Part shown: positions 1 through 64,000 of the stretch, in pieces
Position numbering within the stretch: the first letter of the stretch is position 1
Layout: each line of letters starts with the position of its first letter
Assembly (NCBI GenBank): GCA_977017575.1
Contig: CDRNVI010000164.1
Coordinates: 430,399 to 494,398, forward strand
Reading direction: 5' to 3'
DNA length: 64,000 bases
Source: Paramoeba atlantica
Lineage: Eukaryota > Protista > Discosea
The notes under the pieces: model-generated
Seen by the model: only the letters and a program-made list of their open reading frames with translations
Told to the model about the DNA's origin: nothing
Database searches by the model: none
Translations under genes and position numbers: made by a program

Positions 1-3000
1 AACAAGGAGCCCATGAAGGAACTGGAAAGTTACCACGGTTGAGAGCCAAAATTTCATCATTTGCTCTTGTTCTCTTTCAGCTCGATTTTTCTCCTCCATA
101 ATTTCCATCGGCCCTTTCTGAACATCACTTTCTTTTTCTCTCTCTTGTTGAAATTTCGTCCAGGGAGAAAGTGGCTTATCTTGATGAAGAATAAACAATT
201 GGAAAGGTTGAATCATTAAGACTCCAAGAATAAAAATCACAGGACCGATTGACATGAGGAACAAACCGTTGCAAAAGACACCAAGATCGGTGCACATCGC
301 ATTCTCTTCCCCTCTCAGTTCCCACGCAGCACTTGGGATTTGCGTCGCTAACCAAACCACAGATCCACACAAGAAAATGCAAATAAAACCGAGCATCGCT
401 ACAAATTCGATCATGACAACTCCATAAACTCGAAATATGTTCAGAACTTGTAATAGAGAATACAAAACCATCAAGAAGACGATAAAATAAAGTTCAGTTC
501 CATTACTAAATACAGAACCAATGTCTGCCAACAGAGTGCGTTGTTGAGCGAGAGAAATTCCTTGTGCCGTCAACGCAGGACCGCCACACAAACAAAGCAA
601 CAACCAAAAATACAAGACAAGACTACTAAAGGATCTTTCTTTTGATGGAGCACCAAGAACGCCATACATAAATTCTGCCTCATCGAGAGGATTTTCAAAG
701 AGATCATCAGGACCGTGGAGTGCGTTTTGTGCGTCTTGTGGTTCGGGTGCAGATCCCTCCTGTCATATAATGAGAAGAAGAAAAGAGACAAGGAAAGAAT
801 GAGAAAAAGAGGAAAATAAACAATAATATTAAAAGAATTAATCAAAATGAATCAAACTAAATAATAAAATAAAGCAACAACCTCTTCTGTCTCATCATCC
901 TCCATTAACCGAGCCTCCCTTTCTTTCTCGAGCTGCTCTTGCAACTTTCCAACCTCCAACATCTTCCTCTCCTTCTCTAACTTCAACTTCCAAATCTGAT
1001 CCTCATGAACATCACTCAATTGAGCAAATTCTCTTTGCAATTCCCCTCCAACTTCTGGGTTTGGTGGAGTTAATGGACCGCCTTGTTGTTGTGGCAAAGA
1101 TTCTCCAACAACAACATCAATAAGCTCTTCAGAAGGAGAAGGAGAAGAAGAAGGAACAGCAGAAAGATCAGGAGGAGGGCCAACACTACCACTTTTTTCG
1201 ACAGAAGGAGGAGATTGAACGGGTTTTCCTGAAGCCCTTCGAATTTTATCCGCTTCTACTTGTAAAAGTTGTTGTACTGCTTGTCTTCTGTGGGTTGGAG
1301 AGAGACGAAGACGCATTTCTTCTTCTCTTTTTCTTTCTTCTTCCTCTTTTCTTCTCTTTTCTTCTTCGATTTTGTTTTCTGTTTGTGCTCGGGCGAGTCC
1401 GAGTTTTCTTTTTCTTTCTTCAACTTCTCTTTTCTCTTCTGCAAGTCTCTTCTCTTCCAGCTCCCGTTTTCGTTTTTCAACTCGCGAACGAATCGATTCT
1501 TCTTCATCTTGTAGTCTCTTTCTTTCTGCTTCTTCTTCTTCAAGTCTCCGTTCTCTCTCTCTCTCTTCCCTCCTCTCTTCAGCCTCTTTCTTTTTCCTAA
1601 CCTCTTCTTCAATCCTTTTCTTCTTCTCTTCCAATTCTCTTTGTTTTGCTTCCGCTTTTCGTCGTCTTTCTTTTCTTTCCTCTTCTAATCTCTCTTCTGT
1701 TAGCATGGTTTCTAATTCGACTTGTCTTTCAAGTTCTTTCATTCTTTCAGCGGATAAAGTAACTTCGGTTTTCTCAGTAACAATCTGTTGTAAATCTCTC
1801 GTTCCTTTGGTCTTTTTCACTGAAGAACTCGAAGAAAACAGATCTTCTCCTTCTTCTGTTTCTTTCTCCTTTTTCTTCTTTCCGAGTTCAAAGGAGGGCA
1901 GCTCAAAGGGGTCACCAAGAACGGGGGTACCAACACTTCCCATCACCCCTTTCTTTTCTTTTCCTTTTTCTCGATCCATCTCGCCTGCTACGAATGGTAA
2001 AGCTGCGCTTTTGATAATGGGTGGAGGCTGAGAGGGATCAAGAATCAGAGGGCTTTTTGGTCTTGTTGTTCCTCCTCCTGTCGTTATCGTCGTGGTCGTC
2101 GTCGCAGTTGCTGGACTTTTCTTTTTCTTTTGTTGTAAAGAGCCATCACCAATCCTTGGAAGAGTCAAAGCACTAAAAACGGGAACAGGAGTGGCAAGTT
2201 GCCTCTTCACAGGTGAAGAAATAAGCTCTTCTGATCCAAAAGGCAAATCCGCGATCGAATCCGTCTTTTCTTCTCTCTGACTTGTTGATGAGGTCGTTGC
2301 CCGGGGAGCAGCAGTAGATTGTCTTCCTTCCAGTGGAAAAGGCTCTCTCTCTCGCCCACCCCCACCACCACCAAACTCTCTTAAAAAATCTGCTGTTGCT
2401 CCATTTTGAGCGCTTGCAGAAGAGAAAAGACGAGAAGAAGGAACAGAAGATGGTTCAACAAAAACAGGATCTTTTCGTTTTTTGGAGAGAGGAGGAGAAG
2501 AAGAAGAAGAGAGGTCGAGAAGAGAGGTAGTGTGAGGGGCAGGAGGGGGAACAACTCTTTCTTTCTTTTTTGATTTTTTGGAATAGTAATCATCGAAGAT
2601 TGGTTTGCCCATGATCAGAAAATCACCACCACCACCTGCGCCACGAGTTTGTCCATACTTTTCATAATTTTGTTCTCTTTCAATTTGAAAGGTTAATTCC
2701 TCAAGTTCTTTAATTCTCTGATTTTGTTCTGAATCTCTTTTTCTTCTTTCTTCTTCAAATTCTCTTTCGAGTTCTGCTTCTTTGATTTGGCGGAGCTCTT
2801 CTACTCTTTTTCTTTTTTCTTCTTCTATCTTTTCTTGTTCCTTTTTCCATTTCTCTTCTTCAAGTTGACGTTGTTTTTCTTCTTCTTCTTGTCTTTTTCG
2901 GTTCTCTTCTTTTTCTATCTGTCTTTCTTCTTCTCTCCTCTTTTTTAATTCCCCAGCTTCGAGCATATTTTGCACTCTCTCCTTCTCCTCTTCAATCTTC

Positions 3001-6000
3001 TTCAATCTCTCTGTCTCCTCTCTCTTCTTTCTCTCTTCTTCATCTCTTTTCGCTTGAAGTTTCCTCTCTTTCTCTCTCTTCTTCCTTTCAATCTTTTTTT
3101 GCACCGCTTCCTCTTCTTTCCTCTTTTTCAACTCAAAATCTTCGAGTTTAACTCTCTCTAACTCTTCTTCAAACATCATATCCGCTTCATCTCTTCTCTC
3201 TTTCAATTGTCGAGCATATCGAGCAATTCTCTTTTGCTCTTGTTCCCTTTCTATCTTTTCTCTCTCTGCTTCTTCGATTTGCTGTCTCTCTTCTTCTTCT
3301 TGAATCCTTTTCAAATTCGCAAGTTGTTCCTCCTCCAATCTTTTCTCTTTTTTCAATTCCTCTTTCTCCAACTGTCTCATCTCTTTCTTTTGTTTCCTTT
3401 CTTCTTTTCTTATTCTCCTTAAACGAAAACCAGCCATAATATCATCAGTAGCGCTCATCTCCTCTTCATCACTTCCTTCCTCACTCTCTTCTTCTTCTTC
3501 CGCACTCTCTTCTTTCTCTCTCTCTTTCTCTCCCTCATTACGATTTTTCATCCTTTGAATCGCACTCTGCCTCGCTTCTCTCAGCCCTTTTTCTCTTGCT
3601 TTTCTCTTCTTTTCCAAGACTTCAGGATCAGAATCATCATCTTCGTCATCGTCATCTTCATAATCCTCCTGATTATATCTCGAGAGAGACTCTTCTCCTC
3701 CCTCCTCATTCTTTCCCCCCCACATTCCTTCTCCTTCTCGTTTCATATTATCCTCCACTTTCTGCTTCTCTGAATCCCACCAAAGATCAAGTTCACTTTT
3801 CTTCTCTTGCTCTTCTCCCTTTCTTCTCTTTCCTTTTTTCTTCCTTCTTGGAGGTCCTCCTTCAGAGAATTGTTGAAGAACAACAGAAGATTGGATCTCA
3901 GCTTCATGTTTGGCCTTCGCCTCCGCCTTTTTCTTCTCTTTCGCCCAAAAATCGTCAATCGAAAAAGTTGGAGCTTTCTTCTTTTTCTTTCTTGCTTCTG
4001 GGTTCTTACCACTCGGGGTTTGTTGGGTCATCTTTTTCATCTCTTCTTCGAAGAGGGCGTTTGGATCGACATCACCGCTTCCCATCATTTCCGAAGGATG
4101 ATCAATCGTTGTCGCAAGAACAGGAGGAAGACTCGCCAATTCATTCAAAGGAGGAGTTAGAATCGAAGAAGAAGCGTTTCCATCTTGCTGCATTCTTTCC
4201 ATCTCTTCTCTGAACAAACGATCGGCTTCTGACTCGGTTTGAGTGGCCAGCTCTTCTTTTTGGATCATCTCTTGCGTTGATTTCATTTGTTGTTTTCGGA
4301 TTCGACGTTCTTCTTCCCTCTTTTTTCGTTTCTCTTCTTCTTCTTTTTGCTCTCTTAGCTTTCTTTGATCAAATTCTTCTTTTCTTTTTTGCTTCTGCTC
4401 TTCTGCGATCCTTGCTTGGCTTTCCTCTTCCTCCCGCCTCTTCTTTTCTTCTTCCTCTTGGCGTTCCATCAACCGTCTCTGCTTCTCTTTCTTTTTCATT
4501 TCCTCCATCAACTGTTTCTCTTTCTCGCGGAGTCTCTCTTCTGCAAGTCTCTTTTGTTCTTCCCACAAACTCTTCGTAGAGGCTTGAGATGATACCCTCG
4601 GAACACTTTTCACTTTTCTTTTCTCTTTTTTCGGTGGTTCGGGTTCCGGCTCCGGCTCCGGCTCCGGTTCCGGTTGTTTTGGCGCGGAAAAATGGTCGTC
4701 TTGTTGGGGGTTTTCGAGTCTTTGCATTTCTTCGTAATAGAGGCGGTCCGCTTCGGACATATCCTTGGGGTCTGGGAGAAAAGCTTCTTTTGTTCTCCGT
4801 TGGTCTCGCACTTTTCGCTTTTCTTCTCGTTTCTCTTTCTCTTTTTTTAATCTTTCTTGCTCTTTTTCCCAATCTTGAATCTCTTTATCTCTTTGTTTTT
4901 CAGAAAATTCGACGATCTTTTTTCTTTGCTCCAATTTCCACAACCGATCCTCCTCTTGCTGCCGCCTTTCCTCTCGAAGGACATTTTTCCTCTCTAAGAC
5001 CTGTTTGGCTTGCATATCCATCTTTTCTTGCACGGCCTTCTTTTCTTGTTCCCAAAGACTATCAACGAAACCTTTCTTTTCTCTTTTCTTTGATCGCTTG
5101 GTACTGTCACCTTTCTCTCCGTTTTCAACTTCCTTCATTGGAGAATCAAGAAGAGAAGGAGACGCAGCAGGTTCAGGAGAGATGGGATTCGAAGGAGACA
5201 GGAGACCATGAGGAGGGGACAAATGATCAGAAGAGGGGACGAGAGGGGAATCAGAAGAAGGAATTAAATCAGAAGGAGGGGTTGCAGAGGGTTGGAAGAA
5301 ATCAGAGGTTGCAGAGGGCTCAGCAACAGGTGGTGTTGCAGGAGGGAAGTCAGAGGAAGGAGGAAGAGGCGAGGAAGGTTGAAAGAATGCAGGAGTTAAA
5401 GGGGAGAGTGATGGTGGAGGTGACGGATGAAGAGGGCTTTCAGATTGCGGAAGAAACTCCGACTGAAGAGAAGAGGGTTGTTGAAAGAATGAGGGAGGTG
5501 TGGAAGGAGAGGGAGATGATGCCTCTGGTGGGAACGCTGTTAAAAGAGAGGGGCTTTCAAACTGAGGAATAATCTCTGGCTGAGGAGGACTTTGTGATCG
5601 AGCTGGAGATGGAGATGGAGATGGAATGAGAGGAGAAGCTGAAGGAGGAGGTGATGGAGAGCGATGTTGTTCTTGTTGTTGGGAGAGAGACTCTTCTTCA
5701 ACTTTTCTTTGTCTCTCTTCCTCTTCCCTCTTCCACTGTTCCTCTTCTTCTCTTCTCTTTCGATCTTCTTCTTCTCTCCTCTCTTCTTCCTCTTTCTTCT
5801 TCCTCTCTTCCTCTTCCTTCTTCCTTGCCTCTTCTTCTGCCACTTTCTTTTTTCTTTCCTCCTCTTTTCCTTTTTCTCTATTTTCTTCTTCCTTTTTCTG
5901 CTCCTCTTCTTCAGTTGTTTCGAGAAACACTTCTAATTTTCCCATTGTGCGATAAACAACATCGCGAACGTCTTCAGAAACGTCATTTTCAAATCGACCC

Positions 6001-7332
6001 AACTCTTTTAATATCTTTTTATCATCAAGTTGAAAGACATCTAAAAAAGAAAGAAACACAATCAGTCAATTAAACAAAGAACAAAAATTAAATCAAAAGA
6101 AATAAAGAGAAAAAAAAGATCAAAAGAAAGATAAAGTAAAGGACCAGAATAATTTCGCTGAATCCGAAAGGCATCCAAAACCTTTTCAATCGCTTCAAAA
6201 CAAACAACTTTTTGATCTGAAGAAGAAGAAGAAGCAAAGAAAAAAATTTCTTCAATCCACGTTTTGACACTCAGATAATTCTTTTGTGTTCTTTGATAAA
6301 GAGAGACAATCGCCTCGGTGCTCCCTTCAGTTTCTAAAATCAAAGAAAAAAGTCCAATCACACGATCCTTGAAAAAGAGATTGTTGGTCAAAAAAAAGAA
6401 CAAAACTCCAAAAAAAAAAAGGAATAATAAAATAATAATCATAAAAAAAGAAAGAAAAAAAAAAGAAAAAAAAACTTGGTATTGAAAAAGTTGTGAGGAA
6501 AAATATTGAAAAAGTCGTCCAAGTAACCGATCAATTTTTTCAACAAGAGCTTGAGAAGAACAATCTCTTAAAACAGATCGAAGTCCCACAATTCCAGCTA
6601 ATTGAAGTGATTCTTCTTCCTTATCACAAAGCTGAAGAAGAAAAGAAGAAAGAAGAAGAAAGAAGAAAGAAAGGAAAAGGAAAATAAAAATGTGAGAAAT
6701 CAATTTTTGTTTTACAAAGGTTTTTTTCTTTCTTCTTTGAGAATAAAAGAAACCTTAAAGAGAGGTCTGAGAAAAGAGGCCAAATCAGCTGCAGGAAAAG
6801 CGGCTAAAGTGGCAAGTGGTTCACAATAAATCCCCATCTCATTTCCACTTTTGAATTCTATTTTTTTTTCTTCTTTTCAGATCCAATTCTTTTTCCTCTT
6901 TACAAAGAAAAAAAGAAAGAAAAAAGAAAAAAGAAAAAAGAAGAAAAGAAGAGAAGAAAAAAAGAAAAAAAGAAAAAGAAGAAAAAAAAGAAGAAAAAAA
7001 AAATAAAAAAATAAAAAATAAAAACCATTATCAGAATCAGCCAACCGATCAGTAAACCAAGAAACCAAAGAATCAATCCGATTCTTCGACAAATCTTCAG
7101 AAGAAGAAAGAAGCAAATCAACCAACTTCGCAACCTCCCTCCGAAAAACCATCTCCTCTTTCGAATCAACCATCAAAAACTCCAACAACAAAACTTCTCT
7201 TTCTTCTTGATCTTCCACTCTCAAAACAAAATCTCGAATCTCAGAAATTGTATTCCCAACATTTGAAGATGTCAACAACAGGAAAATGTATTCCTGAGCC
7301 TTCGATTGTAGCTCCTCAAGATTGCTCTCCAT
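1..7332 (-). CDS. Very large multi-exon protein: N-terminal helical (HEAT-like) region, ~1700-aa charged coiled-coil/Pro-Ser-rich middle, multi-pass transmembrane C-terminal region; 3' end lies beyond the window start
   Basis: ATG at 7332 (MESNLEELQSK). Exons joined in frame through GT-AG introns: ...DSDN|EFKSGNEMGIYCEPLATLAAFPAADLASFLRPLFK|LCDKEEESLQLAG..., then the 852..6059 ORF. Intron 760-881 leads into an open frame 759..1 that the ORF track misses (EGSAPEPQDAQN...LVLYFWLLLCLCGG...LYFIVFLMVLYSLLQ...), with about five or more hydrophobic segments. Confidence 0.7.
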
Positions 7333-7931
7333 CTCTCTCTCTCTCTTTCTCGAAAAAGAAGGAGACAATCGACCTCTTGTTTTGTTTTTGGTTTTGGGTT
7401 CAAAAAAGAACTCTCTTTTCTCTCTTTTTCTTTCGGGAGATGATCTTGTTTGGTTTCCAATCTCTCTCTCTCCCTCTCCTCTCTCCCCAACAACGAGCAA
7501 ACAAAAAAACGAACGAACGAAAGACAAAAAAGACGCGCAAAAAAAAGTTTTTCGACTTTTTTCGACGTTTGTCCATTCAAAATCTTTTAGACGTCCAGAA
7601 AAGGACGTTCGAAAGACATCAAAAAAAATGTCAAAAATCCTTCTTTTTTTTCGTTGAAGTCGCAATCAAAAAACGCGAATTTCATTGAACTGGAGAAAAC
7701 CTTCATGTTCTCGTTGTGAAGTTCTATTCTCAAAAAACTTTCCACGACCAACCAGCGACGAACGAAAAAGAAAAACCTCTTCCCTCGAGCTTGGAAGTCT
7801 TCTGAGATTTAAAGAAAAACCTTGTTTTGCTCTTATCAGTTCGGTTTTAGGTCCTTTTTTCGTTCGGTTCGGGTTCGGTTCGTTGGTCAGTTCAAAAAAC
7901 AACAAAACGATTGGTCGTGTTTTCGAGTTGT

Positions 7932-8660
7932 ATGGACTCTGAAGAGAATGGAAGTATAATGTTCGGTACTCCCTCCCCTTCTCCTTGTGCAATGGGAAAG
8001 GAAGAGAAGAAGCGTTTAATTCGGGAAAAAATGCAAAGACACATCGCTTCCCAAAGATCAGAAGCTCTCGAAAAGAAGCTCCGTCAGACCAACCAAAAGC
8101 AGAAAGAAACCAAATCGAATCGCGATGTGGTTGACTCTCTTGATCAAGAGATTCAAAGACTCCAAAGCTTAAGTGTTTGGTCTATGACCCCTGAGCAGAG
8201 AAGTGATGTGAAGAAACAAATAGAGCTTCTCCAACAAAAGAAGAAGGGAGGATGGGAGACTGCCCCTGGAAGAAAAATTTTTGTGGGAAAAGTGGTGTTT
8301 GATGATTTAGAAAAAAAATTTAAGTTAAATCCTCCAATGTTGAAACAACACATCCAAATGAGAAAAAAGGCTTTTGAAAGAATTTTTTCAAAGTTTGGAG
8401 AGGTCGAGAATTTTCAATGGGTTGAAGAGAAAACATGTTTCTTCGTTACCTACGAAGATTCTTCGGTTGCTCAAACTGTTGTTGAGACTTTGGCTGATTT
8501 TAACACTCGAAAAGATTATATTCAGAAAGAAAAGAAATTCCTTGAACAGAAACACCTTCCTGTTCTTGTGGCTCCTCGATTTTCGTATTACGTTCGTTGG
8601 CCCAAAAATTATCAACTTAATCAATCCTCTTCAGCCCCAAAGAAAGAGGAAGAAGAATAA
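7932..8660 (+). CDS. RRM-domain RNA-binding protein with N-terminal coiled coil
   Basis: Intronless ORF; RNP2-like KIFVGKV and RNP1-like TCFFVTY motifs with FSKFGEVENF between them. Start could be ATG 7932 or 7992. Confidence 0.7.
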   Translation: MDSEENGSIMFGTPSPSPCAMGKEEKKRLIREKMQRHIASQRSEALEKKLRQTNQKQKETKSNRDVVDSLDQEIQRLQSLSVWSMTPEQRSDVKKQIELLQQKKKGGWETAPGRKIFVGKVVFDDLEKKFKLNPPMLKQHIQMRKKAFERIFSKFGEVENFQWVEEKTCFFVTYEDSSVAQTVVETLADFNTRKDYIQKEKKFLEQKHLPVLVAPRFSYYVRWPKNYQLNQSSSAPKKEEEE

Positions 8661-8827
8661 AAACAAATAATAACAATCAAAAACAATTCCCTCATTATTT
8701 TTAAACTCTTGCTTTGATTTTTTTCTTTTGTCTGTTTTTTGTTGTTGGAGAATGAAAAAACACCCATAGAGAAGAGGAATCACACATAAATAACAACGAT
8801 TGATTATTCCTTTTGGGTTGTTGAGTA

Positions 8828-11800
8828 TCAATCAGATCGCTGTGGAGGGTGAGGATTGGATTGGAAGTTGGTTTGAAAGTTGGGTTGGGGGTTCATTTGG
8901 GGGTTCATTTGGGGGTTCATTTGGGCTCCATTTGAGTGAAAGTAGACAACCTGCTGCTGTGGCTGATCAGGAGGGGCTGCAACGAAAGTCTTTGGGTGAG
9001 ATATGGGGGCTTCGTGAGGCATTGTGAAACTGGGTGGAGAAGGAGAAGGAACTGGAAGTTCAGGTTGAGTTGGGGTTGAATAGTACATACGAGGAACGAA
9101 GGGAGCTGTCTGAGGAACAGAAGCTGGAGGTAATCGAGCAGGAAGTTGAGGAAAAGAACCTTGCGAAGCTCCAGGAACAGGAAGTTGAGGAAAAGGAGTT
9201 TGAGAAAAAGGAGTTTGAGGAACAGGAGCTCGAGGAACAAAGCCCTGAGGGACAGGAGCTTGAGGAACAGGAACTCGAGAAACAGGGGCTTGAGGAGCAG
9301 GGGCTCGAGGAACAGGGGCCTGAGAAAAAGGAGCTTGAGGAACGGAAGCTTGAGGAACAAAAGCTCGAGGAGCAGGGGCTTGAGGAACAGGGGCCTGAGA
9401 AAAAGGAGCTTGAGGAATGGGAGCTTGAGAGACAGGAGCTCGAAGAACAGGGGCTTGAGGAACAGGGGCCTGAGAAAAAGGAGCTTGAGGAATGGGAGCT
9501 TGAGGAACGGGAGCTTGAGGAACAGGAACTCGAGGAACAGGGGCTTGAGGAATGGGAGCTCGAGGAACAGGGGCCTGAGAAAAAGGAGCTTGAGGAATGG
9601 GAGCTTGAGAGACAGGAGCTTGAGGAACAGGAACTTTTGGGAGAGAGTGTGATAGAACAGGAACAGGGGAAAGAGAAGGGACAAAGGAAGGAGATGAAAC
9701 AGGGGTAACTCGAGCAGTTGGAACAGGAGCAGAGATTTGAGGATTCTTAACAGCAGGAGGAATCCTATGAGACAAGGGCACATCATTCCCATCCCCATTT
9801 GGTTGATTCATTTCTGTCTCTGGAGCTAATAGTTTAGGAGGTCCACTGCAAATATCCATATGATCCACGTTCTCTCGAGGTGGAGAAGATTCGTGACATG
9901 AATCAGTGTCACTACCTCCATCATTCAAATCGATTGAATCACCAGTTCGCATAATTTTTACTGTTGTTGGTTCGAAAACCGCAATTTGCTTCTTTTGATA
10001 CATTTCTTCATTTAATTGATTTCTTCTCTGAACTCTGTGTGTTTTGGGGAAGAATGTAAATCGAAAGAATGAATGACTAAAACAGGAAAAATAAAAATGG
10101 AACTACAACAAACCTTCTCTCTCTCTCTTCAATTCTTTTCTTTTCTCGTTCAATCATTTTCAATTTCTGGAATACAAAATTAGCATCTTTGACAAAAAGG
10201 TCCAATCTCAAAAAAATTTACCTTCTGTTCTTCTCGAAGTTGTTTTTCTTTTGCAAGACGTTCTTGTTGTTGGGCCCGTTCAATTTCCTTTTGTTGTTTT
10301 CTGCTCAATCCAGGGATTGATGGCACCTGGAACCAGTATTGAACGAAAAAACTAAAACAATTCTTTAAATTCACAACAAAAAAAACCTTTGGGAGTTTGG
10401 TGGAACTACTCAAGGTGTTACTTTCTTCAGTTACTCGAGTGATTTCCTAGTTGGAGTTTTATTTTTAGTCTTCAAAAAAAAAATCGAAAATATAATAAAA
10501 AAATTCCTCTCCCTTAAAACAAAATTATTCTTGAAACTGAAGAAAGAAAGAAAAAAAACTTTCTGAAAAATTCGAGCAGAACGTTTCCTTGGGAGAGCTT
10601 CAATAAAAAGTCGCTTTTCCTTCGCTTTTTCTTTTGCTTGGAGTTCTTCAATGACAGCAGGAATAATATCAGAAAAACTGTCATACAATTCTTGATCATA
10701 TGTGTCCTCGGATGCTGACAACTTTGCTTCAAATTGCTCCCAATCCTCTAATGTCGAACACAACAAATTCCAGTTATAGGAGGATGGAACTGGGCGGGTA
10801 TCCATGGACTCTTCTTCTTCTTCTTCTTCTTCATGAAGTTGGGTTGATGAAGATTTTGAGCGTTTTCTTTTCCTTCCCCGACCTTTTTTTCGAGTTTCTT
10901 CCTCAAGGCGCTGTTGTTCTTCAATTTCTTTCTGTTCTTTTTCTTGCTGGGCGACAATTTCTTTCACCAAAAGTCGAGAAGAACGACGCGATTTTCCAGA
11001 TTGTGAATTATCAAGTATTATTGATTGTATCTTTCTTCGAGAAGAGAGGCTTGTTCCTTCAAAGGGCGATTGAATTGAAAACAACGACTTTTCGATCGAT
11101 GGAGCAAGCTCCAGCGAAATCTCTGCTGTCGGAGGAGAAACGGAGCTCGATGATATTGTTTCACTCGTACAATCGCCAATTTTCCTTCTTTTTCGATTCC
11201 GTCTTCCTTTTGAAGGAGTTGTTGGAGAATCTTCTTCTTCTTGAGCTTCTTGTTCAATGTCAGGAACAGGAACATCTTGTAATTCTGATTCATCAGACTT
11301 TGTCTTTGGTTCTTCAAAAACAGGGATTTCTTGATACAATCGGCAATCGCCAAAGTACCAGAAACGAGTTTGCCCAGAATCTTCTCCAAGACAAAGGGAT
11401 CGAACAGGGGGGAGGTCTTGAACGAGGTCATTATTTGTTTCAATCCACCATTCACAGAGACACCACAGAATAAGAATCTTTTTTTTCAAATAAAGTTACA
11501 AACTTTTTTTAAAAAAAAAGGAAAGGAAAAGAAAAGAAAAAAAAATTCTGACCTTAATGTGGGGTTCAACATTTGAAACATACTCAGAGAGAAGTGGTGG
11601 AAGATTTTGTATCAAGGAAAGCTGCGAGTTTCCACTCACTTTCTCAAGTTTCTGGAGATCAATCGAGTTTTTTTGAAAAAAATCCAGTGTCCCAGAGATT
11701 GCTTCCTTCGGAATTCCAAGGAGGGCCAAAGCGGCTTCTTGAGCCTCTTGAGAGTTTTTTTTTGTCTCTTTTTTTGCTTCTTCTTTTGCCTCTTCTTTTG

Positions 11801-12978
11801 ATTCTTCTTTTAACTCTTCTTTTAACTCTTCTTTTGACTCTTCTTTTGACTCTTCTTTTGACTCTGATTGTGGCGAAGGGGGTGATTCGTGTTTCTCCTG
11901 AGGTGCTGGAGTTGAGGGTTCCTCTGAAGATGTAGAAGATGAAGGAGAAGAAGGAGAAGAAGGAGAAGAAGGAGAAGAAGGAGAGGAAGAGGAGGAAGAG
12001 GAGGAAGAAGAGGATGAAGAAGAGGATGAAGAAGAGGATGAAGAAGAGGATGAAGAAGAGGATGAAGAAGAGGGCGAAGAGGGAACAGAGATTTCATGGT
12101 CTGTATCATCCGTTCCTATACCATTTGCTTGTTTCTGGTCATCGTCATCTACTTGCTCAGCCTCTTCCTCAAGAAGGTTTTCTTCATCTTCAAGTGAATG
12201 AGCTCGGTCTCCTTTTTTTCGAGTAACTTTCAATCCAAATGGGGCGGCTGCGATAATTTCTGAAAATTCTTCTCTCCAATCATCCGCATAGTAACTTTCA
12301 AACTTCGAGATCAGCTCCTTTTTCAAGTGTTCAACATACGTCCCAATTCTGTTTTCAAAAAGAATTTTTGAACAGTCAATATCAACTGGATCATACAATT
12401 GGAAGTTTTGGAAAAAGAGAGATGATAGAAAAAAATTTCAAACGTGATGAAATTTTGACCCTTCTTTCGAATCCCACGTAAGAGCTTGACATGGAGATCA
12501 TGAAAATCAACATTCGACTCAGAGTTGAGGATTGTCTCTTCAAATTCCTGAGATAATGGAACAAAGTTCGTTGTAGTGGATGACTTTTTTTTGGATTCAG
12601 AAAACAAAAAAGAAAAATGCAAACCTCTGGTCGAGAAAAAGCTTTGAGGCCAAGCTGAGATCGAAAGTTTTTTAAAAAGTGAAGAACTGCAGCGCAGTGC
12701 CATGTTGAGTGAATATTTGCTGTCAAAATGAATCAATTTGGAGGAAAAGAAACGTTGAGAAGAAATAGATAAGGTGTCCGTTAAAGGGGGAAAGGGGAGA
12801 ATATAAAAAATATGGATGAAAAACTCCTCTCACCCCCAACAAAGCTTTGGATATCAACGGAATAATTTTGAAACAAAATTAAAGTTAAAGTTTTTTTGTT
12901 TGGGTGTGTCAAAAGGGATTTGGGGGGGTGCGGAAGAAAAAAGAAACCTTTTTCGCTTTTCCCATCGGTTTGAACCAT
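8828..12978 (-). CDS. DDT/WHIM/WSD-domain ISWI-associated chromatin protein (CECR2/RSF1/Ioc3-like) with Pro/Gln-rich repeat tail
   Basis: DDT-like WHCAAVLHFLKNFRSQLGL...FEETIL...DLHVKLLRG; WHIM2-like LGEDSGQTRFWYFGDCRLYQE; WSD-like WNLLCSTLEDWEQF; LPRKRSARIFQK. Small in-frame exons (EITRVTEE..., FFVQYWFQ..., KLKMIEREKR...) link the 10431..11489 and 8828..10003 ORFs. Putative first exon MVQTDGKSEK at 12978. Confidence 0.7.
9030..9710. repeat. 15-bp-unit coding minisatellite (consensus GAGCTTGAGGAACAG on +) encoding QAP(V/I/F)(P/S) pentapeptides on the minus strand
   Basis: About 30 degenerate units read directly; a 12-bp GGGGTTCATTTG repeat (QMNP) follows at ~8888-8925. Confidence 0.9.
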
Positions 12979-13253
12979 TGAAACGACGAAAGAAAGCGAA
13001 AAAGCCTAACGGTGTCCAATTTAACGGCTTTTCAGGGACACCAATATTTTTTAAAACCCAATAAAAAACGAAAAAAATCTTTTCAGATATTCAAAAAAGA
13101 GAAAACGTCACGTCAGCGTTTTTTCCCTTTTTTTTTTTTTTCCTCTTTCCTTCTTCCCTTTCTTCCCGAGGTATGCCCTCTCACCTGTTTCTTTCTTTTT
13201 CAAACAAAAAGAGCTTTTGTTTAAAGATATAAAATCAACCTTTTTTCTTTTAG

Positions 13254-13902
13254 ATGCCTGCTCCTGCCCAAAGACCAAAAATTGTCAAAAAACGGACTGC
13301 CAAGTTCGTCCGTTTCGAGTCTGACCGACGCATTCGTGTTCATGTAAGAAAACCTCTTTTTTTCTCTCTTTTCTTTTCTCTTTTCTCCTCAAAAGAGTTA
13401 TTTTCTCTTTTTTCTCTTTGAAGGAAAAAAACTAAAAATGTTTTTTTTTTGTGATTGTTTTGTGCCATATTTTATTGTGTTTTTATTTGTTGTTTTTTTC
13501 TCTTTTTCTTTGCTTCTTTTGTGTGTTTTTTCTCTTTTTTTCTCTTTTTTTCTCTTTTTTTCTCTTTTTTTCTCTGTTTGTTTTCATTAGCAATCATGGA
13601 GGAAGCCAAGGGGTATTGATAACAGAGTTCGTCGTCGATTCAAGGGCAACCGCCCCATGCCCAAGATTGGTTATGGGTCCAACAAGAAAACCCGAAACAT
13701 GCTTCCTAACGGATTCTTGAAGTTCCGTGTTTTCAATGTTGAGGATCTTAACCTTTTGATGATGCACAACAAGAAGTACGCTGCTGAAATTGCCGCCAAG
13801 GTCTCTTCTACCAAGAGAAGGGCTATTATCCAACGTGCTGCTGAGTTGAATGTTAGTGTTGTCAATAGAAATGCTCGCCTTCGATCTGAGGAGCAGCGAT
13901 AA
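13254..13902 (+). CDS. RPL32: 60S ribosomal protein L32 (eL32)
   Basis: Exon 13254-13343 [30 protein letters not shown]; intron GTAAGA..TTAG; exon 13591-13902 [35 protein letters not shown]. Probable 5'UTR intron ending right at the ATG. Confidence 0.97.
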
Positions 13903-14183
13903 ATCTCTCTCTTAAAATAAAATGACAAGAATGAAAGAAGTCAAAAAAAAAAATTAGAGAAGAAATTCTTCTTTTTTGTTGATTCTTCGGTTTTTTTTAT
14001 TATTTCCTCATCACAACAACATTCTCCCACAACACATTCGGTTTCAGAAGAAAACTTTTCATCCACAAAAAAAAATAAGCACTCCATACTACATCCCTTG
14101 GTTGAATTTCGTTTTTTTTTTGTTCCACCAAAATAATAATCCCAGCTCGATTGTTAAAAAAGAGAGAGAGTGTTTTGTTTTGT

Positions 14184-14687
14184 TCATCCAATCACCTCAA
14201 CAGCTTGCTTTTGGCGCCTCAACCACCAGATCCTGCCAATACAAAGGACAATGAATCCAGCATAAATTCCAGCAGCACCATAACATCCAACTGCTGCTTT
14301 TGAGGCATCGTCAGGGGATTCGATAGTTACTTCTCCATTATCGATTTTGCTGTAACCGGCACCCATCAAAAGCCCAACAATCACCTTGAAAAAAAAAAGA
14401 AAGATTAAGAATTTTTATCTTATTTTGAGAACAATATTTTGAACAATTGAACAACAAAAGAAGATTCATCTCTTACCAGTGTGATAACACCCCAAATGGA
14501 GAAGATAATGCAGCAAATCGCACCTGCAGAAAAACTGAATCAGAAAAACTACTCTTGAATTTTGGAGGTCTTTCATTTCATTGTTTTGTTTGTGTGGGTA
14601 ATTTTTTACTTTTTGGGGGGTCATATGTGAAATTAATTTGTCTGTGGATGTGAAAATGAACGAACATGGTTCGGGACAGCACGCCAT
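14184..14687 (-). CDS. RNASEK: RNase kappa / V-ATPase subunit f-like small two-TM protein
   Basis: Three exons give MACCPEPC AICCIIFSIWGVITL VIVGLLMGAGY...AAVGCYGAAGIYAGFIVLC, matching the RNASEK pattern (CC..C...S.WGVI.L; C..AA.lY). Confidence 0.8.
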
Positions 14688-14900
14688 CACTCCCTTCTTT
14701 GTTAGAAAAAGACAAGAAAGCGAAAACAAAACGCACAAAAACCAATGGCCAAAAAAAGAGCTCTAAAAAAAGTCGCAGAAAAATTCATTTTTTTGAAAAA
14801 TCAAAAAAAAGTTTTGCATCACAAAAAAGAGAAAGTTGTTTGTTTTTTTTCAGGTTCGTTCGAGAGGAAGGGAAACTCCCCCCTCTTTTGCCTCTGGAGG

Positions 14901-15455
14901 ATGGAGAAGAAGAAAGATATTCTCCTCCAAAAAAAAGGAGAAAGCAAGCTGAGAGATGTTGAGGAACTCTTTGTCAACAAAATCTCCAGTTCCATTGAGT
15001 TTTTAGAGAATTTCTCCTCTTCTGTCACCGTTTTGCTTGGTGCGATTCGAAAGAAGGCAGAAACTGATCAAGAGAGGGTCTACCGGAGGGTAACATTCCC
15101 TTTAATCTTTTTGAAGTTTTCTTCTATTCAAATTGGAAAGCTTCTTCGAAACAATTCTCCATTCTTCTCGTCTGCGTCTTCTTCTGTTCCTTCCCGTTGG
15201 AGTCCTTCTTCTCTTGCAACTCGAGTCACGAAATTTCTTCAACTTCTCCGTTCCAAATGGACTTCAAGAGCATTTTCAAATGCGATTCAACTCTCCCCTT
15301 CAATTGCCAAGGAAACTCTAAGTTTAGTTCAATCTTTGGCGGAAGAGTTGATTGGATGTTTGTCGATTTTAACACAAATTGTTGTCTTACGAACCAACGA
15401 TCTCCCGCCAATTTCTTTTCCCTCTCGTAGAATGATTGGACGTTCCAAATTATAA
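14901..15455 (+). CDS. Hypothetical ~184-aa helical protein
   Basis: Intronless, non-repetitive ORF in a locally GC-richer island, divergent from RNASEK; no motif recognised. Confidence 0.45.
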   Translation: MEKKKDILLQKKGESKLRDVEELFVNKISSSIEFLENFSSSVTVLLGAIRKKAETDQERVYRRVTFPLIFLKFSSIQIGKLLRNNSPFFSSASSSVPSRWSPSSLATRVTKFLQLLRSKWTSRAFSNAIQLSPSIAKETLSLVQSLAEELIGCLSILTQIVVLRTNDLPPISFPSRRMIGRSKL

Positions 15456-16000
15456 GACACAATCACACCCCAAAGAAAAAGGTGAAAGAAGGAGCCTCTA
15501 AATTGGATGTGGAGTAGTTTTCTTCATCAAAAGAGAAACACGGTTCAGTCAAAATTTGAGGGAGGAAGAGATCTTCACGCACACAAAGAATTAAACAGAA
15601 GAGTCTGGCTGTCAAGAACAGAAAATTGTTGACTTGCTGTGTCAAACAAATCTGGTTTGTGGTGGCGGGTGTGGGGGTTTTTGGATTGTGAACAAGAAAA
15701 AAATCAAAAAAAAAGAAACAAACACACAATTCACTCTCTGAAATGAAGATAAGAAAAAATTTATTTGGTTTTTTTTGTCGATAAAAATCTCATTGGATGA
15801 AAAGAATGAAGAAGAGAAAAAAGAAAGAGAAACCCGTCTGACATCAAAAAATATTTGCCTCAAAAAAACCCTCTCCAAAAGAGTCTTCAAAGAAGAGAAA
15901 AATATTCCCAACCACTCTCAACACAAATATAAATAAAAAAAAAGGTCAGAAAAAAGAATAGAAAAAACAAAAAAAAAGATCAACTTCTTTGTCTCCTCCC

Positions 16001-17944
16001 TTATTTCGAACGGATAAAAGGATGACGCAAGACCTCTTCAATCGTGATCCTCTTCGTTGGATCAAGAACGAAGATCTTCTCCAATAAATCAACCAACTGA
16101 AGAACCCTATTTCGATTTGAAGGATGAGGGCAACAGTTTAAAAGCTCGAGTTTAAGATCTCTGACAGGAGAGGTTCTCTGTTTGCTCAATGAATCAACGG
16201 AAATCTTTTGAACAAACTCTGTCTTTGTCAAGGGGTCAACACGAGTCCAAAGAAAATTGAAGTCATCATCAAAATATTCAGATCGAAAGGCTGTTTTTTT
16301 CAAAAGCTTCTGGGAAGGCAACCCTTTTAAATCGAGAAATAATTTCATCATATGGGCATTATCCTCACCTTGGAAACAAAACCGACCAGTGAAAAGTTCA
16401 AAGAGGGTGCATCCAAGAGACCAGAGATCCATGGGAAAACTATACGGCAACCCCAAAATCACCTCAGGGGGACGATAAAATCGGCTGACAAGATAAGGAG
16501 CCAGAACATTCTCAGAAGAAAAGGAAGCACACCCAAAGTCAGCCAACTTTACAACTCGTCGATCTTCACCAACAAGAACATTGTCCAATTTAAAGTCTGC
16601 ATGGAGAATATCACATTTTTTCAAGTGATAAAGAGCAAGAGAAAGTCGACGGCCATACAAACGAACTGCATCAATATTCAAACCAATTTTTCGACCATAT
16701 TGATTCAACAACTCACGAAGATTCATTTGAAGAGACTCAAAGACAATACAAAGATGATCATGATCCACAAAGGAATCCAACAAACGAACACAGCTGTACT
16801 TATCTTCCGGATCCATTTGACAAACACGATTCAGCATCGCTAACTCTTTCTCGGCAACTTCCTTCAAGTCTTTTTCGGTCATTTGTTCGACATGACGAAG
16901 CATTTTAATCGCAACACGTTGTTGTGGAGTTGTTCCATCAAACGCAAGGAAAACATTTGAATATTGTCCCTCACCAAGTCGCTCAATCAATTGATATCGC
17001 CCACTCGGTCCAAGGAGAGCTCCAGGTTGAAAGTTAAAGTACCCTTTTTCGTCCCTCACTTCTTCCATAAGTTGATTATCCTTCGATGAAAGGTCTGGAC
17101 TTCTTTGATAGGGAGAGGGGGGGGAATCTTCATCGGACTTGCTCTTCTTGGACATCGTTACATCAGCATCCAAAAACCAAGAGCCAGCTTCATCATTGGC
17201 ATCATTCTCATCATTGTCATCATCAGTTCGGGAACTTTTCAAGGGGGGTGGAGGTAAAATAGTATTTTCTTCCCCCTCGAGGAGATTTTCTTTTTCGTCT
17301 TCAAAGGATATTTCCTTGGTTAATTGATGAGTCGGAGGAGTTGCAAGTTTGGTCTGGTCTTCCATCAAACAAGGTGAATTGGGAACCTTTGTTTTTTCCC
17401 CTTTCTGGCTGTACTTTTCAAGAATAGCTTGTCTTTTCATCCGACTTTTTTGCAGAAGCTCGTCTTCGGTATCCTCTTGGTGGTTTAATTCTTGTTCGAC
17501 GAGTTTTTGATACTCACCTGGGTCCTCCACTGTGTCACGATCAAAATCGAGAATAAGATTCTGACTAACTTGCTTTGTTTCCTTTTTGGGAAGAGGAACT
17601 CCTAGAAATAAAGAGGGAGAGTGAGAAGAAGGAGAACGAGAAGAAGAAGAACGAGAACTTTGATGAGAGGAAGAACGATGAGAAGAGGAGGAAGGACGAT
17701 GATGAGAAGAGGAAGAAGAAGAACGATGATAAGAGGAGGAAGGATGATGATGAGAAGAGGAAGAAGAACGACGATAAGAGGAGGAGGAACGATGGTGAGA
17801 AGAGGAAGAACGATAAGAGGAAGAATGAGAAGAGGACCGACAGGAAGAATGAGAAGAAGGGGAAACCTTAGCTCGCTTGGCACCACGAATGTACGAACTT
17901 TCGTCGCGATATCTTTTGTGGGAAGCAATAGAAACAGTTGCCAT
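16001..17944 (-). CDS. PRPF4B: PRP4 kinase (DYRK/CMGC family) with Ser/Arg/His-rich N-terminus
   Basis: Intronless. RDEKGYFNFQPG, LGEGQYSNV, VAIK, FESLQMNLRELL..YGR.IGL, HADFKLDNVL, DFG, PYLVSRFYRPPEVILG. ATG at 17944. Confidence 0.92.
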   Translation of the reverse strand: MATVSIASHKRYRDESSYIRGAKRAKVSPSSHSSCRSSSHSSSYRSSSSHHRSSSSYRRSSSSSHHHPSSSYHRSSSSSSHHRPSSSSHRSSSHQSSRSSSSRSPSSHSPSLFLGVPLPKKETKQVSQNLILDFDRDTVEDPGEYQKLVEQELNHQEDTEDELLQKSRMKRQAILEKYSQKGEKTKVPNSPCLMEDQTKLATPPTHQLTKEISFEDEKENLLEGEENTILPPPPLKSSRTDDDNDENDANDEAGSWFLDADVTMSKKSKSDEDSPPSPYQRSPDLSSKDNQLMEEVRDEKGYFNFQPGALLGPSGRYQLIERLGEGQYSNVFLAFDGTTPQQRVAIKMLRHVEQMTEKDLKEVAEKELAMLNRVCQMDPEDKYSCVRLLDSFVDHDHLCIVFESLQMNLRELLNQYGRKIGLNIDAVRLYGRRLSLALYHLKKCDILHADFKLDNVLVGEDRRVVKLADFGCASFSSENVLAPYLVSRFYRPPEVILGLPYSFPMDLWSLGCTLFELFTGRFCFQGEDNAHMMKLFLDLKGLPSQKLLKKTAFRSEYFDDDFNFLWTRVDPLTKTEFVQKISVDSLSKQRTSPVRDLKLELLNCCPHPSNRNRVLQLVDLLEKIFVLDPTKRITIEEVLRHPFIRSK

Positions 17945-18316
17945 TCTACAAAGTCTAGGTTGAATAACAAGAGAAAACAAAAGAAAGCAAACCGAATAGA
18001 AAAATCAAAATCACAGAAAAGACAAGTTGAGAACAATTTTTCTCAAAAATGGGGACCATCAAACAAAATTGAGGGACCAAATAAAAAGAAGGGGTTTGAA
18101 AAAAAGAAAATTGAAACAAAACACCGTCGAAAACTTTCTGTTTTTTTTTTTGATTTTTCCACAAAACAAAAAACCCAACACGTTTTGACTCTCTGTTCAT
18201 CAACAAGAGAGTCTTTCTTTTCTTTTCTTTTTGTTGTTTGTGGGGTTTTGGAGTGGGTGTAAACTGGTTGATGTAACTTCCTAAAGAAAGTTACACACTT
18301 TTGTTTCGTCTTCAAG

Positions 18317-21022
18317 GTGGAGTGGTTTACACGAAGAAGTTGGTTTGGAGGGTCCAATGTCCAATCACCCACATCCTCCTCCCGATTTCGAAGATGGAAT
18401 TCGAATTTGTGGTGTTCTCTCCCAAGATCTTTCCAACTTCATAATCTGATTGGAGGGAATAGAGATTTTTGGTCTCCAGCCGTTTTGAAAGCCCTTTGGC
18501 TCTTTTTTGGGGTTGTTCTGGGAATCACTCTTGTTGCTTCTTTTGGTCTCTCTTTTCAAGGAAAGTTGTCTTTTGTGTCTCTTCCCACTCCCAACTTTAC
18601 TTCTCCCAATGCTCTTGTTCGAGTTCAGATTGGATTGGAAAATCTTGAGGGTTCAATCGTTGCTTTTGGGGATTTCAATAGTGACAAGTACACTGATATT
18701 TTTTTTCTTCATTCGAATCGATCGAGTATCTCGATACTGTTGTGGCATCACCATCGATATTCTTTTCTTGGTTTGGAGAACGGAACAATTCATCTTTCAG
18801 AAGATGGGTTTTCAATTGAAAATGTTGTACCTGGAGATTTTAATAACGATGGAAAGTTAGATTTACTTATCGAATGTGCGCCATCGTCAAACAAGAATAC
18901 CAGCTCTTATTATTCTTTGAATATCTATTTAGGGCACCTCACATATGTTGAGCAACATCCTATTTGGAATGGAACTGCGACTGATCAAGTTCTTGTGTTT
19001 GATTGGGATGGTGATACCTGGTTGGATTTGTTTGGATCAACAGTTGTCGTGGGATCGGATAATACGACGATTAGTGGTGGGAGAGCCATTTGGAAAAATA
19101 ACAAACATCAAAATAATTTGAACTTTACAATAATCGATTCAATTGATTCTGTCCCTACAGGTTTCTTTTCTCTTTTCTCTCTCTTTTCTCCTCTCTTCTC
19201 TTCTCTTCTCTTCTCTTAGTCGGGAGTAGTACCATTTTTTTTTTTTGACAATCAATTTTATCCAGAGAATGGAACACCTGTTCCTTTAGCGAAACCAAAC
19301 TCTCATGGATATATTGATGTCAATGGGGATTGCTTAGCTGACTTACTTGTCACTACTGTGAATTGCAGTTCTGGCAACTGCACGAAATATCTGGAAATCT
19401 ATCGAAATAATAAGGATGGAGTTGAAAAAGGAGAGAGTCCTTTTGCCTTTCACTCCAAAATCTCTCTCTCCTCTGCTCAATATTCCCCAAAAGAGTGGGA
19501 AAAGGCGGAATCTTTAGAGGGAGGAAGAGCGTCTTTGATTGGAGGCCAGTTAACTTTTACAGATGTTGATGGAGATGGTAATGTTGATATTATCTATCCT
19601 CGTTGTGTCTCGTCAGGCAAATCGATTTTTGAATCACCTCACCAAAGAGATTGTAATTTCTTCAACAATCTTCAGATCCTCTATAACGTTCAACAAACTC
19701 TCTGCCCTTCAATTTTTGAAACGTTGGGTTTTGAAAGTCGTGAACCTTGTCGAACTCAAGATAATCTTTGCACAGAGGATCGAGATTTCACTTTTGGAGA
19801 AGTAGATCGAAACGGTTCGCCTGATACAATTATAATCAGAAAAGAAGCTTTTAAAGGATTTTATTTTTTTGCTCCACTTGGGAGTGGGACTCCACTAACG
19901 ATTCGAACGGGTGATTTTAATTTGGATGGATATCCTGATCTCCTGATCCCAATGGTTAAAAACAAAACTTCGATTTCCTCTCTGAGCAGGAAGGACGCCG
20001 CGCCTTTTGAAACTACAGTATTTGGATCTGGAGGAGGAGGAAGTCTACTTTTCAAAAGCGGGGGTGGGGATCTTTTTTCTTCTCTCTGGGAAGATGGAAA
20101 AGATTTCCTTGAAGAATTAGAGCCTGGAGATATTGTATTGAGTTTATGGAAAAATGTTCCGTGTTCCCCAGATTATTGCCATTCAAGTGCGACTGCAAAG
20201 CGACGTCGTACTTTTGTTCCTGTCGTTGGTGATGAGGTTGCAGCGCTCCTTCAAGTTAAGAACCCCTTTGCTGGAGCTTTTTTCGATCTTGATGAAACTG
20301 GCAACCCAGATATTCTTGTACTGACAAATGATGCAGCACTTCACAACAGTAGTAAAAGGACAAGAACCACACCTCTTCGTGGTGGTGGAGGTTTTGCAGA
20401 GAGAAGAAGCGCAGCAACAACAAGAACAACAACAACAACCACTCAAGAAGAGAATATTCGACTGACAGGGAATGGTGGAGAGACAGTTGCTCTTTATAAC
20501 AGTCTCTTTAATGATGCTTTCTTTCTCAAAACTCTCGGTGCTGGTGGTCAGTCTTCTGATCCGAAACCTTACGGTGTCAACTTTCCTGGAGGGTTTTTTA
20601 AATTTATTGTCACGGATCTCTCTGGTGAAAAACGGATTGCTGTGGGGGGTCAATTATCTCAATCTTCCTATCTTTCTCTTCAAACTCCTTTCCTTCTCTT
20701 TGGGCTTGGACGAGCAGGAAATTATATCGAGTTATTATATTATGGTCTCTCACTTCACGCTTCTCTCCACTGGAATAGTTGGATTTGCATCATCCCAAAT
20801 TCTCAACTTGTTGTTCTCCCATATCCTCTTGATAAGTCTCTCGACTGGCAGATGGATCTTTATCTTGCTCCCTCTGGGATTACTGTTGCTGTGATTATAA
20901 GCATGGTTTCATCTTTAGTAGCTTTGGCTGGGGTTGTCTACTTTTTCGATTGGCGGGAAAAGATGGAAGACGAAAAGGAGAAACGAGAGAAGGCCCACTT
21001 GTTTTCTTTTGATGCGTTGTGA
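18317..21022 (+). CDS. ITFG1: T-cell immunomodulatory protein / LINKIN (FG-GAP repeat single-pass membrane protein); start codon not resolved
   Basis: AFGDFNSDKYTDIF, VVPGDFNNDGKLDLLI, GDFNLDGYPDLL, FFDLDETGNPDILV, PYGVN.PG, QLSQSSYLSLQTP..LFGLGR.NYIE, IIPNSQLVVLPYP, TM then WREKMEDEKEKREKAHLFSFDAL. One intron ~19160-19265. No in-frame ATG in the 5' open frame. Confidence 0.92.
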
Positions 21023-21323
21023 GACACAAACCCACCACCCACCACACAAAAGAGGAGAGCAAAAAGATCTCGGTCAGTTCAGAAAAACGAAGACAAGACA
21101 AAAATTTCCTCCTCACTAAAATTTCTCTCTCTCCGAAATATTTCATCTTCACCCCCCAATAAAAAGGGAGCAAAAAGAGGAAGAACAAGAGAGATAAAAA
21201 AACAAAAACAAAAACAAAAAACAAAAAGAATATCATCCAAAAAAAAACAAACAAAAAACCAATTTCTTTTAAGATCAATTGAGATGATTTTTTTTTTTGT
21301 AAAAATAATCTTCATTCTCCATT

Positions 21324-23100
21324 TTAAAAATATGATTTTTGTTCCTTCTTTGGGATTGCGAACTCATCATCATCATCTTTTCCGGCAGCGCTGAGTGGCT
21401 CTTCGTTCGCGATAGCATCCCCTCCCCCTTGTTTTGCTCCAGCTTTTCCTTCTCGAAGTTCTCTGATTCGCTTTTCCTCAGCCATCATCATCTTCTGTTG
21501 TTCTTCACTCAACTCTTGAAGAACAACTTGAAGACCAACACCAAAAAGGTATTTGTTATTCCAGAAATCTGCCACACCAGAAAGCATCAAAGACATAAAG
21601 GGGGTCATTCTTTGTTCAAGTAACGCATGGACTCGCCCATTGCTGTCAATATTTCCTTTAACGCTCGATAATTGGAGTTTATAATCCCAGGCAACAGACC
21701 AATCTGTTTTATAAGCGTGGGTTTTGGGATCAGGGGACACTTTAAATTGAGTTCCATATCGAATTTGCGAACCAGGGCGGCTATCAACTTTTCTTAAAAA
21801 ATTGATATGTCCACCATAAGGACCCATTGGTTGTTTGGACAAATGGCCAGTCAACACGCAATTATTTCGAGTGTATCGGAAACCCCCAGACAAAGCAGAC
21901 ATCATCATCATTAAATTCATTTGACCTTCACATCCAAGGGAGAGAGCAGGGGTAATTGCTTGGTAATAAGACATAATCAAGGCAGGCATTTGGTTATGAA
22001 GTTGGAGTTTAAAACATGTTGTTGTATCATCTCCAGCGACATCAGCTTCAAAAATGGAAACTGAATCAGGTTGTTCTGCAGGACCTCGCTAATTGTTTTT
22101 TTTTTCTTGTTAGAATTGGAAGAAAGAAAAAAAAATGAGAGACAATTACACACAAAAGATTAAAAATTCACCTGATGGTTCATTCGCAGAGTTAACCAAG
22201 AGTTGACTGGATTGTTGATTACTCCCTGAAACTCTCCTTCTGTGTTAATCCTCCCAAGTGCCACAAACTGATTTTTTTTGACACGAGTAGTTAGCAAAAT
22301 CAAATTCAATTGTCTTGGTGCACTCTTTTGAAAAAGAGAGAAGAAAAAAAGAAAGAATTGAAAAAGAGAGAAGAAAATTTTTCTCTTTACCTTTTTATCA
22401 AAGTATTGCATCATAAAATTATAATTGCTAGGTTCCAATGTCGATCCCATTGAGAGTGAATGTCCAATGACAAAGTTACTCGATTGTCGGTTGTATTCCA
22501 AACGACCTCCGTTAAACATATCCATTGTTGTCAAAACACCTAGGAGAGAGAGAGTTTTTTCAATCAAAAAGAAACATTCCTTCTTTCTTCTTTTCTTTTC
22601 TTTTCTCTCTCTCTCTCTTCCCTCACATTCATCACAACAACAACAACAATATCCCTTTTTTTTTGAATCTTTCAAACAAAACAAAACAAAATAAAGAAAT
22701 CACACTTACTTTGAGAATCTTGTTCAAGTTCAGAAAACTTGCCAGGATTTTTAATCAAAGATGGTTTTCGAGTTGGAGGAAGAGGAGTCTTTGCCCAATC
22801 ATCACGAGAACCAGGCGTCGCCACATCATCCAAAGAAAAAGGATCAAACTCTTTCTCTTTCTTCTCTTCTCCTTTTAAGCTTCCTCCTTTCTTTTCAGGA
22901 AAATCATCAGAAAAGTCATTATCAGGAGTTTCATCACTCATCCCATCAGAAGCAGAAGGAGAAGAAGAAGAAGATCCTGAACCGCCACCAAAAGCTTTGG
23001 TAACAGAGAACATATTTGTCATTGAACCAACCCCACTTTGAGCGGCTTGAAACATCGCAAAAGGCGTCTTCCAAATTGGAATTGTGGAAGAAAAATCCAT
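21324..23100 (-). CDS. TOMM40: Mitochondrial import channel TOM40
   Basis: Multi-exon; NPGKFSELEQDSQ, FVIGHSLSMGS, SYYQAITPALSLGCEG, alternating beta-strand pattern, VKGNIDSNGRVHALLEQRM, YLFGVGLQV. Confidence 0.9.
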
Positions 23101-23574
23101 CTTTTTTTACTCTCTCTCTCTCTCTCTTTTCGAACGAAAAACTGAAGAAGGAAGAAGGAAGAAGGAAAAGGGAAAAGGGGTGGCGAACTTGAACAAGAGG
23201 GAAGAGAGAGCTTTTCCACGCTCTTTTTTCGAAGAAAGCAAAAAGAGACAAAAAACCGAAATCCTTCAAACTTCTGATAAGATTGAAAATCTTATCAGAT
23301 GGTTTTAAAAAATAATTTCTTTATTTGGTATTTTCGGTTCCATTGTTGTTTGCCAAAGGAAACACACATTTATTCCTTCAATTCACTTCGAAAGAATAAC
23401 CTTGAAGAAAAAGAAAAATTGAGAGAAAAAAAGAGAAAAAAATGTTCAACAAAATAGCAGTTTCCAATGGAATGAAGTAGATAATTTATTCTCCCTCTCA
23501 GCTCTTTTTCGATTTGAGAGGATTTTTAGTAATACGGAAAATATAAAATTGCCACATTGTCGTTTTTAGTTCTC

Positions 23575-25113
23575 TCAAGAAGCCACAGATTGTGCAGAAG
23601 AAGAGAATGTCACATTCCGTGCCGAAACAGTTTGAAGCATCCTTTTCAATTTCGGGGAAAGAAGCGCAACTCCAAAACAAGCAAGCAAGGAAAAAATAAC
23701 ATTCAAAATAAAAACTTGAGTACCTCCCCAAAACTCAAGCGCAATGGACATCCAAACAGGCCCAACAACCATCGAAAAAGAACCAGTACTTTTAAGCATG
23801 AGAACTCGACGAGCAGCATCTTCTGGGCTCATCCAGAGCATGATCTTTGAGTAGATATGACTTAAAGTCACAAAAGAAAGGTGGTAAGCCACAGAAATTA
23901 ATAAACATCCAACAATAAAACGCCACTGAGGCACATAATGGCTATTTCCGGTCTCGAGTGAGGGTCCTAAGCAAGCACAACCTGAATCAAGGCGGGTTGA
24001 ATCACCACCATCCGTAATATCACACTCACTTCCAGATTGAAAGTGAAATGGAACGAGTGCCAAGTATCCTAAACCAAGAATAAGCAAACTGGGGATGCAA
24101 GTGAAGAGTTCTGATACACGTTCATTGAATACTTCGATCATAATATACGAGAAAGCTGACACAGTTCCTGAAACCGCAAAGAAGATTGCATTCGAAAATT
24201 CTTCCCATCCATAACACGACAACGTAAATGGGATGACCATCACCTCAAACATACAACTATTCATAAAAACGAAAAAATAGATCACCATTAAAACACTCAA
24301 TAAGGAGCTGGCAGGAACAAAACGCTGCACACCCTCACCAAAGGCATCAAACGTTGAAATCAGAAATTCCTCTTCAGATTTGGAAGTCGAAAATTTGGTA
24401 TTTAAAACAACAATCCCACAACTGAGAGTTAAACAAGCAGATAAAAGACCAGGAATTGTCCACCCATTGAAGAGAATTGGTCCAAGAGAAGAATCTCTTG
24501 AAATAAACGATAAAGCGGCTGTCAAAGAAGGCCCAACTACCAGACTTACAGCTGAATAGAGACTTAAATTCTCCACAGCATGTGAAGAAAATTCATTTTG
24601 TGTCATCTCTGAAACATACTCTTGAATTAAATCAAGATAACTTGATCCAAAACCAGAGATGAAACGTGCGATGAACAAAACCCACATCTCCGGAGCTATA
24701 AAATAGAGAAAATCTCCCAATGAACAGATAAAGAAAGACAAAGAAAGAAAGATCGACCACTTTTCTGGATATTTTCGATACAAATACAATGAAACAGAAG
24801 ATCCCAACATCTGTCCAAAGAAGTAAAGCGCCAACGAAAAGCCAACATAAGAAGGAGTAGAACCCTCAAAATAGAGAAATCGAAACCAAACAGAAGGAGT
24901 AATGGAAGAACTTCCAACACCACTAATAAACAAAATCCAAGAAAGAATTTGAAGATTCTTTTGTGATTCTTTTGTTGAAGTTGAAATAGGATCCAAAGAT
25001 GTTGCAAGATTTGACTCTTCCTCTCCGATGTTGTATGACGCTGTTGGTGTGTGTGTTTCTCTTTTTAATATTTTTCGAACCACAGGGATCGAGTTCAAAT
25101 TAACGTTATCCAT
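23575..25113 (-). CDS. Major facilitator superfamily transporter (MFSD8-like)
   Basis: Intronless 512 aa with about 12 hydrophobic segments; ARFISGFGS and LVVGPSL MFS motifs. Confidence 0.85.
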   Translation of the reverse strand: MDNVNLNSIPVVRKILKRETHTPTASYNIGEEESNLATSLDPISTSTKESQKNLQILSWILFISGVGSSSITPSVWFRFLYFEGSTPSYVGFSLALYFFGQMLGSSVSLYLYRKYPEKWSIFLSLSFFICSLGDFLYFIAPEMWVLFIARFISGFGSSYLDLIQEYVSEMTQNEFSSHAVENLSLYSAVSLVVGPSLTAALSFISRDSSLGPILFNGWTIPGLLSACLTLSCGIVVLNTKFSTSKSEEEFLISTFDAFGEGVQRFVPASSLLSVLMVIYFFVFMNSCMFEVMVIPFTLSCYGWEEFSNAIFFAVSGTVSAFSYIMIEVFNERVSELFTCIPSLLILGLGYLALVPFHFQSGSECDITDGGDSTRLDSGCACLGPSLETGNSHYVPQWRFIVGCLLISVAYHLSFVTLSHIYSKIMLWMSPEDAARRVLMLKSTGSFSMVVGPVWMSIALEFWGGTQVFILNVIFSLLACFGVALLSPKLKRMLQTVSARNVTFSSSAQSVAS

Positions 25114-25400
25114 TTTCTCTCTCCCCTTTTTTTACTCTCCCTTTTTCTTGAATCAACCTTCTCTCTCTCTCTCTCTCTTCTCTCTCCTTCTCTCTTTCTC
25201 TCTCTCTTTCCCTCTCCTTCGTTTTTTCCGTCCAAAAATCGACGGAAGAAAACACAACACAGAAAATTCCTCTCTTTTCTTGTCGCTAAAAAAAATTTTA
25301 GGGTTCTTTTTCTTTTTTCGATTATTTTCTTTCATTGTCAGTAGAGGGGTGGTCAACACAATGCTCACCCAAAGAAGCTAATTTCAATTTAATTTTGAGA

Positions 25401-26789
25401 TTATTTTTTGTACCTGTTTCGCCCTTTTCTGGTCTCTTGTTTTCTTTTTTGTCCCATCGAAAGAGAAAGCTGCTTGCGGGCTTTTCGAGCTTTCAAAATG
25501 CTCATTTGTTGTGGGGAAGCACCCAAACGAATCTCTTCTTCAACACAACTTTGAAAACTGTCAAGGAGCAAGATGTCAAGATTCACAAGATTTGTACATT
25601 TCACTTTGTTGGCTTCTAATTCATGAGAATATGGAAATTGAATCATTAATATCTTCCCCAAATAATCTTTGACATCAACATTTGCCATAATCGTTCGGAA
25701 AGAGTTGAAAGAGTTGCGGTTGGAAGAATGAAAACGAGAAAAAGCAATCAAAACTGAAAATGAAGAAAAAGGAGTCCCAATGAAATCATCTGATCTCAAT
25801 CCAAGTTCAAAATCTAATTGTCCTTTCACATCAGTGAATTGTTCTTCTGTTAAAATATTATCAGATCCATCTTTCAAAAGAAGAGTTTCTTTCGAATGTA
25901 ATTGGTAAAATACATTTCCCCCACTACAACTCTCCAAAACATTCATCACTTTTCCAATATTGGAATCACCAAGTACAAGGAGATGAACTATTCGTGATTC
26001 ATTGCGATGAAGACCACCACCACCAGATATTCTGTTGCTCACTAACTTGATCTCTTTCAACATCTCTTCACAATACTTTTGAGAAGTAAGAGCATGAACT
26101 GTTGATTTCACAAAATCTTCGTCCAAACGCCAATGTATCGCAATTGTCACGTTTTGTTTGGTCTCTTTCTTGAAAGAAGAAATAATCTTTGAAGCTCCAA
26201 TCTTAAACTTATGAGCACTTTGGAAAGCATCATTCACACTCTTCAATAATCTGATTGATTCTTTCGTATTTGGAATCAATTTTAAGCAACAATCATTTGG
26301 ATGTTCTCCAAAAGAGCAAACACTTGAGTTATCCAAGCACCGTCGAGCAAAATTTTGATGCAGAAGTTCCAAATGAGAAGCAGCATTCGGCCAGAATCTC
26401 GAAATGGTTCGAAAAGTTTGAGAAGTTGAGTCTGTGTCATATCCTTGTTTTTGTTCAACAACAGAAACACCAACGTTCTTCAAAGTCTCAAGAGTTCGTT
26501 TCTCATCATACACATCCCAAAGAGAAGGTCCTCTCTCGAAAGTGGTGGAACATCTGACGCTGTCGTTGCACTTCCTTCGGCTGTAAACGTGTGTTGGAAG
26601 TTCGACTGAAGCACCAAGAAGAGTGGCGAGAGTAATGTCTTGAACGATTCTCATTCTTTGGTTATTTAATCCTTTCATGAGCATTGGAATGTGAATCACA
26701 CCAGTACCAGAAGAAGAATGTGGGGAGAGTGAGATGAGGAACATCAAAACCACAAAACAGATTCGAATCAATCTCTTCACATCACACAT
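25401..26789 (-). CDS. GDP-fucose O-fucosyltransferase-like glycosyltransferase with N-terminal signal anchor
   Basis: KGLNNQRMRI (GxxNQ motif), IAIHWRLDEDF (HxRxxxD motif), DFELGLRSDDFIGTPFSSFS. Hydrophobic N-terminus after ATG 26789. Confidence 0.7.
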   Translation of the reverse strand: MCDVKRLIRICFVVLMFLISLSPHSSSGTGVIHIPMLMKGLNNQRMRIVQDITLATLLGASVELPTHVYSRRKCNDSVRCSTTFERGPSLWDVYDEKRTLETLKNVGVSVVEQKQGYDTDSTSQTFRTISRFWPNAASHLELLHQNFARRCLDNSSVCSFGEHPNDCCLKLIPNTKESIRLLKSVNDAFQSAHKFKIGASKIISSFKKETKQNVTIAIHWRLDEDFVKSTVHALTSQKYCEEMLKEIKLVSNRISGGGGLHRNESRIVHLLVLGDSNIGKVMNVLESCSGGNVFYQLHSKETLLLKDGSDNILTEEQFTDVKGQLDFELGLRSDDFIGTPFSSFSVLIAFSRFHSSNRNSFNSFRTIMANVDVKDYLGKILMIQFPYSHELEANKVKCTNLVNLDILLLDSFQSCVEEEIRLGASPQQMSILKARKARKQLSLSMGQKRKQETRKGRNRYKK

Positions 26790-27226
26790 TGAAAAACCAT
26801 TGCAAAAACAAAACAAAAAGAGAAAACAGAACGAGAGAAGAGAAAAGAAAAAAACAAACAAACAGAAACCAAACAAATGACAACAGAAAAACAGAAAAAC
26901 ACAAAAAAGAGAGGGAGACACCAAAGAGGACACCTTTATTCGACTTGAAGAGCCTCCCAAGTTTCTTGTTCTCTCTCTTTTGGTTGAGTCGAACAATGAT
27001 GATATTTGGTGGCTCTGTTTTCAGATATTTATCATCACATATTTTCGAAAAGTATTCGGGTGTCTTGATTTCGAACTTTGTTGTTTGTGCACACAAAGCA
27101 CTAAATGTTTCAAGACATCTCTTTTTGTTTTGTTTCTATTGAACAAAAATAAAACGATGAATTGAATAATTAGAATTAGAATACTTCTCTGTTCTTTGAC
27201 ATTGAGTGTTAATCAGAGGACTCTTC

Positions 27227-28625
27227 TTACAATTTAGAGAAAGCCACAATATCAGTACTTTGCACTTCATCCTCAAATTCCGCAATTTTGTCTTGTAAAT
27301 CATCAACAGACACAAGTTTGTCGACAACGTGAAGCATAATGCAAAGTTTGAAGAGACCGAAAGCAACAGGCTTCTTCTCAGAACTCTTCCACTCCAATCC
27401 TTCCATCTCAATTCCACGAATCTTTTGTTCCAGAGCATCCAAATCAGTTTCGCTGTCCCAAGGTTTCACATCAAGAACAATCACAGACTTTTCAATGATA
27501 ATTTGACCTTTCGCTTCTTTGGTAGCCTTGGATTCGTCAGCAATTCTTTGAATCTCAGCTTCATATTCAAGATCTTCCTCATCGTCAAAAACATTTAAGT
27601 CTTCGTCTTCCTCCTCTCCAGCAGCAGCAACAGCATCACAGGAACGATTGCAAGGAGATTTTTCTCCAGCAAGGACAACACCACCAAGAACACCAACCAC
27701 TGCTTCTTGGCTCACAACATTCTTGAACCACTGAAGGGTGTTCTTGAAGATTTGTTGGATTGTCCCATCAAAGACAGTTCGGTATCCCTCAACCAAAGAA
27801 CAAGCAACAACAATGTCAGCCAAAGTAAGGGAGTCTCCAACCAAATAGATTTTCCCCTTCAAGTGATTGTTCAGAGCACCCAACACTTTTCTGTCGACAA
27901 AAAGGGTTGGGGGTGAAAAGAATTCTTGAGATTCACGAGGTGATGAAAATGTTCGAACAAAAATCAAAAAAAAAACTAACTTGGAATAGAGACACTTTTC
28001 TCGGTGGTTGATGGAGCTTTCCCTGTTGGCCCAGACCCAGGAAGAAAAGGGACAGTTAATTTCAGAAGCAAATAGTATCCAAGACTCAACTTGTGCCTTT
28101 CAAAATCCTTGATTTTAGAAGAAAAAAAAAGATGGAGAGAGAGAAAGAAAATCAAAAAATGAATGAAGAAAATTGAACCGATTCAATGTCGTTGTTTCCG
28201 AACAATTTTGAAGGATTTTCATTCGCACGAGCGACTGAAAACATGAGATTACTTTTTTTAAACTGAAAAAAGAGAGAAGGAAGAACATTGCAAAAGAAAG
28301 AAATGATTGTGGGGTAAGAGAAGCGAACCGAAACGAGCAATTGCGTTGCTTTCAAAGAGACTTCCATGTTCAGTTTCCAAAACAGGGGTCTTCTTGAAGG
28401 GAGTATCAACTGGATATCCCTTCTTGGGATCACGTTCCACTTCAACAACCTTGATTTCAACTTTGCTGTATGAGGCAGCAATCAAAATCTTGGCGGTCAA
28501 ATGGCATCCTTTTGGAGCTTTCAGTATCTGTGGGTCAAAACAGAAAATGAGGAGGTGTGAATGAAAAAACAGAAAAAAGGGGATTGACTCATTTCAAAAA
28601 AAAACTGAACTCTTACCAAAGCCAT
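27227..28625 (-). CDS. eEF1B-type guanine nucleotide exchange factor fused to a full eEF1B-gamma-type GST domain
   Basis: Exons: MAL|ILKAPKGCHLTAKILIAASYSKVEI...KTPVLETEHGSLFESNAIAR (GST-N of eEF1B-gamma type), AQVESWILFASEI..., LNNHLKGKIYLVGDSLTLADIVVACSL (GST-C), acidic linker, KSVIVLDVKPWDSETDL...GLEW..VAFGLFKL..VQSTDIVAFSKL (eEF1B GEF). Confidence 0.85.
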
Positions 28626-28950
28626 CTCTCTTGTCTAGCGCTGAAAGGAGAGGAAGGGAAAGAAGAACGAAACAAAGGAGGTGCGAACTTCATCGTTTTT
28701 TTCCAACACTTTTCGCTTTTTCACCAAAACAACAAAAACCGCCCAAAACCACTTCAAAACAACCCCTCCTCCTTTCCTCTGTTTCTTCGTTTTTATTTTT
28801 GATCACAACACCCCACCAGTTTTTGATGTTGGGTTTTGGGTCCAAATTCAAAAGGAATGGGACTTATTGTTTTTTCAACCAATTATATTTTGAGGTTTTT
28901 GATCAAAAGGATTGGTCTTGTTTTCTTTTTACAATCTTTTTTTTTTGAAA

Positions 28951-29585
28951 CTAACCAATTGCCCGTTTGATTGTGGTGAAATTAGTTCCAAAATGACCAA
29001 ACTGTGAAATATTTTCATCACACCAATGACCCCTAAAATGGTCTTCAAATATTTTCCCACAAACTCGACAGGAAATTCCAAAGTGAGCTCCATCACAAAA
29101 AGTATCACAATCGTTTTGATGGGACAGAGAAAAATCCCCTCTGGCATTAGTTTCCAAACAATTATGACCGCTGTGATAACCAAAAGATCTTCGACAAACA
29201 AGACAATTTCTTCCTTTGTGTGACTTTTCACAACGTGCATCACACACCTCATCTACATCAAATCAAAATTAACACAAGATATTGGAAAGAGAGGGCAAGG
29301 AATCCCAAAAAGAAAACCTTTGGGAGCGAGTGGCTCATTCCCTTTCTCGTAATCCCACATCAATGTCGAATTCCCCTTATTTACTCCGCGTGCTTTGTGG
29401 TTCTGCAAATGTTGAATGAATCTCTGTTGAATGAGAATGAACGAAAAGAAGGGAGGAAATACCTGTGGGAACTCTTTGGGAGCTGGTACAGACCGAGGTT
29501 GATCAAGATTTTCCTCGATCACTTCCTCTGAGACAACTTTTTCTTGATGTTTTCGAAAAGAATTCCTTCGGAGAGCATTTCCCAT
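28951..29585 (-). CDS. Cys/His tandem-repeat family protein, copy 1
   Basis: Three exons: MGNALRRNSF...EFPQ | NHKARGVNKGNSTLMWDYEKGNEPLAPK | DEVCDARCEKSHKGRNCLVC...IKRAIG*. GT-AG introns at the same phases in all copies. Confidence 0.8.
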
Positions 29586-29962
29586 TATCTTCTCCAACAG
29601 GTAATAAAAAAAAGTCTCAGTTCCACCAACCGAAAAAAAATTAGTGTGTTTTTGAGCCAACCCAAATTTGGTGATCCAATAATGTTTGCTCTCTCAAGTC
29701 AAGATGAAAGGATCGGGGGGAAACAAAGAGGCGGGACTTTATTGTTTTTTTTTCTAACTCTTTTTACTTTTTCACCAAAACTCCTCCTCTCTTTTTCTTC
29801 GTTTTTATTTTCCACAAAGCCCCCACATCAGTTTTTGTTGTTGGGTTTTGGGTCCAAATTCAAAAGGAATGGGACTTATTGTTTTTTCAACCAATTATAT
29901 TTTGGGATCTGATCAAAAGGATTGATCTTGTTTTCTTTTTACAATCTTTTTTTTTTTTGAAA

Positions 29963-30611
29963 CTAACCAATTGCCCGTTTGATTGTGGTGAAATTAACTC
30001 CAAAATTACCAAACTGTGAAATCTTTTCATCACACCAATGACCCTCAAAATGCTTTTCAAATATTTTACCACAAACTCGACAGGAAATTCCAAAATGAAC
30101 TCCATCACAAAAAGTATCACAATCATTTTGATGGGACAGAGAAAAATTCCCTCTGGCACTAGTTTCCAAACAATCATGACCACCATGATAACCAAAAGAT
30201 CTTCGACAAACAAGACAATTTCTTCCTTTGTGTGACTTTTCACAACGTGCATCACACACCTCATCTACATCAAATCAAAATTAACACAAGATATTGGAAA
30301 GAGAGGGCAAGGAATCCCAAAAAGAAAACCTTTGGGAGTGAGTGGCTCATTCCCTTTCTCGTAATCCCACATCAATGTCGAATTCCCCTCATTTACTCCG
30401 CGTGCTTTGTGGTTCTGCAAATGTTGAATGAATCTCTGTTGAATGAGAATGAATGAAAGAAGGGAGGAAATACCTGTGGGAACTCTTTGGGAGGCGCCAA
30501 AGATCCAGGTCGAAGAGAAACAGGTCGATCAAGATTTTCCTCGATCACTTCCTCTGGACCCACTTTTTCTTGGTGTTTTCGAAAAGAATTCCTTCGGAGA
30601 GCATTTCCCAT
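29963..30611 (-). CDS. Cys/His tandem-repeat family protein, copy 2
   Basis: Near-identical to copy 1, same exon structure, intact frame. Confidence 0.8.
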
Positions 30612-30794
30612 TATCTTCTCCAACAGAGAATAAATTTTTTAAAAAAGAGTCTCAGTTCTTTCACCAACCAACCGAAAAAAATTGGTGTGTTTTTGAGCCA
30701 ACCCAAATTTGGTTACCAATAATTATTTTGCTCTTTCGCTTGAAACGGTTGCACCGAAAGCAAAATTATTTTTTGGGAGGTTGGTTGGGTGAGA

Positions 30795-31448
30795 ATGGGA
30801 AATGTTCTCCGAAGATACTCTTTTCAGGAGCATCAAGAAAACTCAGAGGTGGTGATCGAGGAAAATCTTGATCTTTCTCCTGGACCTGACCACAATCCCA
30901 AAAATCTCAAAGAGTTCCCAAAGGTATTTCCTTCCTTCTTTCATTCATCTTCAAAAAAAACAAGGCCACCAGAGATTCAACTTTCGAAAACAGAACCACA
31001 AAGGATATGGAGTCAATCGAAAGAACAGCATAATAATGTGGGACTACGAAAAAGGGAATGATCCTCTCGCTCCCAAAGGTTTTCATTCTTTTGAACTTCC
31101 CTCTCTTTTTCGATTCACACTATCTTAGATGAGGTGTGTGATGCACGTTGTACAAAGTATCATAAAGGAAGAAATTGTCTTGTTTGTCGAAAATCTTTTG
31201 GTTATCACAGTGGTTCGCAGGTCCATGATTGCCCAGAGCCGGAGCACAACGCCAGAGCAAATTTTTCTTTAGCCCATCAAACCAATTGTGATACCTTTTG
31301 TGATGGAGTTCATTTTGGAATTTCATGTCGAGTTTGTGGTAAAAAATTTAAAGACCATTTTAGGGGACATTGGTGTGACGAAAAGCTTTCACAGTATGGT
31401 CATTTTGGAACTAATTATTTCACAACAATCAAACGGGCAGTTCGTTAG
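30795..31448 (+). CDS. Cys/His tandem-repeat family protein, copy 3
   Basis: MGNVLRRYSF...EFPK | NHKGYGVNRKNSIIMWDYEKGNDPLAPK | DEVCDARC...IKRAVR*; head-to-head with copy 2. Confidence 0.8.
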
Positions 31449-31526
31449 GATATTCATTGTAAAAAGAGTCTTTCACTAATTCATAATAAAATGTTGTGTG
31501 ATGATTCTTTTCTTTTTGGGGGATCC

Positions 31527-31604
31527 GATTTTCCTCAATCACTTCCTCTGAGACCACTTTTGGTGTGTTTTCGAAAACAAATCCTTCAAAGACCTTTTTC
31601 CCAT
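31527..31604 (-). pseudogene. Frameshifted, truncated exon-1 remnant of the Cys/His repeat family
   Basis: Homologous to copy 1 exon 1 (gattttcctc.atcacttcctctgagac...ttcccatt.tcttctccaacag) but reads MGKRSLKDLFSKTHQKWSQRK*. Confidence 0.75.
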
Positions 31605-31724
31605 TCTCTTCTCCAACAGACAGAGAAAATTTGGCTGTCTGTTTTGCGCCAGAAGCCAAATTTGGTGAATCAATAATTTTTTTTTGGGGGGGGGTTGGTT
31701 GGTTGGTTGGTTGGTTGGGCGAGA

Positions 31725-32401
31725 ATGGGAAATGTTCTCCGAAGAAAGTCTCTTCAGAAACATCAAGAAAACTCAGAGGAGGAGATCGAGGAAAATCTTG
31801 ATCGACCTGTTTTTCTTGGTCCTGACCACATTCCCGAGTTCCCCCAGGTATTTCCTTCTTTTTCTTCATCTTCATTCAAAAAAAAACAAAGGCCACCAGA
31901 CATTCAATTTTCGAAAACAGAACCACAAAGGATCTGGAGTAAATAAGAAGAATTCGACATTGATGTGGGACTACGAGAAAGGGAATAAACCACTCGCTCC
32001 CAAAGGTTTTTTTTCGTTCATTCCTTTGAACAGGTCATCCTCTCTCTTTTTCGATTCACACTATCGTAGATAAGGTGTGCGATGCACGTTGTCAAAAGTA
32101 TCATAAAGGAAGAAATTGTCTTGTTTGTCGAAAATCTTTTGGTTATCATAGCGGTAATTCTTTCCATAGTTGCCCGGTGCCAGGGCACAAGACCAGAGGG
32201 GATTTTTCTTTAGCCCATCAAACCAATTGTGATACTTTTTGTGATGGAGTTCATTTTGGAATTTCTTGTCGAGTTTGTGGTAAAATATTTGAAGACCATT
32301 TTGAGGGACATTGGTGTGATGAAAAGCTTTCACAGTATGGTATTTTTGGAACTAATTTTGGAACTAATCATTTCATAACAATCAAACGGGCAGTTCGTTA
32401 G
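31725..32401 (+). CDS. Cys/His tandem-repeat family protein, copy 4
   Basis: MGNVLRRKSL...EFPQ | NHKGSGVNKKNSTLMWDYEKG... | DKVCDARC...IKRAVR*. Confidence 0.8.
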
Positions 32402-32519
32402 GATATTCATTGTAAAAAGAGTCTTTCACTAATTCATAATAAAATGTTGTGTGAGGATTCTTTTCTTTTTTTTTTTTTTTTTTTGGGGGATCCGATTTTC
32501 CTCCAACAAAAACGGATTC

Positions 32520-32588
32520 TCAAGGAAGAGTCTCTTTTCGAAAGAAAGGAACAAGACATTTTGGGATTTGAAGTCTTCCATTTGAATC
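32520..32588 (-). pseudogene. Orphan duplicate of the terminal exon of the seryl-tRNA synthetase gene
   Basis: 32402-32643 is nearly identical to 33380-33615, which contains the SerRS last exon (..[16 protein letters not shown]). The copy has lost one G at the acceptor junction and has no upstream exons. Confidence 0.8.
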
Positions 32589-32719
32589 TTTTGAGAGAAA
32601 CGGGGGTGAGCCAAAAAAAATCTCGTCCTTGAGATTATTTGAAATTTGGGTACCAATAATTATTTTGCTCTATTTGAAACACCGAAAAGCAAAATTATTT
32701 TTTGGGAGGTTGGGTGAGA

Positions 32720-33397
32720 ATGGGAAATGTTCTCCAAAGAAACTCTTTTCAGGAGCATCAAGAAAACTCAGAGGTGGTGATCGAGGAAAATCTTGATCTT
32801 TCTCCTGGACCTGACCACAATCCCAAAAATCTCAAAGAGTTCCCAAAGGTATTTCCTTCCTTCTTTCATTCATCTTCAAAAAAAACAAGGCCACCAGAGA
32901 TTCAACTTTCGAAAACAGAACCACAAAGGATATGGAGTCAATCGAAAGAATGAGGTAATGATGTGGGACTACGAGAAAGGGAATAAACCACTCGCTCCCA
33001 AAGGTTTTTTTTCGTTCATTCCTTTGAACAGATCAGCCTCTTTTTTTCAATTCACACTATCGTAGATAAGGTGTGCGATGCACGTTGTCAAAAGGACCAT
33101 AAAGGAAGAAATTGTCTTGTTTGTCGAAAATCTTTTGGTTTCCACACCGGTTTGCATATCCATGATTGCCTAAATACCAATACCAGAGCAAATTTTTCTT
33201 TAGCCCATCAAACCAATTGTGATACTTTTTGTGATGGAGTTCATTTTGGAATTTCATGTCGAATTTGTGGCAAAATATTTGAAGACCATTTTGAGGGTCA
33301 TTGGTGTGATGAAAAGCTTTCACAGTATGGTCGTTTTGGAACTAATTATTTCACAACAATCAAACGGGCAGTTCGTCAGGATATTTATTCATTGTAA
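32720..33397 (+). CDS. Cys/His tandem-repeat family protein, copy 5 (C-terminus extended by TAG>CAG)
   Basis: Exon 1 nearly identical to copy 3; ends IKRAVRQDIYSL*. Confidence 0.8.
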
Positions 33398-33488
33398 AAA
33401 GAGTCTTTCACTAATTCATAATAAAATGTTGTGTGATGATTCTTTTCTTTTTGGGGGGATCCGATTTTCCTCCAACAAAAACGGATTC

Positions 33489-33944
33489 TCAAGGAAGAGT
33501 CTCTTTTCGAAAGAAAGGAACAAGACATTTTGGGATTTGAATTCTTCCATTTGAATCCTTTTGAGAGAGAACAGGGGTGAGCCAAAAAAAAATCTCGTCC
33601 TTGCGATTATTTGAAAGAAGCCAACCTGACATTGTTCAAGAATTGATAAGATAATCCGAGGAACGGCCAAGGCAGTGGCATTCACGATGTGAACAAAAGG
33701 ATGTTTTCTTTCAGCTGATTTTTCTTTTTGGCGGATGTTCAGTCTCCGACTGAGAAGGAAAAAAAGAACAAACACACGGAAAAAAAAAATCAGCAATCAT
33801 ATTTTTCAGGGTCAAATGTTTCGAAAAACAGAAGAAAAACCTTTGATAATCAGTACAATTTGAAGCGCTTGTGACCTCCCCATATTTGTTGAAAGAGGGC
33901 ATCCACAATTCTGAGTCATATTTGTGATAGGCAGGTGCTGTTTC

Positions 33945-33987
<43 letters not shown>

Positions 33988-36069
33988 TGAAAATTAAAAA
34001 TAAAAAGGTCCTACCGAGGATCGAACTCGGGGCACGGGAATCAGAACCCCGTATGTTACCACTACACCATAGAACCATTGGTGAAAACAAGAAGGTTTTG
34101 AGGGTTTTTTGATACCAGAAAGGATAAATTTTGGATGGTAAATGTATTTGGTTCTAGAACCATTTGTGATATCAAGAAGGTTTTGAGGGTTTTTTGATAC
34201 CACAAAGGATAAATTTTGGATGGTAAATGTATTTGGTTCTCGAACCATTTGTTGAACGAATTACTTTTAAAAATGAAAAAAAACCTCCCATATCTTCTGT
34301 TGGAAGCTCCAAAACTCGTCCAGACAATCCCAATTTCATTAAAAGATCGTTTTGAATTTGCAATACTTCTTCCAAGCATTTTTCACTGGTTTCTGTGTTG
34401 CCTTCAGTAATACAGACCTTTTCAAGAAAATCAGAAAATCAGAAAAAAAAAAAAAGAATCAAACACAAAAAAAAGAAAGAAAAAAAAAGAGAACAATTTC
34501 AACTTTGCTGAACTGATGAAGACGATATAAACTAATCCCTTTGCCTCCTGTTTCCTCTCTAAAGCAATGACTGAAACCCACTAACTTGATTGGTAACTGT
34601 AAAATTAAAGAGATTGGTTTGTGTGCGAAGTTTCACAAGATTTTGTTGACCCCCCCAAAAAAAAAGAACTTGGAGGAAAAAAGTGCACCTTTTCATTCGG
34701 AATTATCTGGTCAGCATATTGCCCGATCAAAGGAATTTCAGAAGTCCCAATTAATGATACACCAGAACCTTCAATGTGATATATTTGATTATCTTCGACA
34801 ATAAGATCCTCTGAATTCTGAGACTGTGGATCCACAGACCGGAGGCGTGGTTGAAAACCAGCTCCTTGCAAATAATTGTCTCTGACAATTTCTGGAGTAA
34901 TCACCTACTCAATCAAAATTCAACACTTGAATTGTCGAATTTCGTTTGTTTTTGAAGACAAACAACAGACACCCCTCTCCACAAAATGAAAAAAATTGTA
35001 AAAAAAAAAACCGGTGTAAAACCTCTCTGAACAAGTTCACTCATTGCCCATTGTACGAGAGCAAATTCCAAAAAAACAGCGTCATTTTTGAAATAACAAA
35101 ATCGAGAACCTTTTGGAATTTTCAAATTTCGAAGGTGAGATAAAAAAAAGAAAAGAAAAAAAGTTGAATTCAATACCAGAAACTTTTGCACCAGCTTCAA
35201 AGTCAAATAAATCCAATTCTTTTCCAATTTCCAGATATGACTTTTGGTTTTCTATTGGAACGACAAATCCTCTGAGGATATTTTTGATAAAAAAGAAAGA
35301 AACCCTGAATGGGAAAAAAAAAAAAACCTGATGGAGATGGTTGAATTCCAAAATGAGAAATAACTCGAGCAGAACAATCATAATCTCCAACAGGGACAGA
35401 AGGATGTGTCCAATTTGGAAGGCGGAGGCCCGTTACTCCCATTTGAGATTTTAAACGAACTAAAAGTTCTTGTTTTCTTTTAATCTCAGCTTTCAAATCA
35501 GCCCCTTCTTGAATCTTTTTTCCTCTCTCTTCTTCAGAGATCTTTGTGGTTGTTTGACTCTTCATTGTCTTGGCAAGAGCTTTTTTGCGGTGGAGTAATT
35601 CATTTAATGTCTGTTCTTCCTTTCCTAATCGAGAATGTAATTCAACGACTTCATTAACATTTCCTTGAGATTTTCTCTTTTTGATATTTTCAGCCATCTC
35701 CTCTTTTCGAGAAATGAAAGACCTGTAGTCCAAATGAGTGAAGAGTTGTTCATCAATCGAACAATGAGATTGTTGTTGTTGTTGTTGTTGTTGATTTGAG
35801 GATGAACTTTCTTTTGTTGAAGAAGATGTTGAAGAAAGAGATGGACCACTTTTGGACAAGAAACCTCGTTTGTGATTTGTTTGAGTGAAGGAGGAGAGTA
35901 AAGGGGGGTTAGGTGACCGAGAACCCAAGAACGAAAGAAACTGATAATTGTTCTGATATCGACATAAACAACTTCGATTTCGAATAAAATTGAGAGGTTG
36001 GGAAATTGGTTGAAAGAGAGAAAAAGGAATTTGAAGAAATTCATGAGAAAACAGCCATCTTCGAGACAT
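33489..36069 (-). CDS. SARS2: Seryl-tRNA synthetase, mitochondrial type (class IIa)
   Basis: Presequence-like N-terminus, coiled-coil arm, [42 protein letters not shown], motif 2 [56 protein letters not shown], motif 3 [15 protein letters not shown]; last exon [15 protein letters not shown]. Confidence 0.93.
34006..34076 (-). tRNA. tRNA-Gln(CTG), nested in a SerRS intron (33938-34284), same strand as host
   Basis: GGTTCTATGGTGTAGTGGTAACATACGGGG-TTCTGAT-TCCCGTGCCCCGAGTTCGATCCTCGGTAGGACCT folds as a cloverleaf with anticodon CTG; T-rich run follows on the minus strand. Confidence 0.93.
34070..34249. repeat. 85-bp tandem repeat (two units plus start of a third) overlapping the tRNA-Gln 5' end
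   Basis: (T)AGAACCATT recurs at 34070, 34155 and 34240 (TCGAACCATT); units nearly identical. Confidence 0.9.
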
Positions 36070-36351
36070 TCTCCTTCACTTTCGCCACTTTCGCCCCGAG
36101 CCTTCTTCGAAGAACGAGTCTTTTCTTTCTCTTTGTTTGGAAAAAAGAAAAAGGTCAGAAAAAGAAAAACGAGGAAAAGTTGGGGGCGTTTTTGGCGTTT
36201 TAGTTTAAAAATATGACGTCTTTTGGACGTTTTTTTGAGCGTGTTTTTTTTCTTTCGTGATTTTTCCTTCCTTTCAAAAGCATTTTCTGCGTTTTGTCTT
36301 TCGCGAGAGAGGATTCCTTTCTCTTGTTGAAGAGTGCACTTGGGGGAAAGG

Positions 36352-39300
36352 ATGGAAGGCCAAACAGCTGACCCCTCGAATATTGAAGACTTTGAATTTG
36401 ATCTCTCTGACCGGGAAGAAGATGGAGCAGGCAAAGAAGAAGACGTGGATTCTGGAGAAGACTTTTTATTGGAACCGGAGGAAAACAAAATAGAAGAAGG
36501 AGGAATCGCCGCCGAGCCAATAACATCTGAACATTTTCAATCAGAAGAAAAAGAGAAAAAAGAGAAAGTAGAGGAGAAAGAGGAAGAGAAGAGTGCGAGT
36601 GCAGAGGGATCACTCGATCGCGGAGAGGGATCACTCGAGCTCGGAGAGGGATCACTCGAGCTCGGAGAGGGAGACCGTCTCAGCAGCCAAACCGGCTCTG
36701 GGGATGATCAAGGTCGTCAGTCTCTCCCTAGTTCTTCTGATCATGGAAATCACGTGACTCCCAAGTCCGACGTTCGAGATGATCTTCTTCCTTCTTCGAA
36801 ACAGGTCGGAAGAGATACCATTTCGAAAGTGGGTGGTGGGGATGATGATCGTCGTGAAATAAGTGTGAGCGTTGATGGCGATGATGAAGAGGTGGATGAT
36901 TCAAGAGGTGTTCAACCACCAAATGAAGATGATGATGAAGATGATGTTTCTGTTGTTGTTCATGAAGAGCGACGATCGACAAAATCACCCCCCATTTCTT
37001 CAAAGATGGTATCATCTGCACCACCGACAACAAAGAAAACAACGACGACAACAACAACAATAACACCACCAACAATCCCCTCTCCTTCTCAACAGCCCCA
37101 AATATCAGTTGAACCTCCACCACTTCAACAATCTTCATCAAACGTGGCACAATATAAAAAAACATCCGGTAAGCAGCCCCGTCCAATGCTCGGAAATGCC
37201 AGATCTGTACCAGCTGTTGCAGCACCACCACAATCCAATGCAGCAGCACCTCCACTTGGATCAGTGGATCTCTATGAGCCGCGATTTCCTGATCAGGGAA
37301 ACCATAGCATGCCACTTGTCTGTTTAAAAAGGCTTTTCTCACCTTCTGACAAACCTGATGGGGGTAGCACGGCGCCTCCGGTCACCAAAGTAGAACTTGG
37401 AGTTGGTAGCACCTATATTGGGAGAGGTCCCTTTTTAGGGGTGACAGAAGTTAAGTGTAGCCGACGTCAACTGATCCTCCGAGTTGAACCCCCAACCTTA
37501 CACAGAGATCACTCGTCGTCTCGGAGGGAAACTCTTTGTCCAGTTTATTTGACTGCTATTGGCGTAAATCCCTCTGTACTTCACCGAGTTAATCAAGAAG
37601 CAGTCATTATGAATCGTGATGAACCATATTTGTTGAATGATGGTGATCGATTCTCTTTACTCGTGAACCCTCCAGTTGTGTTTCGTTGTGATTTTATCAC
37701 AGAAGAACCACCACCTCACCAACAACATCCTCCTTCTCAACAGATTTCACCACATAAAAAAAGAGAGAAAACACACAGACGGTCATCTTCAAAGAGTGAG
37801 CGTGGCGATGGTGTTGGCCGTCATAAGAGTACTGAATCATTAAACAAGGGTTTGACTGATGCCCCCGCTCCTTCTCGAGGATCAAACACCAGTAGAAATA
37901 AACCAGGAGGATCGACAAGAACATATACCGCAAGTCCAGTAACAACACGAGCACCCTTCAAACCTGGACCCATTCCACCTCCTCCAGACAATCCCGATAT
38001 CGATTTAACTATTACACCAAATACTCCTTCTATCATTAGTGGGATTGTTAATCTCTTTTCAACCGCCTCGACTGACCCAAAAAGAAAGAGTAGTTCACCT
38101 ACACGAACTGGTGCGTCTTTATCAGGGAGCGGAGGAGGGGGAGGGGGATACCCAATCAAGTCTCTTTCTCTCACTCGCAAAGAGGTAATGGAGGAGGTTG
38201 AAAATTTTCAAGGTTCCACCGGAGGAGGGAGTCGATCTTCTCGTAAATCAAGAGGAAGACCTCCCGCGAATAGTGGGAAGAAAAGTGGAATTGACCTTGG
38301 TTGGGTGGCAATCCCGAAGGAGAATGAGGCTGATTTTAGAAAAGATTCCGTTGGGGCTCCAGAGAATAGCTCGAAAATGAGGAGAAAGAGTCATATAAAA
38401 CAAAGGGATGGAGTCAGTTCCCCTGAAGGTGTAGAGGAACTTGCTGGCCTCTCTGATCTTGATAGTGATGAGCTTTCTGCTCTTCAAGCTGATATCCGTG
38501 CGACTGCAAGTGAACTTGCAGGTAATTATTTTTATTTTTTTAAATCATTTTTTTTTGTGACCAAAAAAAAAAAGAAACCTTGTGTTCATTTTTGTGTTTA
38601 TTTTCTTTTTTTTTGATTTACAGGGATAACGAAGGATGATTCAGAAGATGACCATTTCCCGGATCAGATCACAGGTGAATCATCAGAAGAAAGTGGAGGA
38701 TCTAAAGTGATGGGAGTTGATAAACTCAGCCCAACCCAAGAAAAACACAAACTCCTTCGAATGAAGAAACTTCAAGAGAAGCAGCAAAGTGCTGCTGCGG
38801 GAGGAGGTTCAGGAACAACTGGTTCTTCTTCTTCGACTTCAGCTGCAGATGCAAAGAAAAAGACTCAAATGTTGATTGAATCTTACCGTTTGGGTCATCA
38901 AAAGACTCTTTCCATCAAAGATTTTGTGGTTTAATTTCTTTTTTCTTCTTGTTTCTTTTTGAATTTTCTGTATTTTTTTTCTTGGTGTTTTCTCTCTTTT
39001 CTGAATTACATTTAAAATAGAATCCTAAATGGGATACAACACAATCAATCCCAGGAAAAGCACCAAAATGGGATGCTGACGAACTGATCCACAATTGTTG
39101 TTTGTGTCGCTGTGAGTTTACATGGGTCGAACGAAAACATCACTGCCGCCTTTGTGGTAAAATTTTTTGTGAAGCTTGTTCTTCTTTTAGGTATTTTCTT
39201 TTCTTTTTTTGAAATTTTCCAAAATGGTGTTTTTTCTCCCCCAGATTTGCCAATTTTTTTAATTCAAATTGTATCAGAATCGATTTGCCCAACACTTTTG

Positions 39301-42195
39301 AAGAGCATGCTGGCAACCAGCGAATCTGCTTTCGATGCCACAGCGCATACTCACCAATCGCTGAAGCCACAAAACTTCGTCTTTTCGAAATCACAAAAGC
39401 AATTGGGCTTCATGAAAAGCCACAATTTTTGGCTCATGTATTTTATACGTGGACATCATCGCCAACTCCAATCAGAACATTGGGTCTTTTGATGGTTGGA
39501 AAGTATAGATTAATTTTATTGACTCCTTCTCCTGATGCTGCTCACGAAATGAGATATATTTGTGATTTGCGTCAGATTAAGAGGTTCTTTTTTTTATTAT
39601 TATTATTGTTTTCCCTTCATTTTTCTTTCTGTTAGTTTGTGTTTTTTTGTTTGGGTTTTTTCTTGTTAAATTTGTTTGTTATTGACTTGATTTTTCTTTG
39701 TGCACAACAGTTCACACCCAGAGGAACTTGTTCTTGAATTTCGCAAACTCTTTCGGTTTTTCTCTTCATCTGAACCTGAAAGTTCGTCTCTTTTTTTTGC
39801 TGATTCATTTTTTGTTGATTTTTTTTTCATTTCTAATTTTTTTTTTAGTCCACCAACAAATTCCACTTATCTCCGATCTCAAATTGGAAACTCCACGAGC
39901 TGCTGATGCAATTCGGTTTTTTCATCTTTTTCAAATTTAATTCTCTTGTCTTGTTTCCCCATTATTTTCTTCGGACAACAAAGTCTTAACCTTGGGTAAA
40001 CAGAGCTATCTGTGATTCTTTTTTTGCACTTGTCCCACCATTTGATTTGTTTCTTCGTATTTGTGCTGAGCATGCTCTCCCCCTGAAAGAGCACGTCCTT
40101 CAAAAGAAAGATGAAAAGTTCTTTTTTTAAAAAATTGATATTTTTTTTTTTTTTTATTTCCCCTTCATTTTTCTTTTCTTTATTCTCATCTTTTCCTTTT
40201 TTTTGTTTAGATCGGCACTCGTCAGCAGATACATTGCAATGAGTGATTATGTTTCAACAATTGCCAATTCCAATATTGCACTGTTATTATCCAACAAATT
40301 AGAAACAAAAGATACTGTGCTTAACTTGGACGCTCTCCCAACAGAGCGGCAAGATTCAAATGAGGCTGTTGCCGTTGCTGCATGTCTTCGTGGATTAACT
40401 TCCTTCACTCATGTCATTTGTACAAAATCACCACGCCCTGTCCCATTTGTTTGTCACGCATTAAGATTTTCAACCCGGATCACAACCCTCCGTTTGGTAT
40501 CACGCCACTCTGAAATTGAGGAACTTGGGCGTGCTATGAAAGCGAATCCATCAATGCCTTTAAAGCATTTGGATTTGTCAGGGTCGTCATTGAATAATAT
40601 CAACTCAGTTATTTGGTTAGCTGGTGGGATCCGCTTATTAACAAGTGGACTCGAACATGTAAATTTCTCCAATTGTTCTTTGACTCCAAAAGCGGTGGCG
40701 TTCTTAATTAATCGAGGATTGGAATCCAATCCAGAAATCGAGGCCCTTTCTTTCTTTGATATGAGCCACAACGAATTCGGCCATAACGGAACAGAATCTC
40801 TGAGTCGATTATTAAAATCAATAGCGCAAAAGAATGGTGGTAATTTGAAGCAACTGAAATTAGGGGATTGTCGTCTTGATATGAAGCAAATTGTTCCCTT
40901 TTTGGGTGCGCTTCTACACTTGGAATTGTTGAATGTTTCTGGAAATGTATTTGGGACAGGGAATGTGGGCGGATTTTTGTCAGTTTTGCGAGAGAGATCT
41001 GCCCCTCTTTCGACTTTAAATGTCAGTGGTTGCAGTCTTTCACCAGATGAGGTACTGTTCTTTTTTTTAAAAAAATTTACTCTCTCTCTCTCTCTCTGTT
41101 TCTTCTCCGATGCCATTCTTCTTGTTCCAAAAGAAGCTTGCTAATCACAATAATAATAAAAATTTGATAGGTAAGCGTGATCACACACGGATTCCTTTCA
41201 GCACCTCGTTCACAAACATCACAAAATCGATACAATCTCAACATCGGAAAGAATCAGCTTTCCTCTCGTCTCTTTCCTTCTGTTCCAGCAGGAGGGGGAT
41301 GTTGGAAGCTGGAAACTCTTGATTTGTCTAATTCAGCTCTTCTTCCTCGTCTCTTTTCTGCAATTGTTCGCCGTCTTTCTTCTCCTGATATGCAAGTTCG
41401 TACACTTGTCCTCCACAATGCTCTTGCACCTCCAAGTGGTAAGTTTCTTTTTTTTTAATGTTTTATCGATTGAAAAAACAAACAATAATGGAGAAGAATA
41501 AGAATCTCCCCAAGTTAAAAAATATGAACCTTTTTCTTTGGAGAACAATTTTTTTTGATATCTTTTCTTTCATTTTAGATGTTGAAGCGATCACTCTTGG
41601 TCAACACTTAGGGTCTTTAGTGATGGGATCCCCTCATCTCGTTGCCTTAGTTCTTTCTGGTTTCTTTTTCATTTTCTCTTTATTTTTTTCTCTTTGTTTT
41701 TCTCTTTTTCTTTTCTTTTTTTAACAATCAATTGTTCTAGGGGGATATAGTTTAGCATTTTTGGTTTCTTTTCTTGATTCAATCGCTTCCAACAAAACCC
41801 TTTGTGATCTGGATCTTCGTGCAAATGGAGGTGGTGATACTCTCTTGTTTCATCTCGCCCAGTTTTTACAGACAAACTCTTCACTTCTTTCTGTGTATGT
41901 GGACGAAAATGGAGCAACAGATAAAGGATGGCAAGCTTTAGCTCTTGTATTACAAACATCGAACAAAACTCTTCAACATATGGGATTTCCTTGGAAAGAT
42001 TTCCACGAGCGATTGTCCTTGAGAGGTGCAAGGGGAAAAAGAGCAGCTGTGGATCGGGATATTCGAAATTCTTCTTGGGCGAAATTCCACAGCGAAGCTC
42101 AACAAGTTATGCAACGATTGTACATTCATCGGTGTCAAATGCGTGAACCATTTCAAAGTGGGTTGGAGAATATTTTGGATGAATCTTTTTGGTGA
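36352..42195 (+). CDS. Multi-domain protein: acidic IDR, PNKP/aprataxin-type FHA, FYVE finger, PH-like domain and CARMIL-like leucine-rich repeats
   Basis: FHA: [42 protein letters not shown]: [39 protein letters not shown]-like: [12 protein letters not shown]. LRRs: [66 protein letters not shown]. Linked by GT-AG introns; stop at 42195. Confidence 0.75.
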
Positions 42196-42537
42196 TGAGT
42201 TTATCTTTTTTTTTGTTTGTTTGTTTGTTTGTTTGGGGTGTTGGTGGTGTGTTGGTGGTGTGTTGTTTTGGGTATGAATGTATCCTTCCTTCTTTTTTTG
42301 ATTGTCTTCTTCTTCTTCTTCTTCTTCTTCTCTTTTAATGGTATTGGATGATAATATTTAAAAAATGGTCATTGATGGTATCAAGGAATCTTCCAACAAA
42401 AAAAATAATAAAAAGAAACTTCCTTCTGATCTTAAAATTGATTCATTTTTTTTTAAAAAAAGAGAGTTTTTGGTTGTTTAGGAGATATTATTTGGGAGGG
42501 GGTGTTTGGAGGAGAAGAATTGGTTGATTGATGATGG

Positions 42538-43296
42538 TTAATCAGCGTGTTTTGAAAAGTAAAGACTCTTCTTTTCAGGATGAGGGATAATTGTATCAGA
42601 ACCAGGAGTCCAGTTCACAGGACAAACCTCTCCGTGTGTATCGACATACTGAAAACCCTTCACCAATCGGAGAATTTCAGGAACAGAACGACCAACAGGA
42701 GGATCATTCATTGAGAAATGTCGAAGAGTTCCTGATGGATCGATCAAATAGGTTGCTCTCAAAGTGTGTCCTGTCTCCCCATACAAAGCCCCGTATTGTC
42801 GAGAGATTGTGTGAGAAACGTCTGCCAGAAGAGGAATATTTAGTTTTCCTCCTAAACCTCCCTCTTTTCGACCAGATTGAATCCAGGCAAGGTGGGAATA
42901 GACAGAGTCAACTGAGATTCCTAGAACCTCTGTGTTGATCTCCTTGAATAATTGGTTTGAATCCGAGAATTCTAAGATCTCAGTCGGGCAAACAAAAGTA
43001 AAATCGAGTGGATAAAAGAAGAGAACGACCCATTTGTTCTTAAAGTCTGAGAGTTGGACTGTGTGGATTTCGCCATTGAGAGCAGCCTCTGTTCGAAAAG
43101 ATGGTGCAGGATTGCCAATTTGGGGGAATGGTGGAAGCCCTTTTCCCTCTTGTTCCTCCTCCTTTTGTTCTCCCTTGTCTTCTTCTCTCTCTTGTTGATC
43201 CATTGCTACATCTTCATCAAGCTCTTCTTGATCTTCCTTTGATTTTTTTTTCGGCTGTTGTCCAGGAACTTCCTCACCCTTCCTTTTTCTTGTCAT
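42538..43296 (-). CDS. Typical 2-Cys peroxiredoxin (Prx1/AhpC) with basic/acidic N-terminal extension
   Basis: FYPLDFTFVCPTEI, GGLG, GEVCPVNWTPG and C-terminal YF; ATG at 43296 (MTRKRK). Confidence 0.95.
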   Translation of the reverse strand: MTRKRKGEEVPGQQPKKKSKEDQEELDEDVAMDQQEREEDKGEQKEEEQEGKGLPPFPQIGNPAPSFRTEAALNGEIHTVQLSDFKNKWVVLFFYPLDFTFVCPTEILEFSDSNQLFKEINTEVLGISVDSVYSHLAWIQSGRKEGGLGGKLNIPLLADVSHTISRQYGALYGETGHTLRATYLIDPSGTLRHFSMNDPPVGRSVPEILRLVKGFQYVDTHGEVCPVNWTPGSDTIIPHPEKKSLYFSKHAD

Positions 43297-43398
43297 GATG
43301 AAGAAGAAGAGAAGAAAAAAGAAACTTCTGCGCAAGAAGCGGTCAACGAGACTTTTGAAAAAAAAAAAACAACTGAATCAACACCCAATGAAACAATC

Positions 43399-43451
43399 CC
43401 ACGTCATCCAATCCTATTTTTTAGAAATCTAAAATTGTAATCCACGTCATC
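43399..43451. promoter_or_regulatory. Two CCACGTCATC (bZIP ATF/CREB/UPRE-like) sites in the peroxiredoxin/ZFAND divergent promoter
   Basis: CCACGTCATC at 43399-43408 and 43442-43451 inside the 275-bp head-to-head spacer. Confidence 0.45.
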
Positions 43452-43571
43452 TTTTCGCCGCTATTTAATCTCTGGCATTTCGTCAAAAACTTGTTTTGGT
43501 TTTGTTGTTGGGGTGTTTTTTTTTGGGGAAAGTGAAAAAAAAGGTTGGGAAAGTGAGACTGATTGAAAAGT

Positions 43572-44303
43572 ATGGCGAGTTCTGCAATGTTTTGTTTAAA
43601 AATTGTGATGGCTGGTGAATCTTTTGCTCTTGAAGTTCCTTCTTCTTCGTCAATAGATCAGTTGAAAGAAGCAATTTTCGGAAAAAGTCAGCTCTCTCCC
43701 GCTAATCAACAGTTGATCTTTCGGGGGAAAAAGCTGGAGACTGGTTCTCTTGAGCAAAATAAGCTCACAAAGAAAGCCACCCTAATGGTCCGAGAAATTA
43801 AATCAGAGAAAGCAGAAACAAAAGAAGAGAAAGGAGAAGCAGTTCTCTGTCAAGCGGGATGTGGATTTTGGGGGTATAAACAAATCTTTTATTTAATCTT
43901 TCAAAAGGAAAATCTTTAAATTGACTAAAATATTTTTTTTTTTTTACCAAAAAGGAATACACTGACGGATTCGATGTGTTCGAAATGTTACAACGAACGG
44001 AAATCTGCTGAAAAGCCTGTTGCCGAAAAGCCTGCTGCCGAAAAACCTTCTGAAAAACCTCAACAAGACACACCAATGGCTGACGCTCCTCCACCTGTTC
44101 CAGAGGTTGTTCAAGAACATCCAACAAGGTGTTATAAATGTAATAAGAGAGTTGGATACACAATTATTAAGTGCAGATGTGGGTACAGTTTCTGTGGAAA
44201 ACATCGTTACTCAGACCAGCACGACTGCCCGTACGATTATAAGGTGTTGACAGTGAAAGGTGAAAAGGTTGAAGCGGATAAAATTCGAAATAGAATCAAG
44301 TGA
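43572..44303 (+). CDS. Ubiquitin-like domain + A20 zinc finger + AN1 zinc finger protein (ZFAND/SAP family)
   Basis: UBL: SIDQLKEAI...[12 protein letters not shown]20: [10 protein letters not shown]|[12 protein letters not shown] across one intron. AN1: [34 protein letters not shown]. Confidence 0.9.
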
Positions 44304-44607
44304 ACATTAGAACAGAAATAAATAATGTACAGTGGGATGATCATAACACAAAAAAAAAAAACAAATATTTTTCATTTGAAATTTTTTGGTGTTTTTGGTG
44401 AATAACAACCCAAAAAGTCAAAACCCCTTTTTTTTTTGTAGGGCTCTAAATCTTTTCCGATCTTATCGCTTTTTCACACAAGAAAAATATTTCAATGTTA
44501 AAAAAGACAAAAATAGTGTTTTTAAAGTAGAGATTAATTGCGTGTTGGAGGTGGGCGCTCTTTTTTTTTTGCGTTTTTTTGTTTTGTTTCTTTGTTGGGA
44601 GTGAGGA

Positions 44608-47600
44608 ATGGGAAACCAGGCTTCTACCAATGGAACACATGAGTTAGAGGTTGGAAAGGGAAAGATTTTTATTGAAACAGGTCGTCCTATTACTTCTGAA
44701 GATGCTCTTAATATTTTTAAAGTTTTTCTTTTCGATTCTCTCTTTTTTTTTTTTTTCCAATTCGTCGAAAAGTTTGTGTCCTTCTTTTTCACATTTTTTT
44801 TTTCCTCTTTTTCAAAATAGAACTACCTTCCTGAAAATGCTGATCGATTGGATCGAGAAAACGCACGTCGATTTTTACAAGTTTTCTGATCTTTCTTTTT
44901 GTTTTTGTCTCAGAATTTTCTTTCATTGGAAAAGATTGTTGTTCATTTTTTTTTTGTTAAATTTTGTAGGATCTTGCTGAAGCAATTAACTCACCTTATG
45001 ACGAGACACTTGCAAATCAATTGTTTGATGAATGTACAGCAGAGGATGATCGCCTCATGTCTTTTCCAAATTTCAAAAAGATGATTTGGAGAACACATGA
45101 AAATTTGAAAGCAAGAAATGATGAACTACTGTTTGAACCAGAACCAGAGAAAGAAAAAAAAGATCGAGAAACAAAAATCTTTTTGAAAGCTTCTGGTCCA
45201 ACAAAAAGTGTACGAGAAGGTTTGTTCATTCAAAATTGTTCTTCAATCTTACCCAAAAACAAAACAAAACAATCTCTCTTCTTTTTTTTCTTCTTCGAGA
45301 AATCAAATTTGATTCACAAGAACCAATTTTTCCAAAAACAATAATAACAATAATAAGAACAACAATAATAATAACAAAAAAAAAAAATCTCTTCAGGTAG
45401 TAGCACTTCTTTCAAAGTTGGAGCAAGAGGAACAAGCCCTCGAAAAAAGAGAAAACACGCCGCTTCTGCAAAGGGATTGGGGGAAGTGAACAAGAATCAA
45501 AGTGGTTCTCTTGCTCCTCCCACTCGACATCGCTTTCAAATTAGCCCTTCTATGCTTGGTGATCCTTTTGAAAAGGTTTTTTTTTTTTTGAATGTTTTTG
45601 TTTTTTTTTGAATGTTTTGTTTTTTTTTCTGATTGGGTTTTTGTTTTGTTTTGTTAATGTTTTTTCGTTTTTTTGTTTTAAATGATGATTGACATTCTTT
45701 TTTATTTTGCGAAGACAAAAATTTTTGGGATTCCCTTGGAGAAAGCAGCTTTGAAAAACAAAAAGAATACACTTGTTCCATCCCCTTTGCTGCAAGCTTT
45801 TGAGTACATTGAAACGGCTCAGATTGGAAATTTCCTTGCCATTGAAGAAGAAGGACTTTATCGTGTTCCTGGAAGTCACCAGGTTTTTTCTTTTATTATT
45901 ATTTAACTCTTTTGGAAATCAACATTTCTTTTTTCTTTGAAGAACTAGTGTTTTCAAATTAATTTTAAAAAGATTATTTTTGTGGATTTTTTAATCTTTT
46001 TATTTATTTATTATTTATTCTTAATAGGCGTTTGTACAATATCGGCTTGATTATGATATGGGTAGTGAGGTCAATTTGAGTGAAGTTTGTGATTCTTTTT
46101 CTTTTTTTCTCTTTTTCTTCATATTCATAACAAACAAAAATATTTCTTTTTATTCATTGTCAATTTTTCAGGAAACAAATGTGGAAAATGTTGCTCTTTT
46201 GGTGATTAAATACTTCAAAGCGCTTCCAAGAAGTTTACTCTATCCTTTTGACACTGAATTCACGGCATGTCAAAAATCCGCAGGAACTGATCCTCTTGAA
46301 CTTATTCGAACACTTCCTGGTTTTTATTTGGATTCATTTATCTTTCTTTCTTTTTTCTTTTCTTTTCTTTTTTTTTTTTTTTGAGATTTTGTTTCTCTTT
46401 TTGGGAAGATTTGTTACTAAAAAAAGGTTTCTTTCTTTTCTTTTTTCTTTTAGACCTTCTTGAAAAGTTGTCAGATGCTGCTGTGGAAACACTTCGAGCA
46501 CTTGTGAAACATTTACGAGTGGTTATATCCCATTCAGAAAAGAACAAAATGACTTTCGCCAATGTCGAGAGGACCTTTGCGATTTGTTTAGGCCCAACTT
46601 TTGGGTGGCTTGTTGGTGTTTTAATTGAAAATGATCTTCTTCCTGATCCTCGTCCAATGCCAGAATATGTTGACGTCACAAAAGAAGAGAAAAAGGAAGA
46701 AGAGAAAGAAGAGAAGAAGGAAGAAAAGAAAGAAGAGAAGAAGGAAGAGAAGAAGGAAGAGAAGAAGGAAGAGAAGAAAGAGGAGAAAAAAGAAGAGAAA
46801 AAAGAAGAGAAAAAAGAAGAGAAGAAAGACAAGCAAGTTGCAAAAGAGGGAAATGGGGCTCCAAACGAGAACGAAAAAGGCTCGACGAGCAGTGGGGAGG
46901 AGAGAGTATCTTCTCCTGTCACTTCTTCTTGGGCAACGAGGTCTCCTGGTCAAACTTCACGTCCTGTCACATCAACAATTCTTTCTCCCCAACATGATCC
47001 CTCTCTTCCTCCTCCATTATCACCACGACCAACATCACCACCACCACCAGCAATACCAGCAACAGGAATACCACCACCACTCTCACAAAAACAACCGGGA
47101 TCATTGGCGAATTCGGCATCAGCGGCATCGCATTCAGGGATTGAACAACAACAACAACAACGAGAACAACAAGGACAACAACAGCAACAACCATTGGCTA
47201 AATCTTCTGGGACTACTAGTTGGACCAAATCGGGGGGGCCTTCGAGGAGTGTCAGCTCTGTTGCTTCTTTGACTGCTGTTAAGAAGGATCGTGGTGCTTC
47301 TGAGTCTGAGAAAGGTGCTGAGTCTCCTTCTTCTTCTTCTTCTTCTTCTTCTTCTTCTTCTGTTGCTGAAGATGACTGTGATGAGGTTTTTTTTTGATTT
47401 TTTTTGATTTTTTTGATTTTTGGTTTGTTTTGTTTGTTTTGGTGGTTTGGGTTTTGGTAGTTGTTTTGTTTGTTTTGTTGTTTGTTGTTTTATTGTTCCA
47501 GAAGATTTGGCCAATAGTTGTTGCTGTAGTTGTTCTCATTTGATTTTGAGAATGATCCCTCCTTCCTCTTTTCTTTTCCTCTCTCTTCTTTCTTTTAAAT

Positions 47601-49483
47601 CATCTTTTCCTCCAGAAATCTTCAAAAATTCTCAAGAAAAATGGAAGTGGAATCTTTCGAAAAAGCAAACATTCAAAGGCAAGTGCGTATATTCCTGCCC
47701 AAATTGACGAAGAGTCGAAAAAGAAACGGAAAAAGGGTCTTAATTTTATGGGAAAAAAGGTTTTTTTTATTTTTTTATTTATTTTTTTTTGTATTTTTAT
47801 TTCTATTTTTATTTTTCCTTTTTTTTAAAGATCGAGATTATTTATTAGAAATGAGAAAACAAAAAGAGAAGAGAAGAGAAGAGAAGAGAGAGAGAATGAT
47901 GTTTTTTCTTTTTAGAAACATTATGAACCGAAAGATCGAGTTCCTAATGATCTTGACCAGACGGCCAATCCTCGAGTTTGTTCTTTTCTTTTCTCTCTTT
48001 TTCTTTTTCTCTCTTTCTCTCTTTCTCTCTCTCTCTTTTCCTTTTTTTTTCTTTTTCTTTCTTGGTCTTTTCTCTTTTTTCTCTTTCTCTTTTTTCTTAA
48101 AAAATAATTTATTATTTTTTTTTTAGGCACCATCTCTCTTTAATACCGAGTTTCCATCTTCTGGTTTGATTTTTTTTACTCTTTTTTATTTTCTCTCTTT
48201 TTTTTCAAAAATTCTTTTTCTCTCAACAAAGAAATTCAAAATTGATTAAAAATAAAAAAAAAAAAAAGGAAATATTACTGCTTTAAAACCAACTCGAATG
48301 TGGTTGAGTATGTATCACAGTGGTCGATATGTTCTCGAATTGGATGTTTCGGAACCTTCTTTTGAAAAACATTTGATTGGTTTTTTTTTTGTTTTTTTTT
48401 GTTTTTTTTTTTTTTTTGTTTTTGTTTTTTTGTTTGTGATTGTTATGATGATATTCTTCTTCTTATTGTTATTGTTATTATTGGTTATTGTTGTTATTGT
48501 TATGATTGTTATGATTTCCTTATTCTTATTCTTAACGAATGTTTTTTTAGATGTAAAAGTTGATGTTGTTGAAAATGAGTGGGAAAACATCCATGCAGAG
48601 AGGTTAACCGAGAGTCGCACCAAACTCCATGTTTTTTCTCTTTCTTTTCTCCACTTCCTTTTCTCTTCCTTCTGTTCTCTTCCTTCTTTTCTTCCTCTCT
48701 TCTCTTCCTCTCTTTCTCCCTCTCACTTTTTTCTTCTTCTCTTGGTATTTTAGTTGGAATTTTCGTTAAATCTTGCAGAAGGAGAAGAAGAAGAGTGGAG
48801 AGGGTTGATGTTTGAAGTTTTATTGAAACCTCTTGATCCTGCTGATACTGAACCAGTTCAAATTCAATGCAAAGGTTTCTCTCTCTTTTCTTTCTCTCTC
48901 TTTCTTTTCTCTCTTTTGGTTTTTGGTTGAATGATCTTTCTCTTTGATTAAGGGGGGTGGTTGTTTCTAATGTGTTTGTTTTTTTAGGGAGTTTGGTGGT
49001 TTTTCCAACACAAGAAGTCTCTCTTAATCCCATTCCTTTCATTGTAGATGAAATGGGTTTGTTTTTTTTGTTTGAATCTTTTCATCAAAGAAAACCAGAG
49101 AATTGAAACACTTATTTATTTTGGTTTTTTTAAAAAAAAAATAGTTGTATTTTTTCCAATGAAAAAGATTCTTCCTTTATCTGGGCTTCACCATCTGCTC
49201 CAAGAAGAAGAACAAAAAATTCAAAAACAACTTGCTTTACATTCTGGTTTGTCTTTCTTTCTTTTATTAAGATTCGGATTGGATTGTTAATTTATTAAAT
49301 ATTAAAGAGATTATTTAAAAAAGATTAATAATTAAAAAAAAAATGAAAAGAAGAATTTCAGTATTAAAGATCATTAGTTATAAATTATTTATAATTCTCT
49401 TGTAAATAGGAGGATCTGAAAGTTCAGAACAGGAGAAACCAACAAGAAAGGAGAGCGTGTCCGGCCAGTACCGTTTTGAATGA
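44608..49483 (+). CDS. RhoGAP with myristoylation-like MGNQAS start, degenerate EF-hand-like region, EEKK repeats and a multi-exon C-terminal extension
   Basis: IFGIPLE, EEEGLYRVPGS (arginine finger), VALLVIKYFKALPRSL, HLRVVISHSEKNKMTFAN..AICLGPTF. Downstream micro-exons can be joined to a last exon GSESSEQEKPTRKESVSGQYRFE* (stop 49483). Splicing after 47386 is less certain. Confidence 0.75.
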
Positions 49484-49578
49484 AACAAAAATAAATTATT
49501 AATTCTCAAGTAAAATTTGTTTGTTTTGTTTTGTTTTGTTTTGTTTTGTTTTGTTTGTTGGTTTTTGGCTGGTTTTTT

Positions 49579-51031
49579 TTATGTATGTTTTGTGTTTGAT
49601 GTGGAAGGAGAGGAGAGAGAAGAGGAAGAGGAAGAAGGGGAAGAAGGGGAAGAAGAGGAAGAAGAAGAGGAAGAGGAAGAAGAGGAAGAGGAAGAAGAAG
49701 AGGAAGATAGAGAAGAAATGAAGACTGTTCGAGCGGAGGATGGGTCTGGATTGTGATTTTCGCTCTTGCGGGGAGGAGAAGATTCTCTTTCTTTTTGTTC
49801 AATTGTTTTCGACTTTCTTTCTTCTTCTTCTTCTTCTTGTTCTTGTTTTTGATATCGTTGATTTTGATTTTGATTTTGATTTTGGTTTTGATGTTGTTGA
49901 TGTTGTTGTAGATTTTGTTGTTGTTGTTGGACTTTAAGAAAACGAGTAGAAGTGGTACCACTTTTTTCGTTAATGGTCTCAACATGGACATCATACTCTT
50001 CTCTTTTCTTTCTTTTCTTTCTTTCTGGAGAGGGAAGAGAAGAACTCTTTTCTGAAGAAGAAGAAAGAGAAGAAGAAGAATAATAATAATCGTCTTTTTC
50101 TTCTTCGTCACTTTCTCGGAAGAAAGTGGAGAGTTGGACCGGTTCTCCTCCTCTCTTTCTCTTCTTTCTTTTCTTTTTTTCTTCTTTTTCTTTTTCTTTT
50201 GTTCTTTTTCTTTTTCTTTTTCTCTCTCTTTCATAGTCGCTTTCTTCGTCTGATGTTTCTTCATCTTCTTCTTCTTCTCTTTTCCCCTTTGAAGATTTAC
50301 TCCTTTTCCTTTTCTTTTCTTTCTCTCTTCTCTTCTTTTCTTTCTCTCTTTCCTTTTTCTTCTTTTTCTTTTTCTTCTCTTTCTCTTTTAAAGATTCAGC
50401 ACGAGTAAGATCCAAATGACCTCTCCAAGCTTCCAAACCACCACTCTCTTCCATAAACGCTAAAGGATTCTGAGATTCCCTAAATAAATTGAAAGAGAGA
50501 GAAAAGAGAGAAAAGAGAGAGAAAAGAGAAGAGAGAGAAAAGAGAGAGAAAAGAGAGAGAAAAGAGAGAGAGAGAAAAAAATGAGAAAATGTTTCAATTT
50601 CTTTTTCTTGGACCTCTTTCAGTTTCTTGTTATCTAATCTCTTTTCGAAAGAAGAATAAAAAAAATACAAACTTTTTTCTTTTCATGTCTTTCACTTCTT
50701 CCCATGTTGGTCGTGGTCGAGCTATTTAAAAAGAGATCAGTTTTAATTCTTGGAGAAAGAGAAAGAGAAAGAGAGAAAGAGGAGGAGGACTTCGAAAAGA
50801 AAGAAAAGAAGAAGAGAAGAAGAAAAGAAGGACCAAGATGAATTTTAATCGTAGAAGAAGGAGGGGAGGTTTTCAAAAGAAAGAAAGAGAGAGAAAGAGA
50901 AAGAAAGAGAAGAGAGAGAAAGAGAAAAGAGAACCAAGATGAGTTTTAATAGTAGAAGTAGGAGGGGGCGGTTTTCTTCTGACAGCCAATGGGTTATCCA
51001 TCCCCTGTGGTTGAAATCCTCTTCGACCCAT
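49579..51031 (-). CDS. FAM133: FAM133-like Lys/Arg/Ser-rich nuclear protein
   Basis: Spliced N-terminus MGRRGFQPQGMDNPLAVRRKPPPPTSTIKTHL-ARPRPTWEEVKDMKRKK matches the FAM133 NP.A...RPRPTWEEVK motif, followed by K/E/S-rich low-complexity sequence. Confidence 0.75.
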
Positions 51032-51886
51032 CTTTCTTTCTCTTTCTTTCGTTCTCTTTTTTCTTTTTCTTTCTCTTTCTCTTTCTCTTTCTCTTTCTGT
51101 TTCTCTCTTTCGGTTTTTACGAAAAAAAAATAACGAAAAAAAACAAACAAAAAGACCCATACTACCTTTCATTTTTTTGCTTCTTTTTCAGTTTCTCGAA
51201 AAGAGGGTTCAGGAGAGTCGAGAGAAGAGAAAGAGAAAGAATTGAAAGAGAAAGAGAAGAGAGAGAAAAGAAAAAGAAAAAGAAAAAAGGTGATGGAGGT
51301 AATTTACCCAAACTATTGGACAAGCAAATCAAGAAGAAGAGTGGTAATAATCGAGAGAGAGAAGACATGGTCCCTTCTCTCTCTCCAACCTTCCTTGAGA
51401 ACCCTTGTTTTTGTCTCTTTTCTTCTTCTCTTTTTGAATACTCTTTTTTCTCTTCTTCTCTATCAATCTTTTTAGAGGAGAGAGAGAAGAGAGAGAGAGA
51501 GAGGTGACTCTTCTTCTTTTCTTCTTCTTTTCTTCTTCTTTTCTTCTTTTTCTTCTTTTTCTTCTTCATCTTTCTCTTTGAAGCCAATCTCTCTCCTCTC
51601 TTATCCACATCGATCTTCCCACACCAAAAAATGTTATTACAACCAATTAATTCTACAACTTGGAGAGTTTCTTTCGTTTCGATATCAACGCTGCATTTCT
51701 CTCTCTCTCTCTCTCTCTCTGAATTCTTTAAACCTTACGATAGCGCAAAGAATCGAAAACGAATCGAGAAGAAACAAATTTTCTTTTATTGATGAATAAT
51801 TGAGAAGACATCATTTTAAAAACAACTCCATTAAATAACAAAAAAAAACAAAAAACAAAAAGCAAAAAACAAAAGAGAAGAAATAA

Positions 51887-54076
51887 TCAAAAATCAATCA
51901 TCATTTGTTGTTGTTTCAATTCCAAATTCTGAACCCGAATGGCCTTCAACAAAGGCCCCAAAAACTCCCTCTTAAAATACCCCACATGCTCTTCCAACCT
52001 CGTCCCCTTATACTCCTTCCCCTCTCTCCCCTTCCCCTCTCTCCCCTTCCTCTCCCCCCCTCTCTCTTCTTCTTCTTCTTCTTCTTCTTCTTCTTCCCCT
52101 TTCAAAAGATTCAAATCATCAATCAAATCAGCAACAGAAGGAACAGAAGTAGGATCAAAAAGAAGACAATTCTCCGGATCAATCGGGACACAAACCCTCC
52201 CAGTTTTGGGATGAATACAAAAAGGAGACTTCAATAAATGGTTCAACCCTTTTGATACTGCCACATCTAACCGAGGATATGAGAATTGGAACACTATTTC
52301 GATATATTCTGCACATTTCGAAAATCGACCTCCTCCCCCTCCCCCTCCTCCTCTCTTTCCTTTCTCTTTCTTTCTTTGTTCGTCGACTGTTTTGACGAGC
52401 TGTTTCCATCTCCGGAATGATGTTCCTTCTTTTTGTTTCCATTCCTTGTCCAAAGCAGAAGAAATGTCTGGAGGAAGAAGGGCTAAGATTTTGTGATAAT
52501 TTTGGTCATCCAAAAGTTGTTGTTCTTCAAGGATATGGTTTTCAAAGATCGGTAAAATGATATCATATGCTTTCCTGAAAGAAACTTTTTTTAAAAAATG
52601 AAAAATAAAACACCCACAAAAATATAAAAATCTCAACCCAAAAAAAAGGTAATAATAAAATACAAAAAAAAAAATATTCAAAACAAGAAAAAAGAAAGAG
52701 AAATTTCATACTGTACAGCTGGATGAAGTGGCATTTTCAAAGAAACTTTTTTCGATTTTCCTTCACCTCCAATTAAAGTAAGATATTCGACAATTGATGC
52801 TCTTGCTGCCAAAAAGAAAAGAAATACATTATTATTTTGATCACAAACCCAGAAAAAAGGGGAAAAAAAAGGAAGAAAGAAAAAGAGAATAATCACAATT
52901 AAATAAGAATGATCAGTATAATAATAATAAGAATAACTAATAATGAGAATAAAAATAAAAATAAAAATAAGAATAAGAATTAATAAAAATTAATAAGAAT
53001 TAATAATAATTAAAAACCTTGAGCAGAAAGAGAACGAGCTTTTTGATCACAAACCCAACAATGAACACCACGACGACCAGAAAAAACCCACAAAATATGT
53101 TTGAAACCAAAATCTTCAGTCAAAACTCGATGAATAATTTTAATTGCCACATTCATGAATTGCCAACATTTTGGACAAACGTTTGTTCCGGTACAACATG
53201 TTCGAACGCTGTCGAAGAAGAAGAAGAAGAAGAAGAAGAAGAGGGGATGAGGGAAAAGGGAAGAAAAAGGAGAGGGGGAGAGGGAAAAGGAATGTTTTTA
53301 AAAGGTATGAAATTTTAAAAAAAAAAACGAATTTCAATCTATTCAATGAAAGAAACGAAAGAAATAAAATAAAAACAAACTCAAACAAAACCAAAAAAAA
53401 AACCAAAAAAAAAATGAAAAAACCAACCTATTATATTCATCCATATCAATATCAAAAATAAGCTCTCTCTCAAGAGGTTGAAAAGAAGTTGGTTCATAAT
53501 TGCTTCGATTTTTGGGAGGAAGAGAATACACTGGTCCAATGTCTATTTTGATTGGGTTCTTTTCTAAAATTGAGTTTTTCCATTCTCCCACTTCGGAGTA
53601 GGATTGGAATCTTAAATAGATGTCATCTTTTTTTTGGGAGGGGAAAATGAGAGAGATGAGAAGAGAAGAGAGAGATAAAAGGATCAAAAAGAAAGAAAAA
53701 GAAAAAAGAAAAATTGCTCCAAAAAAAAAGAGATTTTGAAAAAAAAAAATTAAAAAAAGGACTTCTTCCCCCACAACAAACAAACAAAAAAAAACCTTGA
53801 AAAGTAAAAGACCATTCTCTTCTTGCCATGTACTCTGGAACGCCATAACTAATCCAATCAAACATCGGTTTGAAAGGGAACAACCCTCTCTTGTAATACA
53901 CTTTCAACGCAGATTGAAAATCATACCTCAAAAAAAAGAATGAGAAAGGTGCTCTTTGAGACAAAAAACAACAAGAAAAAAAAACAAAAAATATCAAAAT
54001 CAAAAGAATAAAAAAGAAAAGAGAAAAAGAGAAAAGGAAAAGGAAAAGGAAAAGAACAAAACTGACTCTCGCCCAT
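51887..54076 (-). CDS. PRIM1: DNA primase small (catalytic) subunit
   Basis: MGESQ|[50 protein letters not shown] (DxD), [49 protein letters not shown]. Confidence 0.97.
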
Positions 54077-54331
54077 TTCTCCCCCAAAAAAACAAACAAA
54101 AAAAACTAGTGTTGGGCAGATTAGTCGGCAAACCGCGGTTAACCGGTTAACCGTTTCCAATTGTTTGGTCGACTAACCGAACGGTTAACCGATAACAAAA
54201 GTTTTCACGTTGTTGAAAATCTGTCGTAGAATAAATCAACACGTCAAAAAAAAACGTTCGGTTAAAAAAATTTAAGCGAATGGTTTTTGTTTTCAACTCA
54301 ATAAAGAAAAACATTTTCGTTTTTCCCGCTC

Positions 54332-55168
54332 ATGGACGTCTCAACTCGACGAGCCTCATTGGAACTCCAACACTCTCAACAATCCGCACAACTCGAAAAA
54401 GAAATCCAACAATCTCCTCCTGTGGTCATCGTTTCCGTTGTCCGGTCTCTTGAAGCTCTTCGAGGCCTTGTATACCAACAGAAAAAAAGGAAACTTCGAA
54501 TCCATTATCCTTTCAAATCATTTGACGCTCTTGGAGTCAAGCCTGGGGACGCTGGAACGAAAGAAGAGCTTTTTTATGAGGATTTGTACGATACGCCTAA
54601 ATTCGATTTGTTACCGACGCACTGGCTTTGGAAAAGAGACGATGAATGGATTTTGAAAATTGACAAAGATTCAGAACCTGGAACGTCAGTTTTTGAAGAA
54701 AAGCGAGGAAAAGACGCTATCCAAGCGATTCGGATAAGACTTGGTGATGATTGGCAAGAAAAAGTGGAGACACTTGTAACTCTTAAAACAACGCGCTTTT
54801 ACGTGAGCAACTCTCATTGGGTAGATTTCACATCTTGGGCTCGATGGAAGATTGGTTATTACGCAGTCCAAACTTTTGCAGTCGATTCTGGCGAAGCCGA
54901 TATTCCCATTCGTTCTGATTTTTTTCCAATCCCAAGCAAAGGAATGGCTTGTTTATTTCATATTCTCCCGACGAATTTTAAGTCATTTTTCTGTTCGAGA
55001 CTCAAAATCCCCGAAAAAGAAGAGGAAGAATTTATGACTTTTGTTAAAAAGTCAAGCATTTTCGTTCACGAAGAACCTCTATATGGGCCTCAGATTGGGT
55101 TTCATAGTTCTGAGGAAAGTGGTGATGAAAGTTTTGAGGAAAGTGATGAAAGTTGTGAGGAAGATTGA
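54332..55168 (+). CDS. CYTH / thiamine-triphosphatase-like protein, probably catalytically altered, inside the hAT element
   Basis: FYEDLYDTPKFDLLPTHWLWKRDDEWILK aligns by eye to the recalled THTPA segment [31 protein letters not shown]; downstream TSVFEE, LVTLKTTR, WVDF and GYYAV are in THTPA order. Intronless; acidic tail. Confidence 0.65.
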   Translation: MDVSTRRASLELQHSQQSAQLEKEIQQSPPVVIVSVVRSLEALRGLVYQQKKRKLRIHYPFKSFDALGVKPGDAGTKEELFYEDLYDTPKFDLLPTHWLWKRDDEWILKIDKDSEPGTSVFEEKRGKDAIQAIRIRLGDDWQEKVETLVTLKTTRFYVSNSHWVDFTSWARWKIGYYAVQTFAVDSGEADIPIRSDFFPIPSKGMACLFHILPTNFKSFFCSRLKIPEKEEEEFMTFVKKSSIFVHEEPLYGPQIGFHSSEESGDESFEESDESCEED

Positions 55169-55185
55169 ATTTCAGAAAAAAAAAT

Positions 55186-55978
55186 TTATTTGGGTAGTAC
55201 AACTTGTTGTTGTTCATATCTGACAATTTTAAATACCCCATTACGATAAGAGTTTCGCTTCTTGAATTGATCTTCATCATGTCCATCATAGCACGGAAAT
55301 CCGTGTGTATAAGGACCTGGTTTATTCACATTGAAGCCATGACTCGCGACCACTGTGTTGTATCTCGTTTTTTCGATGTCTGAATTATATTTGAGACACA
55401 CGTGACAAACAAATCTTTGTGGTTTTGTTTCATCCGATTGACGATAAAAGAAAATCCGAACCCATTTTTCCACCAAGTTTCACAACAACAAGTCCTTGTC
55501 CCAAATCATATTTCCGAATCCCAGTTTTGGCTGCTTTTTGGAGTTGTTTTTGTAGTTTGGAGCCAATTGTTGTAAAGTCACTTTTGTCCATTTGGAAAAC
55601 AGCGTGACCAGTCTTCTCATCACCAATTACAATGGAAGATGAGGAAGGAGCAGGAATTGGAGGAGAGACAACAGCAGAGGAAGAAGAGGAGGCTATTGAA
55701 GAAGGGGATGGTGGAGCAGACGAACAGATCGAGGCAGAGGAAGATCCATCAGACAAAGAGATAGAGGAAGATGCAACAGTAGAAGAGGACGGTGGAGCAG
55801 ACAAAGTGACTGACGAAGAGGAAGACGTAGCAGAAGAAGAGGACGGTGGAGCAGACGAAGAGACTGACGAAGAGGAAGATGGAACAGTAGAAGAGGACGA
55901 CGGAGGAGATGGAGCAGACAACTCAGACATTTCAGGTTTTGGTTTTGGTTTGGGTATTGCTCGCGATAAAAACCACAT
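55186..55978 (-). pseudogene. Possible frameshifted 5' remnant of a hAT transposase (Ser-rich IDR plus BED-finger-like segment)
   Basis: 182-aa Ser/Pro-rich ORF overlaps, in another frame, KWVRIFFYRQSDETKPQRFVCHVC...H...H..C; starts about 130 bp inside the right TIR; no DDE core is present. Confidence 0.4.
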
Positions 55979-56431
55979 ATTTCTTTATTTGGTAATTTCT
56001 GTCGGTTAACTATCGGTTAACCGTTTGAGAGTTTCTTGTCGGTTAGCTATCGGTTAACCGGTTAACCGCGATATTAGTCGACCAAACAACGGTTAACCGT
56101 TAGCCAACACTAAAAAAAACAAACAAAAAAAGAGACCGTTTTTTTTTCATTTGAATTTTTGAATTTTTTGGGGGTGTTTTTTTTCTTTTTTCTTTCTTTT
56201 TTTGGTCGAAAAGGCAAAGATTGAGTTTTCGGCTTTTTGGCGAAGCGTTGTTTGAGATGAGTTTTGGCTGATGAAACGCAAGGAAATCAGGGATCAGAAC
56301 TCCCCTCAAATCTTTTTGAAGACCCAAAAAAGTGGGTTCGATGTAAATGAAATGAAATGATTCAAATTTGTTTTCTTCCTTTTTTTGTCTCAGTTTCACT
56401 TACGAAAAATTTCCATGAGTTTTTGTGACAT

Positions 56432-56568
56432 GGAGCTGTAGTTCAATGGTAGAGCACCTCGCCAGCTTGGAACTTAATTGGTTCAAGCACTGCTTAAAAC
56501 AACAATGTGAAAATATTGGTTTAAACCGGTAATGTGAGGGGATACAGGTTCGAATCCTGTCAGTTCCA
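56432..56568 (+). tRNA. tRNA-like gene copy 1 with ~65-nt structured insertion in the anticodon loop (identity unresolved)
   Basis: Acceptor GGAGCTG/CAGTTCC-A, D-arm GTTC-AATGGTA-GAGC, T-arm ACAGG-TTCGAAT-CCTGT, anticodon stem CCTCGC/GTGAGG, oligo-T terminator. Confidence 0.7.
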
Positions 56569-56640
56569 ATCTTTTTTTTCTCCCATCTAAGACCCATCTC
56601 AGATCCACAACGACAGAAAGAAGATTGGTTTTTATCACTT

Positions 56641-56772
56641 GGAGCTGTAGCCCAATGGTAGAGCACCTCGCCAGCTTGGAATTTTCCAAGCAATGCTTGA
56701 ATTACATTATGAAAATATATGGATTTAAACATGTAACGTGGGGGAATACAGGTTCGAATCCTGTCAGTTCCA
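56641..56772 (+). tRNA. tRNA-like gene copy 2 with ~60-nt structured insertion
   Basis: Same cloverleaf frame, A-box and B-box, T-run terminator. Confidence 0.7.
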
Positions 56773-56849
56773 ATCTTTTTTTTCTTCCTCCATCATCCAA
56801 GACGCCCTCAGTTACACAATGACAGAATGATGTATGGTTTTTGTGAATT

Positions 56850-56981
56850 GGAGCTGTAGCCCAACGGTAGAGCACCTCGCCAGCTTGGATTTATCCAAGC
56901 AATGCTTGAATTACATTATGAAAATATATGGATTTAAACATGTAACGTGGGGGGATACAGGTTCGAATCCTGTCAGTTCCA
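56850..56981 (+). tRNA. tRNA-like gene copy 3 with ~60-nt structured insertion
   Basis: As copy 2. Confidence 0.7.
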
Positions 56982-57061
56982 TTCTTTTTTTTTTCTTCCT
57001 CCATCATCCAAGACTCACCACAGATTCACAATGACAAAATGAAGAATGGTTTTTATCACTT

Positions 57062-57193
57062 GGAGCTGTAGCCCAACGGTAGAGCACCTCGCCAGCTTGG
57101 ATTTATCCAAGCAATGCTTGAATTACGTTATGCAAATATACGGATTTAAACATGTAACGTGGGGGGATACAGGTTCGAATCCTGTCAGTTCCA
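57062..57193 (+). tRNA. tRNA-like gene copy 4 with ~60-nt structured insertion
   Basis: As copy 3, with paired substitutions in the insertion hairpin. Confidence 0.7.
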
Positions 57194-57405
57194 TTCTTTT
57201 TTTTTCAATGCTTCATTTTTTGTTTTGTTGCTTGGCGATGAGGAAGATTTTTTTTTTCCTTTTCCTTTTTGCCATTTCCCCTCTTTTTTCGATTTCTTTT
57301 TTCGATTTCTTTTTTCTTAAATTGGAATGAATGAAAAAAATTGAGTCATAAATACATTCTTTTCTCCTACATCTCCTCCTCCTCTCTCTTGTCATGTTTT
57401 TTTTA

Positions 57406-60400
57406 TCAGGAACTAATTCCCTTAACCTGTTCGAGAAACAAATTGCAAACAGGATCTTGAGACTGAAGAAAACTGGTTAAATCAGTCCCGTAAGGAGAAA
57501 GGGAGACTTTCAAAGTGGGATCGGGAGAGACTTCTCGAGAATGCATTGATCCTTGTTGGGAACAAAACACAATAAACTGGGAAAGTTGGCTATGACAAGC
57601 CTCAAATTCAGAGTGCTGTTGACAGAATGTAAGGATCCTGAAAAAAGTGATGGCCATCAATCGAGATTCTTGTGGGAGTAACCCGTGTAGGGGGAACGAA
57701 ATTAGACAATGAAGAAGCTTCCCAAAAACCTCTCTTTCATTTTGGAATTGGGACAAAACAAAATTCGGATCCAATGCAATTAAACGACCAAACAACAACA
57801 AGTAATAAACTTTCAGATGTTCTTCCTCACCACAACTCACTTGAAGGCCAAGGAGCCGATCAATGATTCGTCTAAGTAAATCGACCGTCACAGGAGGATC
57901 AATCTTTACAATTCGAGTGGTAAAAGCATGAAAGATCGTAAAAGCGTTCAGTGCCATTGGTGCTGAAACCTCATCAAGAATTTTCCAAGTTAAGTGCAAA
58001 ATTAAGTGGGAGTGTGTCCTGATACCTTGATCATCTCCCAAACATAAATAATGGAGCAAGACATGGAGAATAGGGAGGGTTTGCTCGAAGAGACTCCCAT
58101 CGATGATAGGTTGTAATAGGGGAAGAAGACCCCACAGTTCTTGGGGAAAAGATTGTTTGGTTGTTTGCCTCAAAATGGAGTGCCAAAGTCGAACTCCATC
58201 TTCAAGTAAGTCCTCTTGAGATTCAGATGTAACGACATTCAAGGAATCTTGAATTAAAGGAAGAATTCGGAGAAGTTGAGGCAGAGGTAATCCTGGTCCA
58301 TGAGCTTTTACCACACGCCTTAAACTTCTCAAGATATTAAGACGCAAAAGCTCTGCTTCACTGTCATGATTCAAGTTCCACAAATGGGTAAGCAAAGAAA
58401 AGAGAGAATCTAACGCAGCTTGGATATCTTTTCCAAGAATTTTCACTATTTCTGACACAACGTTTAAAACTTGGATATGGATAAAACTTCGACGCAAACG
58501 AGTAACTAGATCGATTAAATAAGAGAAGATCTCGGAAACAAAAGGGAAGAAAGCCTCTTTGTTAAAATCAAACCCCATCACAACATTTCTTAATGCAATG
58601 GAACCCCAAATTCTGACGACTAAATCTTCTTCAGTTCGAAGGAGAAAACGGAGAGTCGAGTAGATTACTGGGCTGAGTTCTTTTGGAATTTCAATTCCGG
58701 AGAGACAAAACCAATTTTCAATGATAACTGCAATCCGTCGACGGATGAGACGATATCGAGGGTCTTGGAACTGGAGGTCAAGAGCAAATGATTTCTCAAA
58801 TAACTCTTCAAATGACACTTGGTCTTTCAAGTCAAGACCACAGAGAGCCAAAGCGTTGTAGACAGCATCTTTTTGCAAGATCGATAGAAGGGGGATATTT
58901 GGATTTCTCTCCGCTTTTAAACAACCGCCAAGAAGATCGAGAATCACTGGAAGGCAACATTGAGGCGATTTTTGACAAAGAGTCGAAAACAAGATTTCAG
59001 CACAAGGGCGAACACGTTCTTGCCAAGAGTTAAGTTCCGTCATTACAAGTTGTTCGGGATCATTTTCCCATTCTTCAAGATCTGTCGGAGTCATCACAAA
59101 ATATACACAAATGAGAAGTCGGCAAAGTTCTTGGATCGTTTGAGGGGTAAAGTAAGTGTCAAGTGCGCTAGCTGCTTCGAGAACCTAAAAAAGTTTTTTT
59201 TTTTTGATTAATATTTCCAAGTAAAGTTTGGTCAACAACAAAGAGAAAAAAATATCAAGAAATAAGAAAAATTAATCCACAAAAAGAAGTCTCTGATTTA
59301 CGAACCTAATATAAATATAATCACAATTAAACAACAACAAAAAAAAAAAAAAAGAAAAGTTTACCTGAGAATTTTGTGAATCATCTCCTGAGGTGACTCG
59401 GTACTCAAGCGTATTCAAAACGTCGTGAAAGAAGGTCAAAGAACCAATACAAAACTTCTCAAATTCAATGAAACCATTGACAGATCGTTCTTCATTCGAA
59501 AGAAACTGAGCAAGAGTGTTTAAAGAAAGCGTCAAATGGTGTCGAAAAGCAAGTGGCTCTTTTTCTTGCATCGCCAAGATCGTTCGAATCCCAAGAAGCA
59601 TCAACTTTGAATAAGTTTTTTGCAAAAAGGGAATCTTTTTTCTGAAGGAATCGAATTGGGGAAAATAGAGGAGAATTTGGTGAACCCATTGACGGATAGC
59701 TTTTCCATGTGCACCAAAGACTTTTCCTTTACTTTGCCAAGTTGCACCATTTGAAAGAGAAAGATTCCCACCGCTCCCGCTACCACCACCACTGCTACTG
59801 CTACTACTACTACTACTACTACTCCCATCTGATGATGCAAGATTTTCGCTCGATTGATTTTCAGAAATCTCAAAGAGACCCGCCTGAAACATCGATAAGA
59901 AAAGTCGGAAACAAGCAATGTTGAAATCTCCAAGACAGAGGAGAGATGGTCCTTTGGTCTCAATTTCGGTTGGAAGAAGAGATGATGTTTCAGCTAAAAG
60001 TTCTTCAACAGAGAGACGCCATTCAAAAAGAAGAATTTTAAGTACAAAGGGCATAATGTTTCGAAAACAGAGAATCGCAGATTGACGTGAACTATTCTCG
60101 ACGACCATTCGAAGTGCTTTTGCGGAATTAAGACGTTGATGAGGGATACGAATTTGGAGTTGGGTTAAAAGTTGAGAGATTACATCTGGCCAGATTTCAG
60201 GAAAGTCAAACGTTGATATTTGTGCGATGGAGAGGTTGCATTGCTCGCTTACCAATCGATCCTCCACTTTTAATGATTCGAGGAAAATTTCTCGGATTCT
60301 TTTCTTCAACATCTCGTTCAACAAATTCCAGTTTGTTCGAATTAAATTTTTGACAACAACAATAGCTGATAAACGAAGACTCGGTTCACACATGTTCGGG

Positions 60401-60573
60401 GTCAGAGCGAGCTGTAAAAGACCCAGATACAAACCTTCGTTTTCCTTCATCCCATCAAACTGATTCTCAACAGCAATTCGTGTTTCATTATCATGAGATC
60501 TTAACTGAGAAAGGAGATGGACAAGAAAGGGAGGGTCGACACCATTCTGCACCACAGCGTCGTGGTGAGACAT
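57406..60573 (-). CDS. IPO11: Importin-11 (importin-beta family)
   Basis: IBN_N (LRLSAIVVVKNLIRTNW..SIAQISTFDFPEIWPDVI), DLEEWENDPE..WQERVRPCAEILF, LQKDAVYNAL, LIRRRIAVIIENW. Last exon boundary uncertain. Confidence 0.88.
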
Positions 60574-60825
60574 TTCATTGAACGCAAAACACAAAACGCA
60601 AAACGCGGGTTGGAAGAAAAAAACCAAAACGCACAAAAAAAAAAAAGAAACACAAAAAAAAAGAAACACAAAAAAGAAACACAAAAAAGAAACACAAAAA
60701 AAAAACAAGAGGGGAAAAATCTCTATTAAGCAAAAAATAAGAAACTTTTTAGCGCCCTAAAAATAATTTGATGACGTGAGACAAAAAGTCTTTCTTTTTT
60801 TGCGTTTTCTGGTTGGCCCGAAACG

Positions 60826-61473
60826 ATGTTTTCTATCGCTCGCTCTTCTTTCCGTGTTGCCAACTCTGGTGTTGGTTCTCAAATTGCTCGAAGACAAATG
60901 TCTGGAGTCCCTTCTGCACCTATTCTTTCTGGTTTGTGACGTTTTTTTGGTCTTTTTTTATTTGTTATGTTGTTGGTGATTTTTGGGGAAAAAGGGGAGG
61001 TAGGAGGAGAGCTTTCTCTTTGAAACCAAAATTTCCCTTCCTTAAAGCACCCTTTTTCATTTTTTTTTTTCATTTTTTGTTGGAAAGGTTGTGGTTGGGT
61101 TGATTCGCAACACTATTTGCGAAAATCACACCAATCTGCGAAACTCACAATTTTTGTTTTTCTCTCTCTCCTTTTATTGAGAAAAAATTGACACTTTTTT
61201 TTAGGAAAAGTTAACAAGTGGTATTTGATTTCTTTGGGAGCAGGAGTTCCTGTCCTCTTGTTTACTGCTTATACGACCATTAAAGAATTGTCTGGACATC
61301 ATGGACATCGGGGGTGAGTCTTTCTTTTTTTTTTTTGACCATCCAACCAAGAAGATTTTCTAATCGATTTCCGTTTCAGAACTGACTATAAGCACCTTCA
61401 AATCAGAACAAGACGATTTCCATGGGGAGATGGAACTGTTTCCTTTTTCAACCGTGGCAAATCCGACCATTAA
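60826..61473 (+). CDS. COX6A: Cytochrome c oxidase subunit 6A (Cox13); not in the ORF track
   Basis: Exons 60826-60931, 61205-61313 and 61380-61473 give presequence MFSIARSSFRVA...RRQMS, KWYLISLGAGVPVLLFTAY, HHGHRG and YKHLQIRTRRFPWGDGTVSFFN. Confidence 0.9.
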
Positions 61474-61648
61474 TTATCTGAAAAAGTAAAGATATCTTTT
61501 TAAAGAATTACTCCTGCCCTCCCCCTTTTTTTTTTTTCGGAAATCAACAACACCACAACAGCATGCTGTTTTTTTCTCTCTCACCTTTCCCTCCCCCCCA
61601 AATCTCTCTTCTCTCTTCTCTCTCTCTCTTTCTCTTTCTCTTTCCTTC

Positions 61649-64000
61649 TTATACACAAAATGTTTCAATTGAATAACTTCCTTGCGATCGAAATTTGGCT
61701 TCCTTCCGATGAGTCAAGTTCCAGAGATGACCCGCAATCGTACTAAGTTCTTTCGAGATGAGAATTTCCTCTTGAACAAGAAGAGATATGTCGAGTAAAA
61801 GTGAGCAACATTCTTTCGAGAAAAGAAGAGTGGAAAGGTGGGAATCGATCAAGGACATAGTCCATTCAAGGCAATGTTCCAATGAGGGAGATTTGAAGAT
61901 TACTTCTGAGATTGTGAGTTCCCCTCCAATCTTGAAGCAAGATTCGCCAGCAAGTCTCTCTTTCAATTTCAGTAAAAGGAAGATCACGTCGTTTTCTTTT
62001 AACATTGTCAATGCAAGGCGAAGAAAATCGTCATTGACTGGTCTCCGTAACAAAAGGTTCAGTAGGAGTTCCACAATTTCTTTGTTCGACAAGACACGTT
62101 CATCCTCAGAGACTTTGAAGTGGCTCTGTGCCAATCGTTCAAATTTTACACCATTTACGGTTGATTGGACGAGAAATTGAATGATTTTCACAAGATCCAC
62201 CTCTGAGATATCATGAATGAAACGGAGACAATCTCTGAGAATGTCAACTCGCTGATGCTCAATAACCATAGGGATAAGAGTTGGAAAAGATCGAGAGTAG
62301 AAGTAATGAGATTCAATCAATGTTTTCAAAGGAACCCAAAATCCTGTGGGATTATTTTTTTTTTTAAAAAAAAAAAGAATGGTTTAGTTTTGATCAGACT
62401 CATTGTAACCAAACGGAAGAAAAAAAAACCTGAATTCGAATTCCCGGCACACTCTGCCAGACAACGTTTCCCGACTGATTGTACAAAATTAAAAGACAGA
62501 TTTGGATCATCATGAGATCGAAGCTTTTGTTCAACGAGAGCCTTTTTCCGATTTCCTGAAATTGCCGAATACACCCTCATGTCAGTTTTGGGGGTAATGA
62601 ATTTCAACTTTGGAGGATCAAAGACACCGGTTTCACCTTTTCGAAAAGAAAGAAAATCAGAAAAAATCAGAAAAAAAAAAGAACAAAAAAAGATTCTAAT
62701 AATAAAATCGAAATAAAAACCTTCAATCTGAATGCTATCTACAAAAGGTTGAAAAATCTTCATAAATGCCTCAATCGAAGAACTCTTTTTAGGGTTTGTG
62801 AGAGCCATAATTGTTTCCTGCTCGCGCTTTTCCCTCGAGAAAAAGGATTCTTCAAATCTTTGGCAACCTGTCTCTTGATCTAGAAAAATAATATTATTTT
62901 GTCAATACAATGCTCACTCCAACAACACAGAATTTAAAGTCACATTACACAACAGAAAGAGAAGGGGGAAAAAAGGGTCTCAAAAAAGTAGACCTGTAAT
63001 TACTGGGCTGAGTTCCATTTTTGTATAAGTTGAAAGAGGCCCTTGGGAGAGCTTTTCTTTTGTTGCAGGATCGACATACAGAAGTGTGTTTTGAGCTTTT
63101 CCCATAAGCGATGCGAGAGAAGAACCCTCAGGGAAGCTGATTGGGGAAACAACGATCGAATCAGGAAGAGCAATTGAAACAAAGTGGGCATTGCGACTTT
63201 TGATAAGTTGAAGATAATCTGAAGTTGTTGAGGTGATTGATTGAGAGGAATGGAGAGTACCAAAGTTTGTGTCCCAGATTGTAAAATGAAGTGAAAAGTT
63301 GCCACTTTCATCTTGTCTCTGGCCAAGCATTCCAAGGTAAGACGAGTTGAGAAATACAATTGTAACCGGTTTTGGTGATGATGAAGCCGCGGAAGATTGT
63401 TCTTCAACAAGGTTCTTCTTTCGCTTTCTTTTAGGAGTTGACGAAAGTTCCATCTGGTCTTCAGGTTGGGAATCAGTTGAAGTAAACGCAGAGACACGAT
63501 GACCAAAAACTTTGGTCAAGGAAAGAGAGTTGCTGCTTTGTTCATCCGATTGTCCAAGCTGATATGAATACACTTCCCATTCTCCATCATCCCAAAATAG
63601 AGACACTTTACGAGAGCTTTGATCAATAGTGAAAGAAGAACAAACCCTTCGAGTGGAGTTCTGCTTTTTCTTGGGTGATTGTACTTTCAATTGTGCAAAG
63701 GGTTTCGAGCTCGATTGTGACAAAAGTTCATAATTCTTGATATTAGAATCACCATTTTCAATTTTCGCAGGTAATCCAACTGAAATTATTTCCAGGAACA
63801 CTTCCGAAGATTTACCTTTTAATTGAAGAAAGATATCGACACAACACTTATGAGTGTCTGGATTCGTCGTTTCCGACGGAGAAAGGAAGACAGAGGCACC
63901 AATCACCTCGACCTTATCCTTTCTGGAGAGTTTGAACATATGAGGATTTTCGAGGAACTTTTGGTCAATCACTCCAAGTTCACCATTCTGAAACACAATC
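61649..64000 (-). CDS. NOL11: Nucleolar protein 11 (t-UTP / Utp8-like); 5' end beyond the window
   Basis: C-terminus DISEVDLVK, LLNLLLRRPVNDDFL, PSLEHCLEWTMSLIDSH, LVQEEI...GSYSIE matches the recalled NOL11 C-terminal pattern; beta-propeller-like N-terminal part (TIWDTNFGTL). Confidence 0.8.

What the first reader, a model, noticed from the sequence alone, without database searches (positions are those of the whole stretch)
28951..33397. Five-gene array encoding an unassigned tandem C5H3 metal-binding domain on probably myristoylated small proteins
Each ~170-aa product starts MGN (Gly2 myristoylation candidate), has a conserved MWDYEKGN.PLAPK linker, and ends in two copies of C-D-x2-C-x3-H-x-G-x2-C-x-[VI]-C-x3-F-x2-H-x(2-5)-H-x-C-x(5-10)-[GA]-x-F. 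Eight conserved Cys/His per repeat suggest a two-zinc module, but the spacing fits none of RING, PHD, FYVE, B-box, ZZ or AN1 as I recall them. Two copies face left and three face right around a shared ~185-bp divergent promoter. A recently expanded, membrane-tethered recognition family is plausible.
Basis: partly seen in the sequence, partly recalled or inferred. Interest (0 to 1): 0.75.

Follow-up and report, generated by a model that had tools for sequence, protein, structure and literature searches.

The report
Gene array encoding unnamed zinc-type domain
Five neighbouring genes of a protist encode small proteins with two copies of a cysteine/histidine module that no domain or structure library names; other protists carry the same module on ubiquitin ligases and ADP-ribosyl transferases, so it looks like an undescribed building block of those signalling systems.

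Summary
Five intact three-exon genes (two on the minus strand, three on the plus, 183 bp between the divergent start codons) encode 169-181-aa proteins. Each starts MGN, carries the MWDYEKGN linker and ends in two Cys5His3 repeats. The genome holds at least seven more family genes.

The repeat is a real domain. Eight ligand positions are invariant in 32 units from several sources. Nothing matched in Pfam, in PDB sequences or in fold searches of moderate-confidence models.

It is not lineage-specific. An exhaustive profile search and a word search found it in Rigifila ramosa and in environmental eukaryotes, fused to RING/B-box/SPRY, HECT, MIB_HERC2, UBA, WWE and PARP domains (hhalign 97.7%).

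My reading: these are stand-alone copies of an undescribed, probably two-zinc, binding module of ubiquitin/ADP-ribose signalling, amplified in tandem and diversifying mainly in repeat 1.

The five genes have Arg where a small residue is preferred, whereas two single-repeat paralogs fit the rule.

Zinc binding, ligand topology, expression of these five genes and their binding partner remain untested.

The scan had noted this same stretch once before (s1-396167), and not on other DNA.

The parts
28951..29585 (-). Gene copy 1: exon 1 29585-29463, exon 2 29402-29318, exon 3 29252-28951 (stop included); 169 aa by exon arithmetic
   Evidence: GT-AG introns of 60 and 65 nt, exon lengths sum to 510 nt
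29963..30611 (-). Gene copy 2: exon 1 30611-30474, exon 2 30414-30330, exon 3 30264-29963; 174 aa
30795..31448 (+). Gene copy 3: exon 1 30795-30923, exon 2 30994-31078, exon 3 31129-31448; 177 aa
31725..32401 (+). Gene copy 4: exon 1 31725-31847, exon 2 31921-32005, exon 3 32070-32401; 179 aa
32720..33397 (+). Gene copy 5: exon 1 32720-32848, exon 2 32919-33003, exon 3 33066-33397; 181 aa
30612..30794 (.). 183-bp spacer between the divergent start codons of copies 2 and 3 (candidate shared promoter)
29110..29244 (-). Copy 1, Cys5His3 repeat 1
28954..29109 (-). Copy 1, Cys5His3 repeat 2 with C-terminal tail TIKRAIG
30122..30256 (-). Copy 2, repeat 1
29966..30121 (-). Copy 2, repeat 2 with tail
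31137..31286 (+). Copy 3, repeat 1 (the unit folded alone, pLDDT 72)
31287..31445 (+). Copy 3, repeat 2 with tail
32078..32227 (+). Copy 4, repeat 1
32228..32398 (+). Copy 4, repeat 2 with tail
33074..33217 (+). Copy 5, repeat 1
33218..33394 (+). Copy 5, repeat 2 with tail
29662..29671 (.). Palindrome CCAAATTTGG 77 nt upstream of the copy 1 start codon
30703..30712 (.). The same palindrome in the middle of the divergent spacer of copies 2 and 3
31656..31665 (.). The same palindrome 60 nt upstream of the copy 4 start codon

Best explanation
The five genes are real, intact, tandemly duplicated genes for small cytosolic proteins. Each C-terminal exon carries two copies of an undescribed Cys5His3 domain with the spacing C-x3-C-x3-H-x4-C-x2-C-x6-H-x(2-5)-H-x-C, then about 8-10 residues and an aromatic residue. 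Shown: the domain is a conserved evolutionary unit. Other protists carry it in one to six copies on RING/B-box/SPRY (TRIM-like), HECT, MIB_HERC2, UBA, WWE and PARP proteins. Inferred: each unit binds two zinc ions. One site probably uses the C-x2-C knuckle and flanking histidines; the other uses the N-terminal helix ligands and the final H-x-C. Also inferred: the unit is a binding module, not a catalytic one. On that view the amoeba proteins are stand-alone adaptors, regulators or decoys that bind the ligand which the E3/PARP proteins of other protists recognise through the same module. The N-terminus (Gly2, then a basic RRxS stretch) may add reversible membrane association. This is weakly supported for these five genes and better supported for the two single-repeat paralogs. 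Tandem amplification, with variation concentrated in repeat 1, suggests diversifying binding specificity.
For: Genes intact: GT-AG introns, exon sums in frame, all eight two-repeat copies open. Constraint: pairwise dN/dS of exon 3 is 0.25-0.9, and the ratio of means is about 0.5 in each repeat, with all ligands invariant. Domain reality: eight invariant Cys/His in 32 units. Foreign hits reach E 1e-20 to 1e-4 among 1.84 billion proteins. hhalign of amoeba units against environmental units gives 97.7%, E 2.3e-12. Domain context: P0009 of Rigifila ramosa has Ank, six units, RING, B-box and SPRY. P0021 has two units, WWE and PARP. P0020 has PARP, P0028 SPRY, P0029 MIB_HERC2, P0030 UBA, P0033 HECT and P0034 B-box. 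A family member is expressed and spliced in a close relative: MMETSP transcript P0024 is the spliced product of the paralog at L033. The single-repeat model has pLDDT 72, with a helix over C5-H9, a knuckle at C14-C17 and a short helix at H24.
Against: There are no metal, binding or localisation data. AlphaFold confidence is only moderate (pLDDT 60 for the tandem, 72 for one repeat), and I could not read coordinates, so the ligand pairing is a guess. No transcript-derived protein for these five genes turned up in the searched collections. In this genome the module was found only on small stand-alone proteins, so the link to ubiquitin/PARP rests on fusions in distant organisms. Arg at position 6 argues against efficient N-myristoylation of the five array proteins.
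Confidence: 0.55

Rival explanations
1. The unit is a very divergent member of an existing binuclear zinc-finger family (ZZ, AN1, B-box or RING-like treble clef), not a new family; its function would then follow that family.
For: The second half, C-x2-C-x6-H-x2-H, resembles the C-terminal half of ZZ fingers, and the closing H-x-C resembles AN1 (both from my own knowledge of those patterns). The weak top rows of Foldseek are RING, U-box and PHD fingers. The domain keeps company with E3 ligases, as those families do.
Confidence: 0.12
2. The proteins are nucleic-acid-binding zinc fingers (small RNA or DNA regulators).
For: Repeat 1 is basic (pI 8.4-10). There are weak local similarities to C2H2 fingers around C-x2-C...F..H. 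PARP and TRIM proteins elsewhere use zinc fingers to bind RNA (my own knowledge).
Against: Repeat 2 and most environmental units are neutral or acidic (pI 4.8-6.5). The C-to-H spacing of 6 is too short for a classical C2H2 finger. The C2H2 hits are far below threshold. No nuclear-type features were seen, and the N-terminus looks like a lipidation/basic patch.
Confidence: 0.15
3. The array is a metal-buffering or detoxification gene amplification, in the manner of metallothionein arrays.
For: These are small Cys/His-rich products in tandem arrays, with a second array about 110 kb away.
Against: About 17% Cys+His is well below metallothioneins. Ligand spacing is fixed and conserved across distant eukaryotes, inside large multidomain signalling proteins. 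That is the signature of a structural metal site.
Confidence: 0.06
4. The five copies are silent or decaying duplicates with no present function.
For: No transcript-derived protein for them was found in the collections searched. dN/dS reaches 0.6-0.9 in some pairs.
Against: All eight two-repeat copies keep open frames, splice sites, intron phases and every ligand. Promoter-proximal and 3' flanks are conserved, with AATAAA after copies 3-5. A paralog is transcribed and spliced in a close relative.
Confidence: 0.05

Closest known systems
ZZ-type zinc finger (Pfam PF00569)
   Same: A small two-zinc Cys/His module found on E3 ligases. Its C-terminal half has a C-x2-C knuckle followed a few residues later by H-x2-3-H.
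   Different: There is no first C-x2-C pair. The N-terminal half here is C-x3-C-x3-H on a predicted helix, and a final H-x-C is added. The Pfam ZZ model hit none of 32 units at E<=10.
AN1-type zinc finger (Pfam PF01428)
   Same: Eight ligands ending in H-x-C, about 40 residues long, often linked to ubiquitin-related proteins.
   Different: AN1 starts with C-x2-C and has different middle spacings. There was no Pfam hit.
RING, B-box and PHD cross-brace fingers
   Same: Eight Cys/His ligands, two presumed zinc ions, and co-occurrence with ubiquitin ligase domains. They are the weak top rows in Foldseek.
   Different: The spacing fits none of them. A cross-brace would split the C14-x2-C17 knuckle between two metals. 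No sequence or fold match was significant.
Classical C2H2 finger
   Same: A local C-x2-C...F...H-x(2-5)-H core gives sub-threshold hits to C2H2 chains.
   Different: There are six residues, not twelve, between the second Cys and the first His, and four extra invariant ligands.
Mer3/HFM1-type Cys/His motif, noted elsewhere in this genome by the scan
   Same: Another Cys/His module of the same genome that the scan reported as lacking a Pfam model.
   Different: That pattern is C-x-H-x-C-x5-C-x-H-x-CC (note s1-403593). The profile of the present domain found only 12 genes in the genome and none of those retroelements.

Membership tests
New Cys5His3 domain family defined here | Eight ligands in the order C C H C C H H C, spaced x3(4), x3(4), x4(5), x2, x6, x2-5, x1 | tested here: met
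   Invariant in all ten units of the window, in 18 units of the genome and in 32 units including foreign ones.
New Cys5His3 domain family defined here | Homology between the amoeba units and the units on foreign E3/PARP proteins | tested here: met
   hmmsearch E 1e-20 to 1e-4; hhalign 97.7%, E 2.3e-12.
New Cys5His3 domain family defined here | Binds two zinc ions per unit | not testable with these tools
   Inferred only from eight invariant Cys/His. The models carry no metal and their coordinates could not be read.
RING (C3HC4 / RING-H2) | Cross-brace spacing C-x2-C...C-x-H-x2-C-x2-C...C-x2-C, and a match to the Pfam RING models | tested here: not met
   One of 32 units hit zf-C3HC4, at E 0.63; none came near threshold. 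Foldseek E>1.
PHD, FYVE, B-box, ZZ, AN1 | A match to the respective Pfam model at or near its gathering score | tested here: not met
   No hit to any of these models at E<=10 in the five exon-3 products or in 32 single units.
Classical C2H2 | C-x2-4-C-x12-H-x3-5-H spacing and a match to the Pfam zf-C2H2 model | tested here: not met
   The spacing here is x6. The best C2H2-type hits are E 0.098-7, far below the cut-offs.
Eclosion hormone (PF04736) | A score at or above the gathering cut-off of 25 bits over the 61-position model | tested here: not met
   Best score about 20 bits, covering positions 16-40 only, and seen only in repeat 2. This is chance similarity between Cys-rich peptides.
N-myristoylated proteins (NMT substrates) | Gly at position 2 | tested here: met
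   MGN in all five copies and in the three copies of the second array; MGA/MGS in the C148 paralogs.
N-myristoylated proteins (NMT substrates) | A small uncharged residue at position 6 (the PROSITE-type rule G-{EDRKHPFYW}-x2-[STAGCN]-{P}, recalled from my own knowledge) | tested here: not met
   The five copies read MGN[AV]L[RQ]R, with Arg or Gln at position 6. The C148 paralogs read MG[AS]NFSRR and fit. No predictor or labelling was available.

The most novel reading that the evidence does not exclude
The Cys5His3 unit is a new reader domain of the ubiquitin/ADP-ribose world, recognising for instance a ubiquitin-like modifier, an ADP-ribose mark or a degron. The amoeba has released it from the enzymes as arrays of lipid-anchorable, phospho-switchable stand-alone readers or decoys that diversify under conflict with symbionts, viruses or prey.
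Probability: 0.15. Interest if true: 0.8.

Novelty: new variant of a known kind. Interest (0 to 1): 0.55.

Why it matters
Small metal-binding modules set the specificity of many ubiquitin ligases and PARPs. A module that recurs on RING/B-box/SPRY, HECT, MIB_HERC2, UBA, WWE and PARP proteins in several protist lineages, and yet has no Pfam model and no structural relative, is a gap in the parts list of these pathways. The amoeba array offers the module in its simplest form: about 100 residues, two units and no other domain. That makes it a convenient starting point for structure determination and ligand hunting. It also gives a case of rapid tandem expansion in which one repeat diversifies while the other is kept uniform.

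Tried and rejected
- Pfam scans of the five exon-3 products and of 32 single units gave only sub-threshold noise: Eclosion at about 20 bits, stray zinc ribbons and C2H2.
- PDB sequence profiles gave nothing below E 0.04.
- ESM Atlas gave no hit at 0.9 or above for exon 3, and no usable hit for a foreign four-repeat stretch.
- Foldseek against PDB and BFVD, and VIA-align against 48,161 chains, found no significant match for either model.
- The search for related loci on viral and metagenome contigs could not run, because the alignment has no conserved stretch of 7-10 columns.
- The joined, spliced proteins were never built, searched or folded. All searches used single exons by reference, and only exon lengths were added up.
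- Literature searches for a description of the module found nothing relevant.
- I tried to place the ENA contig that carries three P0003-type genes in this genome. Only dispersed repeats matched, so its relation to the array is unresolved.
- I did not establish the species. Earlier notes of the scan call it a marine amoeba or a spliced-leader protist.
- None of the fetched contigs looked human.
Full report
**What is in the window**

The stretch 28951-33397 holds five paralogous genes. A script located the start codons, donors and acceptors. Each gene has three exons and two GT-AG introns of 50-73 nt. Exon 1 is in phase 0 and exon 2 is always 85 nt. The exon lengths sum to 510, 525, 534, 540 and 546 nt, which gives products of 169-181 aa.

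Copies 1 and 2 lie on the minus strand and copies 3-5 on the plus strand. The start codons of copies 2 and 3 are 183 bp apart.

- Exon 1 encodes MGN[AV]L[RQ]R.S[FL]..HQE, followed by an acidic and proline-rich stretch.
- Exon 2 ends in MWDYEKGN.PL[AT]PK.
- Exon 3 carries two Cys/His repeats and a conserved C-terminal tail, TIKRA[IV][GR].

The flanking genes are ordinary housekeeping genes: an EF-1 beta (GST_C + EF1_GNE) on the left and a class II aminoacyl-tRNA synthetase fragment on the right. Everything was done exon by exon, by reference.

**The repeat is real**

The genome is G000, 45.7 Mb in 248 contigs, and clearly eukaryotic. The window lies on contig C164. Profile searches of the genome found seven more family genes:

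- A second array of three two-repeat genes lies about 110 kb away on the same contig (L003, L008).
- Two tandem single-exon genes on contig C148 encode 82-aa proteins with one unit each. They start MG[AS]NFSRR (L010).
- Two further single-unit genes on C164 have no MG start (L032, L033).

In 18 units of this genome, C1 C5 H9 C14 C17 H24 H30 C32 and F43 are invariant. Repeat 1 and repeat 2 of one protein are about 35% identical (BLASTP E 5e-5). They are therefore an old internal duplication.

**Selection and turnover**

All eight two-repeat copies are open. Pairwise dN/dS of exon 3 is 0.25-0.9 and dS is 0.08-0.38. Exons are more alike than introns in the distant pairs, for example exon 3 at 0.86 against intron 2 at 0.54.

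When the repeats are split, the ratio of mean dN to mean dS is about 0.5 in both. But repeat 1 has 2.6 times more synonymous and non-synonymous change than repeat 2. This suggests that repeat 2 is homogenised, for example by gene conversion, while repeat 1 diversifies.

The variable sites of repeat 1 lie between C5 and H9, in the H24-H30 loop (0-3 extra residues) and after C32.

**No known family matches**

- Pfam gave nothing at threshold for the five exon-3 products, nor for 32 single units scanned at E<=10.
- The recurrent 'Eclosion' hit scores about 20 bits against a cut-off of 25. It covers 24 of 61 positions and appears only in repeat 2.
- RING, PHD, FYVE, B-box, ZZ and AN1 are silent, apart from a single zf-C3HC4 hit at E 0.63.
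- PDB sequence profiles give only C2H2 fragments at E 0.05-6.
- The ESM Atlas gave no hit at 0.9 or above.

**Relatives elsewhere**

Word-based searches of 5.8 billion proteins with exon-3 profiles found only near-identical pieces. They also found P0024, an MMETSP transcript product.

Because the question stayed open, I ran the exhaustive HMMER search with the 18-unit profile. It returned 19 proteins at E<=1e-3, of which about 17 are convincing. A further word search with the four repeats of P0006 added more.

The foreign units share the consensus GC-x3-C-x3-H-x(4-5)-C-L-x-C-G-x2-[WY]-G-x-H-S-G-H-x-C-x(4-8)-R-G-S-[WF]. hhalign of the amoeba units against six such units gives 97.7% probability and E 2.3e-12. 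The eight ligands stay invariant over all 32 aligned units.

Their partners are:

| Protein | Architecture |
|---|---|
| P0009 (Rigifila ramosa, EukProt) | ankyrin, six units, RING, B-box, SPRY |
| P0021 | two units, WWE, PARP catalytic domain |
| P0020 | one unit, PARP |
| P0028 | SPRY |
| P0029 | MIB_HERC2 |
| P0030 | UBA |
| P0033 | HECT |
| P0034 | B-box |
| P0004 | Nup98 GLEBS motif |

No Pfam model covers the unit in any of these proteins. The module is therefore rare but widespread, and repeatedly tied to ubiquitin ligases and ADP-ribosyl transferases.

**Close relatives of the organism**

One ENA assembly (ERZ24900291) is 92-95% identical in DNA to this genome where the two can be compared. 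It holds:

- an ortholog of the divergent copy of the second array (P0002);
- a contig with three tandem two-repeat genes only about 50% identical to ours and lacking the MG start (P0003, L012);
- a further two-repeat gene (P0005).

I found no close counterpart of the P0003 contig in this genome. Either the family turns over fast or that assembly is mixed.

P0024 is the spliced product of the L033 paralog, with two differences in the 78 residues of the first exon. At least one family member is therefore transcribed and spliced in a close relative. No transcript-derived protein for the five array genes was found.

**Structure**

AlphaFold2 on exon 3 of copy 3, with 22 rows, gave mean pLDDT 60, with repeat 1 at about 73 and repeat 2 at about 55. 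Repeat 1 alone, with 32 rows, gave pLDDT 72.3. That model has a helix over residues 3-9 carrying C5 and H9, a hairpin-like knuckle around C14-C17, and short helical turns at 21-28 carrying H24.

I could not read coordinates, so the ligand pairing is inference. The intact C-x2-C knuckle argues against a classical cross-brace. Two nested arrangements are possible; they are spelled out under the next steps.

**How it probably works**

Shown: a conserved module with eight invariant ligands, in stand-alone form here and on E3/PARP proteins elsewhere.

Inferred:

- It binds two structural zinc ions.
- It acts as a binding surface. It has no catalytic-looking residues, comes in variable copy number, and sits among substrate-recognition domains such as SPRY, WWE, MIB_HERC2 and UBA.
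- The charge of the units is not uniformly basic: repeat 1 has pI 8.4-10, while repeat 2 and the foreign units have pI 4.8-6.5. This speaks against a general nucleic-acid-binding role.
- The array proteins would then be small adaptors, regulators or decoys for the same ligand.

Their N-terminus has Gly2 and a basic RRxS[FL] motif, which resembles a basophilic kinase site. That would suit a lipid/electrostatic switch. However, Arg or Gln at position 6 departs from the classical N-myristoylation rule (from my own knowledge), which only the C148 paralogs meet. I put myristoylation of the five array proteins at roughly one in three.

**Regulatory hints**

The exact palindrome CCAAATTTGG occurs three times in the 64-kb window. 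All three lie 60-92 nt upstream of array start codons, and one is shared by the divergent pair. Copy 5 has a degenerate version, and the second array has none. The copies are duplicates, so these are not independent events. Copies 3-5 share a conserved 3' flank with AATAAA about 40 nt after the stop.

- The joined spliced proteins were not built, searched or folded.
- The search for related loci could not use the alignment.

**Verdict**

The module is a new zinc-finger-type family with a ubiquitin/PARP association, and the array is its stand-alone, tandemly amplified form. Zinc binding, topology, lipidation, expression and ligand remain to be tested.

Noticed in passing
window 29662-29671, 30703-30712, 31656-31665: The only three exact copies of the palindrome CCAAATTTGG in the window all sit 60-92 nt upstream of array start codons. 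By my own recall this has the CC(A/T)6GG form of a MADS/SRF-type site. One copy is shared by the divergent pair. It is absent from the second array.
   Followed up: partly
window repeat 2 units (e.g. 31287-31445) versus repeat 1 units (e.g. 31137-31286): Among the eight two-repeat paralogs, repeat 2 has 2.6-fold lower dS and dN than repeat 1, at a similar dN/dS. This suggests gene conversion or nucleotide-level constraint on the 3' half of exon 3.
   Followed up: partly
G000 contig C148, L010:1411-1656 and L010:2149-2394: Two tandem single-exon genes encode 82-aa proteins with one unit each. They start MG[AS]NFSRR, which fits the classical N-myristoylation rule, and they end in NIKGARG, the same type of C-terminal tail as the array proteins.
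   Followed up: partly
C-termini: window 28954-28974, 31425-31445; L010; L013:4234-4254; P0024: All amoeba-type members end in a short basic tail of the form [IV]-K-[RPG]-A-x-[RG]: TIKRAIG, TIKRAVR, NIKGARG, NIKPAKRN, VKPAKR. In the L033 paralog a separate small exon encodes it. Its function is unknown.
   Followed up: no
L012:1269-3470 (ENA ERZ24900291, ctg2014l): Three tandem two-repeat genes are about 50% identical to the array and start MEKTIMQNKDYD in place of MGN. No close counterpart was found in this genome, although other contigs of that assembly are 92-95% identical to it.
   Followed up: partly
L013:4255-4257: The database protein P0005 reads through a TGA as Trp. In the DNA the frame stops after VKPAKRE, so the deposited product is over-extended, and its N-terminal part runs through non-coding sequence.
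   Followed up: yes
L011:6452-7965: A piggyBac-type transposase (DDE_Tnp_1_7) lies next to the ortholog of the divergent family copy in the ENA contig. Copies that are 94-95% identical are scattered over several contigs of this genome.
   Followed up: no
window 31686-31715: A (GGTT)n microsatellite lies directly upstream of the start codon of copy 4. It is shorter in copies 3 and 5.
   Followed up: no
P0029 (environmental protein, 345 aa): The unit follows a MIB_HERC2 domain, the position where Mind bomb proteins carry a ZZ finger (from my own recall). This may hint at an analogous role.
   Followed up: no

Follow-up and report, generated by a model that had tools for sequence, protein, structure and literature searches.

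A putative non-autonomous hAT-type element with a gene-bearing interior in Paramoeba atlantica

Does a 2-kb segment of Paramoeba atlantica DNA, in which two convergent genes lie between transposon-like ends, represent a single insertion of a cut-and-paste element, and if so, where did its genes come from? The segment lies in a window of 64,000 nucleotides, the whole stretch of DNA that was analysed (C164:430399-494398), within an assembly of 45.7 Mb in 248 contigs. An earlier note had described the segment as a gene-carrying, Pack-type hAT element with terminal inverted repeats (TIRs) starting in TAG, an exact target-site duplication (TSD) of 8 bp and dense subterminal palindromes, and had read recent mobility from its perfect ends. 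From the analyses that follow, we consider that 54107-56112 is probably one insertion of a non-autonomous cut-and-paste element of the hAT type, comparable to maize Ds2, and we give this reading a probability of roughly 0.6. The features of the locus, in window coordinates, are these:

54107-56112: the element, about 2 kb, with hAT-type ends and a two-gene interior
54099..54106, no strand: left copy of the 8-bp TSD, AAAAAAAC, identical to 56113-56120
54107..54115, plus strand: left TIR, TAGTGTTGG, which fits the hAT tip rule YARNG
54116..54270, plus strand: left subterminal region, with CGGTTAACCG at 54136, 54144 and 54182
54174 and 54259: degenerate TAACCG/CGGTTA half-sites of the left subterminal region
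54332..55168, plus strand: cargo gene 1, intact, 278 aa, CYTH / triphosphate-tunnel fold predicted
55186..55978, minus strand: cargo gene 2, convergent with gene 1, frame broken, member of a tiny unnamed family
56000..56103, minus strand: right subterminal region, with CGGTTAACCG at 56014, 56051, 56059 and 56090
56003 and 56040: degenerate copies of CGGTTAACCG in the right subterminal region
56104..56112, minus strand: right TIR, reading CCAACACTA on the plus strand
56113..56120, no strand: right copy of the 8-bp TSD, AAAAAAAC, identical to 54099-54106

Tips, flanks and subterminal arrays

Terminal inverted repeats of hAT elements are short and start with YARNG. All three features of the ends claimed by the earlier note were found in the window. 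The tips, TAGTGTTGG at 54107-54115 and the reverse complement of this sequence at 56104-56112, are complementary at nine of nine bases and carry TAGTG at both ends; the tenth base differs. Among direct repeats abutting both tips, length 8 alone works, giving AAAAAAAC on both sides, which has the A at position 7 of the hAT target pattern nTnnnnAn and does not have T at position 2. Taken alone this duplication is weak evidence because A-rich runs flank the element on both sides, and random 8-mers drawn from 20-30 nt on each side match in about 3-7% of pairings.

The 64-kb window contains seven copies of the palindrome CGGTTAACCG, which consists of two inverted TAACCG half-sites, where 0.01 would be expected, and all seven lie within about 110 nt of a tip; perfect and degenerate sites together are all found no more than about 160 nt from the tips. 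Words of the type AACCG/CGGTT number nine in the left 170 nt and ten in the right 120 nt, and none is present in the interior of 1,716 nt. Inverted repeats, one of 20 nt that is perfect and one of 47 nt at 77%, join the two subterminal regions. The distance from tip to first motif is 30 nt on the left and 14 nt on the right, corresponding to what we call below the 'end A' and 'end B' types. Two components at each end make up the mobile parts of the element: a 9-bp tip and a stretch of subterminal DNA of about 100-160 bp.

The two genes of the interior

The interior had been described in the earlier note as lacking a transposase and holding a full-length unrelated open reading frame plus a convergent remnant, and our searches bear this description out. 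No Pfam family, transposases included, matched any of the three interior ORFs at E values up to 1. For ORF1, the product of cargo gene 1, a search of 5.8 billion proteins found five homologues at 41-61% identity, to all of which it aligned over its full length with the conserved blocks present. Two of these homologues, P0002 and P0005, are encoded on contigs of 3.5 kb and 160 kb respectively. The AlphaFold model of ORF1 had a pLDDT of 72.6, and a Foldseek search with this model gave 5a65_A as its best match (E 1.4e-7), with mouse and human thiamine triphosphatase at the top (E 1e-7 to 1e-6) and other CYTH proteins next. On the strength of this model, the ORF1 product is predicted to have the CYTH/triphosphate-tunnel fold, with thiamine triphosphatase as its closest relative in structure. 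CYTH proteins are defined by an N-terminal ExExK motif, associated with metal and phosphate, and by a fold that forms an eight-stranded tunnel. In ORF1 the first core strand reads R-I-H-Y-P-F where ExExK is usual, and glutamate is absent at this place in every homologue. The PDB sequence search and the ESM Atlas returned nothing for ORF1, the matches coming from the fold search alone, and no relatives were found by scanning metagenome, viral and prokaryote-genome contigs. A protein search of the P. atlantica assembly with ORF1 found only the protein itself, making it single copy there. The CYTH-like gene probably has an ordinary host-gene role.

Cargo gene 2 has a Ser-rich repeat at the N-terminus of its product and is split over two frames, the switch falling between 55430 and 55482, where there is also a run of five A. 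A few relatives were found with the C-terminal piece, and both pieces align to successive parts of the 208-aa protein P0009, at 39% and 38% identity, with about 40 residues of P0009 having no counterpart at the break. An intron was considered as the cause of the frame break and rejected because the P0009-homologous parts abut within about 15 nt of it. As the sequence stands, cargo gene 2 is to be taken as broken, unless the frame shift is an assembly error. Its family is without a Pfam match; a word search with the N-terminal piece A found nothing, a protein search of the assembly with the C-terminal piece found only itself, and the structure model of P0009 (pLDDT 39) was unusable. The stop codons of the two cargo genes are 17 bp apart, and the codon usage of both (GC3 0.31-0.34) resembles that of eleven neighbouring ORFs.

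Relatives of the end type in metagenome contigs

JGI metagenome contigs were scanned for exact matches to two copies of CGGTTAACCG no more than 30 nt apart, and at least 120 contain the pattern, against a rough chance estimate of about 14. Of the 120 contigs listed, 77 have a tip of the form TAG[GT]GNT[GT] outside the motif and within 45 nt of it, compared with none in the backward control, and these tip-bearing contigs comprise 76 of the 110 with a GC content below 0.52 versus one of the ten that are GC-rich. Among the contigs listed the commonest tips are TAGGGATG (41), TAGGGTTG (30), TAGTGATG (5) and TAGTGTTG (5); the last of these is the tip of the window element, whose tip 8-mer is found identically in the metagenome elements L062, L123 and L143.

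Ten complete elements were present among the matches listed, with lengths of 382-1315 bp, and all ten are bordered by exact 8-bp duplications (TTGCACAT, GGCAAAAC, CTAATGAT, ACTGTGAT, GTAGGTGA, CTATTTTT, CTCCAGAC, GGCGTGAC, GTGTGTAG and GTACGTCT). These duplications have T at position 2 in seven of ten cases and A at position 7 in seven of ten, in keeping with nTnnnnAn. In the contigs listed, the spacing between tip and first GGTTAACCG falls into two classes, with 29 ends at 13 nt and 42 ends at 32-33 nt, and each complete metagenome element has one end of either class, to be compared with 14 and 30 nt in the window element. At its left end the window element also has the run GCAAACCG-(C)GGTTAACCG in common with 'end A' of L062, L123 and L143. 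From the frequency of the pattern, we estimate the chance of finding a correctly oriented TAGKGWTG tip within 45 nt at both arrays of the window at about 1e-5.

The likeness of the motif arrays is partly circular, because the metagenome contigs were selected by the motif, and what this set offers as independent evidence is limited to the tips, the length of the duplications and the two classes of spacing. Profile HMMs built from the external ends matched only the two ends of the element within the window (E 4e-8 to 1e-5), and we give these matches little weight because they are driven by the same contig-selecting motif. The host contigs are eukaryotic and animal-like, encoding FAM69-type kinase, PHD finger, EGF-like and reticulon domains. 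Many small elements in the metagenome contigs listed agree with the window element in tip and motif, in the length of the duplication and in the asymmetry of the two ends. The small elements of contigs L039-L158, with TAGGGATG, TAGGGTTG or TAGTGTTG tips, resemble the window element in their tip 8-mer, their CGGTTAACCG arrays, their unequal end spacing (13 versus about 32 nt) and their exact 8-bp duplications, whereas they differ from it in being 0.4-1.3 kb long, non-coding, present in many copies and situated in animal-like DNA. Neither homologues of the cargo genes nor similarity to the interior of the window element was found in the metagenome contigs listed. When the literature was searched for the strings of tip and motif, it yielded primers only.

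In its structure the end type bears all the marks of hAT, namely a tip of the YARNG form, duplications of 8 bp biased to T2 and A7, and dense asymmetric subterminal repeats. The membership of the window element in hAT is drawn from end structure only, because no transposase is tied to this end type. None was found inside the elements of the 120 metagenome contigs listed, no transposase domain was present in sixty open frames within or beside the metagenome elements, and none of any superfamily could be linked to these ends in the genome loci that were read or in those 120 contigs.

The element could also be a non-autonomous member of another superfamily with 8-bp duplications, for example P, a reading that we regard as doubtful. 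P elements likewise generate 8-bp duplications, no hAT transposase is linked to these ends, and in the contig L097 an ORF for a P/THAP9-like transposase adjoins one such element. However, we rejected this ORF as the enzyme of the family because it is located outside the inserted element, which abuts it at about 1699. The tips, moreover, fit YARNG and resemble the TAGGGATG of Ac (PMC3260210), and the duplications favour T2 and A7, as those of Hermes do (PMC10368747).

It is a still less probable reading that this is a native convergent gene pair and no transposon at all, the arrays being inverted palindromic transcription-factor sites in two promoters and the identity of the flanks a matter of chance. 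The CGGTTA of the arrays fits the Myb-type core, CNGTTR, and the start codon of either gene has an array 130-230 bp upstream of it. In the assembly the unit has neither a second copy nor an empty site, its codon usage is host-like, and a flank match has the local chance of 3-7% given above. Against this, many short non-coding elements inserted in unrelated, animal-like contigs are defined by an identical tip 8-mer together with this motif, the two-class spacing and a duplication of 8 bp, and the motif is found nowhere else in 45.7 Mb, which would be odd for a transcription-factor site.

The host genome, the mechanism and the origin of the genes

Further copies, an autonomous partner and an empty site had been named in the earlier note as things to look for; the assembly gave no further copy and no empty site, and the hAT loci read in it gave no partner. 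A DNA search of the 45.7 Mb with the whole element returned the element itself and two low-complexity matches, with no second copy. Searches of the same 45.7 Mb for tip plus motif, for the double motif, for motif pairs no more than 60 nt apart and, more loosely, for tip plus half-motif found these two ends only. The design TAGKGWTG-N(3-33)-GGTTAACC occurs once per strand in the assembly, both times at the element, with no match in the backward control. A 10-kb query around the element gave simple repeats only, revealing no allelic contig and no empty site in the assembly.

The assembly contains 35 matches to the hAT dimerisation domain PF05699, and among the loci read two complete elements, both with frames that match this domain, could be delimited:

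L030 7516-9913: resident autonomous hAT, 685-aa frame, tips CAGGGTTCGCAG, duplication TCCAAAAG
L033 6447-9248: resident autonomous hAT, 638-aa frame, tips CAGGGGTCCGAA, duplication TTTTGTAC

Both carry a YAGGG tip and an 8-bp duplication, which validates this signature for true hAT elements in the assembly. Their tips are CAGGG and their subterminal repeats of the ACTATA type, TAACCG being absent; tips and repeats are thus unrelated to those of the window element, and on these sequences L030 and L033 are not plausible as its partners. Nearly all hAT matches are on C2-C87, and the simple repeats of the window match C137-C198 only. The assembly may contain two organisms, which would further weaken the link to those hAT transposases. 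Other hAT loci in the assembly include C143:190939 and C157:52752, and a repeat in C51/C60 begins with TAGTGTTGGG.

It seems very improbable that the element is a recently active, still mobile Pack-type hAT that took up two genes of its host within this genome: the tips, the duplication and one of the cargo genes are all intact, the codon usage of that gene is host-like and hAT transposase genes are many in the assembly, but a parental copy of either gene is absent, at the DNA and protein level, from the assembly (which may be incomplete), neither the element nor its end design has a second copy in 45.7 Mb, and the two delimited resident hATs differ in tips and repeats as just described. Recent mobility, as inferred in the earlier note from the perfect ends, is not borne out either; the element is unique in the 45.7 Mb, which hold no empty site, and the perfect ends are not datable because a 9-bp inverted repeat is too short. 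Of the Pack-type description, the presence of non-transposon genes between hAT-type ends stands, and the capture does not: capture within this genome is not demonstrated because neither cargo gene has a second copy.

Pack-TIR elements, including Pack-hAT, have been described in plants (10.1101/2021.06.18.448592), and those in 100 animal genomes, identified via a parental copy, are mostly single-copy fragments (PMC8277862). The window element is like them in having non-transposon coding sequence between the ends of a TIR transposon. Unlike the published cases, which have a parental copy and are usually fragments, its cargo has no parental copy in the assembly and includes a complete conserved gene. 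An amoeba precedent for hAT elements is Chapka in Entamoeba invadens (PMC2657916). Within the limited literature that we could search, no hAT element with gene cargo is described from a protist.

We return to the reading of the segment as a non-autonomous hAT-type insertion, for which the nearest parallels are found in maize. Ac has the tip TAGGGATGAAA and transposase-binding AAACGG hexamers in its terminal 200 bp; Ds2 and the Ds-like elements are non-autonomous: in common with the autonomous element they have only their short tips and subterminal repeats over about 200 bp, their interior is unrelated filler that is sometimes gene-derived, and they make 8-bp duplications (PMC3260210). The window element is like Ds2 and the Ds-like elements in being non-autonomous, in its filler interior and in its 8-bp duplication, and the tips can be set side by side as TAGGGATGAAA in Ac, TAGTGTTGG in the window element and TAGGGATG in the external relatives. 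It differs from Ac/Ds in that its repeat is a 10-bp palindrome and not an AAACGG hexamer, and from Ds2 in that the genome has no sister copy and, among the hAT loci read, no Ac-like partner, and in that the filler is made up of two entire genes, of which one is intact and has no other copy in the genome. Hermes makes 8-bp duplications with the target pattern nTnnnnAn, and its subterminal repeats near the tips include a quasi-palindromic pair to which two BED domains bind, the two ends being arranged differently (PMC10368747). Hermes and the window element are alike in the 8-bp duplication, the repeats near the tips and the asymmetric ends, whereas the motifs are of the AAGT type in Hermes and TAACCG here; binding by a BED domain is for the window element an analogy.

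By this analogy, a hAT transposase would have been supplied in trans, its N-terminal BED-type domain binding, as in Ac and Hermes, the TAACCG half-sites, which are paired on each palindrome. The enzyme would then have synapsed the two unlike ends and cut at the tips, and integration across 8 bp would have produced the duplication of AAAAAAAC. The element is now probably a stranded orphan, currently immobile and not recently mobile, and we read it as stranded because the genome has no other copy of it and, among the hAT loci read there, no enzyme that matches. Its filler may have been captured by gap repair in an ancestor, the parental locus being lost afterwards, or it may have arrived with the element from another genome. 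Perhaps the element was acquired horizontally from the organisms with small TAGGGATG/CGGTTAACCG elements, whose animal-like DNA comes from host-associated metagenomes, or shares a recent transposase lineage with them, and so brought in or relocated a complete, putatively working CYTH-like gene; we consider this unlikely, and offer it tentatively.

Non-autonomous hAT elements with unrelated filler, such as Ds2 and the Ds-like elements, are classical and already known (PMC3260210), and the importance of the present case is modest because it is one immobile copy without a transposase. The points of interest are that an intact, conserved gene, the only copy in the genome, lies between transposon ends, and that the end type, a TAG tip with CGGTTAACCG palindromes, is widespread in other eukaryotes, across distant hosts. 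Cut-and-paste transposons carrying whole intact genes are rare in eukaryotes. If the horizontal-transfer reading were true, a conserved gene would have its sole genomic copy on a transposon, and a eukaryotic cut-and-paste element would have acted as a vehicle for genes. The shared end type gives the search for the cognate transposase, and any test of transfer between lineages, a concrete starting point.

Cargo genes and their surroundings

The protein encoded by the first cargo gene of the element (window 54332-55168) is predicted from modelling to have a CYTH/thiamine-triphosphatase-like fold. At the position usually occupied by the ExExK motif, its strand reads R-I-H-Y-P-F, and none of the homologues has a glutamate there. 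For these reasons, the cargo protein is perhaps not a metal-dependent triphosphatase.

In the minus-strand cargo gene, the Ser-rich repeat consists of three diverged copies of about 103 nt (window 55658-55895), and its coding strand was assigned solely from its continuity with the conserved domain. Opposite the Ser-rich N-terminus, the plus strand holds an open acidic frame of 125 aa, rich in Glu and Asp (window 55632-56009). To the right of the element, four tRNA-like genes are found in a tandem array (window 56432-57193), which starts 320 bp from the element.

Sequences resembling the element ends

A sequence repeated in the assembly (C51:93374-93420, C60:80703-80749 and C60:88173-88219) begins with TAGTGTTGGG, ten bases identical to the left tip of the element, followed by the palindrome TTAACGCGTTAA. 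This repeat possibly represents the terminus of a different family of transposons. Within the window itself, at 30067-32282 and inside a five-gene array, the 9-nt sequence TACCACAAA forms an inverted pair that is bordered on both sides by the same 8 bp (AAATATTT). This arrangement probably arose by chance or from the tandem repeats.

In the metagenome contig L097, identified in the palindrome-pair scan, the stretch 297-1821 includes a P-element/THAP9-like transposase ORF, in which HTH, RNase H N-terminal and GTP-binding insertion domains are recognised. Directly at the end of this ORF starts an element with the tip TAGAGTTGTTAAGACC and CGGTTAACCG arrays, so one transposon has probably inserted into another.

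Resident hAT elements and their distribution

Two complete autonomous hAT elements of the assembly
L030 (contig C48), 7516-9913: 685-aa open frame
L033 (contig C37), 6447-9248: 638-aa open frame

Both of these elements have CAGGG tips, exact 8-bp duplications and subterminal repeats of the ACTATA type. Almost all hAT transposase matches in the assembly lie on the low-numbered contigs C2-C87, and matches to the simple repeats of the window are restricted to C137-C198, so the assembly may contain two organisms. Cutting across this split is a pair of matches to the hAT dimerisation domain PF05699, at C87:347507 and C157:52752, which have identical scores and one TAG stop each.

What the first reader, a model, noticed from the sequence alone, without database searches (positions are those of the whole stretch)
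56432..57193. Tandem array of four tRNA-like Pol III genes with no canonical anticodon loop
Four units at 209/209/212-bp spacing have well-formed acceptor, D and T arms, A/B boxes, A15-U48 and oligo-T terminators, plus homologous spacers. A ~60-nt insert sits in the anticodon loop. Canonical 37/38 splicing gives C32-C33-AGC-U37-G38, which lacks U33 and purine 37, and I find no standard A-I pair or bulge-helix-bulge. Only non-canonical excision near 32-35 with a 6-bp stem gives a GUA (Tyr) loop. They are therefore either tRNAs with an unknown splicing or editing route, or an unspliced ~132-nt ncRNA class that uses a tRNA shell as promoter, processing signal and aminoacylation handle.
Basis: partly seen in the sequence, partly recalled or inferred. 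Interest (0 to 1): 0.88.

Follow-up and report, generated by a model that had tools for sequence, protein, structure and literature searches.

The report
Four tRNA-shelled genes with structured insert
Four tandem, well-conserved tRNA-shaped genes carry a folded ~60-base domain where the anticodon loop should be and lack the known signals for removing it, so they are either a new tRNA-derived small RNA or a tRNA spliced in an unknown way; RNA data are needed to decide.

Summary
Four units (56432-56568, 56641-56772, 56850-56981, 57062-57193, + strand; spacing 209/209/212) each score as tRNA in Rfam (43-49 bits, cut-off 29). The acceptor, D and T arms are intact, 73-74 nt are looped out of the anticodon arm, and a T8-T10 run follows each unit.

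No excision gives an ordinary tRNA:
- A 37/38 cut gives the loop CCAGCUG (ARAGORN: Ala-AGC), with no U33 or purine 37.
- Only a cut at 32/33 gives CU-GUA-AC (ARAGORN: Tyr-GUA). It then has a 6-bp anticodon stem and G1-C72, where eukaryotic Tyr identity needs C1-G72. Unit 1 has G in place of U33.
- My enumeration found no bulge-helix-bulge at either site.

The insert folds as two hairpins, one capped by a GNRA loop (z -2.6 to -4.2). Among units 2-4 it is 92-97% identical, against 67-85% for the spacers, and its substitutions mostly keep the pairing.

Ordinary intron-less tRNA genes, including a tandem tRNA-Arg triplet, lie on the same contig. No RNA run covered the locus and no relative was found, so expression and splicing are untested.

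Best reading (0.45): a tRNA-derived Pol III RNA that keeps the structured domain. Main rival (0.30): a Tyr-like tRNA with an ectopic intron that does not use a bulge-helix-bulge. The scan noted this same stretch before (s1-396138, s1-396349).

The parts
56432..56568 (+). Unit 1, 137 nt. tRNA shell 5' part 56432-56463, insert 56464-56527 (64 nt), 3' part 56528-56568. This is the divergent copy: G at the U33 position, fully paired D stem, U-A in the long stem.
   Evidence: Rfam tRNA 49.2 bits; ARAGORN -i; fold
56641..56772 (+). Unit 2, 132 nt. Shell 56641-56672, insert 56673-56731 (59 nt), 3' part 56732-56772.
   Evidence: Rfam tRNA 44.2 bits; ARAGORN -i Tyr(GUA) with intron at 32/33
56850..56981 (+). 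Unit 3, 132 nt. Shell 56850-56881, insert 56882-56940, 3' part 56941-56981. The 6-bp stem pairs 56875-56880 with 56947-56952. Hairpin 1 is 56883-56900. Hairpin 2 is 56902-56941 and has a GAAA loop. GUAAC (56942-56946) is single-stranded in the junction.
   Evidence: Rfam 43.0 bits; minimum-free-energy and centroid folds agree; RNAalifold consensus
57062..57193 (+). Unit 4, 132 nt. Shell 57062-57093, insert 57094-57152, 3' part 57153-57193. It differs from unit 3 in the insert at three positions only: an A-U to G-C pair swap in hairpin 2, and GAAA to GCAA in the loop, which is still GNRA.
56572..56579 (+). T8 run 4 nt after unit 1, a Pol III terminator-like signal. The equivalents are 56776-56783 (T8), 56985-56994 (T10) and 57197-57205 (T9).
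   Evidence: sequence
56388..56431 (+). Upstream block shared by all four units: C(T/A)CAG..CAC about 40 nt upstream, and G-TTTTT-R-T about 8-14 nt upstream of position 1. It recurs in each spacer.
   Evidence: alignment A1, invariant columns

Best explanation
These are four active copies of a tRNA-derived RNA polymerase III gene whose product is not an ordinary decoding tRNA. The internal A and B boxes drive transcription and the T run ends it. The intact acceptor, D and T arms should let RNase P, RNase Z and the CCA-adding enzyme finish the ends, as for a tRNA. In place of a 7-nt anticodon loop, a 6-bp stem closes a three-way junction that carries two hairpins, one capped by a GNRA tetraloop. 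I propose that this domain stays in the mature RNA of about 132-137 nt, or is at least the selected functional part. [quoted passage not shown] Shown here: the gene anatomy, the conservation pattern, the predicted fold and the absence of known splice signals. Inferred: transcription, end processing, retention of the insert and any cellular role.
For: 1. Rfam tRNA hits cover the whole shell, with perfect A and B boxes and terminators.
2. Among units 2-4 the shell is 97-100% identical and the insert 92-97%, while the spacers are only 67-85%. The transcribed part, insert included, is therefore held constant.
3. The inserts fold better than shuffled sequence (z -2.6, -3.7, -3.6, -4.2), and the minimum-free-energy fold equals the centroid.
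4. Substitutions preserve structure. All three unit 3/unit 4 differences are neutral for the fold: an A-U to G-C swap, and GAAA to GCAA, which is still GNRA. Unit 1 is only 72% identical in the insert yet keeps both hairpins, the GAAA loop and the 6-bp stem. RNAalifold finds 40 pairs, two of them compensatory.
5. No excision gives a normal tRNA. The 37/38 cut gives loop CCAGCUG. The 32/33 cut gives a 6-bp anticodon stem, and G33 in unit 1. There is no bulge-helix-bulge or A-I pair.
6. G1-C72 conflicts with the C1-G72 that eukaryotic TyrRS requires (PMC1934993). A3-U70 conflicts with Ala identity (G3.U70, established knowledge).
7. Other tRNA genes on the same contig (Gln, His, Arg x3) are canonical and intron-less at 55-65 bits, so this genome is not generally sloppy about tRNA form.
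Against: There is no RNA evidence at all. The one possible RNA run held nothing and the other runs are DNA contigs. With only four linked copies, gene conversion confined to the transcribed part could mimic selection. In units 2-4 the loop obtained by the 32/33 cut (C-U-GUA-A-C) is fully canonical, and GUA is the anticodon whose genes carry introns in eukaryotes generally; all 42 Tyr genes of Entamoeba do, and they sit in an array (PMC8718801). That is an uncomfortable coincidence for a pure ncRNA reading. No known ncRNA family matches, and no homologue in another organism was found to test conservation.
Confidence: 0.45

Rival explanations
1. They are the organism's tRNA-Tyr(GUA)-type genes, or an extra set, with a 59-nt structured intron at the ectopic position 32/33. 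A splicing endonuclease that does not need a bulge-helix-bulge removes it, leaving a 73-nt tRNA with loop CU-GUA-AC on a 6-bp anticodon stem. Unit 1 would be a non-decoding copy.
For: ARAGORN -i calls units 2-4 as Tyr(GUA). The in-silico product folds into a cloverleaf with a canonical 7-nt loop. [quoted passage not shown] Tandem tRNA arrays are normal on this contig. In units 2-4 the intron segment UUAC can pair with GUAA of the anticodon region, which places the proposed 3' site after the second base of a 3-nt bulge (CA|U) (rows '5SS after 71, 3SS after 91'). The proposed 5' site (CC|A) lies in the unpaired junction next to hairpin 1. Long, structured, conserved tRNA-Tyr introns are known in flies (PMC4536317). 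An earlier, unchecked note reports another oddly placed insert in a tRNA-Ser of this genome (s1-389591).
Against: The enumeration found no bulge-helix-bulge or relaxed form that joins the two sites. G1-C72 is present where C1-G72 is the strongest Tyr determinant in eukaryotes (PMC1934993). There is an extra nucleotide between the D and anticodon stems, that is, a 6-bp anticodon stem. Unit 1 has G33 yet keeps the whole fold with compensating changes. The half-site pairing competes with the better-supported hairpin 2 and is absent in unit 1. To my knowledge, ectopic nuclear tRNA introns are reported only in some algae and nucleomorphs, and always with BHB-like motifs (PMC3728597, PMC4090602).
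Confidence: 0.3
2. They are relics of tRNA-Ala(AGC)-type genes with an intervening sequence at or near the canonical site. Any splicing by the ordinary ruler mechanism gives a crippled tRNA (loop CCAGCUG), so the array is non-functional or nearly so, and gene conversion keeps the copies alike.
For: In standard numbering, AGC sits at positions 34-36, and ARAGORN calls the 37/38 product Ala(AGC). In the viral collection the exact 22-nt 3' end occurs only in two phage tRNA-Ala genes that have G3.U70. Here one base differs, giving A3-U70 and G4.U69. The loop lacks U33 and purine 37, as expected after loss of decoding constraint.
Against: Spacers have diverged by 15-33% while shell and insert stayed 92-100% identical. 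The substitutions that did occur keep the RNA fold, which decay does not predict. The canonical 5' cut would fall inside the stable hairpin 1, and C32 has no A-I partner.
Confidence: 0.12
3. They are a cluster of tRNA-derived SINE heads or another retroposed repeat.
For: The genome is reported to hold tRNA-headed SINEs (earlier notes s1-377432 and s1-369842, unchecked).
Against: The copies are head-to-tail with homologous spacers. Each ends exactly at the discriminator plus a T run, with no LINE-like tail or target-site duplication. Contig depths in the DNA runs fit about four copies in the whole genome: 75 for unique flank, about 130-140 for segments shared by two units, and about 417 summed over the overlapping contigs at the four-copy segment. 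No other copy lies in the 100-kb contig.
Confidence: 0.03

Closest known systems
Nuclear tRNA genes with ectopic introns (Cyanidioschyzon merolae, Chondrus crispus, nucleomorphs; PMC3728597, PMC4090602, PMC13578239)
   Same: A complete tRNA shell is interrupted by an intervening sequence away from 37/38. tRNA finders call these genes only when intron search is relaxed.
   Different: Those introns carry bulge-helix-bulge or relaxed BHB motifs and give standard tRNAs. Here no such motif was found, and the product would have a 6-bp anticodon stem and the wrong 1-72 pair for Tyr. The host looks amoebozoan rather than algal.
Eukaryotic tRNA-Tyr(GUA) genes with canonical introns, including arrayed Entamoeba genes (PMC8718801) and the long structured fly tRNA-Tyr intron that becomes a circular RNA (PMC4536317)
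   Same: GUA anticodon context, an obligatory intron, tandem arrangement, and in flies a long conserved structured intron.
   Different: In those genes the intron is at 37/38 and the anticodon lies in the 5' exon. The acceptor begins with C1-G72 (PMC1934993). Here the GUA lies 3' of the insert and the acceptor begins with G1-C72.
Vault RNAs (PMC7904556)
   Same: Pol III type 2 genes with tRNA-type A and B boxes, a stem joining the 5' and 3' ends (from my own knowledge), a central domain, similar length to my knowledge, and clustered gene copies.
   Different: Vault RNAs lack a full cloverleaf and a tRNA-type 3' end. The Rfam Vault model gives no match here even at E 10. Association with vault particles is untested.
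Trypanosomatid SRP tRNA-like RNA, sRNA-76 / sRNA-85 (PMC2800229)
   Same: A tRNA-shaped Pol III RNA that is not a decoder and works as part of a ribonucleoprotein on the ribosome.
   Different: That RNA is 76-85 nt with an anticodon-like loop and no inserted domain. There is no sequence relation, and this contig does not look kinetoplastid.
tmRNA and tRNA-Ala-derived ncRNAs (BC1/ID); my own knowledge
   Same: An Ala-like acceptor end used as the shell for a non-tRNA body.
   Different: G3.U70 is absent. ARAGORN finds no tmRNA. The permuted-tmRNA model scores 14-16 bits against a cut-off of 47. There is no tag reading frame.

Membership tests
tRNA (Rfam RF00005), cloverleaf shell | 7-bp acceptor, D arm, T arm with GGTTCGAATCC, discriminator; score above the gathering cut-off | tested here: met
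   43.0-49.2 bits against 29, model positions 1-71 matched. Units 2-4 have one C.A mismatch in the D stem.
Functional decoding tRNA | 7-nt anticodon loop with U33 and purine 37, either contiguous or after 37/38 intron removal, on a 5-bp stem | tested here: not met
   There is no contiguous loop. The 37/38 product has loop CCAGCUG. Only the 32/33 cut gives CUGUAAC, on a 6-bp stem, and unit 1 gives CGGUAAU.
Eukaryotic cytosolic tRNA-Tyr | C1-G72 pair and A73 (strongest determinants), plus GUA anticodon | tested here: not met
   The units have G1-C72 and A73. The requirement comes from PMC1934993. GUA appears only after a hypothetical ectopic excision.
Eukaryotic canonical tRNA intron | Position 37/38, with the 3' site in a bulge next to an anticodon-intron (A-I) pair | tested here: not met
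   By hand, C32 faces A at intron position -3. The 5' site would lie inside hairpin 1.
BHB (archaeal-type or ectopic) tRNA intron | Two 3-nt bulges separated by a 4-bp helix and flanked by helices, with both cuts after the second bulge base | tested here: not met
   I enumerated all site pairs in all four units, requiring 3 or 4 pairs in the central helix and flanking helices of at least 2 bp. No motif shared by all four units gives a usable tRNA. Only a 3' half-site exists, in units 2-4.
tRNA-Ala | G3.U70 wobble pair | tested here: not met
   The units have A3-U70 and G4.U69 (pairs 3:135 and 4:134). The same 3' end in phage tRNA-Ala genes does have G3.U70.
Pol III type 2 gene | Internal A and B boxes and a downstream T-run terminator | tested here: met
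   Sequence motifs and T8-T10 runs are present. Transcription itself was not tested.
Vault RNA (RF00006) | Match to the family model; association with vault particles | tested here: not met
   No Vault match at E up to 10. Particle association cannot be tested here.
tRNA-derived SINE | Many dispersed copies, a 3' tail related to a LINE, target-site duplications | tested here: not met
   Only tandem copies, with depth fitting about four per genome.
Expressed or aminoacylated RNA | Reads, defined ends, CCA, charging | not testable with these tools
   No RNA run holds the locus; only DNA contigs were laid.

The most novel reading that the evidence does not exclude
This is a previously undescribed class of Pol III small RNA in an amoebozoan-like protist. 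A complete, processable tRNA shell, probably derived from tRNA-Ala, has its anticodon loop replaced by a conserved three-way junction with a GNRA-capped hairpin. It would work as a tRNA mimic or ribonucleoprotein scaffold, a possible functional counterpart of vault RNA or of the trypanosomatid SRP tRNA-like RNA, rather than as a decoder.
Probability: 0.4. Interest if true: 0.75.

Novelty: new variant of a known kind. Interest (0 to 1): 0.6.

Why it matters
Either outcome would be new. If the RNA stays unspliced, it shows a tRNA gene being rebuilt into a structured non-decoding RNA while keeping every feature needed for tRNA-type transcription and end processing. It would also be a candidate for small-RNA partners in amoebozoans; to my knowledge no vault RNA has been reported there. 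If it is spliced, it would be the first ectopic nuclear tRNA intron outside algae and nucleomorphs. It would be removed without a bulge-helix-bulge, and the resulting GUA tRNA would have a bacterial-type G1-C72 end. That would raise the questions of which enzyme cuts it and which synthetase charges it. One tRNA-sequencing experiment would decide between the two.

Tried and rejected
1. Metagenome scan with the 5' half (D arm plus anticodon-stem strand). It returned 65 loci, nearly all bacterial tRNA-Asn(GTT) genes plus chance hits in coding DNA, and no homologue.
2. Viral-collection scans. These found only two phage tRNA-Ala(TGC) genes that share the 22-nt 3' end.
3. Sequencing runs and read laying. 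There were only DNA contigs from one study. The one possible RNA run laid nothing, so there is no expression or junction evidence.
4. Synteny through the neighbouring importin-11-like gene. No close relative exists in the protein collection.
5. Rfam at E up to 10 over the array. Nothing but tRNA was credible. The FourU, permuted-tmRNA, H/ACA and C/D hits are all far below their cut-offs.
6. C/D or H/ACA snoRNA inside the insert, hammerhead-like core. Checked by eye and no boxes were found.
7. Primer-binding site complementary to the 3' end plus CCA, searched in the window. None found.
8. Walking the ENA contig with seven look-ups (one failed) to scan the remaining ~36 kb. This found only ordinary tRNA-Arg x3 and tRNA-His, and no canonical tRNA-Tyr or further odd tRNA.
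9. Alternative exon layouts: an intron at 26/27, or the anticodon arm taken wholly from the 3' part. Rejected by hand because the stems do not pair.
10. Earlier-findings look-up by sequence. Blank.

Full report
**Observation**

The window holds a 3.7-copy tandem repeat of period 209 at 56419-57204. Rfam's tRNA model matches four units from model position 1 to 71:
- 56432-56568 at 49.2 bits
- 56641-56772 at 44.2 bits
- 56850-56981 at 43.0 bits
- 57062-57193 at 43.0 bits

The cut-off is 29, and 73-74 nt are looped out of the anticodon arm in each. The 25-nt T arm plus acceptor 3' strand is identical in all four units and occurs nowhere else in the window. Each unit has a tRNA-type A box and a perfect B box, a discriminator A, and a T8-T10 run starting 4 nt downstream. 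ARAGORN in default mode reports only the tRNA-Gln at 34006-34076. Small corrections: units 2-4 have a C12.A23 mismatch in the D stem, and unit 1 differs at the position that would be U33.

**What excision could give**

ARAGORN with intron search calls units 2-4 as tRNA-Tyr(GUA) with a 59-nt intron between positions 32 and 33. It calls unit 1 as a poor Ile(AAU). I made both products in silico.
- Cutting at 32/33 gives a 73-nt cloverleaf with loop C-U-GUA-A-C. The anticodon stem has 6 bp (CCUCGC/GUGGGG) and the variable loop 4 nt. Unit 1 gives C-G-GUA-A-U.
- Cutting at the canonical 37/38 gives a 71-nt RNA with loop CCAGCUG, which ARAGORN calls Ala(AGC). It lacks U33 and a purine at 37.

By hand, no other exon layout gives a paired anticodon stem.

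I then enumerated every pair of sites in each unit for a bulge-helix-bulge: a 4-bp central helix with at least 3 pairs, 3-nt bulges cut after the second base, and flanking helices of at least 2 bp. No motif shared by the units yields a usable tRNA. The only relevant hit is a 3' half-site in units 2-4. There the intron segment UUAC pairs with GUAA, which puts CA|U in a bulge. This pairing competes with the better-supported hairpin 2 and is absent from unit 1. The canonical A-I pair is also missing, because C32 faces an A.

**The insert is a structured domain**

RNAfold gives the same architecture for all units. A 6-bp stem closes a three-way junction. Two unpaired bases (CA) come first, then hairpin 1 (a stem of 7 bp, extended in unit 1), then one A. 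Hairpin 2 follows: a basal stem of 3-4 bp, a 1x1 loop, 7 bp, a bulge, and 6 bp capped by GAAA. GUAAC remains single-stranded. The inserts fold better than dinucleotide shuffles (z -2.6, -3.7, -3.6, -4.2), and the minimum-free-energy and centroid folds coincide.

Among units 2-4 the flanking spacers are 67-85% identical, the insert 92-97% and the shell 97-100%. The three differences between units 3 and 4 in the insert are an A-U to G-C swap in hairpin 2, and GAAA to GCAA, which is still a GNRA loop. Unit 1 is only 72-74% identical in the insert and carries indels, yet it keeps both hairpins, the GAAA loop and the closing stem. RNAalifold on the MAFFT alignment finds 40 pairs, two of them with changes on both sides. 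My structure-guided reading adds two more swaps in hairpin 2 and one broken pair. With four linked copies this is suggestive, not proof, because conversion limited to the transcribed part could contribute.

**Identity features**

The acceptor stem is G1-C72, G2-C71, A3-U70, G4.U69, C5-G68, U6-A67, G7-C66, followed by A73. Eukaryotic and archaeal TyrRS use C1-G72 and A73 as their strongest determinants, whereas G1-C72 is the bacterial form (PMC1934993). The Tyr reading therefore fails a defining feature.

In the viral collection the exact 22-nt 3' end is found only in two phage tRNA-Ala(TGC) genes whose acceptors have G3.U70. AGC also sits at positions 34-36 in standard numbering. The shell thus looks derived from a tRNA-Ala type, but G3.U70 is lost, so Ala identity fails too. 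I recall that some AlaRS enzymes accept G4:U69, but I could not find the paper in the library, so this remains a lead only.

**Context**

The window is part of ENA assembly ERZ24900291, contig ctg3966l (102,939 bp); the window corresponds to record positions 6668-70667. The rest of the contig holds a tandem triplet of ordinary tRNA-Arg(ACG) genes (63-65 bits) and a tRNA-His(GUG) gene, all intron-less. Tandem tRNA arrays are therefore normal here, and other tRNAs are canonical.

Protein hits point to an amoebozoan-like protist. The best named relatives of the peroxiredoxin at 42538-43335 are from Paramoeba atlantica (67%), Arcella, Acanthamoeba and Balamuthia. The PRP4 kinase has only about 50% identity to any named protein. 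This does not fit the 'kinetoplastid-like' label that earlier notes gave to other pieces of the assembly. A Paramoeba-type host with a kinetoplastid endosymbiont would reconcile the two, but that is speculation.

**Copy number and expression**

The DNA runs of one study hold the array. Unitig depths are about 75 for unique flank, about 130-140 for segments shared by two units, and about 417 summed over the overlapping contigs at the four-copy segment. This fits four copies in the genome. No RNA run held the locus, so expression, ends and junctions are untested.

**Search for relatives**

None was found. The metagenome scan returned bacterial tRNA-Asn genes. The neighbouring importin-11-like gene has no close relative. 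Rfam at permissive thresholds shows nothing but tRNA.

**Weighing**

For a spliced Tyr-like tRNA:
- The loop in units 2-4 is canonical.
- GUA is the anticodon whose genes carry introns in eukaryotes and are arrayed in Entamoeba (PMC8718801).
- Long, structured tRNA-Tyr introns exist (PMC4536317).

Against it:
- The intron is ectopic with no BHB, whereas known ectopic nuclear introns have one (PMC3728597, PMC4090602).
- The 1-72 pair is wrong for Tyr.
- The anticodon stem has 6 bp.
- One copy lacks U33 but otherwise preserves structure.

For a non-decoding RNA:
- All of those anomalies stop being problems.
- The insert behaves as a selected fold.
- tRNA-derived Pol III RNAs with A and B boxes and a central domain are well known (vault RNAs, PMC7904556; the trypanosomatid SRP tRNA-like RNA, PMC2800229).

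Against it:
- The GUA coincidence.
- The complete lack of expression data.

I put the tRNA-shelled ncRNA at 0.45, ectopic splicing to a GUA tRNA at 0.30, Ala-type relics kept alike by conversion at 0.12, and a SINE-type repeat at 0.03. The remainder is unassigned.

**Verdict**

This is a real and unusual locus. It is a new variant of a known kind (tRNA gene or tRNA-derived Pol III RNA), and one tRNA-sequencing experiment or a whole-genome tRNA census would resolve it.

Noticed in passing
L071:12085-12515 (record 86204-86634 of ENA contig ctg3966l, about 16 kb beyond the window end): Tandem triplet of identical or near-identical canonical tRNA-Arg(ACG) genes (63-65 bits), spaced 187 and 171 nt apart in pyrimidine-rich spacers. 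Tandem tRNA arrays seem usual in this genome, as in Entamoeba.
   Followed up: partly
L073:19379-19450 (record 3613-3684, about 3 kb before the window start): Canonical intron-less tRNA-His(GUG), 63.9 bits.
   Followed up: no
window 56783-56855 and 56994-57046, minus strand (spacers of the array): Weak matches to a trypanosomatid single-hairpin H/ACA snoRNA model (RF01549): 16-18 bits against a cut-off of 40, E about 1-3. Probably chance, but they fall on the conserved part of two spacers.
   Followed up: no
window 42538-43335 (-) and 16001-17980 (-): Taxon signal. The best named hits of the 2-Cys peroxiredoxin are Paramoeba atlantica (67%), Arcella, Acanthamoeba and Balamuthia. The PRP4 kinase has only about 50% identity to any named protein. 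This contig looks amoebozoan-like, not kinetoplastid as earlier notes label other pieces of the assembly.
   Followed up: partly
window 33940-34005 (-), downstream of tRNA-Gln(CTG) at 34006-34076: The tRNA-Gln gene is followed by T5 and then, about 30 nt further on, an uninterrupted run of about 40 T.
   Followed up: no
window 57406-59097 and 59272-60708 (-); 18317-19219 and 19358-21022 (+): The importin-11-like and ITFG1-like genes are each split into two reading frames by gaps of about 140-175 nt, consistent with short spliceosomal introns. The array lies about 210 nt beyond the 3' end of the importin-like gene, on the opposite strand.
   Followed up: no
window 56388-56431 and the matching part of each spacer: Conserved upstream blocks before every unit: C(T/A)CAG..CAC near -40, and a T5 run at -13 to -9. 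They may be an upstream Pol III element or a back-up terminator for the preceding unit.
   Followed up: no
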